Assembly (NCBI GenBank): GCA_963781615.1
Contig: CAWAGI010000007.1
Span: 87,652 to 151,651 of the forward strand
DNA length: 64,000 nt
Source: an uncultured Actinomycetes bacterium
Lineage (GTDB): Bacteria > Actinomycetota > Acidimicrobiia > IMCC26256 > JACDBD01
Reading direction: 5' to 3'
Part shown: positions 1 to 64,000 of the stretch, piece by piece
Position numbering within the stretch: the stretch's first letter is position 1
Layout of the letters: the number at the start of each line of letters is the position of its first letter
Translations under genes and position numbers: made by a program
Notes under the pieces: generated by a model
Databases searched by the model: none
Seen by the model: the letters and a program-made list of their open reading frames with translations, nothing else
Told to the model about the DNA's origin: nothing

Positions 1-567
1 GTCGACGAGGTGATGCAGCGCGCGGTTGCGCCGACGTTGCATGCGCTGGCCGCACGCGACATCACATACCACGGCGTCCTCTACGCCGGGCTCATGCTGA
101 CACCGGACGGGCTCAAGGTGCTCGAGTACAACGTGCGCTTCGGCGATCCCGAGGCCCAGGCGGTGCTGCCACGCCTGGCGAGCGACTTCGGGCAGTTGTG
201 CCACGACGCGGCAGCCGGTAGCTCAGACCTCGCCACGAAGTTCCGGAACGATGCCTGCGTGACGGTCGTGCTCGCAACCGATGGCTACCCGGCGTCTCCG
301 CGCAAGGGCGACGTCATCGAAGGCATCGACAACGCCGAGCAGCTGCCGGGCGTGACGGTGTTTCACGCCGGCACCAAGCAAGCCGACGGGGGGCAGGTGA
401 TGACCGCCGGAGGGCGCGTGCTCGACGTGACGGCCGTCGCGTCCACCCTGGCCGAGGCGCGCGAGCGCGCCTACGAGGCGGCCGGCCGCATCTCGTGGCC
501 CGGCGTCCAGTACCGGCGGGACATCGCGGCCGCGGCCGTAGAATCAGAGGGAAAGGAGCCCGCGTGA
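1..567 (+). CDS. purD: phosphoribosylamine-glycine ligase, C-terminal part (5-prime end outside window)
   Basis: Open in frame from base 1 (ORF track 10..567). LKVLEYNVRFGDPEAQAVLPRL and GGRVLDVTA are typical of the PurD ATP-grasp C-terminal region. The stop overlaps the purB start (GTGA at 564-567). Confidence 0.9.
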   Translation, partial: VDEVMQRAVAPTLHALAARDITYHGVLYAGLMLTPDGLKVLEYNVRFGDPEAQAVLPRLASDFGQLCHDAAAGSSDLATKFRNDACVTVVLATDGYPASPRKGDVIEGIDNAEQLPGVTVFHAGTKQADGGQVMTAGGRVLDVTAVASTLAEARERAYEAAGRISWPGVQYRRDIAAAAVESEGKEPA

Positions 568-1854
568 TCCCCCGGTACGCCCTGCCCGAGATGGCCGAGC
601 TGTTCACCGACGAGGCGCGGCTCGCCACGTGGCTCGACGTCGAGCTCCTCGCGGTCGAGGCGTGGGCGAAGCTCGGAGTCATCCCGCCGGCGGACGCCGA
701 GGCCATCCGCGACCGGGCATCCGTCACCGCCGCCGCCGTCGAGGAGCGAGAGCGCGTCACCGACCACGACGTCGCCGCCTTCGTCGACGTGGTCCAGGAG
801 TCCGTCGGCCTTCCCGCCGGTGCCTGGGTCCACCACGGCCTGACGTCGAGCGACGTCGTCGACACCGCGCTCTCGGTCACCTTGCTGCGGGCGTGCGACC
901 TCCTGCTCGACGCCGTCGCCGCCCTCGAGCGAGCAATCGCCGTACGGGCGCGCGAGTTCCGCGACACGCCGACAGTCGGGCGCACGCACGGAGTCCACGC
1001 CGAGCCGACGACGTTCGGCGCGAAGCTCGCGCTGTGGGCGCTCCAGCTCCGTCGCGACCGCGACCGCCTCGTCCGCGCCCGCGAGTCGGTGGCCGTCGGC
1101 AAGCTGTCGGGCGTCGTCGGGACCTACTCGAACGTGGACCCCGAGGTGGAGGCCTTCGTCTGCGAGCGGCTGGGGCTCACGCCGGTCCCGGCGAACCAGG
1201 TCGTCGCCCGCGACCGGCACGCCGAGTTCCTCTACGCGTGCGCAACGGTGGGGGCGTCGATCGAGAGCTTCGCCCTCGAGATCCGTCACCTCCAGCGCAC
1301 GGAAGTCCGCGAGGTCGAGGAGCCGTTCCGCGAGGGCACCCAGAAGGGCTCGAGCGCGATGCCCCACAAGCGCAACCCGTGGCGCTGCGAGCAGCTGTGC
1401 GGTCTGGCGCGCGTGCTGCGCGCCAACCTCCAGGCCGGCCTCGAGGACATCGCCCTCTGGCACGAGCGCGACATCTCACACTCCTCGGTGGAACGCATCG
1501 TCCTCGCCGACTCGGCGCAGCTCGCGTTCTACGTGCTCGTGCAGTTCCGGAAGATCGTCGAGGGGATGCGCGTGCATCCCGACCGGATGCTCGAGAACCT
1601 CGACTCCTCGTACGGGCTCGTGTTCAGCCAACCCGTGCTGCTGGCGCTCGTCGACGCCGGTCGGTCGCGCGACGACGCCTACCGGATCGTGCAACGCGCC
1701 GCGACGCGCACGTGGGAGGAGCGTGCTTCCGTTCCGCGCCGTGCTCGACGACGATCCCGACGTGCGCGCCACGCTCACGCCCGAGCGTCTCGACGAGTGC
1801 TTCGATCTCGGCCGCGCCCTCGCCCACGCCGGCCGGGCCGTGGATACGCTGTGA
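564..1854 (+). pseudogene. purB: adenylosuccinate lyase, reading frame broken near 1731 as sequenced
   Basis: From GTG 564 within ORF 495..1985: VIPRYALPEMAELF, GKLSGVVGTYSN and SSAMPHKRNP lyase signatures. After TWEERAS the frame becomes Arg-rich nonsense. The +1 frame from 1732 reads FRAVLDDDPDVRATLTPERLDECFDLGRALAHAGRAVDTL with a stop at 1852-1854. Confidence 0.85.
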
Positions 1855-1981
1855 GGGCAGCACCTCGGCCAGGCGCCGGGGCTTCCCCGGCGCCGTACCG
1901 AGAAGATGGTGGGCTGGAGCACTTGCGCTCGCAACTGCGACCAGAAATGTTCGCGCTCGACGTGCCGGCGACGTCCCGCCC

Positions 1982-2896
1982 GTGACGGGCATCGCGCTCC
2001 CGCACGCGTACACCGGCAAAGTCCGCGACCTGTACGACGTCGACCACGACCGCTTGCTGATCGTCGCGTCCGATCGCATCTCCGTCTTCGACGTGGTCCT
2101 CGACGATCTCGTCCCCGACAAGGGCCGGGCGCTGACGGCCCTGTCGACGTTCTGGTTCGAGGAGACCGCCGACCTCGCGCCCAACCACCTGATCTCGTCG
2201 GACCCCACCGACTTCCCGGAGACGGCCGGGTCCGACGTCGCGGGGCGGGCGATGCTGGTGCGCGCCACCCAGCCGGTCCGGCTCGAGTGCATCGGCCGGG
2301 GCTACCTGTTCGGGTCGGCGTGGTCCGAGTACGAGGAGCGGGGGACGGTCTACGGCCGGGCGATGCCGTCCGGGCTGCGTCAGGCCGAGCGCCTCCCGGA
2401 TCCGCTCTTCACGGCGACGACCAAAGCCGAGTCGGGCCACGACGAGCCGTTGACGGACGCCGCCGCCGCCGAGCTGGTGGGCGGGGAGCTCCTCGAGCAG
2501 ATCCGCGACGTCACGTTGCGCGTGTACGGGTTCGGCGCCGCGCTGGCCGAGTCGCGCGGGCTCATCCTCGCCGACACGAAGCTCGAGTTCGGCGTCCTCG
2601 ACGGCCGGCTGCTCGTGATCGACGAGATGCTCACGCCGGACTCCTCGCGCTACTGGCCCGGCGACGAGTACCGCGTCGGCATCTCGCCGCCGAGCTTCGA
2701 CAAGCAGTACGTGCGCGACTACTACCTCGGCACCGACTGGGATCGCAGCTCGCCGGCGCCGCGCCTCCCGGCCGACGTGATCCTCGGCACGCGCTCGCGG
2801 TATGTCGAGGCGTACGAGCTGTTGACTGGGAAGAGCTTCGACGAATGGCACGGCCCCGAGGAACCGAGAATCGAAGATGCCCGCCGGTACGATTGA
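1982..2896 (+). CDS. purC: phosphoribosylaminoimidazole-succinocarboxamide (SAICAR) synthase
   Basis: Last 304 codons of ORF 629..2896, starting at GTG 1982. Motifs: YTGKVRDLYDV, ASDRISVFD, ILADTKLEFG, LTPDSSRYW. Confidence 0.9.
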   Translation: MTGIALPHAYTGKVRDLYDVDHDRLLIVASDRISVFDVVLDDLVPDKGRALTALSTFWFEETADLAPNHLISSDPTDFPETAGSDVAGRAMLVRATQPVRLECIGRGYLFGSAWSEYEERGTVYGRAMPSGLRQAERLPDPLFTATTKAESGHDEPLTDAAAAELVGGELLEQIRDVTLRVYGFGAALAESRGLILADTKLEFGVLDGRLLVIDEMLTPDSSRYWPGDEYRVGISPPSFDKQYVRDYYLGTDWDRSSPAPRLPADVILGTRSRYVEAYELLTGKSFDEWHGPEEPRIEDARRYD

Positions 2897-2902
2897 ATCT
2901 GC

Positions 2903-3172
2903 ATGAAGTACGAAGCGCGCGTCGAGATCACACATCTTCCCGGGATCGCCGATCCGCAGGGCGCCACGGTCGAGCGGTCGTTGCCCGCGCTCGGCTACGA
3001 CAACGTCTCGGACGTGCGTGTCGGCAAGAGCATCCGGTTGGTCGTCGCCGCGGCCGACGAATCCGCCGCCCGTGCCCAAATCGACGAGATGTGCCGCCGG
3101 CTGCTCGCCAACCCGGTGATCGAGGCGTACGCGATCGAGCTCACCGAGCTGGCGTCGGCGTCGGAGGCGTGA
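2903..3172 (+). CDS. purS: FGAM synthase subunit PurS
   Basis: 89-aa ORF (MKYEARVEITHLPGIADPQGATVERSL...) lying between purC and purQ, the usual purS position. Confidence 0.9.
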   Translation: MKYEARVEITHLPGIADPQGATVERSLPALGYDNVSDVRVGKSIRLVVAAADESAARAQIDEMCRRLLANPVIEAYAIELTELASASEA

Positions 3173-3179
3173 GGCCGAG

Positions 3180-3863
3180 GTGAGCGCCCGCGTCGGCATC
3201 GTCGTCTTCCCGGGCACGAACTGCGAGCTCGACGTGGCGTGGGCGATCGAAAAGCTCGGTGGGTCGCCGGAGACGCTCTGGCACGCCGACGCCGAGCTCC
3301 GCGGCGCGGACGCCGTGGTCGTCCCGGGCGGGTTCGCGCACGGCGACTACCTGCGCACCGGTGCGATCGCCCGCTTCTCGCCCGTGATGGAAGCGGTGGC
3401 GCGGTTCGCGGCGGCAGGCGGGCCGGTCGTAGGCATCTGCAACGGCTTCCAGGTGCTCACCGAAGCCGGGTTGCTGCCGGGCGCGCTCCAGAAGAACGCG
3501 GGGCTGAGCTTCCTCTGCGAAACGGTCGAATGCCGGGTGGAGACGAGCCGATCCCCGCTCACGGGGCTCGCCGAGCCCGGGAGCGTGCTTCGTCTCCCGA
3601 TCAACCACTTCGAGGGCAGCTACGTGTGCGACGAGACGACGCGGCGCCGGCTGCGTGACGACGATCGCGTCGTCCTGCGCTACGTGCGCAACCCGAACGG
3701 CAGCATCGACGACATCGCCGGCGTGTGCAGCGAGCAGCACAACGTCGTCGGGCTCATGCCCCATCCGGAGCGTGCCTCCGAGCCACTGCTGGGATCGACG
3801 GATGGCGTCGTGCTCCTCCGCTCGTTGCTCACGACCGCGTCCGAGGGCGTCGCCGTCGCTTAG
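3180..3863 (+). CDS. purQ: FGAM synthase glutaminase subunit PurQ
   Basis: GTG start. Class I amidotransferase motifs: [18 protein letters not shown] (Cys nucleophile) and MPHPER. Confidence 0.9.
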
Positions 3864-4270
3864 CTGCCGCGCGCGATCCCGGCCTTGCGGAGCACGTCGG
3901 GAGAGACGCCCAGCTCGCGCCACGCCGCGTACGAGATGCTCTTGCGCTCGGCGTAGCCCTTGGCCACCTTCACGAAGTCGCGCTCGAGCCCGGTGAGGTC
4001 GTCGGCGGCGTCGATCCGATCGAGCTCGCGTTCGAGGTCCATGCGCTCCTGGACGAGTTGCAGCCGGTGCAGCGGTGCCGCGTCGGCCAGCTCGGATTCG
4101 ACCGCCTTCAGGCGCTTCTCGATGGATGCCGGCGTGCGCGGGCGACCGCGCCGCGGGCGGTTCTGGTCCAGCGCCTCGAGGTAGGAGCGCACCGCGCGTC
4201 CCTCTGCGCGGCCCTGGGCCAGCGCCCGCTTGTGCTCGGCGGTCATCGTGCTCTTTCGAGCTGCGGCCAT
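3860..4270 (-). CDS. hypothetical charged coiled-coil protein
   Basis: ORF track 3860..4297. I prefer the ATG at 4270, which is preceded by GGGAGGGG. Sequence: [24 protein letters not shown] ... [26 protein letters not shown] recognise no family. Confidence 0.55.
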
Positions 4271-4285
4271 TCGGCGACCCCTCCC

Positions 4286-4317
4286 TTGCGATTTCACGCC
4301 TTTTGCGATTTCACGCC
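4286..4317. repeat. perfect 15-bp tandem direct repeat in a divergent promoter region
   Basis: TTGCGATTTCACGCC occurs at 4286-4300 and again at 4303-4317 (17-nt period), between the minus-strand gene 3860..4270 and purL. Two further ATTTCGG copies lie at 4324 and 4347. Confidence 0.8.
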
Positions 4318-4381
4318 CAGTCTATTTCGGTATTGGGTACAGCTCCATTTCGGGGACGGAGACCGCCGATACCCTGGCGGC

Positions 4382-6619
4382 ATGGAGCCCCTCCACCGCC
4401 GGCTCGGCCTCACCGACGACGAGCTGGCGGCGGTCGTCGAGCTGCTCGGACGCGAGCCGACGGAGCTGGAGCTCGCGATGTTCGCGGTGATGTGGTCGGA
4501 GCACTGCTCGTACAAGTCGTCGCGGGCGCACCTCCGGCGGCTGCCCACCGAGGCGCCGTGGGTGCTCGTCGGCCCGGGCGAGGGCGCCGGGGTCGTCGAC
4601 ATCGGCGACGGCCTTGCGGTCGCGGTCCGGATCGAGAGCCACAACCACCCGTCGGCGGTCGAGCCCTACCAGGGCGCGGCGACGGGAGTCGGCGGCATCA
4701 TTCGCGACATCTTCTCGATGGGCGCGCGCCCTCTTGCGCTCATGGACCCACTCCGCTTCGGCCCACTGGACGACGCACGGACGCGCTACCTGCTCGAAGG
4801 CGTCGTGTCCGGGATCAGCGGCTACGGCAACGCGGTCGGCGTTCCCACCGTCGGCGGCGAGGTCGTGTTCGACGACTGCTACCGCGAGAACCCGCTCGTG
4901 AACGTCCTGTGCCTCGGCCTGCTCCCGCACGACCGGCTCGTGCTCGCCCGCGCCCGCGGCGAGGGGAACCTCGCCGTGCTGCTCGGGTCCTCGACCGGGC
5001 GCGACGGCATCGGCGGCGCCAGCGTGCTCGCGTCGGCCGGGTTCGAGGAGGGCGCGGAGGAGAAGCGCCCATCCGTGCAGGTGGGCGACCCGCTGGAGGA
5101 GAAGAAGCTCATCGAAGCGTGCCTCGCGCTGCTCGACGCCGGTCTGGCCGTCGGTGTGCAGGATCTGGGCGCCGCCGGGCTCTCGTGCGCGGCTTCGGAG
5201 ACGGCCGCCAAGGCCGGCGCCGGCATGGACGTCGACGTGGCGCGCGTGCGCCGCCGCGAGCCGGGCATGAGCGCGGTCGAGGTCATGACCTCCGAGAGTC
5301 AGGAGCGGATGCTCGTGATCGTGCAGCCCGACGATCTCGACGAGGTGCTCGGCCTGTGCGACCGGTGGGAGATCGATGCGTCCGTGGTCGGCCGGGTGAC
5401 CGACAGCCGGCGGTTCCGGGTGTTCGACGGGGTGTTCGACGAGCCCGGCGGCGCAGACGGTGACGCCGAGCCGCTGGCCGACGTCCCCGTCGAGAGCCTG
5501 GGCGACGGCCCTCTCTACGACCGGCCGCGCGCCCGCCCCGAGGGACAGGATGCGCTGCAAGCGGCCGACCCGGCGCCCGAGCTCGTTGCCCGTCTCCCCG
5601 CCGGCGCCGATGTCTCGGGTGAGCTCCTGGCGCTGCTCGCAACGCCGACGATCGCGGACAAGTCGTGGGTGTGGCGCCAGTACGACCATCAACTGTTCCT
5701 CAACACCGTCGCCGGCCCCGGCGGGGACGCCGCCGTCCTGCGCCTGAAGGGGACGGACCGCGCGCTCGCGCTCACGACCGACGGCAAGGGCCGGTTCTGC
5801 CGCCTCGACCCGCGCACCGGCGGTCGGCTCGCCGTGCTCGAGGCCGCCCGCAACGTCGCCTGTGTCGGCGCCCGGCCCCTCGCCCTTGTCAACTGCTTGA
5901 ACTTCGGCAATCCCGAGCATCCCGAGGTGATGTGGCAGTTCACCGAGGTGGTCGAGGGCATGAGCGAGGCGGCCGCCGGGCTCGAGATCCCGATCGTCGG
6001 CGGCAACGTCAGCTTCTACAACGAGTCACTCGGTCACGACATCGACCCGACCCCGGTCGTCGGGCTCCTCGGCCTGGTCGACGAGCTGGACGACCGCCCG
6101 CCGCCCGCGACCCTCGTCGAGGGAACGCGCATCGTCGTGCTCGGCGAGACGGCGACCGAGCTCGGCGGGTCGGAGTGGGCCGCCGTCGTCCACGGCCTCG
6201 ACGGCGGGATGCCACCCCGCGCCGACGTGGCCGCGGCGCGGGCCGTCAACGAGGTGGTGCGCACGCTCGTGGCCGGGGGTCTCGTCGACGGCGTGCACGA
6301 CTGCGCCGACGGTGGCCTCGCGGTCGCGCTGGCCGAGATGGCGGTCGCCGGCGAGTGCGGGTTCGACGTTGCGATCGGCGGCGCGCTCGAGTGCTTCTCC
6401 GAGTCCGCGTCGCGTGTCGTGTGCGCGGTCGACCCGGCGCTCGTCGGCGAGGTGCTGTCTCGAGCCGGCTCGGCCGGTGTCCCCGCTGTCGACGTCGGCG
6501 AGGCAAGGAGTGACCGGCTCGTCGCCCACGACGCGTTCGACGTGGCGCTGTCCGACGCGTCCCGCGCCTGGCGCGACGCGATCCCGGACGCGCTCGGCGC
6601 CGACGTCGTCGCGCGCTAG
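4382..6619 (+). CDS. purL: FGAM synthase II (large subunit)
   Basis: ATG 4382 inside ORF 3725..6619. Motifs: [50 protein letters not shown]. Confidence 0.92.
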
Positions 6620-7461
6620 GGCCGGCGCGACTCGAGCTCGGCCAGGTACTCGTCGGGCACGCGTAGGTCGCCCCGCCCGACGCCGACGAAGAGACCGGGC
6701 TTGTTCTCGCCGTGGTAGTCGGACCCTCCGCTCCGCGCGAGCCCGTGGCGCCGGGCCAGCTCGTGGAAGGGCGCCCGCTCCTCGGGGGTGTACGCCCCGT
6801 ACTCGCACTCGAGGCCGTCGAGCCCTGCACCGGCGAGCTCGCCGACGAACGCGTCGAGCGCGCCGTCGGTCAGCTCCAGTGAGCCGGGATGCGCGACTGC
6901 GCACACACCGCCGGACGCGTGCGTGAGGTCGATGGCGTCCTCCGGACGAAGGCGGTCGCGCTCGAAGTACGCGGGCTGCCCCTTGCCCAGCCACACGTCG
7001 AAGGCCTCCTGTATCGAACTGACGTAGCCGGCCTCCATGAGCACGCGGGCGATGTGCGGACGGCCGACCGAGCCGGGACCCGCCTGTGCGCGTACCGCAT
7101 CCTCCGTGATCGGGACGCCGTTCTCGTTCAGCGCGTCCACGATCTGGACGTTGCGCTCGTTCCGGGCGACCTGGAGCTCAGCCAGCCGGTCCTGGAGCTC
7201 GCCCGCGCCGTCGTCGACGAAGAACACGAGGAGGTGCATGGTTCCCGGCGCCCGCCCGCCGAGCTCGCACGAGATCTCGCATCCCGGGACCAATCGCATC
7301 GCGCGCGCCTCGGCCGCCGCGCGCGCTTCGGCCACGTGCTCGAGCGTGTCGTGGTCGGTGAGGGCGAGCGCCGAGACGCCTGCCTCGCCTGCCAACTCGA
7401 CCACTCTGCTCGGCGTGTCGGTGCCGTCCGACATGGTCGAGTGGCTGTGGAGGTCGATCAC
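6616..7461 (-). CDS. PHP-family metal-dependent phosphoesterase (TrpH/YciV type)
   Basis: N-terminal [12 protein letters not shown] and [11 protein letters not shown] motifs. Its start overlaps the cysC stop by 4 nt. Confidence 0.8.
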
Positions 7462-8018
7462 GAGCGCGCTTCCGCCGTCCGCGGTGCCGGGCCCGTCAGA
7501 CCGGCGCTTTCGAGGTACTCGATCACCGCCGCCGCCGATGCCGGCACGTCACGATCGTGGGTGACGACCCTCACCTCGGGCGCGCGCGGGGGCTCGTAGG
7601 GGTCCGACACTCCCGTGAACTCGGGGATCGCACCGGCGCGCGCCTTCTCGTACAAGCCTTTGACGTCCCGCTCCTCACAGACGTCGATCGGGGTGTCGAC
7701 GTACACCTCGACGAACCGGTCGACCTTCGCCCGCACCTCGTCCCGGACGGAGCGGTATGGGGAGATCGCCGCCGTCACGGCCACGACCCCGTTGCGGGCG
7801 AGCAGCGCCGCGACCCAGCCGATGCGGCGGATGTTGGTGTCGCGGTCGGCCTTCGAGAAGCCGAGGCCGGCGGACAGGTTCTCTCGCACCTCGTCGCCGT
7901 CGAGCAGCTCGACCCGATGGCCGCGCCGGCGCAACTCGCCCACCACGGCCGCCGCGATCGTGCTCTTGCCCGAGCCGGACAGGCCGGTGAACCACAAGCA
8001 GAAGCCCGTGCTCGCCAC
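7458..8018 (-). CDS. cysC: adenylylsulfate (APS) kinase
   Basis: P-loop [23 protein letters not shown] and [12 protein letters not shown] are typical of APS kinase. Confidence 0.9.
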
Positions 8019-8068
8019 GAATGGAAGTTACCGGAGGGTGAACATCCGTACGGCATACTTGTAGCGAG

Positions 8069-9553
8069 ATGGAGCAGCGTCTCGGCCACGCGTGCGGAGT
8101 CTTCGGTGTCTACGCCCCCGGGAAACCGGTGGCCCACCTCTCCTACCTGGGCCTCTTCGCGCTGCAGCACCGCGGCCAGGAGTCGGCCGGCATCGCCGTC
8201 AGCGACGGCGAGACGATCACGGTCGTCAAGGACATGGGTCTCGTCACCCAGGTGTTCGACGAGCGCCGCCTCGCCCCTCTCGACGGCCACCTGGCGATCG
8301 GGCACAACCGCTACTCGACCACGGGATCGAGCAGCTGGCGCAACGCCCAACCCGTGTACCGGTCGGTCGGCGACGCCGGCTTCGCTCTCGGCCACAACGG
8401 CAACCTCACGAACACGGTGCAGTTGGCGGAGACCGTCGGGATGCTCCCGGGCATGACCGCACCCGAGTTCGATCTCGACTCGACGACCGACTCCGCGCTC
8501 GTCGCCGAGCTGGTGGCCCAGGAGTACTCGCCGTCACCCCGCTCCGACGGTCGTGACCTCGAGGTCGCGCTCGAGCGCGTGCTGCCGCGTCTCGAAGGCG
8601 GGTTCTCGTTCGTCCTCATGGACGATGCCCGCCTGATCGGCGTGCGCGATCCGCACGGGTTCTGGCCGCTCACGCTCGGGCGGATCGCGGGTGGGTGGGT
8701 CCTCGCGAGCGAGAGCGCCGCCCTCGACATCGTCGGGGCGCACTACGTGCGCGACGTCGAACCGGGCGAGATGGTGGTCATCGACGCGTCCGGCCTCCGC
8801 TCGCACCACTTCGCCGAGCCGTCACCGAAGCTCTGCCTGTTCGAGTTCGTGTACTTCTCGCGCCCCGACACCAACCTCTACGGACAAAGCGTTCACGCGG
8901 CGCGTCAACGCATGGGCGAAGAGCTCGCCCGCCAGGCGCCGGTCGACGCCGACATGGTGATGCCGGTGCCGGAATCGGGGATCCCCGCCGCGCAGGGTTT
9001 CGCCCGCGCGTCGGGCATCCCGTACGGCGACGGCGTCGTGAAGAACCGCTACATCGGCCGCACGTTCATCGCGCCGACGCCCGAGACGCGTGCCGCCGGC
9101 GTCCGGCTCAAGCTGAACCCGATCCGGGAGAACATCGCCGGGAAGCGCCTCGTCGTCGTCGACGACTCCATCGTCCGTGGGACCACGCAGCTGACGCTCA
9201 CCCGGATGCTGCGCGAGGCGGGAGCGGCGGAGGTGCACCTGCGGGTGACTTCGCCGCCGTACCGGTGGCCGTGCTTCTACGGCATGGACACCGGACGGCG
9301 CCCCGAGCTCGTCGCCGCCGACCTCGAGGTCGGCGAGATCCGGGAGTACCTGGGCGTCGACTCCCTCGCCTACCTCGAGCTGGATCGACTCGTCGGCGCC
9401 ACCGGATCGAGCCCCGAGTCGTTCTGCACCGCCTGCCTCAGCGGTGTGTACCCCGTCCCCGTGCCCGACGCGGACACGAAGCTCGCCCTCGAGGAGGAGA
9501 AGGTCCGCTCGCCCGGAGCCGCAGCCGAGGCGCCCGCCCGCATCGAGCCGTGA
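8069..9553 (+). CDS. purF: amidophosphoribosyltransferase
   Basis: HACGVFGV (Cys nucleophile after a short propeptide), LQHRGQESAGIA, PRTase loop VVVDDSIVRGTT. Confidence 0.92.
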   Translation: MEQRLGHACGVFGVYAPGKPVAHLSYLGLFALQHRGQESAGIAVSDGETITVVKDMGLVTQVFDERRLAPLDGHLAIGHNRYSTTGSSSWRNAQPVYRSVGDAGFALGHNGNLTNTVQLAETVGMLPGMTAPEFDLDSTTDSALVAELVAQEYSPSPRSDGRDLEVALERVLPRLEGGFSFVLMDDARLIGVRDPHGFWPLTLGRIAGGWVLASESAALDIVGAHYVRDVEPGEMVVIDASGLRSHHFAEPSPKLCLFEFVYFSRPDTNLYGQSVHAARQRMGEELARQAPVDADMVMPVPESGIPAAQGFARASGIPYGDGVVKNRYIGRTFIAPTPETRAAGVRLKLNPIRENIAGKRLVVVDDSIVRGTTQLTLTRMLREAGAAEVHLRVTSPPYRWPCFYGMDTGRRPELVAADLEVGEIREYLGVDSLAYLELDRLVGATGSSPESFCTACLSGVYPVPVPDADTKLALEEEKVRSPGAAAEAPARIEP

Positions 9554-10602
9554 CCCGGCGCGATCGGGAGCGCGAGCCGCTCACCTACACCGACGCCGGC
9601 GTCGACACCGGCGCGGGCGAGAAGGCCGTCGAGCTCATCAAGCAGCACGTCCGGTCGACCTTCCGCCCCGAGGTGGTCGGCGACGTCGGCGGCTTCGGGG
9701 GGCTCTTCGCATTCCCGCACGGGCGGTTCCGCGACCCGCTGCTCGTCGCGTCGACGGACGGGGTGGGCACGAAGGCCGTCGTCGCCCAGCTGACGGGCCG
9801 CTACCGCACCATCGGCATCGATTGCGTCGCCATGTCGGTCGACGACGTCGCCGCCAACGGCGCCGAGCCGCTCTTCTTCCTCGACTACATCTCGGTTGGC
9901 AAGCTCGTCCCGGAGACGATCGACGAGCTCGTCGCCGGCGTCGCCGACGGATGCCGCCAAGCCGGATGCGCGTTGCTCGGAGGTGAGATGTCCGAGCACG
10001 GCGGGGTCATGGAGCCGGGCGAGTTCGACCTCGTCGGCTTCGCCGTCGGCGTGGTCGAACGGTCCCGTGTGCTCCCTGCCGATGTCCGTCCCGGCGACGC
10101 GGTCGTCGGCTTCGCCAGCGGCGGCCTGCGCTGCAACGGCTACTCCCTGGCGCGGCGAGCGTTGCTCGACGTCGACGGACGGGACCTCGACGGCCCGGCG
10201 TGGGCGGACGCGGACCGCTCGCTCGCCGACGAGCTCCTACGGCCCAGCGTGATCTACGCGCCGTCGATGCTCGAGCTTCGACGCGATGTCGAGGTGCACG
10301 CGTTCGCGCACGTGACGGGTGGAGGGATCGTCGGGAACCTCGCCCGCGTCCTGCCCGACGATTGCGACGCCGTCGTGTGGCACGACGCCTGGGAGCGGCC
10401 CCGCATCTTCGCCGAGGTCCAGACGGCGGGCGCCGTGCCCGACACGGAGATGGAGCATGTGTTCAACCTCGGGCTCGGAATGTTGGCCGTCGTGCCCGGC
10501 AACGCCGTGCAGCCCACCCTCGACGCCGTGCGGGCCGCAGGCCACGAGGCGTGGATCGTGGGGGAGATCACGGCGGGCCACGGCCATGCCCAGATCGGGT
10601 GA
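9550..10602 (+). CDS. purM: phosphoribosylformylglycinamidine cyclo-ligase (AIR synthase)
   Basis: GTG 9550 overlaps the purF stop (GTGA), inside ORF 8695..10602. Motifs: LTYTDAGVD, ASTDGVGTK, FLDYISVGKL, LLGGEMSEH. Confidence 0.9.
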   Translation: MTRRDREREPLTYTDAGVDTGAGEKAVELIKQHVRSTFRPEVVGDVGGFGGLFAFPHGRFRDPLLVASTDGVGTKAVVAQLTGRYRTIGIDCVAMSVDDVAANGAEPLFFLDYISVGKLVPETIDELVAGVADGCRQAGCALLGGEMSEHGGVMEPGEFDLVGFAVGVVERSRVLPADVRPGDAVVGFASGGLRCNGYSLARRALLDVDGRDLDGPAWADADRSLADELLRPSVIYAPSMLELRRDVEVHAFAHVTGGGIVGNLARVLPDDCDAVVWHDAWERPRIFAEVQTAGAVPDTEMEHVFNLGLGMLAVVPGNAVQPTLDAVRAAGHEAWIVGEITAGHGHAQIG

Positions 10603-10820
10603 CCGGGAGCGAGGGGGCACAGATCGGGACGAATAACTAGTCCCATCGCGTTGGACATTTGGTCCCGATGGGCTATCCCCTCCGGATACTTCGCAGGCTA
10701 CCCTCAATGCACGATTCGGACACGGACAAATCGGGTAGGTCGCACAAGTGGGGCCTCCAGGACGCCGAGGCTCCGGACCGCACAGGGGTAGGGAACGCGA
10801 GAAGCGAGAGTGAGGAAGCA

Positions 10821-11027
10821 ATGGCGATGGACGCGAGTTCTGAGCACGAGGCCCTTCTGACCCCGTCAGAGGTCGCCGCGATGTTCAGGGTCAACCCGAA
10901 GACGGTCACCCGCTGGGCCCGTGCCGGAAAGATCTCGGCCATCCGGACTCTCGGCGGCCACCGACGCTTCCGGGCGTCGGAGATTCGTCGGTTCTTGGAG
11001 CAAGTCGAGGAAGGCTCCGAGGTCTAA
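10821..11027 (+). CDS. bldC: BldC-family small MerR-like DNA-binding protein
   Basis: ATG 10821 preceded by GAGGAAG, inside ORF 10659..11027. LLTPSEVAAMFRVNPKTVTRWARAGKISAIRTLGGHRRFRASEIR closely matches my recollection of Streptomyces BldC. Confidence 0.85.
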   Translation: MAMDASSEHEALLTPSEVAAMFRVNPKTVTRWARAGKISAIRTLGGHRRFRASEIRRFLEQVEEGSEV

Positions 11028-11049
11028 GCCGACAGCACAGCTTGTGCGA

Positions 11050-11077
11050 CGACCCGGGCCGAGGCCCGGGTCGTTTG
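11050..11077 (+). terminator. intrinsic terminator after bldC
   Basis: CGACCCGGG CCGAGG CCCGGGTCG hairpin (9-bp stem) followed by TTTG. Confidence 0.6.
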
Positions 11078-11101
11078 CTGTCCGGCTCTTCCTCCTCGTT
11101 G

Positions 11102-11174
11102 TGGCCGGGGACGGCGTCGATCCGTCGACCCCACGCTTTTCAGGCGTGTGCTCTGCCAACTGAGCTACCCGGCC
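11102..11174 (-). tRNA. tRNA-Phe (GAA)
   Basis: The reverse complement is GGCCGGGTAGCTCAGTTGGCAGAGCACACGCCTGAAAAGCGTGGGGTCGACGGATCGACGCCGTCCCCGGCCA. It has a 7-bp acceptor stem, anticodon arm CACGC-CTGAAAA-GCGTG, and an unusual A at T-loop position 54. No CCA is encoded. Confidence 0.85.
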
Positions 11175-11203
11175 GGGAGCGGGCCGCGCACGCAGCCCGC
11201 CGG

Positions 11204-11278
11204 CGGTCCTGACGGGATTTGAACCCGCGAGCTCCGCCTTGACAGGGCGGCGTGCTAACCAGACTGCACCACAGGACC
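11204..11278 (-). tRNA. tRNA-Asp (GTC)
   Basis: The reverse complement is GGTCCTGTGGTGCAGTCTGGTTAGCACGCCGCCCTGTCAAGGCGGAGCTCGCGGGTTCAAATCCCGTCAGGACCG. Anticodon arm CCGCC-CTGTCAA-GGCGG, T-loop TTCAAAT. Confidence 0.9.
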
Positions 11279-11316
11279 ATGTCTCCGACGCTCGACGTTC
11301 GCGCCGCCGGCGCCTG

Positions 11317-11389
11317 TGCCCCCAGGGGAATTCGAATCCCCGCTACCGCCTTGAAAGGGCGGCGTCCTAGACCGCTAGACGATGGGGGC
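11317..11389 (-). tRNA. tRNA-Glu (TTC)
   Basis: The reverse complement is GCCCCCATCGTCTAGCGGTCTAGGACGCCGCCCTTTCAAGGCGGTAGCGGGGATTCGAATTCCCCTGGGGGCA. Anticodon arm CCGCC-CTTTCAA-GGCGG. Confidence 0.9.
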
Positions 11390-11491
11390 CCGTAGCTCCA
11401 CCGGGAGCATCGCATCGTATCAGCCACCCTTTCTCGTCCCGCCGGGCGATCAGTAGGGTCGGGGGAGTCGCCGCGGGCAGGAAAGAGAGAG

Positions 11492-11926
11492 ATGCGCCGA
11501 TTTCGGACCGTCGTCGCCGGGACACTCGTCTCGGCCATGACGCTCGTGACCTACCAGGTCGCCGCGGCGGGCACGACCGCCCGGCCCGCGCAATCGACGT
11601 CGGCTTTCTGCACGACTGCCCAACGGCTTCAGAGTGAGATCCAGGGCCTCGACGACATCGACCTCGAGTCCCTGAGCGTGCGGAGCATCAAGGCGATGTA
11701 CCGGCGCGACGTGAGCCTCATCAAGCAGCTCCAGAAGGAAGCTCCTCAGGAGCTGAAGGACGCGTTCAAGCGGCTGCGCCGCCTGTACCAGCGGGTCGTG
11801 GACGGAAAGCTCAAGCTCGGACAGTTGCCGAGCGCGATCTCGAGAGCAGCCGATGACCTCTCGACGATCTTCACGTATCTCGAAGACGAGTGCGGCATCA
11901 CATTCGAGACGACGACCACCACCTGA
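11492..11926 (+). CDS. hypothetical secreted protein
   Basis: 144-aa ORF with signal-like N-terminus MRRFRTVVAGTLVSAMTLVTYQVAAAG and a helical charged body. GAAAGAGAGAG lies upstream of the ATG. No family recognised. Confidence 0.55.
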   Translation: MRRFRTVVAGTLVSAMTLVTYQVAAAGTTARPAQSTSAFCTTAQRLQSEIQGLDDIDLESLSVRSIKAMYRRDVSLIKQLQKEAPQELKDAFKRLRRLYQRVVDGKLKLGQLPSAISRAADDLSTIFTYLEDECGITFETTTTT

Positions 11927-11957
11927 GCGGCGGCCGATCCGTCGTACGATCGCCCCG

Positions 11958-12030
11958 GGGCCGCTAGCTCAGTTGGCAGAGCAACGGACTTTTAATCCGA
12001 TGGTCCGGGGTTCGATTCCCCGGCGGCCCA
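11958..12030 (+). tRNA. tRNA-Lys (TTT)
   Basis: GGGCCGCTAGCTCAGTTGGCAGAGCAACGGACTTTTAATCCGATGGTCCGGGGTTCGATTCCCCGGCGGCCCA. Acceptor GGGCCGC/GCGGCCC, anticodon loop CTTTTAA, T-arm CGGGG-TTCGATT-CCCCG. Confidence 0.9.
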
Positions 12031-12073
12031 CCTGGAATCCGACGAGACACGCGAGCCTCCGCCTCGTGGCCAC

Positions 12074-12586
12074 TCACGTCGATGACGTGCTGCCTGCGCC
12101 TCCGCTCTCCAAGCTGACGATCACGTAGGTGGTGCCGTCGTTGCTGACGACGACGGTGTTGCCGGTGTAGGCGCCCGAGAACTCCACGGTTCCGACGAAG
12201 GCGCTCCCGGCGCCGGCCGAGGTCGAGTTGTTGACCGTGTACGCGCTGTTGGACTTGTAGAAGTTGAACACGTCGTCGGGCTTGCTCGTCGCGCTGTACA
12301 CGCCGACGAGGACGGTCTTGTTCGTGTTGCCCAGCGAGCCCGAGCCGGCCTTCTTCGTGTCGGGGGCGACCGGGAACCCGGAAGGCCAGCCCGGCGGCAG
12401 CTGACCGTCGAGCGACAGCGACGCCTGACCATCGGGTGTGCTCACCTGGAAGCTCTTGCCACTGCTCTTCGCCGTCGTCGTCGAAGACGACGACTTGTTC
12501 GAGTCGTCGCTCGAGCAACCCGCGACGACTGCGCCGATCAATGCTGCGATCGCCGCCACCCCTGCCAATTTCCGCGTCGTCTTCAC
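12074..12586 (-). CDS. hypothetical lipoprotein
   Basis: Signal peptide plus lipobox (AALIGAVVAGC), followed by a Ser/Thr-rich linker. No family recognised. Confidence 0.65.
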   Translation of the reverse strand: MKTTRKLAGVAAIAALIGAVVAGCSSDDSNKSSSSTTTAKSSGKSFQVSTPDGQASLSLDGQLPPGWPSGFPVAPDTKKAGSGSLGNTNKTVLVGVYSATSKPDDVFNFYKSNSAYTVNNSTSAGAGSAFVGTVEFSGAYTGNTVVVSNDGTTYVIVSLESGGAGSTSST

Positions 12587-12820
12587 GGTTCCCCCTCTCG
12601 AGCGCGCACTGCGAGGCTAACGCCGCTGACAAGTGCGGCCGTGCGCCCGTCGGTTTGTCCAGTACCGACCTCATTCGTCGGAGCTTCAATTTGCCGTGAG
12701 GACGCCGGCGCTCAGTGCTGCCGAACGGCCCTATCTGCGCGCTCGCTGCTCCCGGGAAACTATCCGCCACAAATAGGGCGGGTGCTCGAGCGCGGGTACC
12801 CGGAACACGAAAGGCACGTG

Positions 12821-13666
12821 ATGGGTACTTCCAAACTCTGGCACCTTCCGGTGGTCGGAAGGCTCGGACTGCAGCACGGCCTGCTCGTCGGCTGGTTCCT
12901 TCTGGTCGGCGTGCTCGCGGTGCTGCTCCTCCCGGGCCCGGCAGGGAGCGCGAGCGCTCCGGGATCTCTCGTGGAGGCGCAGGCCGCGACCGTCGACTTC
13001 GGCGGTCAGTCGCACTGCGGAATCGTCGTCGGCATCGGCGCCAGCTTCGGCGGCTCCGGCAGCGGTGACGCGCGGTGCGCGAGCGTCGAGGCCGGTGGCA
13101 ACGCGCAGGTCAACACTGACGGCTTCGGCGACATCGGGATGCAGTTCCAGAACTCTCCGGTGGCTGCGGCCATCTCGAACGTCCACATCTCCAACGAAGG
13201 CGACAACAACTCCAACAACTCGATCATCGGGAACTCCGACTTGATCATCAACGGGAACGCCGGCGCGTCGGCGAACGCCTTCCCGCCGGTGGAGAGTGCC
13301 GCGGCGGCAGCGCTGCCTGCTCCGGCCGCCGTTGATCCACCGGTCACGCCGGATCCGGCGCCACCGGCGTCGGCAGCGGATGTCGGCGGTCAGTCGCACT
13401 GCGGCGTGGTCGTCGGGGTCGGGGCGAGTGGCGGTGGCTCCGGCAGTGGTGACACGCGGTGCGCGAGCATCGAAGCCGGTGGTGACGCGCAGGTCAACAC
13501 CGACGGGTTCGGCGACATCGGGATGCAGTTCCAGAACTCACCCGTGAATGCGCCCATCACCAACGTTCACATCTCGAACGAGGGCAACAACAACTCGAAC
13601 AACACGATCGTCGGTGACAACAACGTGATCATCAACGCCAACTTCGGGATCACGATCAACGTCTGA
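12821..13666 (+). CDS. secreted or membrane-anchored protein with two near-identical Gly/Asn/Cys-containing repeat domains
   Basis: ATG 12821 inside ORF 12641..13666. Hydrophobic N-terminus LLVGWFLLVGVLAVLLLPGPAGSASA. Then come two copies of GGQSHCG-VVG-GAS-GGSGSGD-RCAS-EAGG-AQVNTDGFGDIGMQFQNSPV...NVHISNEG-NNSNN, joined by a Pro/Ala linker. Confidence 0.7.
   Translation: MGTSKLWHLPVVGRLGLQHGLLVGWFLLVGVLAVLLLPGPAGSASAPGSLVEAQAATVDFGGQSHCGIVVGIGASFGGSGSGDARCASVEAGGNAQVNTDGFGDIGMQFQNSPVAAAISNVHISNEGDNNSNNSIIGNSDLIINGNAGASANAFPPVESAAAAALPAPAAVDPPVTPDPAPPASAADVGGQSHCGVVVGVGASGGGSGSGDTRCASIEAGGDAQVNTDGFGDIGMQFQNSPVNAPITNVHISNEGNNNSNNTIVGDNNVIINANFGITINV
13001..13666 (+). repeat. intragenic tandem duplication, two units of about 282 nt with a 384-nt period
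   Basis: GGCGGTCAGTCGCACTGCGG starts both units (13001 and 13385). The units stay alignable at DNA level through GGCGACATCGGGATGCAGTTCCAGAACTC and the Asn-rich tail. Confidence 0.85.
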
Positions 13667-13681
13667 TACCCGTCCGGTAGA

Positions 13682-13717
13682 GGCGCCGGGGAGGGACGTC
13701 GCCCGCTCCCCGGCGCC
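13682..13717. terminator. bidirectional terminator-like hairpin between convergent genes
   Basis: GGCGCCGGGGAG (13682-13693) and CTCCCCGGCGCC (13706-13717) form a perfect 12-bp stem with a 12-nt loop. There is no clear U-tract. Confidence 0.5.
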
Positions 13718-13736
13718 ATCGGCGATCAGCTGAACG

Positions 13737-15158
13737 TCAGTCGAGGCGGGCCGCCACCGGGGACGGTGGAACGGCCGCTTCGACGCGCACGCCTGCGGGT
13801 CGACGCGGGCGCACGATCGTCACGACCAGGGCGACGATGATCGACAGCTCGAAGAGGACGAGGACCACGTTCGACGCGAACAACGTCTGGTACGCGAACG
13901 AAGCCGGGAAGCCCTGGCGATACTGGTACGCCACCAGAGAGAGCGCCGACTGCGCGAGCACGAGGCGGGTGAGCCCGGAGCGCCACTCGAGCACGAGCAC
14001 CGGCAACGCCCACGCCACGTACCACGGCAGCACGTACATCGACGCGAGCAGGTACGCCACGAGGGCGCTCCCGACCACTAGGGTCGGCGTCCGATCATGC
14101 AACCTGCTCGCGACGAGGACGCCGGCGAGGACGAGCACGGCGATGATCGACAGCGTCGCCACCGGCCGTAGGAACTCGGGAGAGAGCGGGACACGGTCGA
14201 GCCCGAACAGGCGCGCCCGCCCGTGCGAGCCGCTCAGCAACCAGATCGAGTTGCGGCTCATCTGGAGGCGCGCCGCTTCGAGGGGTTTGAGCGCGTCGAA
14301 ACCGCCGCTGACCGCGTAGCCGGCGGCGACGACGCCTCCCGCCAACCCGGCCGAGGCGATCGCCGGCCGCGGGCCGCGCCGGCGCCAGATCCAGACGACG
14401 AGCGCGACGAGACCGAGCAGTGCGACGAGCTTCACGAGCGCGCCGAGCGCGATGCACAGCGCGGCGAGCTTGAACCGTTCCTGTGTCGCGAGGAGGACGC
14501 CCGCCAGAAGCGCCAGACCGACGAGCGCGTCGTTGTGCCCGCCGTTCACGATGTCGTAGACGACGAGCGGGTTCAGGCCGATGAGCGCGACTGCAGCAGG
14601 CGCGCGCGTCCTCCTGGCGACGAGCAGCGCCGCCAGGAACACGGACAGGGCCGCCAGCCCCTGGAAGATGAGCCGGGTCGAATGGATGTCCGTGTTCGCG
14701 AACGCCACGACCCCGGCCGAGATGCCGTTCCACAGGGGGCCGTACACCGAGGGCGTGTTCTGCCACATGGGCTTGACGCGCCGGACCGCCCTGTCGTTCG
14801 GGTATTCGACCGGCACGTGCCGGTACGGGCTGGCGCCGTAGTGCGAGACCATGCGTCCGTACGCGGCGTAGGCCCAGATGTCGCTCGAGTTCCGAGGCCA
14901 GTACGTGACCGCCACGACGAGGAGCGCGAGGGCCACGACGAACACGGTGCGCATCCCGAGCGCCCGGCGCCACCGCTCGACGCCGAGGGCGAGTCCGAGG
15001 GCCGCGAACGCCAGCGCCAGCAGGCCGGCTCGGCCCAGCGACGAGAACTCGCGCGCGATCGTGATCGCAGTGGCAGAGGCCGAGACGAGCACGAGCGTGA
15101 GGACCGTGACGCGGTCGGCGACGGTGGGCGCGTCCGCGCCCGCGGGGTCGGGCGGCAC
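13737..15158 (-). CDS. integral membrane GT-C type glycosyltransferase (DUF2029/GT87-like mannosyltransferase family)
   Basis: 473-aa polytopic protein. Periplasmic-loop motifs YGPLW and NPLVVYDIVNGGHNDALV resemble the PimE/MptA-like polyprenol-phosphate-sugar transferases of actinobacteria. Confidence 0.6.
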   Translation of the reverse strand: MPPDPAGADAPTVADRVTVLTLVLVSASATAITIAREFSSLGRAGLLALAFAALGLALGVERWRRALGMRTVFVVALALLVVAVTYWPRNSSDIWAYAAYGRMVSHYGASPYRHVPVEYPNDRAVRRVKPMWQNTPSVYGPLWNGISAGVVAFANTDIHSTRLIFQGLAALSVFLAALLVARRTRAPAAVALIGLNPLVVYDIVNGGHNDALVGLALLAGVLLATQERFKLAALCIALGALVKLVALLGLVALVVWIWRRRGPRPAIASAGLAGGVVAAGYAVSGGFDALKPLEAARLQMSRNSIWLLSGSHGRARLFGLDRVPLSPEFLRPVATLSIIAVLVLAGVLVASRLHDRTPTLVVGSALVAYLLASMYVLPWYVAWALPVLVLEWRSGLTRLVLAQSALSLVAYQYRQGFPASFAYQTLFASNVVLVLFELSIIVALVVTIVRPRRPAGVRVEAAVPPSPVAARLD

Positions 15159-15211
15159 GGCCGGGAGTCTGCCCGAGCGCCGATGAGACTCGGATGAAAG
15201 CGGGCAAACAG

Positions 15212-15847
15212 CTAGGGAACGATGCGGGCAGCTGCGGCGTCGGGCCCGATCACGACGTCGAACCCGTCTCGAGCCGCGAGCCAGTCGCGATTGGCACGAT
15301 GCACCGGGTCCTGCTCGTCGTAGCCGTTCAGCACCACGGCCACGGGTGCGTCCGCGAAGGCGTCGACCGACATCCGCACCGCATTGATCGTGCCGAGCCC
15401 GGCGTCGGCGACGAGAAGCACGAGTTCGGGGGCGACCGCCGACGCCATCGCCACGTTGTCACCGTCGACCGCGATCGGCGACCGAGGTCCGCCGGCACCC
15501 TCGACCAGCCCGACGTCGATGTCTGCGGGCCAGGAGAGCTCGTCGAGCAGGTCGGCGACCGTGAACGGCGGCGCGCCCAGCGCGGCCGCCGCCATTGGTG
15601 GGGCCAGCGCCCGCGTGTACCAGCGGTGCGGTGGGCACACGTCGTGGGGCGACTCACCCGTCGCGGCCGCGAGCACGTCGGCGTCCGTGTGCGTGTCTGC
15701 GGCATCGAACGACTGTGCGGGCTTGCGCGCGCTGACGCGCCTGCCCGCATCCCGCAAGCGCCTCAGCACTGCGGCAGCGATCCATGTCTTGCCGACTTCA
15801 GTGCCGGTGCCGGCCACGAAGACGACGCATGGGGGTCGCGCCGTCAC
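15212..15847 (-). CDS. bioD: dethiobiotin synthase
   Basis: VAGTGTEVGKTWIAAAV P-loop and VEGAGG motif. The start overlaps the bioF stop. Confidence 0.85.
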   Translation of the reverse strand: MTARPPCVVFVAGTGTEVGKTWIAAAVLRRLRDAGRRVSARKPAQSFDAADTHTDADVLAAATGESPHDVCPPHRWYTRALAPPMAAAALGAPPFTVADLLDELSWPADIDVGLVEGAGGPRSPIAVDGDNVAMASAVAPELVLLVADAGLGTINAVRMSVDAFADAPVAVVLNGYDEQDPVHRANRDWLAARDGFDVVIGPDAAAARIVP

Positions 15848-16947
15848 AACTCGGTGAGCGCTGCTGCCAGCTCGTCCACTTGCGCGAGCGAATGCGCCGC
15901 CGACAACGCGACCCGAAGTCGAGAGGTGCCCGGCGGAACGGTCGGCGGTCGTATCGCGGGCACCAGCATGCCTTCGTCGAGCAGCGCGGCGGCGGCGGCA
16001 CGAGTTCGTGCCTCGCCGCCGAAGACGATGGGCACGATCGGCGACTCGTGACCAGGCCGAAGTCGTGCCACGTTCGCACGCAGGCGCGCGGTGAGCTCGG
16101 CGCCCTCGTCAGAGCGGATCACCCCGATCGCGGCGAGGGCCGCGGCCGTGTCCGCCGGCGAGAGGGCCGTCGTGAAGATGTACGAGCGGGCTCGGTTCAC
16201 GACCATCTCGGTGTAGCGCGCCGGGCCGGCGACGAAGCCGCCGAGAGCGCCCGCCGTCTTCGACAGCGTGCCGACGCGAACGGCGTCGATTCCGGTGAGG
16301 TCGGGGTCCGGGCCGAGCACGGCATGCGCCTCGTCGAGCACGAGCAGCGCGCCGTGGCCGGCGCACAGGTCGACCAGGCCGTCGACGTCGGCGACGTCGC
16401 CGTCCATCGAGAACACCGTGTCGGTGACGACGATCGCTCGCTCGGCCGCCACCGTGGCGAGCAGGTGCTCGAGATGGTGGAGGTCCCGGTGCCGGTACAC
16501 CTCGACCCGGGCGCGGCTGAGGCGGCAGCCGTCGATGATCGACGCGTGGTTCAGCTCGTCGGAGCAGATGAGCACGCCCGGCGCGCCGAACGTGGTGAGG
16601 ACGCCGAGGTTGGTCGCGAACCCGGTGGGGAAGAGGACGGCTCGTTCAGCGTGCTTCCAGTCCGCCAGCGCCGCTTCGAGGTCGGCGTGCACGGGGCGCG
16701 AGCCCACGATCAGGCGCGCCGAGCCGGATCCGGCGCCCCACCGGTCGAGCGCGGCGTGGGCCGCCGCCACGACGTCCGGATGCTGGGTGAGGCCGAGGTA
16801 GTCGTTCGACGCGAACGACACGACGGGACGTCCGTCGGGGGCGAGCTTCCCTTCGGGGCCGGCGGCGTCGAGGTCGCGCGGCTCCCGCCAGCGGCCCGCG
16901 CCCCGGATGGCGCGGGACTCGCCGTCGGCCCAGTCGCGCCAGGTCAC
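15844..16947 (-). CDS. bioF: 8-amino-7-oxononanoate synthase
   Basis: From GTG (16945-16947, GTGA overlap with the bioA stop) inside ORF 15844..17520. Motifs: SNDYLGL, DELNHASIIDG, DEAHA, PLP-lysine motif GTLSKTAG. Confidence 0.9.
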   Translation of the reverse strand: MTWRDWADGESRAIRGAGRWREPRDLDAAGPEGKLAPDGRPVVSFASNDYLGLTQHPDVVAAAHAALDRWGAGSGSARLIVGSRPVHADLEAALADWKHAERAVLFPTGFATNLGVLTTFGAPGVLICSDELNHASIIDGCRLSRARVEVYRHRDLHHLEHLLATVAAERAIVVTDTVFSMDGDVADVDGLVDLCAGHGALLVLDEAHAVLGPDPDLTGIDAVRVGTLSKTAGALGGFVAGPARYTEMVVNRARSYIFTTALSPADTAAALAAIGVIRSDEGAELTARLRANVARLRPGHESPIVPIVFGGEARTRAAAAALLDEGMLVPAIRPPTVPPGTSRLRVALSAAHSLAQVDELAAALTEL

Positions 16948-18239
16948 GCAGCCGCCACCTCGTCGAGCGCGCCTGAGAGCGCGTCGACGATCCGGTGCAG
17001 CTCGGGCGAGGTGATCGTGAGCGGCGGCATGACGACGACGACGTCGCCGAGCGGGCGGAGCAGGACGCCCCGCTCGACGGCGGCGGCGCAGACACGCCGG
17101 CCCCACCGCAGTCCGTCGCGCGGTGGGGCGAGCTCGATCCCGCTCATCAGCCCCTGGAGCCGCACCTCGCGAACTGCCGCATGAGGCGCCACGCGCCCCT
17201 CGAGCAGACCGCGCAGCTCGGCGGATCGGGCGCGGACGTTGGCAAGCACGTCCCGCTCGTCGAGCAGCTCGAGATGCCGGCGCGCCACCGCGCACGCGAG
17301 CGCGTTCCCTCCGTACGAATGCCCGTGATAGAGCGTGCGGTCGGAGAGGTCGGGCCCGAGGAAGGCGTCGAAGACGCGCTGGCTGGCGACCGTCACCGAC
17401 TGCGGCAGGTACCCGCCGGTGAGCCCCTTGCCCAGGCAGAGCACGTCGGGTCGGAGCCCGCACTGCTCTGACGCGAAGAGCGTTCCAGTGCGGCCGAATC
17501 CCGTCGCCACCTCGTCGCACACGAGAAGCACCCCGTGGTCGCGACAGGCCTCGGCGATGGGCGCGAACGCCTCCGCGGGCGCGATCTGCATACCGGCCGC
17601 GCCCTGCACCAAGGGCTCGACGACCACCGCCGCCAGCTCATGACCGTGGTCGGCGACCATCTGCGCCGCCACGTCGAAACAGCCGGGGTCGTCGAACCCC
17701 GGGGCGCGCAGCACCGGGAACCGGAGCGGGTCGAAGATCTCCGTGCCGAACCCGCCGGCGCCGAGCGAGAGCCCGCCCACGGTGTCGCCGTGGTACGCGC
17801 CGCCGAACGCGAGGTACGTCGTCCGCCCCTCGACGCCGCAGTTGACCCAGTACTGGAACGCGATCTTCAGGGCCTGCTCGACGGCGGCGGCGCCGTCCGA
17901 CGCGAACACGAAGTGCGGCCCGTCGACCGGCACCACGCGCGCCAGCGCCTCGGCGAGCTCGATCGCGGCGCGATTGCCGTTCCCGAGCATGGTGGAGTGG
18001 GCGACGCGGTCGAGCTGATCGCGCAGCGCCTGGTCGAGCTCGGGGACGCGGTGGCCGAGCGTGTTGACCCAGAGCGAGGAGATCGCATCGAGGTACCGGC
18101 GCCCGTCGACGTCGACGAGCTCGTGTCCGTCCGCCGACTCGACGATGACCGGCGCGTTCTCCGTGTAGCTGGCCATCTGGGTGAAGCCGTGCCAGACGAC
18201 GGCCGCGTCACGCTTCGCCCACTGCTCCCCCGAGCTCAC
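16944..18239 (-). CDS. bioA: adenosylmethionine-8-amino-7-oxononanoate aminotransferase
   Basis: VWHGFTQM, YLDAISSLWVNTLGH, LVCDEVATGFGRTG and LGKGLTGGYLP are class III aminotransferase (BioA) features. Confidence 0.9.
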   Translation of the reverse strand: MSSGEQWAKRDAAVVWHGFTQMASYTENAPVIVESADGHELVDVDGRRYLDAISSLWVNTLGHRVPELDQALRDQLDRVAHSTMLGNGNRAAIELAEALARVVPVDGPHFVFASDGAAAVEQALKIAFQYWVNCGVEGRTTYLAFGGAYHGDTVGGLSLGAGGFGTEIFDPLRFPVLRAPGFDDPGCFDVAAQMVADHGHELAAVVVEPLVQGAAGMQIAPAEAFAPIAEACRDHGVLLVCDEVATGFGRTGTLFASEQCGLRPDVLCLGKGLTGGYLPQSVTVASQRVFDAFLGPDLSDRTLYHGHSYGGNALACAVARRHLELLDERDVLANVRARSAELRGLLEGRVAPHAAVREVRLQGLMSGIELAPPRDGLRWGRRVCAAAVERGVLLRPLGDVVVVMPPLTITSPELHRIVDALSGALDEVAAA

Positions 18240-18290
18240 GGGGGGCGATGTTAGGGGCGCGCCCCGTCGGCCCGTCCAAAGAGGATGGCG

Positions 18291-18713
18291 CTAGTCGGCG
18301 ACCCCGTCGGCGGTGAGGTCGCGCAGGGCGGCGCGGATCTGCTCGGCCGCCGCGTCGAGGGAACCCGCGGCCGGGTCGGGATCGGCGTGCGCGAACGACA
18401 GCTCACCGGCCGAGTTGATCGGGACGACGTGAATGTGGGCGTGCGGCACCTCGTCGCCGACGATCATCACGCCGATCCGCCGGGGCCGGAACGCCTGCTC
18501 CTGTGCCTTGCCGATGGTCTGCGCGACGGTGAACAGGTGTCGCGTCACCTCGGGGTCGAGATCGATCCAGTGGTCGACCTCGCGACGCGGCACAACGAGC
18601 GTGTGGCCGGGATTCATGGGCGCGATCGACAGGAACGCGACGCACTCGTCGTCGCGCCAGACGAACACGCCGGGGATCTCGCCGTCGATGATCTTCGTGA
18701 AGATCGAAGGCAC
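18291..18713 (-). CDS. HIT-family (histidine triad) nucleotide hydrolase
   Basis: From GTG 18711-18713: PSIFTKIIDGEIPG and the triad HAHIHVVP. The ORF track shows it fused to the upstream LLM gene only because of a frame break. Confidence 0.8.
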   Translation of the reverse strand: MPSIFTKIIDGEIPGVFVWRDDECVAFLSIAPMNPGHTLVVPRREVDHWIDLDPEVTRHLFTVAQTIGKAQEQAFRPRRIGVMIVGDEVPHAHIHVVPINSAGELSFAHADPDPAAGSLDAAAEQIRAALRDLTADGVAD

Positions 18714-18724
18714 GCGCGTGGAGG

Positions 18725-19640
18725 CTACCCAGATGCCGCCGCGCGCACGGCCGGCGCAACGTCGGCCATGAACCGTTCGAGCGTGCCGGCGTCGCCGAAG
18801 TCGTGGAACTGCAGCACGAACCCGCGAACGCCCGCGCTCGACGTCGGCCACGAGCGCGGCCGCCACCTCATCCGCAGTGCCGGTCACCACGCCGCCCCAA
18901 CTGCCGAAGCGGCGTCGCGCCACCTCTTCGACCTCCTGGCGGTCGCCGGCTCCCGCCGCCAACCCGATCGGGTGCTGCACGGAGACGCGCGCGTCACCCG
19001 CGAGGGTGGCGAGGTCGCCGATCCGGTCGGTGGCATACGACGGGCAGTTCCACCAGTCGGCGTATTCGCGCACGAGCGGCATCGTGAGCCTCGGGCCGGC
19101 CCCGCCGATGTGCACGGGGATGTGCGCTTGCGCGGGGACGGGCCGGCCGATCGCACCCTCGAGCCGGTAGTGCTCGCCCGTGTAGTCGAACGGCTCACCG
19201 GCGAACATCCGCGGGAGGATCTCGAGCGTCTCGCGGAGCCGAGCGGCCCGCTCCGGCGCCGGCCGGGCGTCGATGCCGAAGGCGCGGAACTCGGCGTCGA
19301 CCGAGCCCCAGCCGAGGCCGAGCTCGAGGCGTCCGTTGCTCAGCGCGTCGACGGTTGCGGCCATTTTCCCCAGCACCGCAGGGTGGCGGAACGGGTCCGC
19401 CGTGACCAGGTGGCCGAGGCGGATCCCGTTCGTGCGCGTGGCGAGCCCGGCCGCGAGCGTCCAGCCCTCGAACGTGTCCCATTGCGGCGCGGCGGGCGCC
19501 GCCAGGTGGTCCATGAGCCAGACCGAGTCGAACCCGGCCGTCTCCGCCGCGAGCGTGCGCTCGAGGATCGTGTCGAACGACATGCGCAGCTGCGGAAGAA
19601 ACAGCCCGAACCACACGCTGACGTCGCTGACAGTCGACAC
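18725..19640 (-). pseudogene. LLM-class (luciferase-like) flavin/F420-dependent oxidoreductase, frame broken near 18830 as sequenced
   Basis: The N-terminal 270 codons of ORF 18291..19640 are typical (AGFDSVWLMDHL, LGLGWG). After VADVERG the shifted frame gives VRGFVLQFHDFGDAGTLERFMADVAPAVRAAASG, with stop TAG at 18725-18727, a typical LLM C-terminus. Confidence 0.75.
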
Positions 19641-19728
19641 GACGGGACGTTACCGTCGTGGAGACGGCCGCTTCGCCGACCGCCGGAGCCGAGCCGGAGC
19701 TCGCCGACGGCGCCAAAGGAGGACTCCG

Positions 19729-20478
19729 GTGAACCTGGAAGGAACCGTCGCCATGATCACCGGGGGCGCGAGCGGCATCGGCGCCGCCACCGCCACCCGG
19801 CTCCGCGCCGCCGGGGCGCGCGTCGCCGTCCTCGACCTGCAGGCGCAGGACGGGCAGGGCGACCTGGCCGTGAAGTGCGACGTCGGTGACGAGGGCGACG
19901 TCGTCGCGGCCGTGCAGCAGGTGGTCGACGAGCTCGGCGCGCCCGACGTCGCCGTGCTGGCGGCCGGGGTGGGCGGCATGTCCCCGATCCTGCAGATGAG
20001 CGCGGACGAGTGGGACCGGGTCCAACGCGTGAACATCCGCGGCGTGTTCCTGTGCCTGCGCGAGGCGGCGCGGGCGATGGTGGCCGCCGGACAGCCCGGT
20101 GCCATCGTCGCGACCGGGTCGGTCTCGGGGATCGTCAGCGATCGGGGCATCGTCCACTACTCGACGTCGAAGGCAGCCGTGCACCAGCTGGTGCGGGTGG
20201 CGGCGGCCGAGATGGGCCACCACGGCATCCGCGTCAACGCGATCGCCCCCGGATGCACCGACACGCCGATGTTCGCGGTCACGGATCAGCTGCCGGGCTA
20301 CCGCGAGCTCGTCTCGGAACGCGCCGCGCTCGGACGGGTCGGGACCGCGGACGACATCGCCCGGGCGATCCTGGCGCTCCTCGAGCTGGACTGGGTCACC
20401 GGCAACGTGCTCGTCGCCGATGGTGGTATCACACTCCGGAGCCCGCTCGATCCCACCGAAATGCTCGAGGGCGCCTGA
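19729..20478 (+). CDS. SDR-family oxidoreductase
   Basis: GTG 19729 after AAAGGAGGA. Motifs: TGGASGIGAAT, YSTSKAAV, PGCTDTPM. Confidence 0.85.
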   Translation: MNLEGTVAMITGGASGIGAATATRLRAAGARVAVLDLQAQDGQGDLAVKCDVGDEGDVVAAVQQVVDELGAPDVAVLAAGVGGMSPILQMSADEWDRVQRVNIRGVFLCLREAARAMVAAGQPGAIVATGSVSGIVSDRGIVHYSTSKAAVHQLVRVAAAEMGHHGIRVNAIAPGCTDTPMFAVTDQLPGYRELVSERAALGRVGTADDIARAILALLELDWVTGNVLVADGGITLRSPLDPTEMLEGA

Positions 20479-20479
20479 C

Positions 20480-20929
20480 GTGGCGCACGTCCACCACAGC
20501 GCGATCTACGCGCGCGACGTCGACGCCAGTCTCCTCTTCTACCGCGACGGGCTCGGCCTCGAGGTGCTGATGGACCACGAGTTCGACGGCGACTGGGGCA
20601 CGTTGTTCGACGCTCCCGCCGATCGGTTGCGCTCGGTGTTCCTCGGTGACCCCGCCGCCCCCGACGCCGGGATCGTCGAGCTGGTGACGTTCGCCGGCGC
20701 CGGCGCCGATCGTGTGCCGCGGCCAGCTTCGCCTCGCCCCGGCTTCCTCCTCCTCTCGTTCTTCGTCGACGTCGACGCCACGCTGGCGCGGCTCGCGGCG
20801 CTCGGGCTCGGCGGCCAGGAACGGCGGATCCGTGTGCCCGGTCCCGGTGGCGACGTCGACATGGTCACGGTCCGTGACCCCGACGGCGTGCTCGTCGAGC
20901 TCGTCGGGATCACGAGGATGCCGACGTAA
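20480..20929 (+). CDS. VOC-family (glyoxalase/bleomycin resistance/dioxygenase) protein
   Basis: GTG 20480, two nt after the SDR stop. VHHSAIYARDVDASLLFYRDGLGLEV and DPDGVLVEL are VOC hallmarks. Confidence 0.75.
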   Translation: MAHVHHSAIYARDVDASLLFYRDGLGLEVLMDHEFDGDWGTLFDAPADRLRSVFLGDPAAPDAGIVELVTFAGAGADRVPRPASPRPGFLLLSFFVDVDATLARLAALGLGGQERRIRVPGPGGDVDMVTVRDPDGVLVELVGITRMPT

Positions 20930-20936
20930 GAACGCG

Positions 20937-21683
20937 TCAGGCGATGGTCGCGCCGCCGTCGACCGCGATGGTCTGGCCCGTGACGTCGGCGGCCGCATCG
21001 GAGAGCAGGAACGCGGCCACCGACGCGATCTCCTCCGGCTGCGCCACCCGCTGCAGCGGTACCGAACGCTCGATCCGCCGCCGCGCCTCGGGCGTGCTCC
21101 ACGCGCCCATCGTCATCGGAGTATCGACGCTGCCGGGACAGATGCAGTTGACCCGGACGCCCTGCGGCCCGTACTGCACCGCGGCGATCCGCGTGAGCGC
21201 CGCCACCCCGCCCTTGCTCGCCGTGTAGCCCGGGCCGTAGCCGTGGCCCTTGAGGGCGGCGGTCGACGCGATCGTCACGACCGCGCCCCGGCGTTCGACG
21301 AGGTGCGGCAGGGCGTGCTTGACGGCGAGGAACGTGCCCACGAGGTTCACGCGCAGCACGAACAGGAAGTCGTCGAGCTCGACCTCGCCGAGCGGGCGAA
21401 GGTCGTTGCCGTGGAAGACACCGGCGCTGGTGAGCACGCCGTCGAGCCCGCCGAAGGCGTCGACTGCGGCGGCGACCGCCGCCTCGACCTCGCCCTCGCT
21501 CCCGACGTCGGCGGGCACGGCAAGCGCGGTGCCGCCACCGTCGGTGATCTCGCGTGCGACGTCGCGAGCGGCGTCGGCGGCGCGGTCGACCACGGTGACC
21601 GATGCGCCGTCACGCGCCAGCAGACGCGCAGCCGCGCGCCCCATGCCGCTCGCGCCTCCGGTGACGAGCATGCTCCGGGCCAT
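20937..21683 (-). CDS. SDR-family oxidoreductase
   Basis: TGGASGMGRAAA, YTASKGGV and PGSVDTPM motifs. Confidence 0.85.
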   Translation of the reverse strand: MARSMLVTGGASGMGRAAARLLARDGASVTVVDRAADAARDVAREITDGGGTALAVPADVGSEGEVEAAVAAAVDAFGGLDGVLTSAGVFHGNDLRPLGEVELDDFLFVLRVNLVGTFLAVKHALPHLVERRGAVVTIASTAALKGHGYGPGYTASKGGVAALTRIAAVQYGPQGVRVNCICPGSVDTPMTMGAWSTPEARRRIERSVPLQRVAQPEEIASVAAFLLSDAAADVTGQTIAVDGGATIA

Positions 21684-22764
21684 GAGTCGCGCACGCTATC
21701 CCGCTACCGTTCGACGCGTGAGCGAGCCCGCGCTGGTCGGCATCGTCCGCATCTACCAGCTCGCGTGCAGCGGCATGGGGTCACCCTTCTATGCCGGCCT
21801 CCTCGAGCGCATGGCCGACGACGTCGTCACCGGCGGACCGATCGGCCGCTTCCTCGCCGAGCAGCTCGATTCCACCTACGAGGACGCGGTGCCGCTGCGC
21901 TTCCTCGGGGGCGTCCACCGGTTGGTGCTCGCCGGGAGCGCACCCGAGCTCGCGGCGCGTTTCCCGTCGGTCGGCGGCGACGGCGACGCCGGTGCCGCGT
22001 GGCCCGCCGTGCTCGCGGTGCTCGACGAGCACGAGGCCGCGATCCGCGACGCGCTCACGCGGCCACCCCAGACGAACGAGGTGGGCCGCTCGGCGGCGCT
22101 CGTCGGGGGCTTTCTCCTCGTGGCGCGCGACGCGCGACTCCCGTTGCGCGTGCTCGAAGTGGGCAGCAGCGCAGGACTGAACCTGCGGTTCGACCGCTAC
22201 TGGTACGAGTCGGACGGCGCCGGGTACGGGGACGCAGCGTCGCCCGTGCGCTTCGCCGGCCTGTGGGAGGAGGGCCGGCCCCCGTTCGACGCCGAGCTCA
22301 CGATCGCCGAACGCCGCGGCTGTGACCGCGACCCGATCGACGCCGGTGCCGAGGACGGCCGGCTCACGCTCCTCTCCTATGTGTGGCCGGGTCAGACCCA
22401 TCGCTTCGAGATGCTGCGCGCCGCACTCGACGTGGCGCGTGCCGTCCCGGTCACGATCGACCGTGCCGACATCCCCGACTGGCTCGGACGTCAGCTCGGC
22501 GAGCCCGCGCCCGGCCGCGCCACGGTCGTCTTCCACTCCATCGTGTGGCAGTACCTGACCGACGAGGAGCGCGCGACGGCGGAGGCGGCGCTGGCGGCCG
22601 CCGGCCGGGCGGCGACCGGCGACGCGCCGCTGGCGTGGCTGCGGCTCGAGCCGTCAGCCGACCTCACGCACGCCGAGTTGCGCCTCACGACGTGGCCGGG
22701 TGGCGCGGAGCAGCTCCTCGCCCGGTGCCACTACCACCTCGGGCCCGTGCAATGGGTGGCCTGA
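21682..22764 (+). CDS. DUF2332-like protein
   Basis: In frame within ORF 21250..22764. The start is uncertain (ATG 21682 or GTG 21718). SPFYAGLLERMADDV, NEVGRSAAL, LEVGSSAGLNL and SYVWPGQ resemble DUF2332. Confidence 0.6.
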   Translation: MSRARYPATVRRVSEPALVGIVRIYQLACSGMGSPFYAGLLERMADDVVTGGPIGRFLAEQLDSTYEDAVPLRFLGGVHRLVLAGSAPELAARFPSVGGDGDAGAAWPAVLAVLDEHEAAIRDALTRPPQTNEVGRSAALVGGFLLVARDARLPLRVLEVGSSAGLNLRFDRYWYESDGAGYGDAASPVRFAGLWEEGRPPFDAELTIAERRGCDRDPIDAGAEDGRLTLLSYVWPGQTHRFEMLRAALDVARAVPVTIDRADIPDWLGRQLGEPAPGRATVVFHSIVWQYLTDEERATAEAALAAAGRAATGDAPLAWLRLEPSADLTHAELRLTTWPGGAEQLLARCHYHLGPVQWVA

Positions 22765-22774
22765 GTGGCCGCGC

Positions 22775-23450
22775 TCAGGCCGCCGGCGCCGGGCTCCGGA
22801 GCATCACGATCCCGACGACCAGCATCCACAGCACGAACAGGGCCAGCGGGATGAAGAACAAGCCCCCGAGGAGGACGATGACGCCGGCCACGTAGCCGGT
22901 GATCACGAGCCACCGTGGGAGCAGGGCGGAGCGGCCTCCCGCTGCCGACGACGTGATGATGAGCAAGCCGGCTGCGGCTGCCCCGAACAGGACCAGAGCG
23001 CCGATCCCGAGGCTCTCGAAGGTGCGGAGGACGTCGGCGTCTCGAACGACCGGGGCATCGCCGAACTCGACGCTGGCCGAGACGGAGGCGGTGCCGAGCG
23101 CCGCGACCGCGAGCATCGCCACGAACAGCAATCCGCTCGCGAACGCCGTCGTGCCGACCCATTCGCGCGCCGGATCCCGCGTTCCGAAGGCGTTCTCGGA
23201 GCACGCCGAGGAAGACGAGGAAGGCCAGCGCGGCGAGCGCCAGCACGATCGCGCCGATGATGATCATCCTGCGGTTGTCGCTGTCGGCGTAATACCGGAG
23301 CCACTTCAGGTTCGACTCGTCCCCGTCCGGCGTGTCCGAGACGAACAGGAAGCCGACGACGAACAGCACCGCGAACACGATCGCGGCGATGCCGCCCCAC
23401 AGATGCGATGAACCGCGCGTCGACGTCCTCGGAGTCGCTGGAGTTGCCAT
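22775..23450 (-). pseudogene. hypothetical multi-pass membrane protein, frame broken near 23165 as sequenced
   Basis: ATG 23450 after GAGGAGGA gives MATPATPRTSTRGSSHLWGGIAAIVFAVLFVVGF...VLRERLRNAGSG. The other frame continues with EWVGTTAFASGLLFVAMLAVAALG... (ORF 22775..23131). Together they make about 225 aa with four hydrophobic helices. Confidence 0.6.
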
Positions 23451-23522
23451 GTGTTCCTCCTCAGCCCGTAGGCACTTTCCGCCGGGTGACCGTCTAGTCC
23501 ACGCCCGACGCTCTCGCAACGG

Positions 23523-24329
23523 TCACGTGCCGAGCGCGCCGAGCATCTGCGTGAGGCGGTCGATGCTGCGCCGGCATGCCGACTCGTATCCCTCCTCGTC
23601 GATGCGGGGACCGATGAGCTCGAGGTCGAAGCAGCCGTCGTAACCCGCTGCCAGCACGTCGGCGAGGATCCCCTCGAGGGGGATGTCGCCGTCACCGGGG
23701 ACGAGCCGGTTGGGTGTCGACAGCGTTCCGACGGCGTAGTCGCTGACCTGGACCAGTCGCAGGACGTCGGCCCCCGCCGTGATCGTCTCGGCGAGGCCCC
23801 TCTCGGCCCAGCACACGTTGACCTCCATGCAGACGCCGGCGTCGAGGCGCCGGGCGAGGTCGATCGCGTCGGCGAGGGTGTGGACGAAGCCGACGTCGAC
23901 CCGGAGCGGGTTGGTGTGCTCGATCGCGAACGGCACCTGGCGGGAGCGCGCTTCGGGGAGCACCGGCGCCAGCGCCGCCTCGAGCGCGTCGGCCGCCTCG
24001 TCCCACGGGAGCGGGCCGGCGGGACCGGTCGTGAACACGAGGCACTCGGCGCCGACGTCGGTCGCCGTGTCGAGGGCCCGCACGATCCGTTCCCGCTGTG
24101 CGCCCCAGCGGGCGGGCTCGGCGAGATGGAACGGGCCGAGGCCGATGAGGTTCGTCACCCGCAACCCGGCGTCGGCCACCCGGCGCGCGCCGTCTTCCCA
24201 GCCGAATCGCTCGAGCTTCGCGACCGAGATGCCCACGTTCGTGATCCCGGCGTCGGCGTAGAACGCGAGGTCCGCGTCGAGCTCCCACGAGAAGGTCGAG
24301 ATCGCGCTGAGCGAGACCCGCGCGTGCAT
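23523..24329 (-). CDS. sugar phosphate isomerase/epimerase (xylose isomerase-like TIM barrel)
   Basis: 268-aa ORF with AIEHTNP, CMEVNVCW and DGCFDLEL patterns typical of AP endonuclease 2 / xylose isomerase-like barrels. Confidence 0.7.
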   Translation of the reverse strand: MHARVSLSAISTFSWELDADLAFYADAGITNVGISVAKLERFGWEDGARRVADAGLRVTNLIGLGPFHLAEPARWGAQRERIVRALDTATDVGAECLVFTTGPAGPLPWDEAADALEAALAPVLPEARSRQVPFAIEHTNPLRVDVGFVHTLADAIDLARRLDAGVCMEVNVCWAERGLAETITAGADVLRLVQVSDYAVGTLSTPNRLVPGDGDIPLEGILADVLAAGYDGCFDLELIGPRIDEEGYESACRRSIDRLTQMLGALGT

Positions 24330-24335
24330 GGGCGG

Positions 24336-25151
24336 TCAGCCCAGCGTCAGTCCACGCGCCGCGCTGCCGCCGCCGTCGAGCGCGAGGTTGACGCCGGTGA
24401 CGAACTCGGACTCGCGGCTGGCGAGGTATACGGCGGCGTGTGCGACGTCGCTCGCCTCCCCGAGGCGCGTGAGGTGCATGCCTTCGAGGCGGGCGCGCCG
24501 TTCGTCGCCGAGCTCGGCGTCACGCCGTTCGTTGAGGACGTATCCGGGGCTGATCGTGTTGCACCGGACGTTGCCTTCGGCGTAGTCGACGGCGATCGAA
24601 CGGGTCAGCGCGTTGAGCCCTCCCTTGGCGGCGATGTAGGCGGAGAGCCCCGGGCTCGCCCGCTCCGCGGCGCGCGACGAGATGTTGACGATCGAACCGT
24701 GCCCGGCCTCGATCATGTGCGGGATCGCGGCGCGCGCGAGCCACATCGGAGCCGTGAGGCCCACTCGCAACGTGGCCTCCCAGCTCGACGTGGTCAATGC
24801 GGCGACGGGGCCGTCGGCTTCGTCGACGGTGGACCCCACGGCGTTGTTGACGAGCACGGTGAGCCCGCCCCACTGCTCGACGGCGGCGGAGACGAGCTGG
24901 GAGCACGCCGCCTCGTCGGAAAGGTCGGCGGCATGGAACGCGGCGTCGCCGCCGCTTCCGGTGATCGTGTCGACGACGGCTGCGCCGCGTCCTTCGTCGC
25001 GCCCCGTGACGACGACGCGGGCTCCTTCCGCCGCGAACGCGTTTGCGATCGCCTTCCCGATGCCGGCGGTGGAGCCGGTCACGAGCGCGATCTCCCCCTC
25101 GAGGCGCACGGCGGGACCGTACACCGGGCCCTCGACGAGGACGGTGGGCAT
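24336..25151 (-). CDS. SDR-family oxidoreductase
   Basis: ATG 25149-25151 inside ORF 24336..25595. Motifs: TGSTAGIGKAIA, NNAV, YIAAKGGL. Confidence 0.85.
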   Translation of the reverse strand: MPTVLVEGPVYGPAVRLEGEIALVTGSTAGIGKAIANAFAAEGARVVVTGRDEGRGAAVVDTITGSGGDAAFHAADLSDEAACSQLVSAAVEQWGGLTVLVNNAVGSTVDEADGPVAALTTSSWEATLRVGLTAPMWLARAAIPHMIEAGHGSIVNISSRAAERASPGLSAYIAAKGGLNALTRSIAVDYAEGNVRCNTISPGYVLNERRDAELGDERRARLEGMHLTRLGEASDVAHAAVYLASRESEFVTGVNLALDGGGSAARGLTLG

Positions 25152-25181
25152 GGCCGCCGTCGCCGCGACCAGACTGCGCCG

Positions 25182-26505
25182 GTGGCGCACGCCCATGGGG
25201 ACGGACGGGTCGCGATACCTCGGCGGACGCGCCGTCTCCTCACGACGGTGTCCGTCGTGCTCGGCATCGCGACCCTGACCGGGGTCGTGCTCCTGCGATC
25301 GCCGGGCGACGTCGGCAAGCGGACCGGTCCCGACATCGGTCTGGTCAGCCGTGTCTACGACGCGACCGTCGCCTCCACCCGGACGGGGCCGTGCGCGAAC
25401 ACGACGGAAGCCGATCGCATCCCCTGCGAGCACGTCCGCTTCCGGCTCAATCAGGGCCCGGACAAGGGCAAGACCACGTCGATCGACTTCCCGCGCTCGC
25501 CGACGACGCCCCACCTCGACAAGGGCGATGACGTGGTCCTGTCGTACGAGCCGAGGGCGGAGCCGGGCTTCCGGTACCAGTTCGCCGACCGGCAACGCCG
25601 GCCGGTGCTGCTGTGGCTGGCGGTCATCTTCGCCGTGGCCGTCGTGGCGCTCGGACGCCTGCGCGGTCTCGCCGCGCTGGTCGGGCTGGCCGCCAGCATC
25701 GTCGTGCTGTTGACGTTCGTCTTACCCGCGATCCTCGACGGTCGGAGCCCGGTGCTCGTCGCCGTGTTCGGCGCAAGCGCGATCGCCTACCTGGCGCTGT
25801 ACCTCGCGAACGGGGTCAACACCCGGACGACGGTCGCACTGCTCGGCACGCTCGCCACGCTCGCGCTCACCGTGCTGCTCGCAAGCGTGTTCACGTCCCT
25901 CGCGCAGATCTCCGGATTCGCGAGCGAGGAAGCGCTGCTCGTGAAGATCGGGGAACGAGGCCTCGACCTCAGCGGCGTCGTCCTCGGCGGGATGGTGATC
26001 GGCGCGCTGGGCGCGCTCGACGACATGACGGTCACGCAGGCGGCGGCGGTGTGGGAGCTCCGATCGGCCAACCCACAGCTCCCACGTGGCGCGATCTTTC
26101 GCTCGGCCATGCGGATCGGGCGCGACCACGTCGCGTCGACGGTCAACACGCTCGCCCTCGCGTATGCGGGCGCCGCCTTGCCGTTGCTGATCCTGTTCGT
26201 GCAGTCGAGACAGTCGCTGGGAACAGTGGCGAACAGCGAAACGGTCGCGACGGAGATCCTCGAGCGCGCTCGTCGGCAGCATCGGCATCGTGGCATCGGT
26301 TCCACTCACGACGTGGCTCGCGGCGCGGGTCGTGGGCGAAGGCGGCCCACCCGGCCGTCGTCGGCGCGGCAGGGGCCCGAGGGAGCGCCCGTCGTCCCGA
26401 GCGCCCGTACCGCCCGATACGGAGTCCGAGTTCTGGGACGGACCCGGCGAGGACCACCCCGTGACGCCCTGGTCGGCGGCGCCACGGGGTCGCGAGCAGG
26501 ATTGA
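25182..26505 (+). pseudogene. YibE/F-family membrane protein, frame broken near 26268 as sequenced
   Basis: From GTG 25182 inside ORF 23880..26528: signal-anchor, periplasmic domain, then polytopic region (GALDDMTVTQAAAVWEL, HVASTVNTLALAYAGAALPLL). After TEILER the next frame gives LVGSIGIVASVPLTTWLAARVV... (ORF 26290..26505). Confidence 0.7.
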
Positions 26506-26600
26506 GGGCGGCACCGGGGACCGTCTAGCGTCGTGCGCCCATCTCTGGGTCGAAGGGCGGTCGCCGAGGCGGAGTCGGCGCGGCTGGTCTGGCGGGTGCG

Positions 26601-27470
26601 GTGGCGCTCGCCGTGCTCGCCGGCGTGTCGATCGGCTCTGCGCCCGCGCTCGCAGGCCCCGGCTCGGATCCGCAGAAGGCATCCGACTCCGCCGCCGCCA
26701 GCTACGAGGAGGCGCAGGTCCGGGTCGGCGAGCTCGACGGCGAGATCCGGCAGCTCGAGCAGCAGATCGCCGTGCTGAGAGCCGCGGCGCAGCGACGAGC
26801 CGTCAGCGCGTACAAAGACTCGGGTTCGAGCGCCGACCTCCTCACCGCGAGCGACGCGCCGATCGACGCCGCCCGGCGCGAGAAGCTGCTCAACGAGGCC
26901 AACGCGAGCGACAACGACGCCGTGATTCGTCTGGCGCGCGTGCAGGACGCGCTCAAGGCGCGTCGAGCCGAACAACAGGCGGCGCTCGACAAGTTCCGCG
27001 AGCAAGCCGCCCGTCTCGCGGCCGCCCAGAAGGCGCAGGCCGGGTACGCGCGCGACAACGCTCCGTCTCCCTCGTCCGCCGACGGGCTCATCTGTCCCGT
27101 CAGAGGCCCGGTGTCGTTCGTCGACTCCTGGCACGCGCCCCGTCCCGGCGGCCGGCCACACGAAGGCGTCGACCTCATGGCCCCGAGGGGCACGCCCAAC
27201 GTCGCCGTGGTCTCGGGCTCCGTGACGATGAAGTCGGGTGGCATCTCCGGCAACGGCGTGCATCTGCAGGGCGACAACGGTGACCTCTACTACTACTTCC
27301 ACCTCGACGCCTACGAGGGTGGCTCGCGCCGGGTCGCGCAGGGCGAAGTGATCGGATACACGGGCAACACCGGCGACGCGTCGGGCGGGGCGACCCACAC
27401 GCACTTCGAGGTCCACCCGGGAGGGGGCGGCGCGGTGAACCCGTATCCCGTCGTCCGCGGCATCTGCTGA
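26601..27470 (+). CDS. M23-family peptidoglycan metalloendopeptidase with N-terminal coiled coil
   Basis: LytM motifs HEGVDL and THTHFEV, plus a long coiled-coil N-terminal half. The start is uncertain (GTG 26601 leaves a short signal peptide). Confidence 0.8.
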   Translation: MALAVLAGVSIGSAPALAGPGSDPQKASDSAAASYEEAQVRVGELDGEIRQLEQQIAVLRAAAQRRAVSAYKDSGSSADLLTASDAPIDAARREKLLNEANASDNDAVIRLARVQDALKARRAEQQAALDKFREQAARLAAAQKAQAGYARDNAPSPSSADGLICPVRGPVSFVDSWHAPRPGGRPHEGVDLMAPRGTPNVAVVSGSVTMKSGGISGNGVHLQGDNGDLYYYFHLDAYEGGSRRVAQGEVIGYTGNTGDASGGATHTHFEVHPGGGGAVNPYPVVRGIC

Positions 27471-27491
27471 CGCCCCCGCTCGCGACGCTCC

Positions 27492-28361
27492 TCAGCCGGG
27501 CCCCGACAGGAGGGTGCCGGCGTCTTCGGAAGCGCGGCCCCGACGCAGGGCGGCGGCGATCGACGCAGCGGCGAACAGAGCGACTGTCACGAGCACGATC
27601 GCACCCCCGGCGGCGAGCGCCCACAGCCGGGCCGCGGCCAGACCGAGGACGACCGCGACCACGCCGACCGCGGCCGCGCCGAGTGTCGTGGTGCGGAACG
27701 ACCGCGCAACGACCCGGCTGGCGGCGACGGGCAGCACCATGAGCGCGGCGATGAGGAGCACGCCCGTCACCCGCATAGCGGCGGCGACGGTCACTGCCGT
27801 CAGCGCCGCGAGCAGAGCGTTCAGCGCCCCCACCGGGATGCCGGCGACGTGGGCGGCTTCCTCGTCGAGCACGACCGCGAGGAGCCCCCGCCGCGTGATC
27901 GCGATCGCGCCGATGATCAGCGCGCCGAGCGCGACGACCGTGTAGACGTCGTTCTCGGTCACGGTGAGGATCGAGCCGAAGAGGTACGGCTGCAGGTTGG
28001 TGTTGGTCGCCGAGCGCCCTGCGAGCACGACGCCGGCGGCGATGCCGCCGTAGAAGAACAGCGCCAGCGCCAGGTCGCCCGAGGTGCGCCCCCGCGACCG
28101 CAACCACTCGAGGGCCAATGCCGCGATGACGGCGACGACCAACGCCGTCCAGACGGGCGAGGTGCCGAACAGCAGTCCCGCGCCGATTCCGGCGACGGCG
28201 ACGTGGCCGATCCCGTCGCCGAGCAGCGACAGGCGCTTCTGCACCAGATACGTCCCGATGAGTGGAGCCGACGCGCCCACGGCGACACCGGCGATCAGCG
28301 CCAGCTGCATGTAGGTGGTGTCGAACGGCCACGGGAGGGGCCACGGCATCCCGGGCATCAC
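27492..28361 (-). CDS. znuB: metal (zinc/manganese) ABC transporter permease
   Basis: Polytopic ABC-3 family sequence (LLGDGIGHVAVAGIG, DEEAAHVAGIPV). The start overlaps the znuC stop. Confidence 0.85.
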   Translation of the reverse strand: MMPGMPWPLPWPFDTTYMQLALIAGVAVGASAPLIGTYLVQKRLSLLGDGIGHVAVAGIGAGLLFGTSPVWTALVVAVIAALALEWLRSRGRTSGDLALALFFYGGIAAGVVLAGRSATNTNLQPYLFGSILTVTENDVYTVVALGALIIGAIAITRRGLLAVVLDEEAAHVAGIPVGALNALLAALTAVTVAAAMRVTGVLLIAALMVLPVAASRVVARSFRTTTLGAAAVGVVAVVLGLAAARLWALAAGGAIVLVTVALFAAASIAAALRRGRASEDAGTLLSGPG

Positions 28362-29134
28362 GTCCCGCCGTTCTCGGTGAGCTCCTCCAACCAGCGGGGC
28401 AGGTCGTCTCGGTGCACTCCGAGGCTCACACCGGTCGCGGCGAGCTCGGCCGGCTTGCCGTCGAACTGCACGCGGCGACGCAAGACCACGACACGATCGA
28501 GATCGTCGGCGACCGCGCCGAGCTCGTGCGAGACGAGCAGGACGGCGGCGCCGTGCTCGCGCAGCAGATGCACGAGCGAATCGCGGAACAGTCGCTGCGC
28601 CTGCGCGTCGACACCGGCGATCGGCTCGTCGAGGATGAGCAGCTCGGGCTCCGTGACCAGCGCCTTGGCGATGAGCACGCGCTGCTGCTGCCCCCCGGAC
28701 AGCTCGGTCACCCGATGACTGCGCAGGTCGGCGAGCGCCACCGACTCCAGGGCGTGCGTGACTGCGTCACGGTCGACCGGTCGGGTCCGCCGCCACCACC
28801 CCTGTTTGGCGAGACGACCGGCGGCGACGACCTCCTCGACCGTGGCCGGCAGGTCGGGCGCCAACCGGGGGCGCTGGGGCACGTACCCCAGGCGCCAGCG
28901 CTCCGAGAGGCGGCGGGGCGGAGAGCCGAACAGCTCGACCCGGCCCGCCTGCGGGGACAGCAGTCCGAGCACGATGCGCAGGAACGTCGACTTCCCGGCG
29001 CCGTTCGGGCCGACGAGGGCGATGAACTCGCCCCGTGAGACCTCGAGCCCGACGTCCTCGAGGACGCGATGGGTGCCGAAGGCGAACGAGACGCCCTCTG
29101 CGCACAAGAGGGGATCGGCTACGGAGGTCTTCAT
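28358..29134 (-). CDS. znuC: metal ABC transporter ATP-binding protein
   Basis: Walker A GPNGAGKST, signature LSGGQQQRV, Walker B LLILDEP. Confidence 0.88.
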   Translation of the reverse strand: MKTSVADPLLCAEGVSFAFGTHRVLEDVGLEVSRGEFIALVGPNGAGKSTFLRIVLGLLSPQAGRVELFGSPPRRLSERWRLGYVPQRPRLAPDLPATVEEVVAAGRLAKQGWWRRTRPVDRDAVTHALESVALADLRSHRVTELSGGQQQRVLIAKALVTEPELLILDEPIAGVDAQAQRLFRDSLVHLLREHGAAVLLVSHELGAVADDLDRVVVLRRRVQFDGKPAELAATGVSLGVHRDDLPRWLEELTENGGT

Positions 29135-30115
29135 ATGAGATCGATTCCCATCCTAGGCCCGAGTGTGATAAGACTCATTCTCATCATGCGCAGACGGTTG
29201 CCTCCCATCCTCGTCGCCGTTGCCATCGTGGCCATCGTCACGACCGCGTGGCGCGCCGAACCGGCGAGTGCGTCCCGCAGCAAGGTGAGCGTCGCGGCCG
29301 CGTTCTATCCCGTGGCGTTCGCTGCGCAGACGGTGGGCGGGACTCGTGTCGGTGTCACGAACCTCACCCCGGTGGGGGCGGAGCCGCATGACCTCGAGCT
29401 GAACTCGGACCAGCTCGACGAGCTGCTGGAAGCGAAGGTCGCCTTCGTGCTCGGCAGCGATTTCCAGCCCGCGGTCGAGAAGGCGGCCAAACGGCGCGAC
29501 GGACCGACGGTCGAGCTGCTGCCCAAGCTCGTCGACGCCAAGGGGAAGCGGGTCGCCAAGGAGGGGGAGACCGGCGGCCTCGACCCGCACGTGTGGCTGG
29601 ACCCGGTCCTCATGTCGCAGCTCGTCGGCGAGGTCGAGCGTGGCCTCGCGAAGGCTGATCCCAAGGGCGCGGCCGCGTACGAGCAGAACGCACGAGCGCT
29701 TCAAGACCAGCTTGCAGCTCTCGACGCCCGCTATCGCGAGCGGCTCACCGGCTGCGAGCGCAATCTTCTCGTCACGTCGCACGAGGCATTCGCGTACCTC
29801 GCCGCCCGCTACGGGCTCCGACAAGAAGCCGTGGCCGGCCTGTCGCCCGACACCGAGCCCGACCCGGCCCGACTCGGCCAGCTCGCGGACCTTGCCCGCG
29901 ACCAGGGCGTCACGACGGTGTTCACGGAGGAGACGGTCTCGCCCCGCATCGCCGAGACGCTCGCCCGCGATGCGGGCGGACTCCGCACCGAGGTGCTGAG
30001 CCCGCTCGAGAGCCTGTCGAAGAAGGAGCGCGACGACCACGCGACGTACTTCACCCTGATGAACGCCAATCTCGACAAGCTCAGTACCGCCCTCGGGTGC
30101 CCGCCTCGCTCGTAG
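29135..30115 (+). CDS. znuA: metal ABC transporter substrate-binding protein
   Basis: In frame within ORF 29069..30115. ATG 29135 or, more plausibly, ATG 29186 (MRRRLPPILVAVAIVAIV signal). Motifs: GAEPHDLEL, LDPHVWLDP, SHEAFAYL. Confidence 0.85.
   Translation: MRSIPILGPSVIRLILIMRRRLPPILVAVAIVAIVTTAWRAEPASASRSKVSVAAAFYPVAFAAQTVGGTRVGVTNLTPVGAEPHDLELNSDQLDELLEAKVAFVLGSDFQPAVEKAAKRRDGPTVELLPKLVDAKGKRVAKEGETGGLDPHVWLDPVLMSQLVGEVERGLAKADPKGAAAYEQNARALQDQLAALDARYRERLTGCERNLLVTSHEAFAYLAARYGLRQEAVAGLSPDTEPDPARLGQLADLARDQGVTTVFTEETVSPRIAETLARDAGGLRTEVLSPLESLSKKERDDHATYFTLMNANLDKLSTALGCPPRS
29166..29186. promoter_or_regulatory. candidate Zur/Fur-family operator
   Basis: TGATAAGACTCATTCTCATCA is a 21-nt imperfect palindrome (8 of 10 arm pairs complementary). 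It is the most AT-rich stretch in the znuC/znuA divergent region and overlaps the alternative znuA start. Confidence 0.5.
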
Positions 30116-30125
30116 CATCGAACCC

Positions 30126-31055
30126 GTGGCGCCATCGCACGGGCACGGACACGGGCACGATCACGCCACGCCGGCGGGTCGCGCCGGGGCGCGCTACGCC
30201 GGGCGCCTCCGCGCCGCGTTCGTCCTCGCCGTCGCGTTCCTCGTCGTCGAGGCGGTCACCGCGTTCGTCGCCGGATCCTTGGCGCTGCTGTCGGACGCCG
30301 CCCACCTGCTCACGGACGCGGTCGGCATCGGCATGGCGCTGGCCGCGATCCGCCTCGCCGATCGCGCCGGTGGCGACCGATCGCGCACGTTCGGGCTGTA
30401 CCGGCTCGAGATCCTCGCCGCCCTCGCGAACGCGATCTTCCTCTTCGTCGTCACCGGGTACGTCCTCGTCGAAGCGGTCCTGCGCCTCGGCTCGGAGCCG
30501 TCCGTGGACGCAGGCCCGATGCTCGTGGTGGCGGTGCTCGGCCTGATCGTGAACGTCGTCTCGGTCGTCCTTCTCCGCAGCGGCGCCGGGCAGAGCCTGA
30601 ATGTCGAGGGTGCGTACCTCGACGTGCTCGCCGACTCGGTGGCGTCGCTCGGCGTCATCGTCGCCGGCGTCGTCATCGCGGTGACGGATTGGGAGCCGAT
30701 CGACGCGATCGTCGCCGTCGCGATCGGCCTGTGGATCGTGCCCCGGGCCTGGCGTCTCGCTTCTAGTGCGCTGCGCATCCTCATCCAGGCCGCGCCGGCC
30801 GGATTCGACGTCGGCCGCCTCCACACCGATCTGGCGGCGGTACCGGGGGTCGTCGACGTGCACGATCTGCACGTCTGGACGCTGACCTCCGAGATGGACG
30901 TCGCCAGTGCGCACCTGATGGTCACGGCCGGGACCGATGCGCACGGCGTGCTCGACCGGGCGCGCGACGTGCTGCGGGAGGGGTACGACATCGCGCACGC
31001 GACGCTCCAGGTCGAGCCGGACGACCACACGGGCTGTGCCGAGGTGACGTGGTGA
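30126..31055 (+). CDS. cation diffusion facilitator family divalent-metal exporter
   Basis: His-rich N-terminus HGHGHGHDH. CDF signatures LLSDAAHLLTD, TFGLYRLEIL and DVLADSVASLGV. Confidence 0.85.
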   Translation: MAPSHGHGHGHDHATPAGRAGARYAGRLRAAFVLAVAFLVVEAVTAFVAGSLALLSDAAHLLTDAVGIGMALAAIRLADRAGGDRSRTFGLYRLEILAALANAIFLFVVTGYVLVEAVLRLGSEPSVDAGPMLVVAVLGLIVNVVSVVLLRSGAGQSLNVEGAYLDVLADSVASLGVIVAGVVIAVTDWEPIDAIVAVAIGLWIVPRAWRLASSALRILIQAAPAGFDVGRLHTDLAAVPGVVDVHDLHVWTLTSEMDVASAHLMVTAGTDAHGVLDRARDVLREGYDIAHATLQVEPDDHTGCAEVTW

Positions 31056-31095
31056 CGCGCGGGAACCGGCGCGGGATTGTGATCGACTACGGGTT

Positions 31096-31602
31096 GTGCG
31101 CTCTCCCGACACGCTGACCGCGCCCCGCCGTATCCCGGCCAAGTGGTGGCCGTGGTGCTCGACCGCCGCCCGCCTCGTGCTGGCCGGCGTCTGGGCATGG
31201 GCCGGCGTCGCAAAGCTCGGCGATCCCGACGCGGCCGTGCGCGCCGTCCGCGCCTACGACATCCTGCCCGAGGCGTTCGTGAAGCCGTTCGCCTGGGGGT
31301 TGCCGTTCGTCGAGCTGGCACTGGCGGTGCTGCTGCTCCTCGGCTTGGCCACGCGGCCGGCGGCCTGGGCGTCGGTCGTGGTTCTTCTCGTGTTCATCGG
31401 CGCCACTGCCTCGGTGTGGGCGCGCGGCCTCCAGATCGACTGCGGCTGCTTCGGCGGCGGCGGCCAAGCCGCGGCCGATTCCGCCAGCTACCTGCGGGAC
31501 ATGGGGCGCGACGGCCTGCTCCTGTGCCTGGCCCTCCTCGTCGCGGCCGGTGCACCGAGCCGTTTCGCGCTCGACGACGTCGCCCGACCGGAAGGCCGCT
31601 GA
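31096..31602 (+). CDS. MauE/DoxX-family membrane protein
   Basis: Four hydrophobic helices and IDCGCFGGGG, typical of MauE-like redox-associated membrane proteins. Followed directly by a DsbA-like gene. Confidence 0.7.
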   Translation: MRSPDTLTAPRRIPAKWWPWCSTAARLVLAGVWAWAGVAKLGDPDAAVRAVRAYDILPEAFVKPFAWGLPFVELALAVLLLLGLATRPAAWASVVVLLVFIGATASVWARGLQIDCGCFGGGGQAAADSASYLRDMGRDGLLLCLALLVAAGAPSRFALDDVARPEGR

Positions 31603-31603
31603 C

Positions 31604-32327
31604 GTGCCACCGCAACGTTCACGTTCCCGCGCCGTCGCCGCCGCTCGGAAGGGTAGGACCCGCGCGTGGATGTGGTGGGTGCTCGGCGGGGTCGTCATCG
31701 CCGCCGTCGTGATCGGCGTCGTGGTCCAACAGAGTCGCTCGTCGACCGAGCACGCCAAGGCCGTCAAGCCGGCGAGCGCGGTCGGTCCCAACGGGGGTGT
31801 ACTGGTTGGCGACGCGAACGCGCCGGTGACGATCACGGAGTACGGCGACTTCCAGTGCCCGGCTTGCGCCGAGCTCCACCAGCTGTGGGAGCCGACGCTC
31901 GAACAGCTCATCCAGCAGGGAAACGTGAAGTTCGAGTTCGTCGGCCTCGAGTATCTCGACCGCGGGACGACGGAGTCGCTGCGATCGGCCGCCGCCGCGA
32001 CGTGCGCGGCCGACGCCGACAAGTTCCTCGACTACTACAACGCCCTCTACAACGGCCAGTCGCGCGAGCGAGAACTCAGGGTTCCTGACGAACGAGCAGC
32101 TCAAGAGCTTCGGCAGATCCGTCGGGCTCACTGATCCCGCCTTTACACGCTGCGTCGACGCGGGCAAGTACACCGGATGGGTGACGAAGAACACCGACGG
32201 CGCTTCGCAACGTGGTGTCACGTCCACGCCGACCGTGCTCGTGAACGACAAGGTGATCAGCAACTCGGTCGCGGCCGATCCGGAGCGCCTGACCGATGCC
32301 GTGAACCAGGCTGCCGGTCAGGGCTAG
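31604..32327 (+). pseudogene. DsbA-family thiol:disulfide oxidoreductase, frame broken near 32065 as sequenced
   Basis: GTG 31604 inside ORF 31550..32134: membrane anchor, then TEYGDFQCPACAE (CPAC active site). After YNALYNGQ the next frame gives ENSGFLTNEQLKSFGRSVGLTDPAFTRCVDAGKYTGWVTKNTDGASQRGVTSTPTVLVND..., with stop TAG at 32325-32327. Confidence 0.75.
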
Positions 32328-32331
32328 CGCG

Positions 32332-32796
32332 TCACGCGCAGCGCGCGCACAGCCCGACCAGGTCCACCCGGTGACGCTGCGTGTGGAATCCGGTCGAGCG
32401 GGCGATCTGGCTGGCTGCGGTCCGCACGGACTGCTCGAGCCCGGCGGACGCCGGCACGTCCTCGACCGTCCCGCAGTTGGCGCAGATGAGATGGTGGTGA
32501 TGCTCGGTGAGGTCCTCGGCCAGCTCGAAGCGGGCGAACTCGCCGTCGGTGACGATGCGGTGCACGAGCCCGGCCTGCTCGAGCACGAGGAGGTTCCGGT
32601 AGACGGAGCTCTGTGCCAGGCCCCGGCCCCCGGGCGAGTCGAGGAGCTCGGGGATGGTCATCGGGCGGGACGCGGTGGACAGCGCGCCGACGATCGCCTT
32701 GCGGTTGGCCGTCACCCGCTGGTTGACACCGCGAAGGCGCGTGGAAACCGTGTCGTGCAGATCGTCTGACAGTGCCGCGCGTTTGCCACCTGCCAT
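32332..32796 (-). CDS. zur: Fur-family metalloregulator, probably zinc uptake regulator
   Basis: ATG 32794-32796 inside ORF 32332..32913. Winged helix VYRNLLVLEQAGLV, HHHHLICANCG and C-terminal CARC metal sites. It lies next to the znu/CDF locus. Confidence 0.75.
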   Translation of the reverse strand: MAGGKRAALSDDLHDTVSTRLRGVNQRVTANRKAIVGALSTASRPMTIPELLDSPGGRGLAQSSVYRNLLVLEQAGLVHRIVTDGEFARFELAEDLTEHHHHLICANCGTVEDVPASAGLEQSVRTAASQIARSTGFHTQRHRVDLVGLCARCA

Positions 32797-32817
32797 GAGC
32801 GCAGTGTACGGAGGAAT

Positions 32818-33597
32818 GTGGACGCGACCGAGCGCTTCGCGGACCTCGTGCGCCGGCCGCCGGACGAGGTCCCGTTGGACGAGACCGCGCTGCTCATCGC
32901 CAAGCACGCGCACCCCGACCTCGATCTCGCCGGCCCGCTCGCCGAGCTCGACCGGCTGGCCGACGCCGTGCCCGACGCAACCGCCGAAGACATCGGCGGC
33001 ACCCTGTTCGGCGAAGGCGGGCTCGCCGGCAACACCGTCGACTACGCCGACCCGCGCAACTCGTATCTCGACGACGTGCTCGCGCGACGGCTCGGCATCC
33101 CGATCTCACTGTCGGTCGTGATGATCGAGGTCGGTCGACGCCGCGGCGTACCGATCTACGGCGTCGGCATGCCCGGCCATTTCCTCGTGCAGCCGGTCGG
33201 CGAGCCGGACGTCTGGTACGACCCGTTCCACCGCGGGCGGCGCCTCGACGAAACGGGCTGCCGCGAGCTGTACGAGGAGATGCAGCTCGACGTGCCGTTC
33301 ACGCTCGAGCTACTGCGCGCCGTCGACACGCGCCGCATCCTCAGCCGGATGCTGGCGAACCTCCAACAGACGTTCATGCGACGCGACCCGGCGTCGCTCG
33401 CTTGGGCAGCGCGGCTGCGACTCTGCATCCCGGAGCTCCTGCCCGGTGAGCGGCGTCAGCTGGCAGGTCTGCTCGGCGGCGTAGGGAGGTTCCTCGAGGC
33501 GGCGGCCGAGCTCGAGGCAGTGGCGTCGGACCTCGAGGGTGACGATGCCGAGCAGGTGGCACGCGATGCAACCGCCCTCCGGTCACGCGCCAATTGA
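32818..33597 (+). CDS. SirB1/UPF0162-like transglutaminase-fold plus TPR-like protein
   Basis: PISLSVVMIEVGRRRGVPIYGVGMPGHFLV and a helical C-terminal half resemble the SirB1 family. Confidence 0.55.
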   Translation: MDATERFADLVRRPPDEVPLDETALLIAKHAHPDLDLAGPLAELDRLADAVPDATAEDIGGTLFGEGGLAGNTVDYADPRNSYLDDVLARRLGIPISLSVVMIEVGRRRGVPIYGVGMPGHFLVQPVGEPDVWYDPFHRGRRLDETGCRELYEEMQLDVPFTLELLRAVDTRRILSRMLANLQQTFMRRDPASLAWAARLRLCIPELLPGERRQLAGLLGGVGRFLEAAAELEAVASDLEGDDAEQVARDATALRSRAN

Positions 33598-33625
33598 CGC
33601 GCGGCTGGGAAGTACGGTGCCGTGC

Positions 33626-34252
33626 ATGCGGGCCGGCCGGACGCTTCCCATGTTCCCGCTCGGCAGCGTGCTGTTCCCGCATGCGCAGCTGCCGCTCCAC
33701 GTGTTCGAGCCGCGCTACCGCGCGCTCGCGGAATCGTGCCTGGCGGGCGACGGCGAGTTCGGCGTCGTGCTCATCGAGCGGGGCAGCGAAGTCGGCGGTG
33801 GCGACACTCGCTTCTCGGTCGGGACCGTTGCTCGAATCGTCGCCGCCGGGCGGCTCCCCGACGGCCGGTACCTCCTCGCTACGGAGGGCACCCGCCGTCT
33901 GCGCGTCCGCGAATGGCTCCCCGACGATCCGTACCCGCGGGCGGAGATCGAGCTGCTCGGCGAGCCGGGGGCGCCGAGCGACGCCGGCGCCGCGCGCGAC
34001 GACGTCGAGCGCCTGTTGAAGCGCGTGCTGGCCATGGCGGCGGAGCTGGGCGACGCCCCGCAGTCCATCGACGTCGTGCTCGACGACGACCCTGCCCACG
34101 CTGCCTTCGAGGCGGCGGCGGCGGCGCCGATCGGTCCGCTCGACGCGCAGCGCCTGCTCGAGCTCGACGACCCCCGAGAACGCCTCGCCCAGCTGCATGC
34201 GCTGCTCACCGACTGCGAATCGGTGTTCGAGCTGCGCCTGTCGGGGGCGTGA
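33626..34252 (+). CDS. LON substrate-binding (N-terminal) domain protein
   Basis: ATG 33626 inside ORF 33539..34252. LPMFPLGSVLFPHAQLPLHVFEPRYR is the canonical LON N-domain start. Confidence 0.8.
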   Translation: MRAGRTLPMFPLGSVLFPHAQLPLHVFEPRYRALAESCLAGDGEFGVVLIERGSEVGGGDTRFSVGTVARIVAAGRLPDGRYLLATEGTRRLRVREWLPDDPYPRAEIELLGEPGAPSDAGAARDDVERLLKRVLAMAAELGDAPQSIDVVLDDDPAHAAFEAAAAAPIGPLDAQRLLELDDPRERLAQLHALLTDCESVFELRLSGA

Positions 34253-34355
34253 CAGTCCCGGGTGGCGCCCGGCCGGTTTAGCCTCGCGGTGGCGGCGGCT
34301 TTGCCGACCGCCATCGCAGAGCCCGAGCCTGCGAGGGCGCCAAAGGAGGTTGTGC

Positions 34356-34766
34356 ATGAGCGCAGATCCCGATGACGCGCGTAGGCGCGTGATGGACGAG
34401 AAGGCCCGCGTCGAAGGCCTCATCCACAATCTCAAGGACGAGCTCGGCGACGGGACCGAGAACGACGAGCTCTCGGAGCTCTCTGACTACGACCAGCATC
34501 CCGCCGACACGGCGAGCGAGACGTTCGAGCGCGAGAAGGACGTCTCGATCCTGGAGCGGCTCGAGGAGGAGCTCGCCGAGTTGCAGGCCGCGCTCGAGCG
34601 CATCGACGACGGCACCTACGGGATCGACGAGGTGACGGGCGAGCCCATCGCGCCGGAACGTCTCGAGGCGCGGCCGACCGCGCGTACCAATGTCGAGACC
34701 GAAGCCCCACGGGAAGCTGACGGTAGGCTCCGGCCCACCGGTGCCGGGGACCCAGAGGAGTATTGA
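34356..34766 (+). CDS. DksA/TraR-family protein lacking the Cys4 zinc finger
   Basis: ATG 34356 after AAAGGAGG. Coiled-coil region with DxxDxA-like acidic tip (DYDQHPADTASE), then RIDDGTYGIDEVTGEPI where the CxxC...CxxC cysteines normally sit. Confidence 0.7.
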   Translation: MSADPDDARRRVMDEKARVEGLIHNLKDELGDGTENDELSELSDYDQHPADTASETFEREKDVSILERLEEELAELQAALERIDDGTYGIDEVTGEPIAPERLEARPTARTNVETEAPREADGRLRPTGAGDPEEY

Positions 34767-35617
34767 TGCAGTTCGCGATCGACGAAGTCGGGCAGTGGTC
34801 CGACGAGCAGGAGTTCAAGGTCGACGCCGAGCGGATCAAGCAGTACGCCGCCGCCACCAACGACCCGATCCCGGCGCACGCCGACGGAGAGCTCGCACCG
34901 CCCGTGTTCTCGGTGGTCCCGGTGTGGGACGTGATGGGCGGCGCCGTGGGCGCGGTGACGCCGGCCGAGGCGTTCCCGTTCGTCGTCCACGGCGAGCAGG
35001 ACATGTACTTCCACCAGCCGATCGTCCCCGGCGCGGTGCTGCGGTCGCGGGCGGCGCCGATCGGCATCCACGTGAAGCAGTCGGGCACCACGGTCGTCAG
35101 CCGGATGGAGACGCACGACGAGAGCGGCGCACTGGTGAACGAGCAGTACTCGGTGACGTTCTTCCGCGGCGTCACCGGCGGCGAGGGAAAGGGCGACGCT
35201 GCGCCCGAGCACCGCTTCCCCGAGGAGCTTCGTAGCGCCGAGCCCGTCGCGGTCGCGGAGCAGACCTTCGACGCCGACCAGACCTACCGCTACTCGAAGG
35301 CATCCGGTGACACGGTGCCGATCCACCTCGACGAGGAGTTCGCCAAGTCGGTCGGACTGCCCGGCATCATCATCCACGGCCTCTGCACGATGGCGTTCAC
35401 GAGCTGGGCGGCGATCGGCGAGCTCGCCGCCGGCGAGCCGAAGCTGCTCAAGCGGCTGGCGGTGCGCTTCTCGAAGCCGGTGCTGCCCGGCGAGACGATG
35501 ACCACCCGGTTCTGGACCGTCGGCGAGCGGGACGGCACGACCGCGTACGCGTTCGAGAGCACCAACCCGGCCGGTGACGCCGTCATCAAGGACGGCGTGG
35601 CGGAGATAGCGATCTGA
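34766..35617 (+). CDS. MaoC-family double hot-dog dehydratase
   Basis: ATG 34766 overlaps the preceding stop. N-terminal and C-terminal hot-dog halves, with ASGDTVPIHLDEEFAKSVGLPGIIIHGL as a MaoC motif. Confidence 0.8.
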   Translation: MQFAIDEVGQWSDEQEFKVDAERIKQYAAATNDPIPAHADGELAPPVFSVVPVWDVMGGAVGAVTPAEAFPFVVHGEQDMYFHQPIVPGAVLRSRAAPIGIHVKQSGTTVVSRMETHDESGALVNEQYSVTFFRGVTGGEGKGDAAPEHRFPEELRSAEPVAVAEQTFDADQTYRYSKASGDTVPIHLDEEFAKSVGLPGIIIHGLCTMAFTSWAAIGELAAGEPKLLKRLAVRFSKPVLPGETMTTRFWTVGERDGTTAYAFESTNPAGDAVIKDGVAEIAI

Positions 35618-35859
35618 GCGTCCGGCTGCGGCTGTTCGCACAGGCGCGCGAGGCGGCAGGGCGCGCCGACGACACCTTCGAGGCCGCCACACTCGGCGAG
35701 CTGCTGGCGGCGGCGGGTTCCGTCTACGGCGCGCCATTCCGCGCCGTGCTGGCGTCGGCGAGGGTGTGGGTGAACGGCGAAGAGCCCGAGCACGACGACG
35801 ACACGCCCCTTCGTGACGGCGACGAGGTCGCGGTCATCCCCCCGGTGAGTGGTGGCTGA
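35614..35859 (+). CDS. MoaD/ThiS-family sulfur-carrier protein (non-canonical start, absent from ORF track)
   Basis: The frame from 35614 translates to [81 protein letters not shown]-stop. This is a textbook MoaD pattern ending in GG. The only N-terminal candidate start is CTG 35614, which overlaps the MaoC stop (CTGA). Confidence 0.75.
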
Positions 35860-35896
35860 CCGCCGGGTCCGCCCGGCCGATCACGCGTCGTAGCGG

Positions 35897-36509
35897 CTAC
35901 AGCAACTTCAGGTGCCGGGCGTTGTCGAACCGGGTGGCGACGTCGGGCCAGTTGACGATGTTCCAGAACGCGTCGACCCAGTCGGCCTTCACGTTCTTGT
36001 ACTGCAGGTAGTACGCGTGCTCCCACATGTCGAGCACGAGCAGCGGGGGCGCCCCCTGCCCGACGTTGCTCTGGTGGTCGTACACCTGCTCGACGATGAG
36101 CCGCTGCGCGACGGGCTCCCACGTCGAGCGCGCCCCAACCCGACCCCTGGACGTTGAGCGACGCCTCGCTGAGCTGGTTGCGGAATCCCTCGAAGGTGCC
36201 GAACGACTCCTCGATCGCGGCCGCGAGGTCGCCGTCGGGCTTGTCGCCGCCGTCGGGGCTCATGTTGTTCCAGAACAGCGAGTGCAGGACGTGTCCCGAC
36301 AGGTTGAAGGCCAGGTTCTTCTGGAGCTGGTTGATCGTGCCGAACTCTTCGCTCTCGCGCGCAGCGGCGAGCTTCTCGAGCGCAGTGTTGGCGCCCTTCA
36401 CGTACGTCGCATGGTGCTTGTCGTGGTGCAGCTCGAGGATCTGGGCGGAGTAGTGCGGCTCGAGGGCCGCGTAGTCGTAGGGCAGGTCGGGCAGCGTGTA
36501 CTCGGGCAT
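35897..36509 (-). pseudogene. sodA: Fe/Mn superoxide dismutase, frame broken near 36123 as sequenced
   Basis: ATG 36507-36509 after GGAGGA: [34 protein letters not shown]. The C-terminal part lies in another frame: [43 protein letters not shown] (ORF 35897..36085 and its upstream extension). Confidence 0.85.
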
Positions 36510-36665
36510 CGGTCCTCCCTCGGGGGTCTGGGCGCGAAACGGGGGTCGCGCCATTGTCTCGCTCGCACCTTCAAACGTCCTTCCCTCCGCTGGGATTCCG
36601 GAAACGTCCTGGTCAGGCGGCTCGCCATTGCCCGCGCCGTGCTGGCCTGACTAGCGTGCGGCTCC

Positions 36666-37679
36666 GTGCGAGTGGGCCGAAAGTGGGTGGTTTGTCGCGT
36701 TCTCTTGACGGTCGCCGCCCTGAGTGTGGCCGCGCCTCTCGCGACATCCACCGCCGGTGCGCAGCCTGCCCCCGATCCCGACGCCGAGATGAACGCGCTG
36801 AAGCAGCGCGCCGACGAGGCCCGGCGAGAGGCCAACGACGCTGCCGAGCGTTACACGAACGCCCAGTCCTCGTTCGAAGACCTCGGCAACAAGATCGCCG
36901 AGCTCGACCAGAAGATCGCCGCGGGAGAGGCGCGCCGCGCGGAGCTGCGCGCCATCGCCGAACGACGGGCGATCATCGCGTACAAGCACCAGGCCAGTGA
37001 TCGTGACGTCGTCCTGGACGCCGCGAACCCGACAGAGGGCGCCCGCTCGTCGGTGCTCCTCGACCGGGCGAACGAGGCCGACAACGCGGCCGTTGCCGAG
37101 ATGGCGGCGCTCAACGCGCAGCTCGCGGCACAGCGCGCTCGGCACGCCGAGGATTCCAAGGACTACAACGCGTACCGTCAACGCCTCGCCGACGAACACA
37201 AGCTCCTCGACGCGAAGGTGGCGGAGGCGGATCTCGCGTTCCGCTCGCTCCAGGCGAAGCGTGTTGCCGCGGGCCTCGGTGCACAGGTCGTCGACGGTCT
37301 GGTTTGCCCTGTGCCCGGTGCCGCGTTCAGCAGCGACTTCGGATCGCCGCGTACCGGCCACACCCACCAGGGCAACGACATGTTCGCGCCGATGGGGACG
37401 CCCAACCTCGCGGTCGTCGGCGGCAACATCACGTATGGCCCCGGCGGCTCGGGCGGCAACGGCGCGTACCTCGAGGGCGACAACGGCGTGACCTACGTCT
37501 ACTACCACCTGTCGGAGTACGTCGGCGGTCCGCGGCGCGTGGCGCAGGGCGAGGTGGTCGCCAGGCTCGGCATGACCGGCAACGCCGGCGCACCGCACAC
37601 GCACTTCGAGATCCGCCCCGGCGGCCGCACAGCCCCCGCGACGAACCCGTACCCGACGCTTGTAAAGATCTGTCAGTAG
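36666..37679 (+). CDS. M23-family peptidoglycan metalloendopeptidase with N-terminal coiled coil (paralogue of 26601..27470)
   Basis: Signal peptide, coiled coil, HQGNDM and PHTHFEI LytM motifs. Same architecture and C-terminal NPYP motif as 26601..27470. Confidence 0.8.
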   Translation: MRVGRKWVVCRVLLTVAALSVAAPLATSTAGAQPAPDPDAEMNALKQRADEARREANDAAERYTNAQSSFEDLGNKIAELDQKIAAGEARRAELRAIAERRAIIAYKHQASDRDVVLDAANPTEGARSSVLLDRANEADNAAVAEMAALNAQLAAQRARHAEDSKDYNAYRQRLADEHKLLDAKVAEADLAFRSLQAKRVAAGLGAQVVDGLVCPVPGAAFSSDFGSPRTGHTHQGNDMFAPMGTPNLAVVGGNITYGPGGSGGNGAYLEGDNGVTYVYYHLSEYVGGPRRVAQGEVVARLGMTGNAGAPHTHFEIRPGGRTAPATNPYPTLVKICQ

Positions 37680-37691
37680 CGCGCTGGTACG

Positions 37692-38216
37692 GTGAGCGCC
37701 ATGAGCGAGCACCGACGTCGTATCGACAAGGTGCTCGATCCGGGCTTCCTCACCGATCTTCCCGAATGGCCGCTCGGCGAGTTGCGCCGCCGTCACGCCG
37801 AGTGCCTCGAGATCGAGACCGAGGTGTCGTACGTCCGTCGCGTGACGCAGGCGCGCATCGACATTCTCGAGGCCGAGCTCGATCGCCGCGCCAGTGGTGG
37901 CTCCATCGGTGATCTCATCGCGGCACTGCCCGAGATCCTTGCCGACGAGGGACCGCGCGCCCCGGTCGAGAAGAGCCGGTTGAGCCGCCGCCTTGCTCCG
38001 TCGATGGACATCGAATGGCGCCGCGGCCGCGAGCACCTCATCACCGACGACACGCTCGCGACCCTGCCGAACCTCGACGACGACGCGCTGCGTTCGACGC
38101 TTCGTCAGCTCGGAGAGCTGGAGCAGGAGGTGTCGGGGCAGCGTCGTCACCTGCACCAGGTCATCGACCGCATGGAGACCGACCTGGCCGCCCGGCACAA
38201 GGTGGGCCAGGCGTGA
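37692..38216 (+). CDS. RsiG-like anti-sigma factor candidate (c-di-GMP-binding coiled coil)
   Basis: The first helix contains ETEVSYVRRVTQARID, a perfect E(X)3S(X)2R(X)3Q(X)3D. The C-terminal helix contains EQEVSGQRRHLHQVID, a near match. The N-terminal LGELRRRHAECLEIE and ILEAELDRR resemble my recollection of RsiG proteins. Confidence 0.6.
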   Translation: MSAMSEHRRRIDKVLDPGFLTDLPEWPLGELRRRHAECLEIETEVSYVRRVTQARIDILEAELDRRASGGSIGDLIAALPEILADEGPRAPVEKSRLSRRLAPSMDIEWRRGREHLITDDTLATLPNLDDDALRSTLRQLGELEQEVSGQRRHLHQVIDRMETDLAARHKVGQA

Positions 38217-38229
38217 CCGCGCACCGCAG

Positions 38230-38613
38230 ATGACCCCGGACCTCGAGACGAGGCTGCGCGATCTCGGAGAGTTCATCCGCGACCAGCGGCGGACCGCACG
38301 CCTGTCGTTGCGCAAGCTGAGCGAGCTCGCCGGGATCTCGAATCCCTACCTCAGCCAGATCGAGCGGGGCCTACGCAAGCCGAGCGCCGAGATCCTGCAG
38401 GCGATCGCCCGCGCGCTGCGTATCTCGTCGGAGACGCTCTACGTACGCGCCGGGATCCTCGAGGAGCGCGACACCGACGCCGATCTCGTCGGCGGCATCC
38501 TGCGCGACCGCACGCTGACCGAAGGCCAGAAGCAGGCACTGGTCGAGATCTACCGTTCGTTCCAGCGTGAGCGAGTCGAGGAGACCGAGGCGCCGAACGC
38601 CGACGCACGGTGA
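38230..38613 (+). CDS. XRE-family helix-turn-helix transcriptional regulator
   Basis: ATG 38230 inside ORF 37993..38613. LSLRKLSELAGISNPYLSQIERGLRKPSAEILQAIARAL is a classic HTH_3 motif. Confidence 0.8.
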   Translation: MTPDLETRLRDLGEFIRDQRRTARLSLRKLSELAGISNPYLSQIERGLRKPSAEILQAIARALRISSETLYVRAGILEERDTDADLVGGILRDRTLTEGQKQALVEIYRSFQRERVEETEAPNADAR

Positions 38614-38651
38614 ACGGGGCGCGATCCCCTCACCGGTAGGCTCTCCTTTCG

Positions 38652-39876
38652 ATGTCGGCCCAGCGCGTCGCCATGATCAGCGTCCACACATCGCCGCTCG
38701 CACAGCCGGGCGCCGGTGACGGCGGCGGCATGAACGTCTACGTCCGCTCGCTGGCGTCGAACCTCGCCCGCGCCGGCGTGCCGTGCGACGTCCTGACCCG
38801 CGCCGAGCACGCCGAGCAGCCGCCGGTCGTAGAGGTCGAGCACGGGTTTCGGGTCGTGCACCTGGCGGCGGGGCCGAGCGCGCCGGTTCCGAAGCAGTCG
38901 CTGCCCGACCTCGTCGACCCGTTCGTCGAGGCCGCGCTGGCCTTCTTCGCCGCCGACGGCGACAGGCCCGACATCCTGCACGCCAACTACTGGGTCTCCG
39001 GCGCGGTCGGGCACCGCCTCAAGCACGAGCTGGACCTGCCGCTCGTCGCGACGTTCCACACCCTCGATCGCGTCAAGGCCGAAGCCGGCGTGGGCGATGA
39101 TCCCGAGACGCGCGCGGGTGGAGAGCGAGATCGTCAATTGCGCCGACATGGTGATCGCCGCGACCGACGACGAACGCCGGCAGCTCGTCACGCTCTACGG
39201 GGCCGCGCGCGACCGGGTCGAGATCGTGCCACCCGGCGTCGATCACCGCGTCTTCGCCCCCGGTGACCGCGGCTCGGCACGGCGCCGGCTGCGGCTCGAC
39301 CCGGACGGGCCGGTGCTCCTCTACGTCGGGCGGATCCAGCCGCTCAAGGGCGCCGACCTCGCGGTGCGGACCCTCGCGGAGCTCGACGGGGACGTCTCGC
39401 TCCTCGTGGTGGGCGGACCGAGCGGCAGCGACGGGGAAGAGGAGATGCTCGGCCTCCGCACGCTCGTGGCCGAGCTGGACCTCGACGAGCAGGTGCGCTT
39501 CGTCCCGCCCCAGCCCCATGAGCAGCTCGTCGCCTACTACCAGGCCGCGGACGTGTGCCTCGTCCCTTCGCGCACGGAGTCGTTCGGGCTCGTCGCCCTG
39601 GAGGCGGCGGCGTGCGGGACGCCGGTCGTCGCCGCCGACGTCGGCGGCCTGCGATCGGTGGTCGACGACGGGCACACGGGCTTCCTCGTCGAAGGGCGCG
39701 CCGCCGTCGACTACGCGGCGCCCGTCGACGTGCTGCTCTCCGATCCCGATCTCGCCCGGACGATGGGCTCGAGCGCGCTGGCGCGCTCAGGCCGGTACAT
39801 GTGGAGCATCGCGGCGGCGCGGTTGCGACGGCTGTACGGCGACCTCGCGACCCGAGCGCCGGTGGAGTGCTCGTAG
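38652..39876 (+). pseudogene. mshA: D-inositol-3-phosphate glycosyltransferase (mycothiol biosynthesis), frame broken near 39110 as sequenced
   Basis: ORF 38652..39266 gives VAMISVHTSPLAQPGAGDGGGMNVYV and HANYWVSG. ORF 39097..39876 gives RVESEIVNCADMVIA, VGRIQPLKG, PSRTESFGLVALEAAACGTPVVAADVGGL. The two halves join between DDPE and RARVESE. Confidence 0.85.
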
Positions 39877-39882
39877 GCGACG

Positions 39883-40335
39883 TTGACGCTCGACGAGGCC
39901 CACGATCTGATCGCCCGCCACCTCGAAGGTCCGGTCGCGGCGGCCGAGTACACACAGCACGTCGAGTACGACCCCGAGCTGCGTCGCTGGTACGTCCGGT
40001 TCGGTTGCGACGGTCGCGACGCCACGACCATCTACTTCGACCTGCACGAGCGGACGCTGCGCTACGAGGTGTACTTCCTGCCCGACCCGCCCGCGAACCA
40101 CCTCGAGCTCTACCGCTACCTCCTGCGGCGCAACCACACGATGTACGGCACGCGCTTCTCGATCGGGCCCGACGGCGACCTCTATCTCGTCGGTAGGGTG
40201 GCGCTCGAGCACTTGAGCGTGGAGGAGCTCGACCGCATCATCGGCGTGATCTACGAGATCGTCGAGACGTGGTTCCAGCCCGTCGTGGCGATCGCCTTCG
40301 GGCGCCGTGCCGCTCCTCGATCTCAGACTGTCTGA
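39883..40335 (+). CDS. YbjN-domain protein
   Basis: 150-aa ORF directly after mshA, a pairing I recall as conserved in actinobacteria. WYVRFGCDGRDATTIYFDLHERTLRYEVYF and DLYLVGRV fit the YbjN fold family. Confidence 0.65.
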   Translation: MTLDEAHDLIARHLEGPVAAAEYTQHVEYDPELRRWYVRFGCDGRDATTIYFDLHERTLRYEVYFLPDPPANHLELYRYLLRRNHTMYGTRFSIGPDGDLYLVGRVALEHLSVEELDRIIGVIYEIVETWFQPVVAIAFGRRAAPRSQTV

Positions 40336-40506
40336 AATCCTCACTGCTTGCGCCAGGTGGCGTGAGAGGGTAAGGTTCGGAAGTCGGGCCCGAGGTGCGG
40401 GACGGTCGGCCTCGTTCGGGGAAGTGCGAGGTGGACCCGAAGGTTCCTCGGGCCCGGTCGCGCCGCCGTTACCCTCCCAGGCGGGACGGCGACAGGAGAC
40501 ACCTTG

Positions 40507-41313
40507 ATGCAACTCGCGCTGCTCGGCGGTGGCCGCATGGGCGAGGCCCTGCTCGCGGGGTTGCTCGACGCCGGCTGGGACACCGACGCCCTCGCCGTGG
40601 CCGAGGTCGACCCGGAGCGGCGCCGCCTGATCGAGCAGCGGTTCCGGGGCGTGCGGGTCGTGCCGAGCCCGGCGTGGGCGGTGGCCGAGAGCGACGTCGT
40701 GGTGGTGGCGGTGAAGCCCGGCGACATCGGCGCCGCGCTCGAGCAGTGCCTCACGTCGCTGAAGACCGACGCGCTGGTGCTGTCGATCGCGGCCGGCGTC
40801 ACGCTGGCCACCCTCGAGGAGGCGGTTCCCGACCGCCCGGTCGTGCGGGCGATGCCCAACACCGCCGCGCTCGTCCGCAAGGGCGCGGCCGCGATCGCGG
40901 GCGGGCGTCACGCCACCGAAGCGCATCTCGACGAGGCCGAACGGATCCTCGGGTCGGTCGGCGTGGTCGTGCGCGTCCCCGAGCCGCTGCTCGACGCCGT
41001 CACCGGCCTGTCCGGCTCGGGGCCGGCATACGTGTTCCTGGTCGCCGAGGCGATGGTGGAGGCGGGCGTCCTCGTCGGGCTGCCCCGCGAGACCGCGGCC
41101 ACCCTCGTGCACCAGACCCTCGTCGGCGCCGCCGCCCTGCTCGTCGACGGGACCGAGGGGCCGGAGGCACTCCGGGCGGCGGTGACCTCGCCCGGCGGGA
41201 CAACCGCCGCCGGCCTCGCCCGGCTCGAGGCCCACGGCGTCCGGGCAGCCTTCCTCGAGGCGGTCGAGGCCGCCACCCGCCGCTCCCGGGAGATGGGTCG
41301 CCCCGGCGAGTAA
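40507..41313 (+). CDS. proC: pyrroline-5-carboxylate reductase
   Basis: LLGGGRMGEALLAGL NAD(P) fold, VRAMPNTAALV, GLSGSGPAYVF, SPGGTTAAGL. Confidence 0.9.
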   Translation: MQLALLGGGRMGEALLAGLLDAGWDTDALAVAEVDPERRRLIEQRFRGVRVVPSPAWAVAESDVVVVAVKPGDIGAALEQCLTSLKTDALVLSIAAGVTLATLEEAVPDRPVVRAMPNTAALVRKGAAAIAGGRHATEAHLDEAERILGSVGVVVRVPEPLLDAVTGLSGSGPAYVFLVAEAMVEAGVLVGLPRETAATLVHQTLVGAAALLVDGTEGPEALRAAVTSPGGTTAAGLARLEAHGVRAAFLEAVEAATRRSREMGRPGE

Positions 41314-41434
41314 CCCTCTCCGGGTGGACTCGCCGTCCACAGGTCTCGACACCGGCGCGCTCGGCTCACGCTAGACAACAGGGGCATCGTCGCCCTACGC
41401 TCCGATCCGCAGCGGGCTGGAGTAGCAAGGGGTA

Positions 41435-41635
41435 TTGACCGTGGCGGAGTCCTTCGCCAAAGCGCGATTCCTGACGGTGCAGGAAGTCGCGAGGCTCATG
41501 CGGGTCTCTTCGATGACGGTCTACCGCCTGATCAAGGCGGGGGACCTGCCGGCGGTGCGCGTCGGGCGCTCGTTCCGGGTGCGCGACGTCGACGTCGACG
41601 CCTATCTGGAGTCGCGGTACACGCAGGCCGGATAG
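41435..41635 (+). CDS. excisionase/MerR-like small helix-turn-helix DNA-binding protein
   Basis: FLTVQEVARLMRVSSMTVYRLIKAGDLPAVRVGRSFRV. A small HTH gene directly after proC is an arrangement I recall from mycobacteria. Confidence 0.8.
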   Translation: MTVAESFAKARFLTVQEVARLMRVSSMTVYRLIKAGDLPAVRVGRSFRVRDVDVDAYLESRYTQAG

Positions 41636-41657
41636 GCGCGAAGAGGACGAAGCGCCC

Positions 41658-42594
41658 TTGGCGACCACCCCGGCTCGGCGGTTCGTCTCCTTCCTGTCCG
41701 ACTACGGCCACGCCGACGAGTTCGTCGGCGTGTGCAAGTCGGTGATGCTGAGCCTCGTCCCCGACCTGCAGATCATCGACATCACCCACGACCTCCCTCC
41801 GCACGACGTGCGCGCCGGCGCGCTCACGCTGGTCCGCGCCGCGCAGTACCTCCCGGACGGCGGCATCGTCCTCGCCGTCGTCGACCCGGGCGTCGGCACC
41901 GACCGCCGGCTGGTGGCGGTCGAGGTCGAGCACGGAGTCCTGCTCGGTCCGGACAACGGCCTGCTGGCGCCGGGCGTCGCCATCCTCGGTGGCGCGCGGC
42001 GCGTGGTTTCCCTCACGAACACCGAGCACCACCTGCCGGCGCCCGGCCCGACGTTCGCCGGGTCGCGACGTCCTCGCGCCCGCCGCCGCGCACCTCGCGG
42101 CCGGCGTCGACGCCGACGAGCTGGGCGACGAGGTCGATCCCGCCGGGCTCGTCCCCGGCCTCGTCTCACTGCCCCAGCACGACGAGGGCGGCGCGATCCA
42201 CGGCGAGGTGTGGTGGATCGACCGGTTCGGCAACTGCCAGCTCAACATCGACCCCGACGAGCTGCGCGCCCACGGCGCCGAACCGGGCGCGCCGGTCGAG
42301 GTCCGCTTTTCTCCCGGCGCCCCTCCCAGCGCCCTCGCAAGCTCGGGCTCTGCTCCGACGGTCGGCAAAGCCGCCGTCTCCGCGGGTGAACAGGCGCGCT
42401 CGGTGCGCTGGGTGCACACGTACGGCGACGCCAAACCCGCTGAGCTCGTCCTGCTCGTCGACTCCTACGGCCTGACGTCACTCGCCCTCGACCGCGGCTC
42501 GGCCGCTTCCGAGTGCAAGCTCGAGCCGGCATCGCCGGTCACGCTCGTCCCGCCCGGCGCCACCGTCACCGGCACGAGCCGGGACGGCGCGTAG
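41658..42594 (+). pseudogene. SAM hydrolase / SAM-dependent halogenase family (DUF62) protein, frame broken at about 42063 as sequenced
   Basis: ORF 41658..42389 starts FLSDYGHADEFVGVCKSVM, VVDPGVGT, GPDNGLL. After PTFAG, skipping t42063 gives RDVLAPAAAHLAAG..., then WWIDRFGNCQLN and LVDSYGLTSLAL (ORF 41989..42594). Confidence 0.8.
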
Positions 42595-42596
42595 CC

Positions 42597-42689
42597 GTGC
42601 GCCCCGGCACCACGATCGCCATCGCGGTCCTGCTCTTCATCATCCTCGCGGCGGCGTTCGCCCAGTTCGTGTTGCGCCTCGGGCCCTGA
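42597..42689 (+). CDS. possible 30-aa single-pass membrane peptide
   Basis: GTG lies 3 nt after the DUF62 stop. Sequence VRPGTTIAIAVLLFIILAAAFAQFVLRLGP-stop. It is below the ORF-track size cutoff and there is no homology evidence. Confidence 0.3.
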   Translation: MRPGTTIAIAVLLFIILAAAFAQFVLRLGP

Positions 42690-42870
42690 CAACCCACGGG
42701 GCGAGGAATCGGGGCTCCGGCCGTGGGTGTGGTGCTTGGGGCGGGCTGGGAGGCTGTTCCACGAGCGCCACCCCATGACAGCGCGGCGCCCGCGGCCCCC
42801 ACACCCACGGACCGGAACCCCGAATCGCGCGGGGCATCGACCGGGCCGCCTCGCGCCTTTCGTGGGTTGT
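42689..42870. other. 182-nt nested imperfect inverted repeat (candidate structured RNA or palindromic element)
   Basis: Nested pairings: 42689-42698 with 42861-42870 (10/10); 42701-42706 with 42849-42854 (6/6); 42707-42720 with 42812-42825 (12/14); 42721-42732 with 42799-42810 (12/12). An unpaired 23-nt insert sits at 42826-42848. Confidence 0.6.
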
Positions 42871-42974
42871 ACCACGGAGCGTGAGACCACGCACGCGAGG
42901 GTGCGAATCGCCCAGGCGTCCAAGATCGGGCGGCGGGCGGGCGCGGCTGGCGGGCGCGGCGGTACGTTCCGGCT

Positions 42975-44276
42975 GTGCGTGTCCCCGAGCGTCAGGCCGA
43001 CGTGCTCGCCGATGCCGACGTGGTCGTGGCCGGGGGTGGGCCGGCGGGGCTCGGCGCGGCGGTCGCCGCCGCCCGTGCGGGCGCCCGCGTCGTCCTCTGC
43101 GAGCGATACGGGTTCCTCGGCGGCAACCTCACCGTGGCCAAGGTCGGCACGATCTGCGGCCTCTATGTCGGCGACGACGCCGGCGAGTTCGACTTCGTCG
43201 TCGGCGGGATCGCCCGCGAGGTCGCGGAGGCGCTCGCGCGCGCCGGCGCCGGTGTCGGGCCGGTGCCGTTCAAGGAGACGGCCGTGTTCCTGTACGCGCC
43301 GTGGGCAGTCAAACGCCTCGCCGACCACCTCGTCACCGACGAGGAGTCGGTGGACGTGCTGCTCCACGCGCTCGTCGCCGACGCCCTCGTCGACGACGGC
43401 GCGTTGCGCGCGCTGGTGCTCGCGACCAAACGCGGACCGCGCGCACTGACGGGGAAGGTGTTCGTCGACTGCACCGGCGACGCCGACGTCGCCACCTTCG
43501 CCGGCGTCCCGACCGAGCTCGGTCCGCCCGGCCACCGCCAGTTCGGGTCGATGCAGTTCGTGATGCAGCACGTCGACGCGGCGGCGGCGCTCGCCGCGGT
43601 TCCCGCGCTCGGCGACCTGATCGCCGAGCACGGCGCCCACCTGTCGCGCGACGGGGGTGCCGTCATCCCGACGTTCCGGCCCGGTGAGTTCGTCGGCGCG
43701 ATGACGCGCGTCCGCAATCCCGACGGCAGCCCCGTCGACGTCACCGACGTCCGCCAGGCGACGTGGGGCGAGCTCGAAGGCCGCCGGCTCGCGGAGGAAG
43801 CAGCCGCGTTCCTCCAGGAGCACGTCCCCGGCTTCTCGGACGCCTTCCTCGACGACACCGCCACCGCGCTGGGCGTGCGCGAGACGCGACGGGTGGTCGG
43901 CGACTACGTGCTCACCGGGAACGACGTCGCCCGCGGGGCGACCTTCGACGACGCCGTCGCGCGCGGCGCGTGGCCGCGCGAGTACCACGTGCACGGACGC
44001 ACGACCGAGTACGAGTTCCTGCCCGCCGGGGTCAGCTATCAGGTGCCGTTCGCCAGCCTGCGACCCCGCGGGGTGCCGAACCTCCTGGTCGCCGGGCGCT
44101 GCCTGTCCGCCGACCACGACGCCCTGGCGTCGATCCGCGTCATGGGCCCGAGCCTGGCGCTGGGCCAGGCGGCCGGCACCGCCGCCGCCCTGGCCGCGCG
44201 CGACGGCGTCGCCGTCGCCGACGTCGCGGTAGACGAGCTGCAGGCGTCACTGTCGAAGCAGGGAGCGGTCCTGTGA
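42975..44276 (+). CDS. FAD-dependent oxidoreductase
   Basis: Dinucleotide fold DVVVAGGGPAGLGAAVAAARAGARVVLCE. CTGDADV and a C-terminal GRCLSAD motif are typical of the FAD_oxidored family. Confidence 0.75.
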   Translation: MRVPERQADVLADADVVVAGGGPAGLGAAVAAARAGARVVLCERYGFLGGNLTVAKVGTICGLYVGDDAGEFDFVVGGIAREVAEALARAGAGVGPVPFKETAVFLYAPWAVKRLADHLVTDEESVDVLLHALVADALVDDGALRALVLATKRGPRALTGKVFVDCTGDADVATFAGVPTELGPPGHRQFGSMQFVMQHVDAAAALAAVPALGDLIAEHGAHLSRDGGAVIPTFRPGEFVGAMTRVRNPDGSPVDVTDVRQATWGELEGRRLAEEAAAFLQEHVPGFSDAFLDDTATALGVRETRRVVGDYVLTGNDVARGATFDDAVARGAWPREYHVHGRTTEYEFLPAGVSYQVPFASLRPRGVPNLLVAGRCLSADHDALASIRVMGPSLALGQAAGTAAALAARDGVAVADVAVDELQASLSKQGAVL

Positions 44277-45694
44277 CGAACCTCGCCGACGTGCTCCTGG
44301 CGCCCGCCCGGACCACGCCCGACGCGATCGCGCTGCGGGCCGGGCCCGACGCCGTGACCTATCGCGATCTCGAGTCGCGGGCCGCGCGGGTGGCGGGCGC
44401 GCTCCGGGCCGAGGGCGTCGACCCCGGCGCCCGGGTGACGATCGAAGGCCACAACACGATCGCGTTCGTCGCGTCGTATCTGGGCGTGCTGCGAGCGGGC
44501 GCGGTCGCCGTCCCGCTCAACCCGCTTGCACCCGACCCGGAGCTCGACCGCGAGCTCGCGACGGTCGAGCCTGCCGTCGTGCTCGGACGCCCGCTCGACG
44601 GCGCCGGCGTCGCCGAGCCGGCCGCGACCGTGGCGCGGGACGACTCCGACATCGCGGTGCTGCTGTTCACGGCGGGCACCGCCGGCGCACCGAAAGCCGC
44701 CATGCTCACCCATGGGAACCTCGTCGCGAACATCCGCCAGGTGCTCGACCACCCCGGCCTCGCCTTGAACGCCGGCGACGTGAGCCTCGGCGTGCTGCCG
44801 CTCTTCCACGTGTTCGGGCTCAACGCGGTGCTGGGCATCGGCCTCGCCGCCGGTGCGTCGACCGTCCTGCTCGAGCACTTCGACGCCGCCACCGCCGTGC
44901 GCGCCGTGCGCGACCATCTCGTCTCGGTCGTCGCGGGCGTTCCCGCCATGTATCACGCCTTCCTCGAGCTCGACGACGACGCCGCGCCGGCGGAGGCGTT
45001 CCAGTCCGTGCGCTTGGCGGTGTCGGGCGCAGCGCCGATCGACGAGGAGGTGCTCGAGGGGATGCGCAAGCGGTTCGGCGTCGTCGTGCACGAGGGCTAC
45101 GGCCTCACCGAGGCGGCCCCGATCGTGACCACGTCGGCGATCGGGCGGCGGGAGCCCGCCGCCGGGTCGATCGGCCCGGCGCTCCCGGGCGTCGAGGTGC
45201 GCCTGGTCGACGCCGACGGCGGCGACGTGCTCCCGGGCGACCCGGGCGAGATCTGGGTGCGCGGCCCGAACGTGTTCCCCGGCTACTGGCGCGATCCCGA
45301 CGCCACCTCCCGCGCGCTCAGCCGCGACGGATGGCTGCGAACGGGCGACGTCGCCGTCGCCGACGACGACGGCGAGCTCAGCCTCGTCGACCGGGCCAAG
45401 GACCTCGTGATCGTGTCCGGGTTCAACGTCTACCCGGCCGAGGTCGAGGAGGCGCTGCTCGAGCACCCGGACGTGGCCGAGGCAGCCGTGGTGGGCGAGC
45501 CCGACCCTCGCACCGGCGAGGCGATCGTGGCGTTCGTCGTGCCCGAGCCGGGTGCCCGGCCCGACCCCGCCGCGCTGCTCGCCCACTGCGCCCGGACTCT
45601 GGCTCGGTACAAGTGCCCGACACGCGTCGAGATCGTCGACGCGCTGCCCCGGTCCTTCGCCGGCAAGGTCCTCCGCCGCGAGCTCCGCCCCTGA
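44273..45694 (+). CDS. AMP-dependent acyl-CoA synthetase/ligase
   Basis: GTG 44273 overlaps the preceding stop (GTGA). AMP-binding motifs LLFTAGTAGAPKAAMLTH, EGYGLTE, TGDVAV, KVLRREL. Confidence 0.88.
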   Translation: MTNLADVLLAPARTTPDAIALRAGPDAVTYRDLESRAARVAGALRAEGVDPGARVTIEGHNTIAFVASYLGVLRAGAVAVPLNPLAPDPELDRELATVEPAVVLGRPLDGAGVAEPAATVARDDSDIAVLLFTAGTAGAPKAAMLTHGNLVANIRQVLDHPGLALNAGDVSLGVLPLFHVFGLNAVLGIGLAAGASTVLLEHFDAATAVRAVRDHLVSVVAGVPAMYHAFLELDDDAAPAEAFQSVRLAVSGAAPIDEEVLEGMRKRFGVVVHEGYGLTEAAPIVTTSAIGRREPAAGSIGPALPGVEVRLVDADGGDVLPGDPGEIWVRGPNVFPGYWRDPDATSRALSRDGWLRTGDVAVADDDGELSLVDRAKDLVIVSGFNVYPAEVEEALLEHPDVAEAAVVGEPDPRTGEAIVAFVVPEPGARPDPAALLAHCARTLARYKCPTRVEIVDALPRSFAGKVLRRELRP

Positions 45695-45718
45695 GCCCCG
45701 CCGCGACCGCACGGGACT

Positions 45719-45736
45719 TTGAGAACGATTGCACAA
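45719..45736. promoter_or_regulatory. candidate Rex operator (ROP)
   Basis: TTGAGAACGATTGCACAA lies 54 nt upstream of the rex ATG. Its half-sites TTGAGAA and TGCACAA each match 6 of 7 positions of the TTGTGAA-N4-TTCACAA consensus. Confidence 0.55.
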
Positions 45737-45789
45737 GCGGGGGGTATCCTCGGCGGACGCCCGGCGACGGCCGGGGTTTCGACCGAGGA

Positions 45790-46497
45790 ATGCAGCAGGA
45801 AGCGAACGGAGTGCCCTCCGCCCGACGAATTCCCGAGGCGACGGTCGCCCGCCTGCCCCTCTACTACCGGGCCCTGCTCGAGACGGCCGACCAGCACGTC
45901 GGCACGGTCTCGTCCGAGCGGCTGGCGTCGCTGGCGGGTGTGAACGCGGCGAAGGTGCGCAAGGACCTCTCGTACCTCGGCTCCTACGGGACCCGGGGCG
46001 TGGGCTACGACGTCGAGTTCCTCCTCCACCAGATCTCCCGCGAGCTCGGCCTCACCCACGACTGGCCCGTCGTGATCGTCGGTGTCGGGAACCTGGGCCA
46101 CGCGCTGGCCAACTACAAGGGGTTCGGCGCCCGCGGGTTCCAGATCGTCGCCCTCGTCGACGCCGACCCGGCGAAGGTGGGGACGCACATCGGTGACCTC
46201 ACGGTCGCCGCCCTCGACGACCTGCCGCGCGTCGTCGCCGATTGCGGCATCGCCATCGGGATCGTCGCCACTCCGGCGGTGGCGGCGCAGGAGGTCGCCG
46301 ACCGGCTGGTCGACGCCGGCGTGACGTCGATCCTCAACTTCGCCCCTGCGGTCGTCACGGTGCCGCCCGGCGTGTCGCTGCGGAAGGTCGATCTCGCGAT
46401 CGAGCTCCAGATCCTGTCCTTCTACCAACAGCGCAAGGTGCCGGCCGTCGACGGGCAGCGCGGTGACGGGCCCCGCGCCAAGGAGCGCGTGCGGTGA
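45790..46497 (+). CDS. rex: redox-sensing transcriptional repressor Rex
   Basis: ATG 45790 inside ORF 45331..46497. Motifs: IPEATVARLPLYYRAL, SYLGSYGTRGVGYDV, VVIVGVGNLGHALANY, ILNFAP. Confidence 0.9.
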   Translation: MQQEANGVPSARRIPEATVARLPLYYRALLETADQHVGTVSSERLASLAGVNAAKVRKDLSYLGSYGTRGVGYDVEFLLHQISRELGLTHDWPVVIVGVGNLGHALANYKGFGARGFQIVALVDADPAKVGTHIGDLTVAALDDLPRVVADCGIAIGIVATPAVAAQEVADRLVDAGVTSILNFAPAVVTVPPGVSLRKVDLAIELQILSFYQQRKVPAVDGQRGDGPRAKERVR

Positions 46498-47147
46498 CGA
46501 CCACCCGCCGGTCGCTGCTCGGCTACCCGGTGAACCTCGTGGTGTCGGGGCGCCGCTGCGTCGTGGTGGGTGCGGGGCGCATCGCGGCACGCAAGGTGGA
46601 CGGCCTGCTCGCGGCGGGCGCCGACGTCCACGTCGTGGCGCCGCACCTCGGCGATCAGGTGCGCGAGCGGCTCGACGACGGCCGCATCACGGCGGTCGAG
46701 CGGGCGTTCGAGCCCGAGGACCTCGACGGCGCGTGGCTGGCGACCACCGCCACCGACGAAGCCTCGGTGAACCACGCCGTCTTCGAGGCGGGGGATGCCC
46801 GCGGCGTCTGGGTCAACTCCGCCGACGACCCGGACAACTGCTCGTTCACGCTCATGTCGGTCATCCGGCGGGGCGACCTCGTCGTCACCGTCGGCACCGG
46901 CGGGCGCAGCCCGGCGCTGGCGACGTGGCTGAAGGAGCGCATCACGGCCGAGATCGGGCCCGAGTACGAGACGCTCGTGGAGCTGCTGTCGGACGCCCGG
47001 GATGCGATGCAGGCCGACGGGCGTTCCACGGAGGAGGCCGATTGGAAACGGGCTCTCGATTCCGGCATGCTCGATCTCATTCGGGCCGGTCGGGTGGATG
47101 ACGCCAAGGAGCTGCTGCGGTCGTGTCTCTCGTCGTCATTGGCCTGA
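46494..47147 (+). CDS. precorrin-2 dehydrogenase / sirohydrochlorin ferrochelatase (SirC/CysG N-domain type)
   Basis: The GTG overlaps the rex stop. Motifs: VVVGAGRIAARKVDGLLAAGADVHVVAP, VWVNSADDPDNCSF, GGRSPALA. Confidence 0.75.
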   Translation: MTTTRRSLLGYPVNLVVSGRRCVVVGAGRIAARKVDGLLAAGADVHVVAPHLGDQVRERLDDGRITAVERAFEPEDLDGAWLATTATDEASVNHAVFEAGDARGVWVNSADDPDNCSFTLMSVIRRGDLVVTVGTGGRSPALATWLKERITAEIGPEYETLVELLSDARDAMQADGRSTEEADWKRALDSGMLDLIRAGRVDDAKELLRSCLSSSLA

Positions 47148-48424
47148 ACCACCGCACGACCCCGGTCGCGCTCCTCGAGCGGATGGCCGTGCCGGCTACC
47201 GAGCTGCCCAAGGCGCTGCACACCCTCGAGCGGAGCGAGAACCTCGCCGAGGTCGCGGTGCTGTCGACCTGCAACCGCACCGAGGTCTACGCCCGCTGCA
47301 CGCGGTTCCATCCTGCGGTGGAGGACGTGAGGAACTTCCTGACCGACCAGTCGTCGCTCGATCCCGACACGATCAGCGACCACCTGTACACGTACCACGA
47401 CGACGCCGCGGTGACGCACCTGTTCGGCGTGGCGGCCGGTGTCGACTCGATGATCGTCGGCGAGGGCGAGATCCTCGGGCAGGTGCGCGAGGCGTGGCAG
47501 ATCGCAGAGCAGGAGTCGATGATCGGACCGCTCGTCTCGCGCGTGTTCCGGCAGGCCGTCGAGGTCGGCAAGCGCGCCCGCACCGAGACCGCCATCGGCC
47601 GGCACGCGGTGTCGGTGTCCTCGGCGGCGGTCGCGGTCGCCGGTGAGCGCCTCGGCGGTCTCGAGGGGCGGCGCGTGCTCGTGGTCGGCGCCGGAGACGT
47701 CGGCGCCGGGATGGCGATCGCGCTCAAGGGCGCCGGCGTGAGCGACATCGTGGTCGCCAATCGTTCACCCGAACGCGGCGCCGAGCTCGCGACGCGCGTC
47801 GGCGGCCGGGCCATCGGTCTCGACGGCGTGCTCGACAACCTGGTCGAGACGGACGTGCTGCTCGCCTCGACGGGCGCGGCCGACGTGCTCCTCGACCGCG
47901 GCGACATCGAATCGGCCATGTCCCGCCGCGGCGACCGCGCGCTCCTGATCGTCGACATCGCCGTGCCGCGCAACGTCGACCCGGGGGTGAGCCAGGTCTT
48001 CGGCGTCACGCTCCTCGACATCGACGACCTCAAGGCGTTCGCCGCGCAGTCGCTCGAGCAACGCCGGCAGGAGATCGGCACGGTGCGCGACATCATCACC
48101 GAGGAGCTCGACCGCTTCCGGCTCGAACGCTCGGCGCGCGAGGTCGCACCGTTGATCTCCTCGTTGCGCGCCCGGGCCGAGGACCTCCGCACCGCCGAGC
48201 TGGCGCGGTTCCGTTCCCGCCTCGGTGCGCTCGATCCCGCCGCGCGGGAGGCGGTCGACGCGTTGACGCGGGGCCTCGTCAACAAGCTCCTGCACGACCC
48301 CACGGTGCGCGTCAAGGACGCCGCCGGCACCGCCGAGGGCGACCAGTACGCGGACGCGCTGGCGGCATTGTTCGGTCTCGAAGCCGCTCCCGACACTGCC
48401 GATCCGCCCACCGACGAGCCGTAG
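47123..48424 (+). CDS. hemA: glutamyl-tRNA reductase
   Basis: VIGLNHRTTPV, LSTCNRTEVY (catalytic Cys), GEGEILGQV, VVGAGDVG. Confidence 0.9.
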   Translation: MSLVVIGLNHRTTPVALLERMAVPATELPKALHTLERSENLAEVAVLSTCNRTEVYARCTRFHPAVEDVRNFLTDQSSLDPDTISDHLYTYHDDAAVTHLFGVAAGVDSMIVGEGEILGQVREAWQIAEQESMIGPLVSRVFRQAVEVGKRARTETAIGRHAVSVSSAAVAVAGERLGGLEGRRVLVVGAGDVGAGMAIALKGAGVSDIVVANRSPERGAELATRVGGRAIGLDGVLDNLVETDVLLASTGAADVLLDRGDIESAMSRRGDRALLIVDIAVPRNVDPGVSQVFGVTLLDIDDLKAFAAQSLEQRRQEIGTVRDIITEELDRFRLERSAREVAPLISSLRARAEDLRTAELARFRSRLGALDPAAREAVDALTRGLVNKLLHDPTVRVKDAAGTAEGDQYADALAALFGLEAAPDTADPPTDEP

Positions 48425-49312
48425 ATGCCGCTGCGGGTGGCGACGCGCGGCAGCGCGCTGGCCCGCCGGCAAGCCGAGCGGGTGGTCGAGATGCTGGGCG
48501 TCGAGGCCGAGTACGTGATCGTGTCCACCCGTGGCGACGAGCGGCGGGACGTCCCGATCCACACCATGGGCGGGACGGGCGTCTTCGTGAAGGAGGTCGA
48601 GCAGACGGTGCTCGACGGGCGGGCGGACGTCGCCGTGCACTCGGCCAAGGACCTCCCGTCGGAGACCGCCGCCGAGCTCGTGCTGGGAGCGCTGCCCGAA
48701 CGGGCCGATCCTCGGGACGCGCTCGTCGGGCGGGCGCTCGACGACGTCCCGACGGGTGGCCGCGTCGGGACCGGGTCGGTCCGGAGGAGGGCGCAGCTCG
48801 CATCGGTGCGTCCCGACCTCGGCTTCGGCGAGCTGCGAGGCAACATCCCCACCCGGCTCGAGAAGGCGAGCGCGTTCGACGCCATCGTGGTGGCGGCGGC
48901 GGCACTCGACCGGCTCGGACTCGCCGACCGCATCGCCGAGCGGGTGGAGCCCGGGATCGTGCTGCCCCAGGTCGCGCAAGGCGCGCTGGCAGTGGAGTGC
49001 CGCGCCGACGACAGCGGGACCCGCGAGCTTCTCGCCCGCATCGACGACGCCGACGTGCGGACGGCCGTCACCGCCGAACGCGCCTATCTCGCGGAGCTCG
49101 GCGGCGGCTGCAACCTCCCGTGCGGCGCCTTGGCCGAGGCCGGCGACGGCGGCGAGGTGCGGCTCGACGCGCTCCTGGGATCACTCGACGGGCGCATCTC
49201 GCTGCGCGTGCGCGTCGAGGGGAGCGATCCGACGGCCGTCGGCGCCGAAGCGGCGCGGCGCCTCGTCGACGAGGAAGGCGGCCGCGTCGTGTTGGACGAC
49301 GAGATGGTGTGA
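48425..49312 (+). CDS. hemC: hydroxymethylbilane synthase (porphobilinogen deaminase)
   Basis: LRVATRGSALARRQ, GGTGVFVKEVE, HSAKDLP, RGNIPTRL, GGCNLPCGA. Confidence 0.9.
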   Translation: MPLRVATRGSALARRQAERVVEMLGVEAEYVIVSTRGDERRDVPIHTMGGTGVFVKEVEQTVLDGRADVAVHSAKDLPSETAAELVLGALPERADPRDALVGRALDDVPTGGRVGTGSVRRRAQLASVRPDLGFGELRGNIPTRLEKASAFDAIVVAAAALDRLGLADRIAERVEPGIVLPQVAQGALAVECRADDSGTRELLARIDDADVRTAVTAERAYLAELGGGCNLPCGALAEAGDGGEVRLDALLGSLDGRISLRVRVEGSDPTAVGAEAARRLVDEEGGRVVLDDEMV

Positions 49313-49325
49313 GGAGACTGATCCA

Positions 49326-50795
49326 GTGACGGTGTACCTCGTCGGCGCCGGTCCCGGAGATCCGGGCCTGCTCACGGTGCGCGGCGCCGAGGCGCTGCGC
49401 CGCGCCGACGTCGTGGTCTACGACCGGCTGGTGGCGTCGACGCTGCTCGACCTTGCACCGTCGGGCGCCGAGCGCGTCTACGCGGGCAAGGCGCCGGGGC
49501 GGAACGAGATGGACCAGGGTGACATCAACGCGCTGCTCGTCGACCGCGGCCGCCGCGGGCAGGCCGTCGTCCGGCTCAAGGGCGGCGACCCGTTCGTGTT
49601 CGGCCGCGGCGGTGAAGAGGCCGAAGCGCTCGCGGCCGCCGGGGTCCCGTTCGAGGTCGTGCCCGGCATCACCAGCGCCATCGGCGCGCCGGCGTACGCC
49701 GGGATCCCGGTCACGCACCGGGGCACCTCGACGCACTTCACGGTCGTGACCGGACACGAGGATCCGACCAAGAAGAGCGCCGACGTCGACTGGGACGCGC
49801 TCGCCAAGTCCGGCGGCACGCTCGTGATCCTCATGGGCGCGGGCCGCGTCGGCGACATCGCGGAGCGACTCGTCTCCGGCGGTCTACCGCCCGAGACCCC
49901 GGTTGCGGCCGTGTGCAACGGCACTCGTCCCGACCAGGTGACCGTGCGGGCGACGTTGGACACGGTGTCCGAAGCCGGGGTGCGGGCGCCGGCGGCGATC
50001 GTCGTCGGCGACGTCGCCGGCCTCGACCTCGCATGGTTCGAGAATCAGCCGCTGTTCGGTCGATCGGTCGTGGTGACACGCGCCCGCGAGCAGGCAAGTG
50101 AGCTCCGGCGACGCCTCGAAGGCCTCGGCGCCGAGGTCGTCGAGCTGCCTGCGATCACGATCGAGGCCGTCCCCTTCGTCCTGCCCGACCTCCACCGGTA
50201 CCGCTGGATCGTCTTCACGTCGGCGAACGGCGTGGACGCGTTCCTCGAGCGCGGGCTCACGGCCGCCGGACTCGACGCGCGCGCTCTCGCGGGGATCCGG
50301 GTGGCGGCGATCGGGCCGGGCACCGCCGCCGCCCTCGCCGGGCACGGGCTGCACCCCGACCTGCTCCCGGAGCGCTTCGTCGCCGAGTCGCTCCTCGAGG
50401 CCTTCCCGCCGCCGGCCGCCGACGGGGAGCGTGTGTTGCTCGCCCGGGCCGAACAGGCGCGCGACGTCCTTCCGGCCGGCCTGGCGGAACGCGGCTACGA
50501 GGTCGAGGTGCTCGCGGTGTACCGCACGGTGACCGCGACGCCGGACGCCACGTCGCTCGAACGGGTACGGCGGGGCGACGTGGATGCGCTCACGTTCACG
50601 TCGTCGTCGACGGTCACGAACCTGTGCGACCTGCTCGGCGCGGTCCCGGCGCCGCAGCCGCTCGTCGTGTCGATCGGCCCCGTCACGTCGAAGACGGCGA
50701 TGGAGCGGGGGCTGCGCGTCGACGCCGAGGCGACGGAGCACACGATCGACGGCCTCGTGGAAGCGCTCCTCCGCGCGCTCCCCGGACGCGGGTAA
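49326..50795 (+). CDS. bifunctional uroporphyrinogen-III C-methyltransferase / uroporphyrinogen-III synthase
   Basis: GTG 49326 after GAGGAG. The N-terminal half has VYLVGAGPGDPGLLT, LKGGDPFVFGRGGEE and VPGITSA (CobA). The C-terminal half, from about 50060, is HemD-like (VVVTRAREQASEL, FTSANGV, FTSSSTV). Confidence 0.85.
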   Translation: MTVYLVGAGPGDPGLLTVRGAEALRRADVVVYDRLVASTLLDLAPSGAERVYAGKAPGRNEMDQGDINALLVDRGRRGQAVVRLKGGDPFVFGRGGEEAEALAAAGVPFEVVPGITSAIGAPAYAGIPVTHRGTSTHFTVVTGHEDPTKKSADVDWDALAKSGGTLVILMGAGRVGDIAERLVSGGLPPETPVAAVCNGTRPDQVTVRATLDTVSEAGVRAPAAIVVGDVAGLDLAWFENQPLFGRSVVVTRAREQASELRRRLEGLGAEVVELPAITIEAVPFVLPDLHRYRWIVFTSANGVDAFLERGLTAAGLDARALAGIRVAAIGPGTAAALAGHGLHPDLLPERFVAESLLEAFPPPAADGERVLLARAEQARDVLPAGLAERGYEVEVLAVYRTVTATPDATSLERVRRGDVDALTFTSSSTVTNLCDLLGAVPAPQPLVVSIGPVTSKTAMERGLRVDAEATEHTIDGLVEALLRALPGRG

Positions 50796-50849
50796 GGCGC
50801 TCTCCGCCGACCGGGGTGACGTGTTCATACACGCTGTACCCTTTGTCGC

Positions 50850-51830
50850 GTGGCGTTCCCCGAACACCGGTCGCGGCGGCTCCGTCGCACGCCTGCGCTG
50901 CGCCGCCTCGTCGGCGAGACGCACGTCACCGTCGACGACCTCGTCGCGCCGCTCTTCGTGAAGGACGGCATCGACACGCCCGAGCCGGTGGCGTCGATGC
51001 CCGGCGTGCTCCAGCACACCCAGGAGAGCCTTCGCAAGGAGGTGCGCGGCCTCGCCGACCTCGGAATTCCCGCGGTCGTCCTCTTCGGCGTGCCGGCGGC
51101 GAAGGACGCCACCGGATCGGGCGCCGACGCACCCGACGGCGTCGTGCAGGTCGCGTTGCGCTCGCTGCGCGACGAGGTCGGTGACGACCTCGTGCTCGTC
51201 GCCGACAACTGCCTCGACGAGTACACCGATCACGGTCACTGCGGCGTCCTGACGCCCGACGGCGAGGTCGACAACGACGTCACCATCGAGCGCTACGCCG
51301 AGATCGCGGTGTCGCAGGCCGACGCGGGTGCCGACGTCGTCGCCCCGTCGGGGATGATGGACGGACAGGTCGGCGCGATCCGCGCCGCGCTCGACTCCGC
51401 GTCACACACCGGCACCGCCATCCTGGCGTACTCGGCGAAGTACGCCTCGGCCCTGTACGGCCCCTTCCGGGACGCGGCCGAGTGCGCGCCTCAGTTCGGT
51501 GACCGCCGCGGCTATCAGATGGACCCGCGGAACGCCCGTGAGGCCGTCGACGAGACGGTGCTCGACGTCGACGAAGGCGCCGACATGGTCATGGTGAAAC
51601 CGGCGCTCGCGTACCTCGACGTGATCAGCGCCGTACGCGAGTCCGTCGACGTCCCCGTCGCTGCATTCCACGTGAGCGGCGAGTACGCGATGGTGAAGGC
51701 AGCGGCGGAGCTCGGCTGGCTCGACGGTGACGCCGTCGGGTTCGAGCATCTCGTCGCGATCAAACGTGCCGGGGCCGACTTCGTCTTGACATACCTCGCG
51801 CGCGAGGCCGCCGAGCGGCTCAACAGCTGA
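50850..51830 (+). CDS. hemB: porphobilinogen synthase
   Basis: [49 protein letters not shown] (Schiff-base Lys). Confidence 0.9.
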
Positions 51831-51831
51831 C

Positions 51832-53110
51832 TTGGAATCGCTCTTCGATCGGGCGCTGGCGCGCATTCCCGGTGGAGTGAATTCCCCGGTACGCGCGTTC
51901 GGTGCGGTCGGAGGCGAACCGTTCTTCGTCGCCCGCGGCGAAGGCGCATACGTCGTCGACACCGACGGACGGCGCTACGTCGATTATGTGCAGTCGTGGG
52001 GTGCGTCGATCCTCGGGCACGCGCATCCGAAGGTCGTCGAAGCTGTGCAGCGCGCCGCCGCCGACGGCACGTCGTACGGCGCGCCGACGACGTGCGAGGT
52101 GGAACTGGCCGAAGCCATCTGCGAGCGGGTCCCCGCGGTCGAAAAGGTGCGACTCGTCTCGTCGGGGACCGAAGCGGCCATGACCGCGATCCGGCTCGCA
52201 CGCGGCGCGACCGGCCGGTCGAAGATCGTCAAGTTCGCCGGCTGCTACCACGGTCACCTCGACGCCCTGCTCGTCGCGGCCGGGAGCGGCGTCGCGACGT
52301 TCGGGCTCCCGGGCAGTGCCGGGGTCACCGAGGGCACGGTCGCCGACACGATCGTCGTGCCATACAACGACGCCGACGCGGTGGACGAGCTGTTCGCCCG
52401 TCTCGGCGGCGAGGTGGCGGCGGTGCTGGTCGAACCGGTGGCGGCGAACATGGGCCTCGTTCCCGCCGGCGACGCGTTCCTCGCCGCGCTCCGTCGCGGC
52501 TGCGACGAGCACGACGCCCTGCTCGTCTTCGACGAGGTGATCACGGGCTTCCGGGTGGGGCCGGCCGGCGCGCAGGGGCTCCTCGGCGCGTCGCCCGACC
52601 TGTCGTTGTTCGGCAAGGTCGTCGGCGGCGGGCTCCCGCTCGCCGCGGTCGGCGGACGCGCCGACGTGATGGACGAGCTCGCCCCGGTCGGGCCCGTGTA
52701 CCAGGCCGGCACGCTGTCCGGGAACCCGCTCGCCACCGCCGCCGGGCTCGCCGCGCTCTCGCTGCTCGACGACGATGCCTACGCGCGCCTCGAGGCGATC
52801 GCGACCCGCCTCGCCGGGGGCCTGGCCGAAGTGCTCGACGGCGCCGGCGTGACCGCACAAGTGCCTCGAGTCGCAAACGCTGGTCGGGCTCTTCTTCGCC
52901 GACCGCCCGGTGCGGAACTACGACGACGCGCACGCCGCCGACCACAAGGCGTACGCGTCCTTCTTCCACGGCTTGCTCGACCGGGGCGTCTACATCGCAC
53001 CGAGTGGCTACGAGGTGATGTTCCCGAGCCTCGCCCACGGCGACGTCGAGCTCGACCACACTTTCAGTGCCGCGACCGATGCGCTGCCGCGGCTCACCGT
53101 CGGCGGCTGA
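51832..53110 (+). pseudogene. hemL: glutamate-1-semialdehyde 2,1-aminomutase, frame broken near 52872 as sequenced
   Basis: [31 protein letters not shown] and [11 protein letters not shown] are in ORF 51832... After GVTAQVPR the next frame gives [55 protein letters not shown]..., with a stop at 53108-53110 (ORF 52910..53110). Confidence 0.85.
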
Positions 53111-53223
53111 CCCGCAGCGCGCCCCGTTCGCGCCGATCTGAGCGGTTTCGGGCGGTAGACGGGGCGCGGTCGGTTGCCTCATCATGCCTGCAAGGCACGA
53201 CCCGGCAACGGATCGAGGCCAGC

Positions 53224-53889
53224 TTGGACGGCGGGACGCGCGTCTTGATCGTCGACGACCACGCCATGCTGCGCGACGCCATGCGCGTGGCGCTCGAGCT
53301 TGCCGGCCACGACGTCATCGGCGAAGCCGGCAACGGCAACGAAGCGCTGCATCTCGTCGCGGAGCTCCGGCCCTCCGTGGTCCTGATGGACGTGTCGCTT
53401 CCCGGCCTCGACGGGATCGAGGTCACCCGGAGGTTGTGCGCACACGACGCCGACCTCCGTGTCGTCATGGTGACGATGCACGCCAACCCGGCGCTGGTTG
53501 CGCGAGCGGTTCGCGCCGGAGCGTGCGCCTACCTCACGAAGGACTTCGCCATGCAGGAGGTCGTGTCGACGGTGGAGAAGGTCGCCGCCGGGGACGTCGT
53601 GCTGTCACCGAACCTGGCGGGCTCCATGCTCCGGGAGCTCACCGCTCCCGACGACGTCAGGCATGACCTGATCACGAAGCGCGAAGCCGACGCGCTCCAG
53701 CTCCTCGCCGACGGGTACTCGACGCACGAGGTGGCGTCGCGCCTTCTCGTGAACGACCGCACCGTCTCCCGCGACCTGTCGTCGGCCTACGCGAAGCTCG
53801 ACGCCCGGCACCGCACCGAGGCGATGGTCGACCGGGTGCACTGGGGAATCATCGCCCGCGAGGTCTCGTCGGCCGCGGACGGGCAGTAG
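53224..53889 (+). CDS. NarL/FixJ (LuxR-type) two-component response regulator
   Basis: TTG 53224 in the tail of ORF 51832..53889. Receiver domain [13 protein letters not shown]...[13 protein letters not shown]...YLTKD and a LuxR HTH ([30 protein letters not shown]). No adjacent histidine kinase. Confidence 0.8.
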
Positions 53890-53890
53890 T

Positions 53891-54130
53891 TCAGCGCTGC
53901 TGTTCGCGCTCCTGCGCCGCTTCGCGGCGCCGGCGAACTCGGTCCATGGCGAACAGCACCGCGAACGTGACCCCGACGAGAGCGGCGAACAGCACGAAGG
54001 CGAGCGCGCCGCCTCCGTTCTCCTTCCCGGCGTCGACGAGCTGCTGGGCGCCGGCAGGGGAGGCCACGAGGACGAGCGCGACGGTCGACGAGACGGCCAG
54101 CACCAGAAGGTCGCGGAGGCGACGGGTCAC
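53891..54130 (-). CDS. small secreted/C-terminally anchored hypothetical protein, last gene of the bc cluster
   Basis: GTG 54128-54130 follows GAGGAGG with 6-nt spacing. Sequence VTRRLRDLLVLAVSSTVALVLVASPAGAQQ..., then a hydrophobic helix ALAFVLFAALVGVTFAVLFAM and a basic tail. It starts 11 nt after the upstream stop. Confidence 0.55.
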   Translation of the reverse strand: MTRRLRDLLVLAVSSTVALVLVASPAGAQQLVDAGKENGGGALAFVLFAALVGVTFAVLFAMDRVRRRREAAQEREQQR

Positions 54131-54141
54131 GGTGATCCTCC

Positions 54142-54972
54142 TCACGTCCGCGCCGGAACGGGCGCCGGACCGCCCGTCTCCTGCTGCCGCGCCCGCTCGG
54201 CTTCGTCCCGCTCCCGCCAGTGGAGGCCGAGCAGACCGAGGCCGAAGAGCACGCCGGAGGCGAGGAAAGCGAGGATGGGCGGCAGCCGCAGCTGACCGAG
54301 ATCCTTGGTCAGCACCACGAAGCCGTTCTTGTCGGAGGTCGGGTCGCAGACGGGCTTCGGGGGTGGCACGCCGAACGGCGTGTTGACGGGCTGCACCGCG
54401 CACACCTCGACCACCGCGACGAGCGGCTTGTGGGTGAACTGGAAGTCCAGGAACTCCGGGTCGCTGCCGCCGATCTCGTACGTGTTGACCGTCTGGTAGT
54501 CGGTCACCTTGTCGAACTTGGCGAACTTGTTCTGCTCCGGGGTGGGCTTCAGGACGGCCGTCGGCTGAAGGGTGACGAGGCGTGCGTCGACGGCGGCCTT
54601 CACGTTCGCCGCCTCGATCGGGTCGACCTTCTCCTTCTTCGTGAGCTTCTTGGCCTGCGGGTACTTGATGGCGTCCGTCTTGCTGACGAACTGCTGCACG
54701 TTCCACGCGGGGATGCGGCCCTTCAGCGTGTTGAGCGGCGACGACGTGGTGATCCACAGCGTGCTGAGGATCACCATGAACCCCGCGAGGCCGGTGAAGG
54801 CGACGAGGAACCCGAGCCGGGCACCGAGGTTCGTCCCGAGCAGCAGGTAGATCGAGCCGCAGAACAGCCCGATGCCCGCCACGACTACGAGGATCCCGAG
54901 GATCGTCGGGTACCAGAGGTCCTTCGGGATGTTCTCGGTCGGCTGCGCCTGGGCGAGGAGGGACGTGATCAC
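54142..54972 (-). CDS. hypothetical membrane protein of the bc cluster
   Basis: 276-aa ORF with N-terminal hydrophobic helices, a roughly 150-aa extracytoplasmic domain and a C-terminal helix. It follows the dihaem cytochrome c gene after a 19-nt gap. No family recognised. Confidence 0.6.
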   Translation of the reverse strand: MITSLLAQAQPTENIPKDLWYPTILGILVVVAGIGLFCGSIYLLLGTNLGARLGFLVAFTGLAGFMVILSTLWITTSSPLNTLKGRIPAWNVQQFVSKTDAIKYPQAKKLTKKEKVDPIEAANVKAAVDARLVTLQPTAVLKPTPEQNKFAKFDKVTDYQTVNTYEIGGSDPEFLDFQFTHKPLVAVVEVCAVQPVNTPFGVPPPKPVCDPTSDKNGFVVLTKDLGQLRLPPILAFLASGVLFGLGLLGLHWRERDEAERARQQETGGPAPVPART

Positions 54973-54991
54973 TTCTTCCGGCTCCCGTGCA

Positions 54992-56059
54992 TCACAAGCC
55001 CCGCTCGTAGTCGACGATCGCCTGGATCTGGTCCTTGGTCAGGGTGTTGCCGAAGTGGGGCATGCGACCGGAGGAGATCCCGCGCGTGCCGTACGCCTCG
55101 TTGGCGGGCTTGCCCGCCGTGATCCAGTCGACGTGGTCCTGGACGCCCGTCGGGCCCGCGAACTGGCGCACCGTGTCGCCGCCAGTGAGGTTGGGCCCGA
55201 ACGCCCCACCGCCCTGCGGACCGGGCAGCGGCCCGGGCCCGGGGTTGCTCGGGTCGTAGAAGGACCAGTTCTTGGTGTGGCACCGCGCGCACTGCAGCTG
55301 GAAGAGCAGCTCCCCGTCGCTCTTGCCCGGGTTCTTCGCCCGTGCGTCGGCGAGCTGCTTCGTGAACCGGTCCTTCGCCTTCTCAGGAGAGATCTGGATG
55401 CTCTCGACGTAGTTGACGACGTCGTCGATGCCCTGCTGGTTGAGCACGCCCTTGCCGCTCGCAACCCCCCACGGGGGCATGGGCGTCCCCGGTCTGCCGT
55501 ACGTGACGATCTGCTTCACCTCGTCCTTCGAGTACCGGAGCATCTCGACGTCCAGGGGCGGCGCCTGCCACGTGACCTGGACCGGGAGGCAGTAACTCGG
55601 CGTCTCGGCCGTGACCGCGGCCGCCGGGTCGCAGCGGGCGTCGTCCGACTTGATCGTGTAGTTCGTGCTGCCGCCCGAGCCGTCGACGCCGTGGCAGTTC
55701 GCGCACAGGAGCGAACGCGTCGGGTCGTAAGCCTTGCTCTGGTCGTTCGCGAACAGGATCGCACCCCGTTCGATCGACTGGTCCTTGAACTGCTTCTCCG
55801 CGTTCGCCTCTCGGGACGGCTCGAACACGTAGTACGCGAAGAGCGTGAGCGCGATGAGCGCGGTCGTGAGGAGCGCGATCCCGAGCACGCGCTCGAGCTT
55901 GCGGCCTTCGAGCTCCTCGTCGGGCAGGAACGGGGTCAGGTTCTGCGGCGGGCGCGGCTCCGGGTTCCGGCGCAGGCTGACGACCCGCCACAACAGGATG
56001 ATCCCGATGACGGCGAACGCCGCCAGGTTGACGAGGATGATGACGAGTCGGAGGTTCAC
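54992..56059 (-). CDS. qcrC: membrane-anchored dihaem cytochrome c (QcrC-like)
   Basis: Two haem c sites, CANCH and CARCH, and two N-terminal hydrophobic helices. Confidence 0.85.
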   Translation of the reverse strand: MNLRLVIILVNLAAFAVIGIILLWRVVSLRRNPEPRPPQNLTPFLPDEELEGRKLERVLGIALLTTALIALTLFAYYVFEPSREANAEKQFKDQSIERGAILFANDQSKAYDPTRSLLCANCHGVDGSGGSTNYTIKSDDARCDPAAAVTAETPSYCLPVQVTWQAPPLDVEMLRYSKDEVKQIVTYGRPGTPMPPWGVASGKGVLNQQGIDDVVNYVESIQISPEKAKDRFTKQLADARAKNPGKSDGELLFQLQCARCHTKNWSFYDPSNPGPGPLPGPQGGGAFGPNLTGGDTVRQFAGPTGVQDHVDWITAGKPANEAYGTRGISSGRMPHFGNTLTKDQIQAIVDYERGL

Positions 56060-56071
56060 GGCGTGTGGACC

Positions 56072-56926
56072 TCACACACAGGGCGCCCCCTCGGCCGTCT
56101 GCCCCGTGGTGTCCGTGCCGATCGGCGGGCCCTGGACGAGCGACGACGCCGCGGTGTCGACGGTGATCTGCCCACCCGACACCTCGAGCACGAAACGGTC
56201 GAGACCGCGCGGCGCGGGCCCGCCCTTCTTCTCGCCCACGCGGTTGTACTTCGAGCCGTGGCATGGGCACTCGAACCACTGCGACGACTCGCACCACGGC
56301 ACCCGGCAGCCGAGGTGCACGCACTTCTGGTACAGGGCGACGTACCCCTTCTCCATGCCGGCGACGATGCGGGGGTCGTACACCGTCTTCGCCTTGGCGA
56401 TGTCGTCCTCCGGGTACGGCTGGATGTACGTGCGGGCGGCGGCGTTGTAGAAGGGCAGCTTCTTGTCGAACTGCTGCTTTGCGTCGTCCTCGGACCCGAC
56501 GACGATCTTGGCGCCGAACCCGCCTGCGCTTCCCGGCCACAGGAAGCCGAGCATCGCCGCTCCCATGCCGGCGGCGAAGATGCCCAGCCCGGCGAGGATC
56601 CCGCGGTTGAAGAACTGGCGCCGGGTGAGCCCGATCTCCTCCTCTTCGACGGGCACGTACTCGACCGGCGCGCGGGCGCCGGCCGGCTCGAGCGCCTGCC
56701 GCGACTCGTCGGCGTGCGCCCGTGCATCCTCGTCGAGCTCGGCCACGCCGGTGCCCACCGTCGCGGGAACGCGCGACTCCTTCTCCGGCATCGAGCGGTC
56801 GCTCTTGCGCGTCTCGCGGCTGAGGCGTCCGGTGGTCGAGCGACGCCGACCCTCGGCCACGATCGCGACGGCGGCGAGGATCAGTAGTGCGGGGATGGCG
56901 ATGATGAGAACAGTCGAAGAGTCCAC
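56072..56926 (-). CDS. qcrA: Rieske 2Fe-2S subunit (QcrA-like)
   Basis: Rieske boxes CVHLGC and CPCHGS, a twin-arginine-like LTRRQFF, and N-terminal membrane helices. Confidence 0.88.
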   Translation of the reverse strand: MDSSTVLIIAIPALLILAAVAIVAEGRRRSTTGRLSRETRKSDRSMPEKESRVPATVGTGVAELDEDARAHADESRQALEPAGARAPVEYVPVEEEEIGLTRRQFFNRGILAGLGIFAAGMGAAMLGFLWPGSAGGFGAKIVVGSEDDAKQQFDKKLPFYNAAARTYIQPYPEDDIAKAKTVYDPRIVAGMEKGYVALYQKCVHLGCRVPWCESSQWFECPCHGSKYNRVGEKKGGPAPRGLDRFVLEVSGGQITVDTAASSLVQGPPIGTDTTGQTAEGAPCV

Positions 56927-56940
56927 GAACTACAAACGCC

Positions 56941-57825
56941 CTACAGGTCGAAGAAGATCCCGTTGTTCCACGGGAACACGAAGTTGAAGCCCGGGCCGCG
57001 GAAGAACGAGCCGATGATGACGAGCACGGCCCAGAGCATCAGGAACAAGGTGAAGATCGAGATCGCGAACTTCCGGTCGGTCGGCGCGTGCGACGGGTTC
57101 TTGTCGATGAACGGCGCGACCCCCAGCAGGAACAACCCCATGCCGGGGATCGTCACTCCCGCGATCATCGGGTGGAACATCGTGAGCAGCTCCTGGAGGC
57201 CCAGGAAGTACCACGGCGCCTTCGACGGGTTCGGCGTCTTGTTGAAGTCGGCCAACCCGAGCAACGGCGCGCGCACGAGCGCCGAGAACACCAGCATGCC
57301 CGCCGTCACGACCAGCACCGCCGCGAACTCGATGACCAGCAGGTGCGGCCACACGTGGACCTTGTCCTGCGCCTCGGCGCGGGTCTGTTGGATCGAGCCC
57401 GACTTGACGACCGTGAGCAGCCGCTGCGTGTGACCACCGGGACCGGTGGCCGTCGGGGTGGGCTTCGGCGCGGTCGCGGTGGCGGTGGCCCCCCCGCCGG
57501 TGGTGGCGGCGGCCGCCGCCGCCGGTTCCGCCGCTCCGCCGTCGCCACCGTCGCCAGCGAGTTGCGCCCGCCGGCGCTTCGACCGCTCGAGCAGGTGGGC
57601 GGGAACGCCGCTCGCAGCAGCAGCGGCGGCGGTGTCGTCGCCTTCGGCTGAGGCGGGCGCGGCCGCGGCGGGTGCCTCCGCGGCCGTCTCGCCGGCGGCT
57701 TCCGCCGGTGCCTCGGGCGCGCCGGCCTCGGCGCCTTCGTCGCCCTCCTCGCCCGGGACGGGGAGACCCAGCGCCTTGCGCCGTTCCCGGCTGCGGCGGA
57801 GCAGGTGCTCGGGGACTTCGGTCAT
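56941..57825 (-). CDS. cytochrome b C-terminal domain / subunit IV-like protein with a 140-aa N-terminal extension
   Basis: The C-terminal 150 aa have three helices and a Qo-site PEWY-type motif, APWYFLGLQELL. The N-terminal part is Ala/Glu/Pro-rich, with a duplicated basic motif. Confidence 0.8.
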   Translation of the reverse strand: MTEVPEHLLRRSRERRKALGLPVPGEEGDEGAEAGAPEAPAEAAGETAAEAPAAAAPASAEGDDTAAAAAASGVPAHLLERSKRRRAQLAGDGGDGGAAEPAAAAAATTGGGATATATAPKPTPTATGPGGHTQRLLTVVKSGSIQQTRAEAQDKVHVWPHLLVIEFAAVLVVTAGMLVFSALVRAPLLGLADFNKTPNPSKAPWYFLGLQELLTMFHPMIAGVTIPGMGLFLLGVAPFIDKNPSHAPTDRKFAISIFTLFLMLWAVLVIIGSFFRGPGFNFVFPWNNGIFFDL

Positions 57826-57841
57826 CGAACCCTTCTCATCC

Positions 57842-58636
57842 TTACAGCGGCCCGGAGAGCCCGCCGTCCTTGCGGACTCGCCAGAAGTGCACGGCCATGA
57901 AGATGACGATCACGAACGGGAGGAGTAACACGTGCAACGTGTACCAGCGTAAGAGGGTGTCGTTGGATATCTCAGACGAGCCGAGCAGCACGAACTTGAC
58001 CTGGGAGCCGAAGACCGGCGTGTAGCCCATCATGTTCGTGCCCACGGTGACCGCCCACAGCGCGAGCTGGTCCCACGGCAGCAGGTAGCCGGTGAACGAG
58101 AGCAGCAGCGTCAGCGTCAGCAGGATGACGCCGATGACCCAGTTGAACTCGCGGGGTGACTTGTAGGCGCCGTGGTAGAAGACCCGGCTCATGTGCAGGA
58201 ACACGGTCAGCACCATGAGGTGCGCCGCCCATCGATGCATGTTCCGCACGATCGAGCCGAACGTCACCGCCGTTTCCAACGTCTGCACGGTGTCCCAGGC
58301 CGACGCCGCCGTCGGGCGGTAGAAGAACATCAGGAAGATGCCGGTGATGGTCAGCAGGATGAACAGGAAGAACGAGATGCCGCCGAGGCAGAGCGTGTAA
58401 GAGACCTTCACCGCGTGCCGCTTCACCTTGACGGGGTGAAGGTGGTACAGCACGTTGTTCATGATCACGTAGGAGCGGTTGCGGGGACTGTCCGTGTACC
58501 CGCGCCGGAACACCGAGCCCGGCCGGAAGATCGACGTCCACGCCTGCGAGCCGCGAACCTTCTGGTCGGCCGTCTCGAGGGCCTTGGTGAGCCGCCGCTC
58601 CCCGTTCCCGTTCGCTCCGTTACCTCGCTTGGCCAC
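57842..58636 (-). CDS. qcrB: cytochrome b N-terminal domain (b6-like, four-helix) protein
   Basis: Haem-ligand histidine pairs in RNMHRWAAHLMVLTVFLH and YTLHVLLLPFVIVIFMAVH. The protein ends after helix D, so cytochrome b is split. Confidence 0.85.
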   Translation of the reverse strand: MAKRGNGANGNGERRLTKALETADQKVRGSQAWTSIFRPGSVFRRGYTDSPRNRSYVIMNNVLYHLHPVKVKRHAVKVSYTLCLGGISFFLFILLTITGIFLMFFYRPTAASAWDTVQTLETAVTFGSIVRNMHRWAAHLMVLTVFLHMSRVFYHGAYKSPREFNWVIGVILLTLTLLLSFTGYLLPWDQLALWAVTVGTNMMGYTPVFGSQVKFVLLGSSEISNDTLLRWYTLHVLLLPFVIVIFMAVHFWRVRKDGGLSGPL

Positions 58637-58724
58637 GAACCCGTCTCCTAAGTAAGCGAGCTTCGCTTCGCTGCGCCGTCTGCTCGTCCCTGCTTCGGTG
58701 CCGCGTCGAGTGTCGGACGGTCCA

Positions 58725-59138
58725 TCAGAACCTCACGCCGTAGGAGTAGCCGTGGCGGTCGGTGCGGGTGTGGGGGTCGCCTTCGGCGATCTGTTGGGAG
58801 ATCTTGCCGAGGATGATGACGCCGGTGGGGCAGCGGTCGACGCAGAGGGCGCAGCGGGTGCAGACGTCTTCGTCGACGATGAAGGCGACGTGGTCGCTGG
58901 GGTCTTCGCCGGGCTGTTCGGTGTCGGTGGCATCCGAGATGGCGTCGACCGAGACCATGTGGATGCATTTCCAGGGGCAGATGTCGACGCAGCCTTCGCA
59001 GAGGATGCATTCGGCCTGGTCGATGTGGAGGAACTGCTTGGGCTTGACCGCCGAGGTGAGGAACGCCGGGTCGACTTCTTGGAGCTCGTAGTCGGTGACG
59101 AAGTCCGGCATCGGCGGGTTCGCGTCGGTCTTGGCCAT
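58725..59138 (-). CDS. 2x[4Fe-4S] ferredoxin-domain protein
   Basis: CILCEGCVDICP and CTRCALCVDRCP cluster motifs. The gene sits 88 nt upstream of the cytochrome b gene on the same strand. Confidence 0.8.
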   Translation of the reverse strand: MAKTDANPPMPDFVTDYELQEVDPAFLTSAVKPKQFLHIDQAECILCEGCVDICPWKCIHMVSVDAISDATDTEQPGEDPSDHVAFIVDEDVCTRCALCVDRCPTGVIILGKISQQIAEGDPHTRTDRHGYSYGVRF

Positions 59139-59142
59139 CTCG

Positions 59143-59802
59143 TTACGCCTTCGACTTCACGGGTCGGCCGAACCGAGACGTGCGCAAGACCTTGCCCTCT
59201 TCGTCGACCGCCTCCGGCTTGGGCACGAGCCGGCTCTGCCACATCACGAACAACCGCAGGTTGAGGAGGAAGAAGACGCCGTAGATCGCCACGACGATGA
59301 AGTCGCGCAACTGCTGGTAGTTCGGCTTGATCGCGTACGTCTCGAACAGGACCTTGTCCGGCGTCCACTGCAGGTACTTGTCAGAGAACGTGATCCACTC
59401 GTGCGGGATGACGCCGTACGCCAGCGTCAAGAGGAAGAACGTTCCGACCGCGCCCGCCATGGCCTCGGCCCAGGTGGTCGGTCGGTCCTGGGGCCGCGGA
59501 TCGCGCGACACGACCATCGCCAGGGCGAGCGCGACGACCCCGAAGACGATCGTCCAGACCATGAGGATCTGGATCGCCGGGAAGAAGCCACCGATCAGGT
59601 AGCAGCCGATGATGAGCAGGATCGCGAGGGGCACACCCTGCTTCGGCTTCAGGATCTTGGTCTGGAGCGGCGGCCGGATCAGTGCGAACACGAACGCGAG
59701 CCCGATGGCGATCGCCAGCAACGAGAAGATGAGCCGCCCCGCCGGGTGCGCCCACCCGAAGAACCAGCGGTCCAGGACGCTCTGCGGAATCAGGTTGGGC
59801 AT
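59143..59802 (-). CDS. hypothetical multi-pass membrane protein, first gene of the bc cluster
   Basis: 219-aa ORF with several hydrophobic helices. It ends 4 nt before the ferredoxin start. No family recognised, and it does not resemble CtaE. Confidence 0.6.
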   Translation of the reverse strand: MPNLIPQSVLDRWFFGWAHPAGRLIFSLLAIAIGLAFVFALIRPPLQTKILKPKQGVPLAILLIIGCYLIGGFFPAIQILMVWTIVFGVVALALAMVVSRDPRPQDRPTTWAEAMAGAVGTFFLLTLAYGVIPHEWITFSDKYLQWTPDKVLFETYAIKPNYQQLRDFIVVAIYGVFFLLNLRLFVMWQSRLVPKPEAVDEEGKVLRTSRFGRPVKSKA

Positions 59803-60020
59803 GAGCCCGAGTGCCCTCCCGTCGCACGGCGCCGCGCTCCACGCCGCCGCGGCTCCGAATACGTCGTCGTGTTACCACGCTAGAGGAGGCTTGGGCACAT
59901 TGGGCAACGGGACGACACGAGGCGCGTGCACCAAGCCTTGTGAACTTGTGCGACGAGGGGTGCGTGCGACCGGTCGGGGCGCGCTGTGACACCATTCGAC
60001 GGTGCGACGGGGACGTCCTG

Positions 60021-61268
60021 ATGGCTGATCGCTTCGACGTGCTGGTGATCGGCGGAGGGCCGTCGGGCGCCGCCGCCGCGTACTGGCTCGCCCAGCGCGG
60101 GCGGCGGGTGCTCGTCGTCGAGAAGAAGCGGTTCCCCCGTGAGAAGACCTGCGGCGACGGGCTGACGCCCCGGGCGGTGCGTGAGCTCCACGACATGGGT
60201 CTCGCCGAGCCGCTGGCCGACTACCTGCGCTACGACGGCCTGCGGTCGATCGCCCACGGCGTCACGCTCGAGCTCGCCTGGCCGGACCACCCCGAGTTCC
60301 CCCCGTACGGCTACGTCATCCGCCGCCGGGAGCTCGACGAGATGGTCGCCGGCCAGGCGGTGAAGGCCGGGGCCACGCTCTGGCCGGCCGCCGAGGCCAC
60401 CGAGCCCCTGGTCGAGGGCGGCCTCGTGACGGGGGCGATCGTCCACCGCAAGGAGAGCGGCACGCGGGAGCCGGTCCGAGCCCGCTACCTCGTCGTCGCC
60501 GACGGCGCGAACTCCCGGTTCGGCCGGGCGCTCGGCGCGGCACGCGATCGCTCGTACCCGCTGGGGATGGCGGTACGCGGCTACTTCCGGAGCCCGTACC
60601 ACGACGACCCGTGGATCGAGAGCCACCTCGACCTGCGCGACCGCGACGGCAACCACCTGCCCGGGTACGGGTGGGTGTTCCCGGTGGGGGACGGCACCGT
60701 GAACGTCGGGGTCGGCCTGCTGTCGACGTTCGCGGGCTGGAAGTCCGTGAACACCAGTCACCTGATGGACGCGTTCACGGCCACCGCGCCGGCGCGCTGG
60801 GGTATCAGCCCGGAGACGTCGTGCGGTCCTCCGACCGGCGGCAAGCTCCCGACCGGCGGGTCCGTGCGGCCCGCGACCGGTCCGACGTGGGTCGTCGTCG
60901 GCGACGCCGGCGCCGCGATCAACCCGTTCAACGGCGAGGGGATCGCCTACGCCTACGCGACGGGACGGCTCGCGGCCGACTCGCTCGAGCTCGCCCTCGC
61001 CAGCGGCGACGGGCTCGCCCTGCAGCGCTACCCCGAGCGGCTCCAGGAGCTGTACGGGCTCTACTTCAAGGTTGCTCGCGCGTTCGTGAAGGCGATCGGG
61101 AACCCGGCCGTGATGCGCGAGCTCACCCGGGTCGGGATGCGCTCCCGCACGCTGATGGAGTGGGTGCTGCGGATCATGGCCAACCTGCTCCGCCCCGACG
61201 AGCTCGGCCCGGCCGAAGCCGCGTACAAAGCGTTGGCCGCGCTCGTCGCCGTCGCGCCGGAGCCGTAG
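60021..61268 (+). CDS. geranylgeranyl reductase family flavoprotein (MenJ-like)
   Basis: ATG 60021 inside ORF 59811..61268. Motifs: FDVLVIGGGPSGAAAAYWLAQRG, FPREKTCGDGLTPRAV, VVGDAGAAINPFNGEGI. Confidence 0.8.
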   Translation: MADRFDVLVIGGGPSGAAAAYWLAQRGRRVLVVEKKRFPREKTCGDGLTPRAVRELHDMGLAEPLADYLRYDGLRSIAHGVTLELAWPDHPEFPPYGYVIRRRELDEMVAGQAVKAGATLWPAAEATEPLVEGGLVTGAIVHRKESGTREPVRARYLVVADGANSRFGRALGAARDRSYPLGMAVRGYFRSPYHDDPWIESHLDLRDRDGNHLPGYGWVFPVGDGTVNVGVGLLSTFAGWKSVNTSHLMDAFTATAPARWGISPETSCGPPTGGKLPTGGSVRPATGPTWVVVGDAGAAINPFNGEGIAYAYATGRLAADSLELALASGDGLALQRYPERLQELYGLYFKVARAFVKAIGNPAVMRELTRVGMRSRTLMEWVLRIMANLLRPDELGPAEAAYKALAALVAVAPEP

Positions 61269-61345
61269 TCGCAGCTTGAGCCGCGTCGGCGGCACCGCGG
61301 TAGCCTGCGCGCGCCAGGCCACCGGAACGGTGACATGGGAGCGAG

Positions 61346-61812
61346 ATGACCGCCTACCTGCCGATCCTGACGATGATCTGTCTGGTCGTGGTGTTCATCG
61401 CGGCGTCGTTTCTCGCTCGCAGCTGCTCGGACCGCGACGGCCGACGTCGGCGAAGCAGGCGCCCTACGAGTCCGGGATCGTGCCCGAGCAGGAGCCGACC
61501 GAGCGCTTCCCGGTGAAGTTCTATCTCGTCGCGATGACGTTCATCGTCCTCGACGTCGAGATCATCTTCCTCTATCCCTTCACGACGATCTTCCGGAACT
61601 TCGTACCGGCCGCGTACGGGCTCGTCATCATGGGCGTGTTCCTGCTCACGCTGCTCGTGCCGTTCGCGTACCTGCTGTCGACGGGCGCGCTCGACTGGGG
61701 CCCCGTGCGCCGGCTCGTGGGCCGGGCGAGCGCGGGCGTGCTGCGCGCGTCGGGGAAGCCCGGTGCGCGCGGTCTTGATCCCGCCGGCGAGCGCGAGACG
61801 GAAGCAGCCTGA
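61346..61812 (+). pseudogene. nuoA: NADH-quinone oxidoreductase subunit A, frame broken at about 61421 as sequenced
   Basis: ATG 61346 gives MTAYLPILTMICLVVVFIAASFLAR. The next frame (ORF 61276..61812) continues with [52 protein letters not shown]. One base appears to be missing between them. Confidence 0.85.
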
Positions 61813-62365
61813 TGGGGCTCGACCAGGTCCCGTACTCGTTCCTCACCGGGCGACTCGAAGATCTCGTGAAGTGGGCGCGCCGCAACTCGGTGTGGCCGGC
61901 CACATTCGGGCTCGCGTGCTGCGCGCTCGAGATGATGGCAGCGGGCGCCGCGCACTACGACCTCGCGCGCTACGGGATGGAGGTCTTCCCGCGAGTCCCC
62001 GCCAGGCCGACCTCATGATCGTCGCCGGCCGAGTCAGCCAGAAGATGGGGCCGGTGCTGCGCCAGGTGTACGACCAGATGGTCGAGCCCAAGTGGGTCAT
62101 CTCGATGGGCGTGTGCGCGAGCACGGGCGGGATGTTCAACAACTACGCGCTCGTGCAGGGCGTCGACCAGATCGTGCCCGTCGACATCTACGTTCCCGGT
62201 TGCCCGCCCGGTCCCGAGACGCTCATGTACGGGATCCTCATGCTCCACGACGAGATCCGGAGCGGCGAGATCATGAAGCGGCGCGCCCGCACCAGCCACG
62301 GCGGCGCCGGCATCCAGGTCGAGCAGCGCGACGGCACCCCGGCCGACAACTTGGCCACCCGGTAG
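61812..62365 (+). pseudogene. nuoB: NADH-quinone oxidoreductase subunit B, frame broken at about 61989 as sequenced
   Basis: ORF 61812..62018 gives [16 protein letters not shown]...YGMEVF. ORF 61763..62365 continues with [38 protein letters not shown]. One base appears to be missing after EVF. Confidence 0.85.
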
Positions 62366-62391
62366 GACGGCGTCCCGAGGACCACGACACG

Positions 62392-62991
62392 ATGCCTGAT
62401 GACGACGCTCGTGAAGACGCTCACAAGAACGCCGACGCGGACGTAGAAGATGTAGAAGATAAGGAGAAGAGCGCGCCGCCTCCCCCTGACGACGAGGTGG
62501 CGGCGGCCGTCGTCGAGAGGTTCCCGGGCACGGTGTTCCACCGCTCCCACGGCCAGCCCGTCGTGTACGTCGACCGCGCGGTGTGGGCGGACCTGGGTGG
62601 GTTCCTGCGTGACGAGCAGCAGTTCACCCAGTGCGTCGACGTGACCGCCGTCGACCATCTCGTCGACGCCGCCCGGCTCTCGGTACCGGGCGTAGCGCCG
62701 GAGCGCTTCGAGGTGGTCGCGAACTTCCTCTCGCACCCCCGCAACCGGCGCATCCGGGCGATCTGCGAGGTGCCGGCCGACGACGCGTCGGTGCCGAGCC
62801 TCACCCGGACGTTCCCGGGCGTGAACTTCGGCGAACGCGAGGTCTACGACCTGTTCGGCATCACGTTCACCGACCATCCCGACCTCACCCGAATCCTCAT
62901 GCCCGACGACTGGGTGGGGTACCCGCTGCGCAAGGACGACGCCCCCGCCCGCGTGCCCGTCACGTTCAAAGAAGACCCGAGGCCGCGATGA
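62392..62991 (+). CDS. nuoC: NADH-quinone oxidoreductase subunit C
   Basis: ATG 62392 inside ORF 62092..62991. Motifs: FTQCVDVTAVDHL, FEVVANFLSH, EREVYDLFGITFTDHPDLTRILMPDDW. Confidence 0.88.
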   Translation: MPDDDAREDAHKNADADVEDVEDKEKSAPPPPDDEVAAAVVERFPGTVFHRSHGQPVVYVDRAVWADLGGFLRDEQQFTQCVDVTAVDHLVDAARLSVPGVAPERFEVVANFLSHPRNRRIRAICEVPADDASVPSLTRTFPGVNFGEREVYDLFGITFTDHPDLTRILMPDDWVGYPLRKDDAPARVPVTFKEDPRPR

Positions 62992-64000
62992 GTGAAACCC
63001 GAGACCCCACCGATGGCACCGAAGACCGGACGAAGCACGTCTTCCTCTCCGACCCGGCCCTGACCCGACTCACCGACGAAGGCTCCCAGGAGCTCGTCGT
63101 CACGGGCGGCCCCTGGCCCGAGGACGAGGCCGAGGGCGACACGATGATCATCAACATGGGCCCGCAACACCCGTCGACCCATGGCGTGCTGCGCGTGATG
63201 CTCGAGCTCGACGCCGAGACGATCATCCGCGCCAAGCCCGTCGTCGGCTACCTCCACACGGGAATGGAGAAGACGGGCGAGGAGCTCACGTACGTGCAGG
63301 GCGCGACGAACGTGACGCGCATGGACTACGCGTCGCCGCTCTCGAACGAGCTCGTGTTCTCGATGGCGGTCGAGCAGCTCCTCGACGTCGAGGTCCCGCC
63401 CCGCGCCACCTGGATCCGCATGTACCTGAGCGAACTCAACCGCATCGCGTCGCACCTGCTGTGGCAGGCCACGAACGGCCTGGACATGGGAGCGCTGTCG
63501 ATGATCATCTACGGCTGGCGCGAGCGGGAAGAGACGCTGCGGCTCCTCGAGAAGATCACCGGGCTCCGGATGAACAACAACTACATCCGCCCCGGCGGTG
63601 TCGCCGCCGAGCTGCCCGACGGTTGGCAGGACGACACACTCGAGCTCTGCAACCTCGTCGAGAAGGGGACTGCCGAGTACGACGAACTGCTCACGGGGAA
63701 CCCGATCTGGCAGGAGCGGCTGCAGGGCGTGGGCGTGATCACCACCGAGCAGGCGCTCGCGCTCAGCGCCACCGGCCCGATCCTCCGCTCGACCGGCTTC
63801 CCGTGGGACTTGCGCAAGTCCCAGCCGTGCCTCGCGTACGACGAGGTCGACTTCGACGTGATCTACACGCAGAACGGCGACTGCTACGACCGCTACCGGC
63901 TTCGGCTCCAGGAGATCCTCGAGTCGGTGAAGATCGTGCGCCAGTGCATCGACAAGATGCCCGCGGGGGACTACCGGGTACAGGACCGGAAGGTCACGCC
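62988..64000 (+). CDS. nuoD: NADH-quinone oxidoreductase subunit D (3-prime end outside window)
   Basis: ATG 62988 overlaps the nuoC stop (ATGA) and the frame stays open to the window end. Motifs: MIINMGPQHPSTHGVLRVMLELD, GYLHTGMEK, RMNNNYIRPGGV. It is absent from the ORF track because no stop is reached. Confidence 0.88.
   Translation, partial: MSETRDPTDGTEDRTKHVFLSDPALTRLTDEGSQELVVTGGPWPEDEAEGDTMIINMGPQHPSTHGVLRVMLELDAETIIRAKPVVGYLHTGMEKTGEELTYVQGATNVTRMDYASPLSNELVFSMAVEQLLDVEVPPRATWIRMYLSELNRIASHLLWQATNGLDMGALSMIIYGWREREETLRLLEKITGLRMNNNYIRPGGVAAELPDGWQDDTLELCNLVEKGTAEYDELLTGNPIWQERLQGVGVITTEQALALSATGPILRSTGFPWDLRKSQPCLAYDEVDFDVIYTQNGDCYDRYRLRLQEILESVKIVRQCIDKMPAGDYRVQDRKVT

Follow-up and report, generated by a model that had tools for sequence, protein, structure and literature searches.

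Does the gene cluster at positions 53891-59802 of the window, a 64,000-nucleotide stretch of DNA from an Acidimicrobiia bacterium, encode a respiratory complex III with a ferredoxin as an additional subunit, and which way would electrons pass through it? The reading favoured here, with a probability of roughly one in two, is a housekeeping menaquinol:cytochrome c oxidoreductase that carries a ferredoxin electron port on its cytoplasmic (n) side. It draws on which genes and motifs are present, on their joint conservation and homology, and on their genomic surroundings, all of which are direct observations. The genes, named g1 to g8 in order of transcription, are as follows (TM, transmembrane).

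59143-59802, minus strand: g1, membrane protein of 219 aa with five predicted TM segments, candidate partner or anchor of the ferredoxin
58725-59138, minus strand: g2, soluble 2x[4Fe-4S] ferredoxin of 137 aa (Fer4 dicluster families)
58637-58724, minus strand: intergenic spacer of 88 nt between g2 and g3
57842-58636, minus strand: g3, b6-type four-helix cytochrome b of 264 aa (Pfam Cytochrome_B, 160.6 bits)
56941-57825, minus strand: g4, subunit IV-like protein of 294 aa with three TM segments (Pfam Cytochrom_B_C, 31.5 bits)
56072-56926, minus strand: g5, Rieske [2Fe-2S] protein of 284 aa with an extra N-terminal TM segment (Pfam Rieske)
54992-56059, minus strand: g6, membrane-anchored dihaem cytochrome c of 355 aa (CANCH and CARCH)
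54142-54972, minus strand: g7, protein of 276 aa with three TM segments, candidate accessory subunit
53891-54130, minus strand: g8, small protein of 79-82 aa whose N-terminus is signal-like and whose C-terminal TM segment forms an anchor (two predicted TM segments)

All eight open reading frames run in one direction, and their coordinates, like every motif read from them in the earlier note, were verified. From g1 to g8, the intergenic gaps are 4, 88, 16, 14, 12, 19, and 11 nt. GC3 amounts to 0.91-0.95 in g1 to g7 and 0.88 in g8, well above the ~0.71 found overall, which is a strong coding signal. The HMM searches that the note had proposed returned the expected Pfam domains for g2 to g6 (Fer4 dicluster, Cytochrome_B, Cytochrom_B_C, Rieske, and cytochrome c), and nothing in Pfam for g1, g7, and g8. 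Near-identical contigs lack ~73-87 nt of the g2-g3 spacer, and there the g2 stop overlaps the g3 start.

Among the 61 species-level related loci with enough flanking sequence around the operon, 56 contain g1 to g7 colinear on one strand, which is far beyond chance. The earlier note had let its interpretation stand or fall with the co-conservation of the ferredoxin and flanking membrane genes with the bc genes. Across Acidimicrobiia, g1 to g7 are indeed conserved together, which supports that interpretation. This linkage also extends to four further divergent lineages, which share a module of a 2-TM protein, the ferredoxin, a b6-like cytochrome b, a subunit IV-like protein, a Rieske protein, a cytochrome c, and a g7-like protein, with ferredoxins that are just 32-45% identical. 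Neighbours of the module in these lineages are aa3 oxidase, Ccm or ResB/CcsA, and hem genes: an aa3 oxidase operon adjoins it in L087 and L088, COX1 in L095, and cytochrome c maturation genes in L094 and L095. Conserved neighbours of the operon are a gene for a geranylgeranyl-reductase-like (GGR-like) flavoprotein, nuo, and hem genes. Across Acidimicrobiia, g2 is 64-96% identical, second only to cytochrome b among the operon products and above the Rieske protein, cytochrome c, and subunit IV. The operon is the standard, and apparently often the only, complex III of Acidimicrobiia and not the oddity of a single genome. A literature search found no paper that characterises this gene arrangement.

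Cytochrome b is split between g3 and g4. In g3, the haem-ligand pairs His134/His148 and His235/His250 show b6-type spacing, CLGG at residues 83-86 corresponds to the CxGG haem-cn motif, and an N-terminal extension of ~77 aa carries an invariant HLHP motif. Cytochrome b6 is the best PDB match (E 2.7e-49), with an alignment that begins at residue 78, and the NCBIfam model ExtP is matched with 308 bits (cutoff 290). BLAST and alignment place g3 at 49-54% identity to Kuste4571 of Kuenenia; His65 and Arg255 align with His43 and Arg247 of that protein, in which His43 is predicted to bind an additional haem on the n side (PMC12954380). The subunit IV-like g4 contains the Qo motif KAPWYFLGLQE, an invariant Glu165-Phe166 pair, and a low-complexity, cytoplasmic N-terminus of ~150 aa with two conserved P-x-H-L-L-x-R-S motifs. 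It shares 46% identity with the subunit IV-like protein of Kuenenia, scores 53.7 bits against ExtQ, which is under the cutoff, and has no match among PDB sequences. Judged by sequence, g3 is a member of the published, uncharacterised 'APWY' cytochrome b clade. Deep-branching Actinobacteria, Ilumatobacter among them, had previously been reported to possess a split cytochrome b with an APWY motif (PMC4122944); the split that the earlier note had singled out as unusual is present, and in itself it is not new.

The Rieske protein g5 contains CVHLGC, CPCHGS (within CPCHGSKY), and an internal RRQFF twin-arginine motif. Its Ser225/Tyr227 pair matches that of Kuste4569 in the alignment, a Rieske protein measured at +303 mV, and Ser/Tyr is a high-potential signature (PMC12954380, PMC4122944). 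Rieske proteins linked to APWY are predicted to have mid-plus to high potential. By the Ser/Tyr rule, a rough predictor of Rieske potential, g5 is predicted to be of the high-potential type. This signature occurs despite menaquinone as the host quinone. The cytochrome c g6 carries two N-terminal hydrophobic helices and is presumed to be the electron exit to an aa3 oxidase.

The ferredoxin g2 has the cluster motifs CILCEGCVDICP and CTRCALCVDRCP. It is expected to be cytoplasmic, because it contains neither a signal peptide nor a TM segment. Conservation runs along its whole length, N- and C-terminal extensions included, and neither its eight cluster cysteines nor the motifs around them vary between lineages whose remaining sequence is ~32% identical. 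In g1, conservation is confined to the C-terminal ~110 aa, comprising two TM segments with invariant Trp111, Pro133, and an Asp; no match was found in Pfam, NCBIfam, or PDB. In 59 of the 61 loci, g1 precedes the ferredoxin gene at a median distance of 3 nt; L087, L088, L094, L095, and L096 have a 2-TM homologue of 115-161 aa whose gene touches or overlaps that of the ferredoxin. We propose g1 as the probable membrane partner or anchor of g2, and g2 as a putative n-side FeS subunit of the bc complex. Three observations count against a bound g2: its missing membrane anchor, a locus (L097) with a ferredoxin homologue next to GGR and nuoABC and without bc genes or g1, and a contig (L003) with an identical cytochrome b and without g1.

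The first two of these would also suit a separate membrane-tethered ferredoxin, formed by g1 and g2 and merely co-transcribed with the bc genes, whose client could be haem or menaquinone biosynthesis, the GGR-like flavoprotein, or complex I. The conserved GGR-like, nuo, and hem neighbours are in line with this, as is the g2-g3 gap, the loosest of the operon (median 35 nt over the 61 loci, 88 nt in the window). However, outside L097 the ferredoxin always lies directly upstream of cytochrome b, in clades that are 32-45% identical, and this pairing stays while the outer neighbours vary (nuo/GGR, aa3 oxidase, Ccm, ResB). Conservation of g2 follows that of cytochrome b, and the kinship described next likewise ties its domain to Rieske/cytochrome b complexes in other phyla. 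We consider a separate ferredoxin unlikely.

An unbiased homologue search with g2 in 1.84 billion representatives returned, among the best matches outside its own family, proteins that combine Fer4_20, FAD/NAD(P), and a C-terminal dicluster domain (41-45% identity, ~65 bits); within the PDB, no single-domain match exceeded 27.6 bits. The 'NAD(P) oxidoreductase' subunit of Kuenenia belongs to this flavoprotein family. All five sampled members of the family sit inside Rieske/cytochrome b clusters, three of them directly upstream of cytochrome b like g2 in the window. By homology, g2 corresponds, as a separate protein, to the FeS domain of the flavoprotein subunit in anammox-type Rieske/cytochrome b complexes, a link drawn from score ranking and shared gene position among dicluster ferredoxin domains that are all interrelated. 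In the complexes of anammox bacteria, Planctomycetota, and Chloroflexota, this domain is fused to an FAD/NAD(P) module. The second electron entry or exit route suggested in the earlier note gains independent support from this homology to the FeS domain of a cytoplasmic subunit.

Attachment of haem cn in chloroplasts requires dedicated n-side factors, the CCB proteins. By analogy, g1 and g2, and/or g7 and g8, might serve haem cn attachment or cofactor insertion and stand outside the mature enzyme, and cytochrome c maturation genes do adjoin the cluster in two lineages. Such a role is highly improbable, as there is no similarity to CCB1-4, YGGT, or any Pfam or NCBIfam assembly family, and identities of 64-96% or translational coupling in a structural operon are rare for such proteins.

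The two downstream genes differ in their distribution. g7 consists of two N-terminal TM segments, an extracytoplasmic domain of ~150 aa, and one C-terminal TM segment, and is called as 277-287 aa elsewhere. Of the 61 loci, 58 contain it, at a median distance of -1 nt from g6, and homologues were found in L087, L088, L094, and L095. Neither Pfam, NCBIfam, nor PDB yielded a match, and neither of two AF2 structure models was good enough for use, the single-sequence model of g7 reaching pLDDT 51. The start of g8 is ambiguous, with 79 aa in the window and 82 aa in the gene calls of near-identical contigs. It was seen in 14 of the 61 loci, only in the closest relatives, and has no Pfam match; in L087 a 34-aa single-TM gene occupies its slot. 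g8 is a candidate lineage-restricted small subunit. Together with g1 and g2, both proteins may be physical subunits of the complex, and we conclude that the operon probably encodes a class-wide variant of complex III with a minimal n-side FeS module.

In the favoured reading, a b6-type Rieske/cytochrome b core of the 'APWY' clade would contain haems bL and bH, probably haem cn, and would hand electrons via g6 to aa3 oxidase. On the n side, g2 would be held by the two-helix conserved core of g1 and would probably touch cytochrome b and subunit IV at their extended, conserved N-termini. How the clusters are wired to the haems, and which way electrons pass, is our inference: g2 would be the port between ferredoxin-level cytoplasmic carriers and a low-potential chain of bH and cn, in which an extra inter-monomer haem on His65 might also take part. 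Menaquinol (~-70 mV) would meet a Rieske centre predicted at >+260 mV, and this mismatch could drive the low-potential electron of bifurcated quinol oxidation to the FeS clusters. Outward flow would yield reduced ferredoxin with O2 as high-potential sink; in reverse, reduced ferredoxin would feed electrons to menaquinone at Qi while POR and OGOR work oxidatively. The cultured S. flava (L048), which carries the operon, has MK-9(H8) and respires O2; sulfide electrons enter its quinone pool, and its POR and OGOR require reduced ferredoxin. The anammox bifurcation model itself remains a proposal. If the reading is correct, this is a complex III with an extra electron port that was never studied by experiment.

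A ferredoxin-to-b6f route has been proposed for cyclic electron flow. Analogously, the bound g2 could act purely as an inlet, taking electrons from soluble reduced ferredoxin via haem cn/bH to menaquinone at Qi, i.e., as a ferredoxin:menaquinone reductase inside complex III that is fed by POR/OGOR and has no bifurcating output. The architectural evidence is identical for this and for the two-way port, POR and OGOR are reported to be nearly universal in Acidimicrobiia, and the haem-cn motif CxGG, along with the invariant Glu165, hints at a functional Qi pocket beside the proposed docking site. The reaction would be thermodynamically downhill and would not need unusual potentials. Yet the high-potential Ser/Tyr Rieske protein of a menaquinol oxidase would be left unexplained, Hauser et al. 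judged the analogous inward route in Kuenenia unlikely, as energy-wasting, a nuo operon adjoins, and further ferredoxin sinks may exist. A mere inlet is rather unlikely.

An ordinary Q cycle would need no extra port, and CxGG, the invariant Glu, and the intactness of subunit IV speak for a Qi site that works. A bound g2 would then be a structural, protective, or regulatory n-side cap, left over from an ancestral FeS-flavoprotein subunit whose FAD/NAD(P) module, present in other phyla, is absent here. The eight invariant cysteines at ~32% overall identity suggest that cluster binding is under selection, and a relic is not expected to be the second best-conserved protein of an operon, so that an idle ferredoxin is distinctly improbable.

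Known systems share parts of this architecture. QcrCAB of Mycobacterium and Corynebacterium likewise oxidises menaquinol as the complex III of actinobacteria; its dihaem cytochrome c is anchored in the membrane, its Rieske protein has several TM segments, and its partner is an aa3 oxidase. QcrB, however, is one fused protein with PDWY and without CxGG, and on the window genes the NCBIfam models for actinobacterial QcrB, QcrA, and QcrC score far under cutoff (120.6 vs 500, 25.6 vs 275, and 32.6 vs 200). QcrCAB has no ferredoxin subunit; Rieske/cytochrome b complexes with cytoplasmic FeS subunits do exist in Kuenenia (PMC12954380).

Cytochrome b6f of cyanobacteria and chloroplasts shares the split b6 and subunit IV, the His spacing, and CxGG; it is the best solved-structure match (E 2.7e-49), and PetC shows the best Rieske family similarity. 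It differs in PEWY instead of APWY, plastoquinone instead of menaquinone, and cytochrome f instead of a dihaem cytochrome c. The ~77-aa extension of g3 does not align with b6, g4 is too diverged to match PetD in the PDB, and the operon lacks PetG/L/M/N genes and has g1, g2, g7, and g8 in addition. Geobacter ExtOPQ (extHIJKLMNOPQS) belongs to the same cytochrome b subfamily (ExtP, 308 vs 290), with a weak likeness of ExtQ to g4. The ext cluster encodes multihaem cytochromes, porin-like, and rhodanese-like proteins, none of which occur in the window, and no ferredoxin (PMC5877670). The 'PDWF-FeS' clade (Kao and Hunte 2014) is a precedent for a 4Fe-4S/ferredoxin module joined to cytochrome b, there fused to a protein with the Qo motif PDWF and without a Rieske protein in the cluster.

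Kuenenia stuttgartiensis (Kuste4569-4574, Kustd1480-1485) shares a b6-type cytochrome b (49-54% identical to g3), KAPWYFLGLQE in the subunit IV-like protein, CPCHGSKY in the Rieske protein, the HLHP His and C-terminal Arg proposed for an extra n-side haem (PMC12954380), and a cytoplasmic FeS module that is homologous to g2 and encoded within the cluster. This Kuenenia module forms the C-terminus of a 581-aa flavoprotein with Fer4_20 and FAD/NAD(P) domains; the Kuenenia subunit IV spans five helices, and hexa- or octahaem cytochromes together with an HAO-like protein serve as partners on the p side. The window has a free-standing ferredoxin accompanied by a 2-TM partner, three TM segments in g4, and a dihaem cytochrome c on the p side. 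Kuenenia is anaerobic, whereas the hosts of the window-type complex are aerobes, with aa3 oxidase adjoining the complex in relatives.

The earlier note proposed eight minus-strand genes, and all of them were recovered as ORFs at 53891-59802. In transcription order, they are:

59143-59802, minus strand: g1, 219-aa membrane protein
58725-59138, minus strand: g2, 137-aa 2x[4Fe-4S] ferredoxin
57842-58636, minus strand: g3, 264-aa b6-type cytochrome b
56941-57825, minus strand: g4, subunit IV-like protein
56072-56926, minus strand: g5, Rieske protein
54992-56059, minus strand: g6, dihaem cytochrome c
54142-54972, minus strand: g7, membrane protein
53891-54130, minus strand: g8, membrane protein

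The intergenic gaps measure 4, 88, 16, 14, 12, 19, and 11 nt, in line with the claimed range of 4 to 88 nt, and every motif quoted in that note was found again in the translated ORFs. GC3 is 0.88-0.95 across all eight frames. Pfam and NCBIfam searches recover five recognisable domains and return no family match for g1, g7, and g8. A scan for promoters and terminators gave sites no commoner than in shuffled sequence, no Rfam family matched in the operon or its flanks, and PDB sequence searches with g1, g7, and g4 returned nothing useful. AlphaFold2 models reached a pLDDT of 51 for g7 from a single sequence (extracytoplasmic domain below 50) and of 46 for the ferredoxin from a 52-sequence alignment of two clades, both too low for a fold search to be useful.

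The ferredoxin g2 contains two copies of the CxxCxxCxxxCP motif. In g3, a four-helix protein with cytochrome b6 as its top PDB match (Pfam Cytochrome_B, 160.6 bits), the pairs His134/His148 and His235/His250 show the b6-type spacing of 14 and 15 residues. The earlier note did not mention the CLGG sequence at residues 83-86, which is invariant across six aligned homologues. CxGG is the signature of covalent haem cn/ci, and g3 is predicted on this motif to carry such a haem. An N-terminal extension of g3 (about 77 aa) does not align with b6 and bears an invariant HLHP motif. The separate subunit IV-like protein g4 has the Qo motif KAPWYFLG (Pfam Cytochrom_B_C, 31.5 bits versus a cutoff of 20.7). 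Its cytoplasmic N-terminus of about 150 aa, likewise missing from the note, is of low complexity and rich in Ala, Gly, Glu, and Pro. Within it, P-x-H-L-L-x-R-S-x-x-R-R occurs twice (residues 5-16 and 75-86), both copies being conserved, and the segment RLLTVVKSGSIQ, immediately ahead of the first helix, is strongly conserved. These motifs could be docking sites for the acidic ferredoxin. The Rieske protein g5 (Pfam Rieske, 35.4 bits) has CVHLGC at 202 and CPCHGS at 220, together with an internal twin-arginine motif RRQFF and an extra N-terminal helix, neither of which had been noted. Only two CxxCH motifs, CANCH and CARCH, are present in g6. His spacing, separate subunit IV, Rieske protein, and CxGG jointly mark the predicted product as a b6-type (split) Rieske/cytochrome b complex.

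The split cytochrome b that the earlier note considered unusual is indeed present, but the split APWY type has already been reported from deep-branching Actinobacteria. Kao and Hunte (2014, PMC4122944) defined this clade in delta-Proteobacteria, Chloroflexi, Nitrospirales, Planctomycetes, some deep Firmicutes, and deep-branching Actinobacteria including Ilumatobacter. Its members have the CxGG motif and Rieske potentials predicted to be mid-plus to high, and according to these authors none has been characterised in vitro or in vivo (PMC4122944). The APWY motif, the split form, and the Ser/Tyr signature place the window cytochrome b in this clade, as judged from sequence.

Two other identities were considered and rejected. 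Actinobacterial QcrCAB has a single fused QcrB, whereas the window cytochrome b is split, and the scores against the NCBIfam actinobacterial QcrB, QcrA, and QcrC models (120.6 versus 500, 25.6 versus 275, and 32.6 versus 200) all lie under the cutoff; an identity as the QcrCAB cytochrome bcc complex was rejected on both grounds. The NCBIfam model ExtP (NF040969, 'selenite/tellurite reduction operon b-type cytochrome') scores g3 at 308, above its cutoff of 290. This was not taken at face value, as the multihaem cytochromes and porin of an ext-type operon are absent around g3. Since the cutoff is passed without ext genes, Acidimicrobiia cytochrome b genes are likely to be misnamed ExtP by automated pipelines, probably in a systematic way.

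When one genome per species was scanned, at least 584 proved to have a g3 homologue. The best 80 of these are all Acidimicrobiia, with 77-92% identity. Among these 80 are Salinilacustrithrix flava and Aquihabitans sp. G128, both cultured, as well as Microthrix and Ilumatobacteraceae MAGs, so the gene is class-wide and not a peculiarity of a single genome. Cytochrome b of identical sequence is also found on JGI metagenome contigs in the same gene order. Co-conservation was assessed by tblastn of the eight window proteins against all loci with rebuilt ORFs, and counted over the 61 loci with enough flank. Genes g1 to g7 are all present and colinear in 56 of these 61, which bears out the idea that the ferredoxin and the membrane genes are conserved together with the bc genes. 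g8 is restricted to the closest relatives (14 of 61 loci). The median gaps over the 61 loci, 3 nt for g1-g2 and -1 nt for g6-g7, point to translational coupling.

Identity of homologues across the compared loci to the window proteins
Cytochrome b (g3): 77-92%
Ferredoxin (g2): 64-96%
Subunit IV-like protein (g4): 47-79%
Rieske protein (g5): 41-76%
Cytochrome c (g6): 27-54%
g7: 23-57%
g1: 23-50%

By these ranges, only cytochrome b is under tighter constraint than the ferredoxin. Its conservation extends beyond the cluster surroundings, from the first residues through the C-terminal tail. In g1, only the C-terminal part of about 110 residues is conserved, comprising two helices with invariant Trp111 and Pro133.

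Several local irregularities were observed. A lone cytochrome b gene in an Ilumatobacteraceae MAG (L019:10001-10795), 79% identical to g3, lies among wholly unrelated neighbours, with a large membrane protein upstream and a gene for an ECF sigma factor downstream; it represents an orphan second copy or else an assembly error. In contig L003 (1-520), the cytochrome b of which is identical to that of the window, the likeness to the window ends precisely where g1 meets g2, and upstream of the ferredoxin the place of g1 is taken by an ArsR-type HTH gene. Either these strains differ by a rearrangement or the end of the contig is chimeric. About 73-87 nt of the 88-nt g2-g3 spacer (58637-58724) are missing from six contigs with 100% identical cytochrome b (L001-L006); in these, the stop of g2 and the start of g3 overlap. 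The extra segment contains a 25-codon ORF (MDRPTLDAAPKQGRADGAAKRSSLT), the start ATG of which overlaps the g2 stop.

The following genes flank the operon:

51832-53110, plus strand: hemL (glutamate-1-semialdehyde aminomutase), in two reading frames with a break near 52868
about 53180-53889, plus strand: NarL/LuxR-type response regulator with receiver domain and HTH, tail to tail with g8, stops 1-2 nt apart
59811-61268, plus strand: geranylgeranyl-reductase (GGR)-family flavoprotein, divergent from g1
61276-64000, plus strand: nuoA, nuoB, nuoC

Compared with the HemL of a relative, frame 1 covers residues 3-347 and ends its match at 52869, and frame 2 takes over at 52868 with residues 347-424, which indicates either a frameshift or a sequencing error. 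Owing to this break, the first frame runs open into the next gene and yields a spurious 685-aa ORF. The near-identical contigs L001 and L003 have a 67-aa gene in place of the response regulator, so the downstream neighbour differs between close strains. The flavoprotein and nuo genes recur in L001 and in L097, a contig discussed below; hemA/C/D/B/L lie on the other side of the operon in the window, and hemL also adjoins the module in L087 and L095, two of the more distant loci. These recurrences indicate a conserved neighbourhood of respiratory and cofactor genes.

A search with the ferredoxin against 1.84 billion cluster representatives ranks the Acidimicrobiia family first, followed by several full-length proteins with 32-49% identity that have the family-specific N-terminal extension. 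Gene contexts of these distant homologues were readable at five places, namely two unclassified Actinomycetota MAGs (L087 and L088, GC 0.70), L094 (GC 0.58), L095 (GC 0.665), and the short contig L096. At each place, as far as the contig reaches, the order is led by a two-helix protein, the ferredoxin, and a b6-like cytochrome b, and continues with a subunit IV-like protein, a Rieske protein, a cytochrome c, and a protein matching g7. The small two-helix membrane proteins (115-161 aa) can be aligned to the part of g1 that is conserved, W, P, and D being invariant, and their genes abut or overlap the ferredoxin gene. The outer neighbours are an aa3 oxidase operon with CtaA/B/G in L087 and L088, the Ccm system I in L094, and ResB/CcsA, COX1, and hemL in L095, compared with hem genes on one side and the GGR-like and nuoABC genes on the other in the window. 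An inner module that is constant among outer neighbours that vary yet are always respiratory points to a functional unit serving aerobic respiration. Apparent fusions of g1 with the ferredoxin or of the ferredoxin with cytochrome b (P0138, P0176, P0190, P0207, P0224, and others) were not accepted as Rosetta-stone evidence because their alignment has the low-complexity look of frameshifted reads.

The best matches of g2 after the stand-alone family include proteins of about 600 aa, with 41-45% identity in one stretch over the dicluster core (about 65 bits). For comparison, the highest-scoring single-domain protein across the PDB reaches only 27.6 bits, and NuoI about 24-27 bits. Pfam resolves the long proteins into Fer4_20, an FAD/NAD(P) Pyr_redox_2 domain, and a C-terminal dicluster domain. 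A homology search from one of them (P0250) retrieves P0448, named at source 'putative NAD(P) oxidoreductase, FAD-containing subunit [Candidatus Kuenenia stuttgartiensis]'. g2 aligns to residues 499-569 of the Kuenenia flavoprotein with 31% identity. All five flavoprotein contexts that were read (L089-L093) lie within Rieske/cytochrome b clusters. The Kuenenia locus L089, with Rieske protein, flavoprotein, cytochrome b, subunit IV-like protein, and multihaem cytochromes, is the published Kuste4569-4574 complex. L090, a Chloroflexota MAG, has the flavoprotein with b6-like cytochrome b, subunit IV, Rieske protein, and dihaem c, and the gene is likewise found inside such a cluster in L091, in the Planctomycetes contig L092, and in L093. 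In L090, L093, and Kuenenia it lies directly upstream of cytochrome b, the slot taken by g2 in the window.

From these observations, we infer that g2 is probably a bound n-side subunit of the complex. Its conservation parallels that of cytochrome b, its position upstream of cytochrome b is fixed across ferredoxin clades that are only about a third identical, it is tightly coupled to a conserved two-helix membrane protein, and it is homologous to the FeS domain of a cytoplasmic subunit in sister complexes. Clade-specific conserved n-side elements, namely the HLHP-bearing extension of cytochrome b and the N-terminal motifs of subunit IV, could form its docking site. A rival explanation is that the ferredoxin is co-transcribed with the bc genes and works elsewhere. 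Support comes from the looser g2-g3 spacing and from L097:1840-3628, where a ferredoxin homologue (39% identity to g2 by tblastn, lacking the N-terminal extension) adjoins a GGR-like flavoprotein and nuoA-B-C, as at the window, followed by an ECF sigma factor. The bc genes and g1 are absent beside it, which suggests that the ferredoxin is able to persist at the GGR/nuo locus independently of them. Two further rivals concern what the ferredoxin would do at the complex: it may be bound yet idle, a relic, or have a role in assembly instead of being a mature subunit. As regards assembly, similarity of g1 and g2 to CCB-like haem-cn assembly factors was sought in Pfam and NCBIfam, and none was found.

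For the complex as a whole, gene content is informative: a b6-type Rieske/cytochrome b with the haem-cn motif stands with a dihaem cytochrome c, and aa3 oxidase genes adjoin in relatives. From established family knowledge and the quinone of S. flava, MK-9(H8) (PMC11697166), it follows that the product would be a menaquinol:cytochrome c oxidoreductase feeding the aa3 oxidase.

With the ferredoxin as a bound subunit, the question is in which direction its clusters would conduct. Ser225/Tyr227 of the window Rieske protein occupy the same positions as Ser127/Tyr129 of Kuste4569, and such a Ser/Tyr pair raises the potential. Menaquinol has a potential of about -70 mV, so that a Rieske centre near +300 mV acting on it would leave roughly 370 mV for the first electron transfer. 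Potentials near -400 mV are the range of [4Fe-4S] clusters and ferredoxin. Given such a first step and the symmetry argument for bifurcation at the Qo site cited by Hauser et al. (PMC12954380), the low-potential branch may come near -400 mV. On this argument, the FeS module is favoured as a port through which the low-potential chain would exchange electrons with carriers at the ferredoxin level. Flow could in principle be inward, with reduced ferredoxin passing electrons to menaquinone at the Qi site, and one rival holds that the wire is inward-only; ferredoxin feeding the Qi site has long been debated for b6f and cyclic electron flow. Outward flow would yield reduced ferredoxin by bifurcation, with O2 as the sink. 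One electron of menaquinol would pass downhill through the high-potential Rieske protein, cytochrome c, and the aa3 oxidase to O2, and the other uphill through the b and cn haems and the two [4Fe-4S] clusters to ferredoxin. This reading, in which the only complex III of aerobic Acidimicrobiia and several related deep-branching lineages performs quinol-based electron bifurcation and supplies ferredoxin, is tentative and is given a probability of roughly 0.2.

The physiology of S. flava makes a link to outward flow attractive. Sulfide electrons enter through SQR at the quinone level, the acceptor is O2, and the reversed oxidative TCA cycle requires reduced ferredoxin for POR and OGOR, the source of which is not stated in the paper (PMC11697166). 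Bifurcation, if real, would account for this ferredoxin and feed both enzymes, and hence the cycle, with no need for hydrogenase, Rnf, or the use of proton-motive force to drive electrons backwards. In the same paper (2024, PMC11697166), the complex III entry consists of 'qcrC' only, and the KEGG-based table scores qcrB as 0 in most compared genomes, which suggests that the complex was overlooked. These entries are suggestive of canonical qcrCAB being usually missing in the compared genomes and of the operon being the only complex III. Going by these entries, pathway surveys score Acidimicrobiia complex III as largely absent because KEGG-style annotation misses its form, and metabolic reconstructions would miss it systematically. 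Soils, oceans, lakes, and wastewater all harbour abundant Acidimicrobiia. Salinilacustrithrix, Aquihabitans, and Ilumatobacter offer cultivable carriers for a direct test, which would bear on whether Q-cycle-type bifurcation drives the reduction of low-potential acceptors or ferredoxin feeds the Qi site.

The earlier note regarded the operon as a candidate for an undescribed system. Literature searches found no description of the stand-alone ferredoxin, the g1 or g7 families, or their linkage to bc genes in Actinobacteria, nor of this exact arrangement, but an FeS-bearing Rieske/cytochrome b complex has a precedent in anammox bacteria. Two Kuenenia Rieske proteins were measured at +303 and +335 mV (Hauser et al. 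2025, PMC12954380). In AlphaFold3 models of the Kuenenia complex, four FeS clusters connect FAD with the n-side of cytochrome b, and the two monomers of cytochrome b unexpectedly hold a b-type haem between them through His43, near Arg247 (PMC12954380). His65 and Arg255 of the window protein align with His43 and Arg247 of Kuste4571; if the extra haem is real, the window complex could hold it too. By BLAST or multiple alignment, identity to the window cytochrome b is 49-54% for Kuste4571, 57-63% for the Chloroflexota protein, and 64-72% for the other stand-alone-ferredoxin lineages, and KAPWYFLGLQE is common to all subunit IV-like proteins compared, in the window and in the sister complexes. The other window subunits thus appear to belong to the same lineage of complexes as the flavoprotein-bearing ones. 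The anammox-type NAD(P) oxidoreductase comprises Fer4_20, FAD/NAD(P), and C-terminal dicluster domains, whereas g2 corresponds to the dicluster domain only and the window operon encodes no Pyr_redox or Fer4_20 protein; in place of hexa- or octahaem cytochrome c partners stands the dihaem g6. What appears to be new is a widespread, strictly conserved form of housekeeping complex III in aerobic bacteria with a minimal stand-alone 2x[4Fe-4S] module attached, a small membrane partner of the ferredoxin, and a conserved g7-type subunit. Rieske/cytochrome b complexes that have a cytoplasmic redox arm would then be known from widespread aerobes as well as from anammox bacteria, which are anaerobic.
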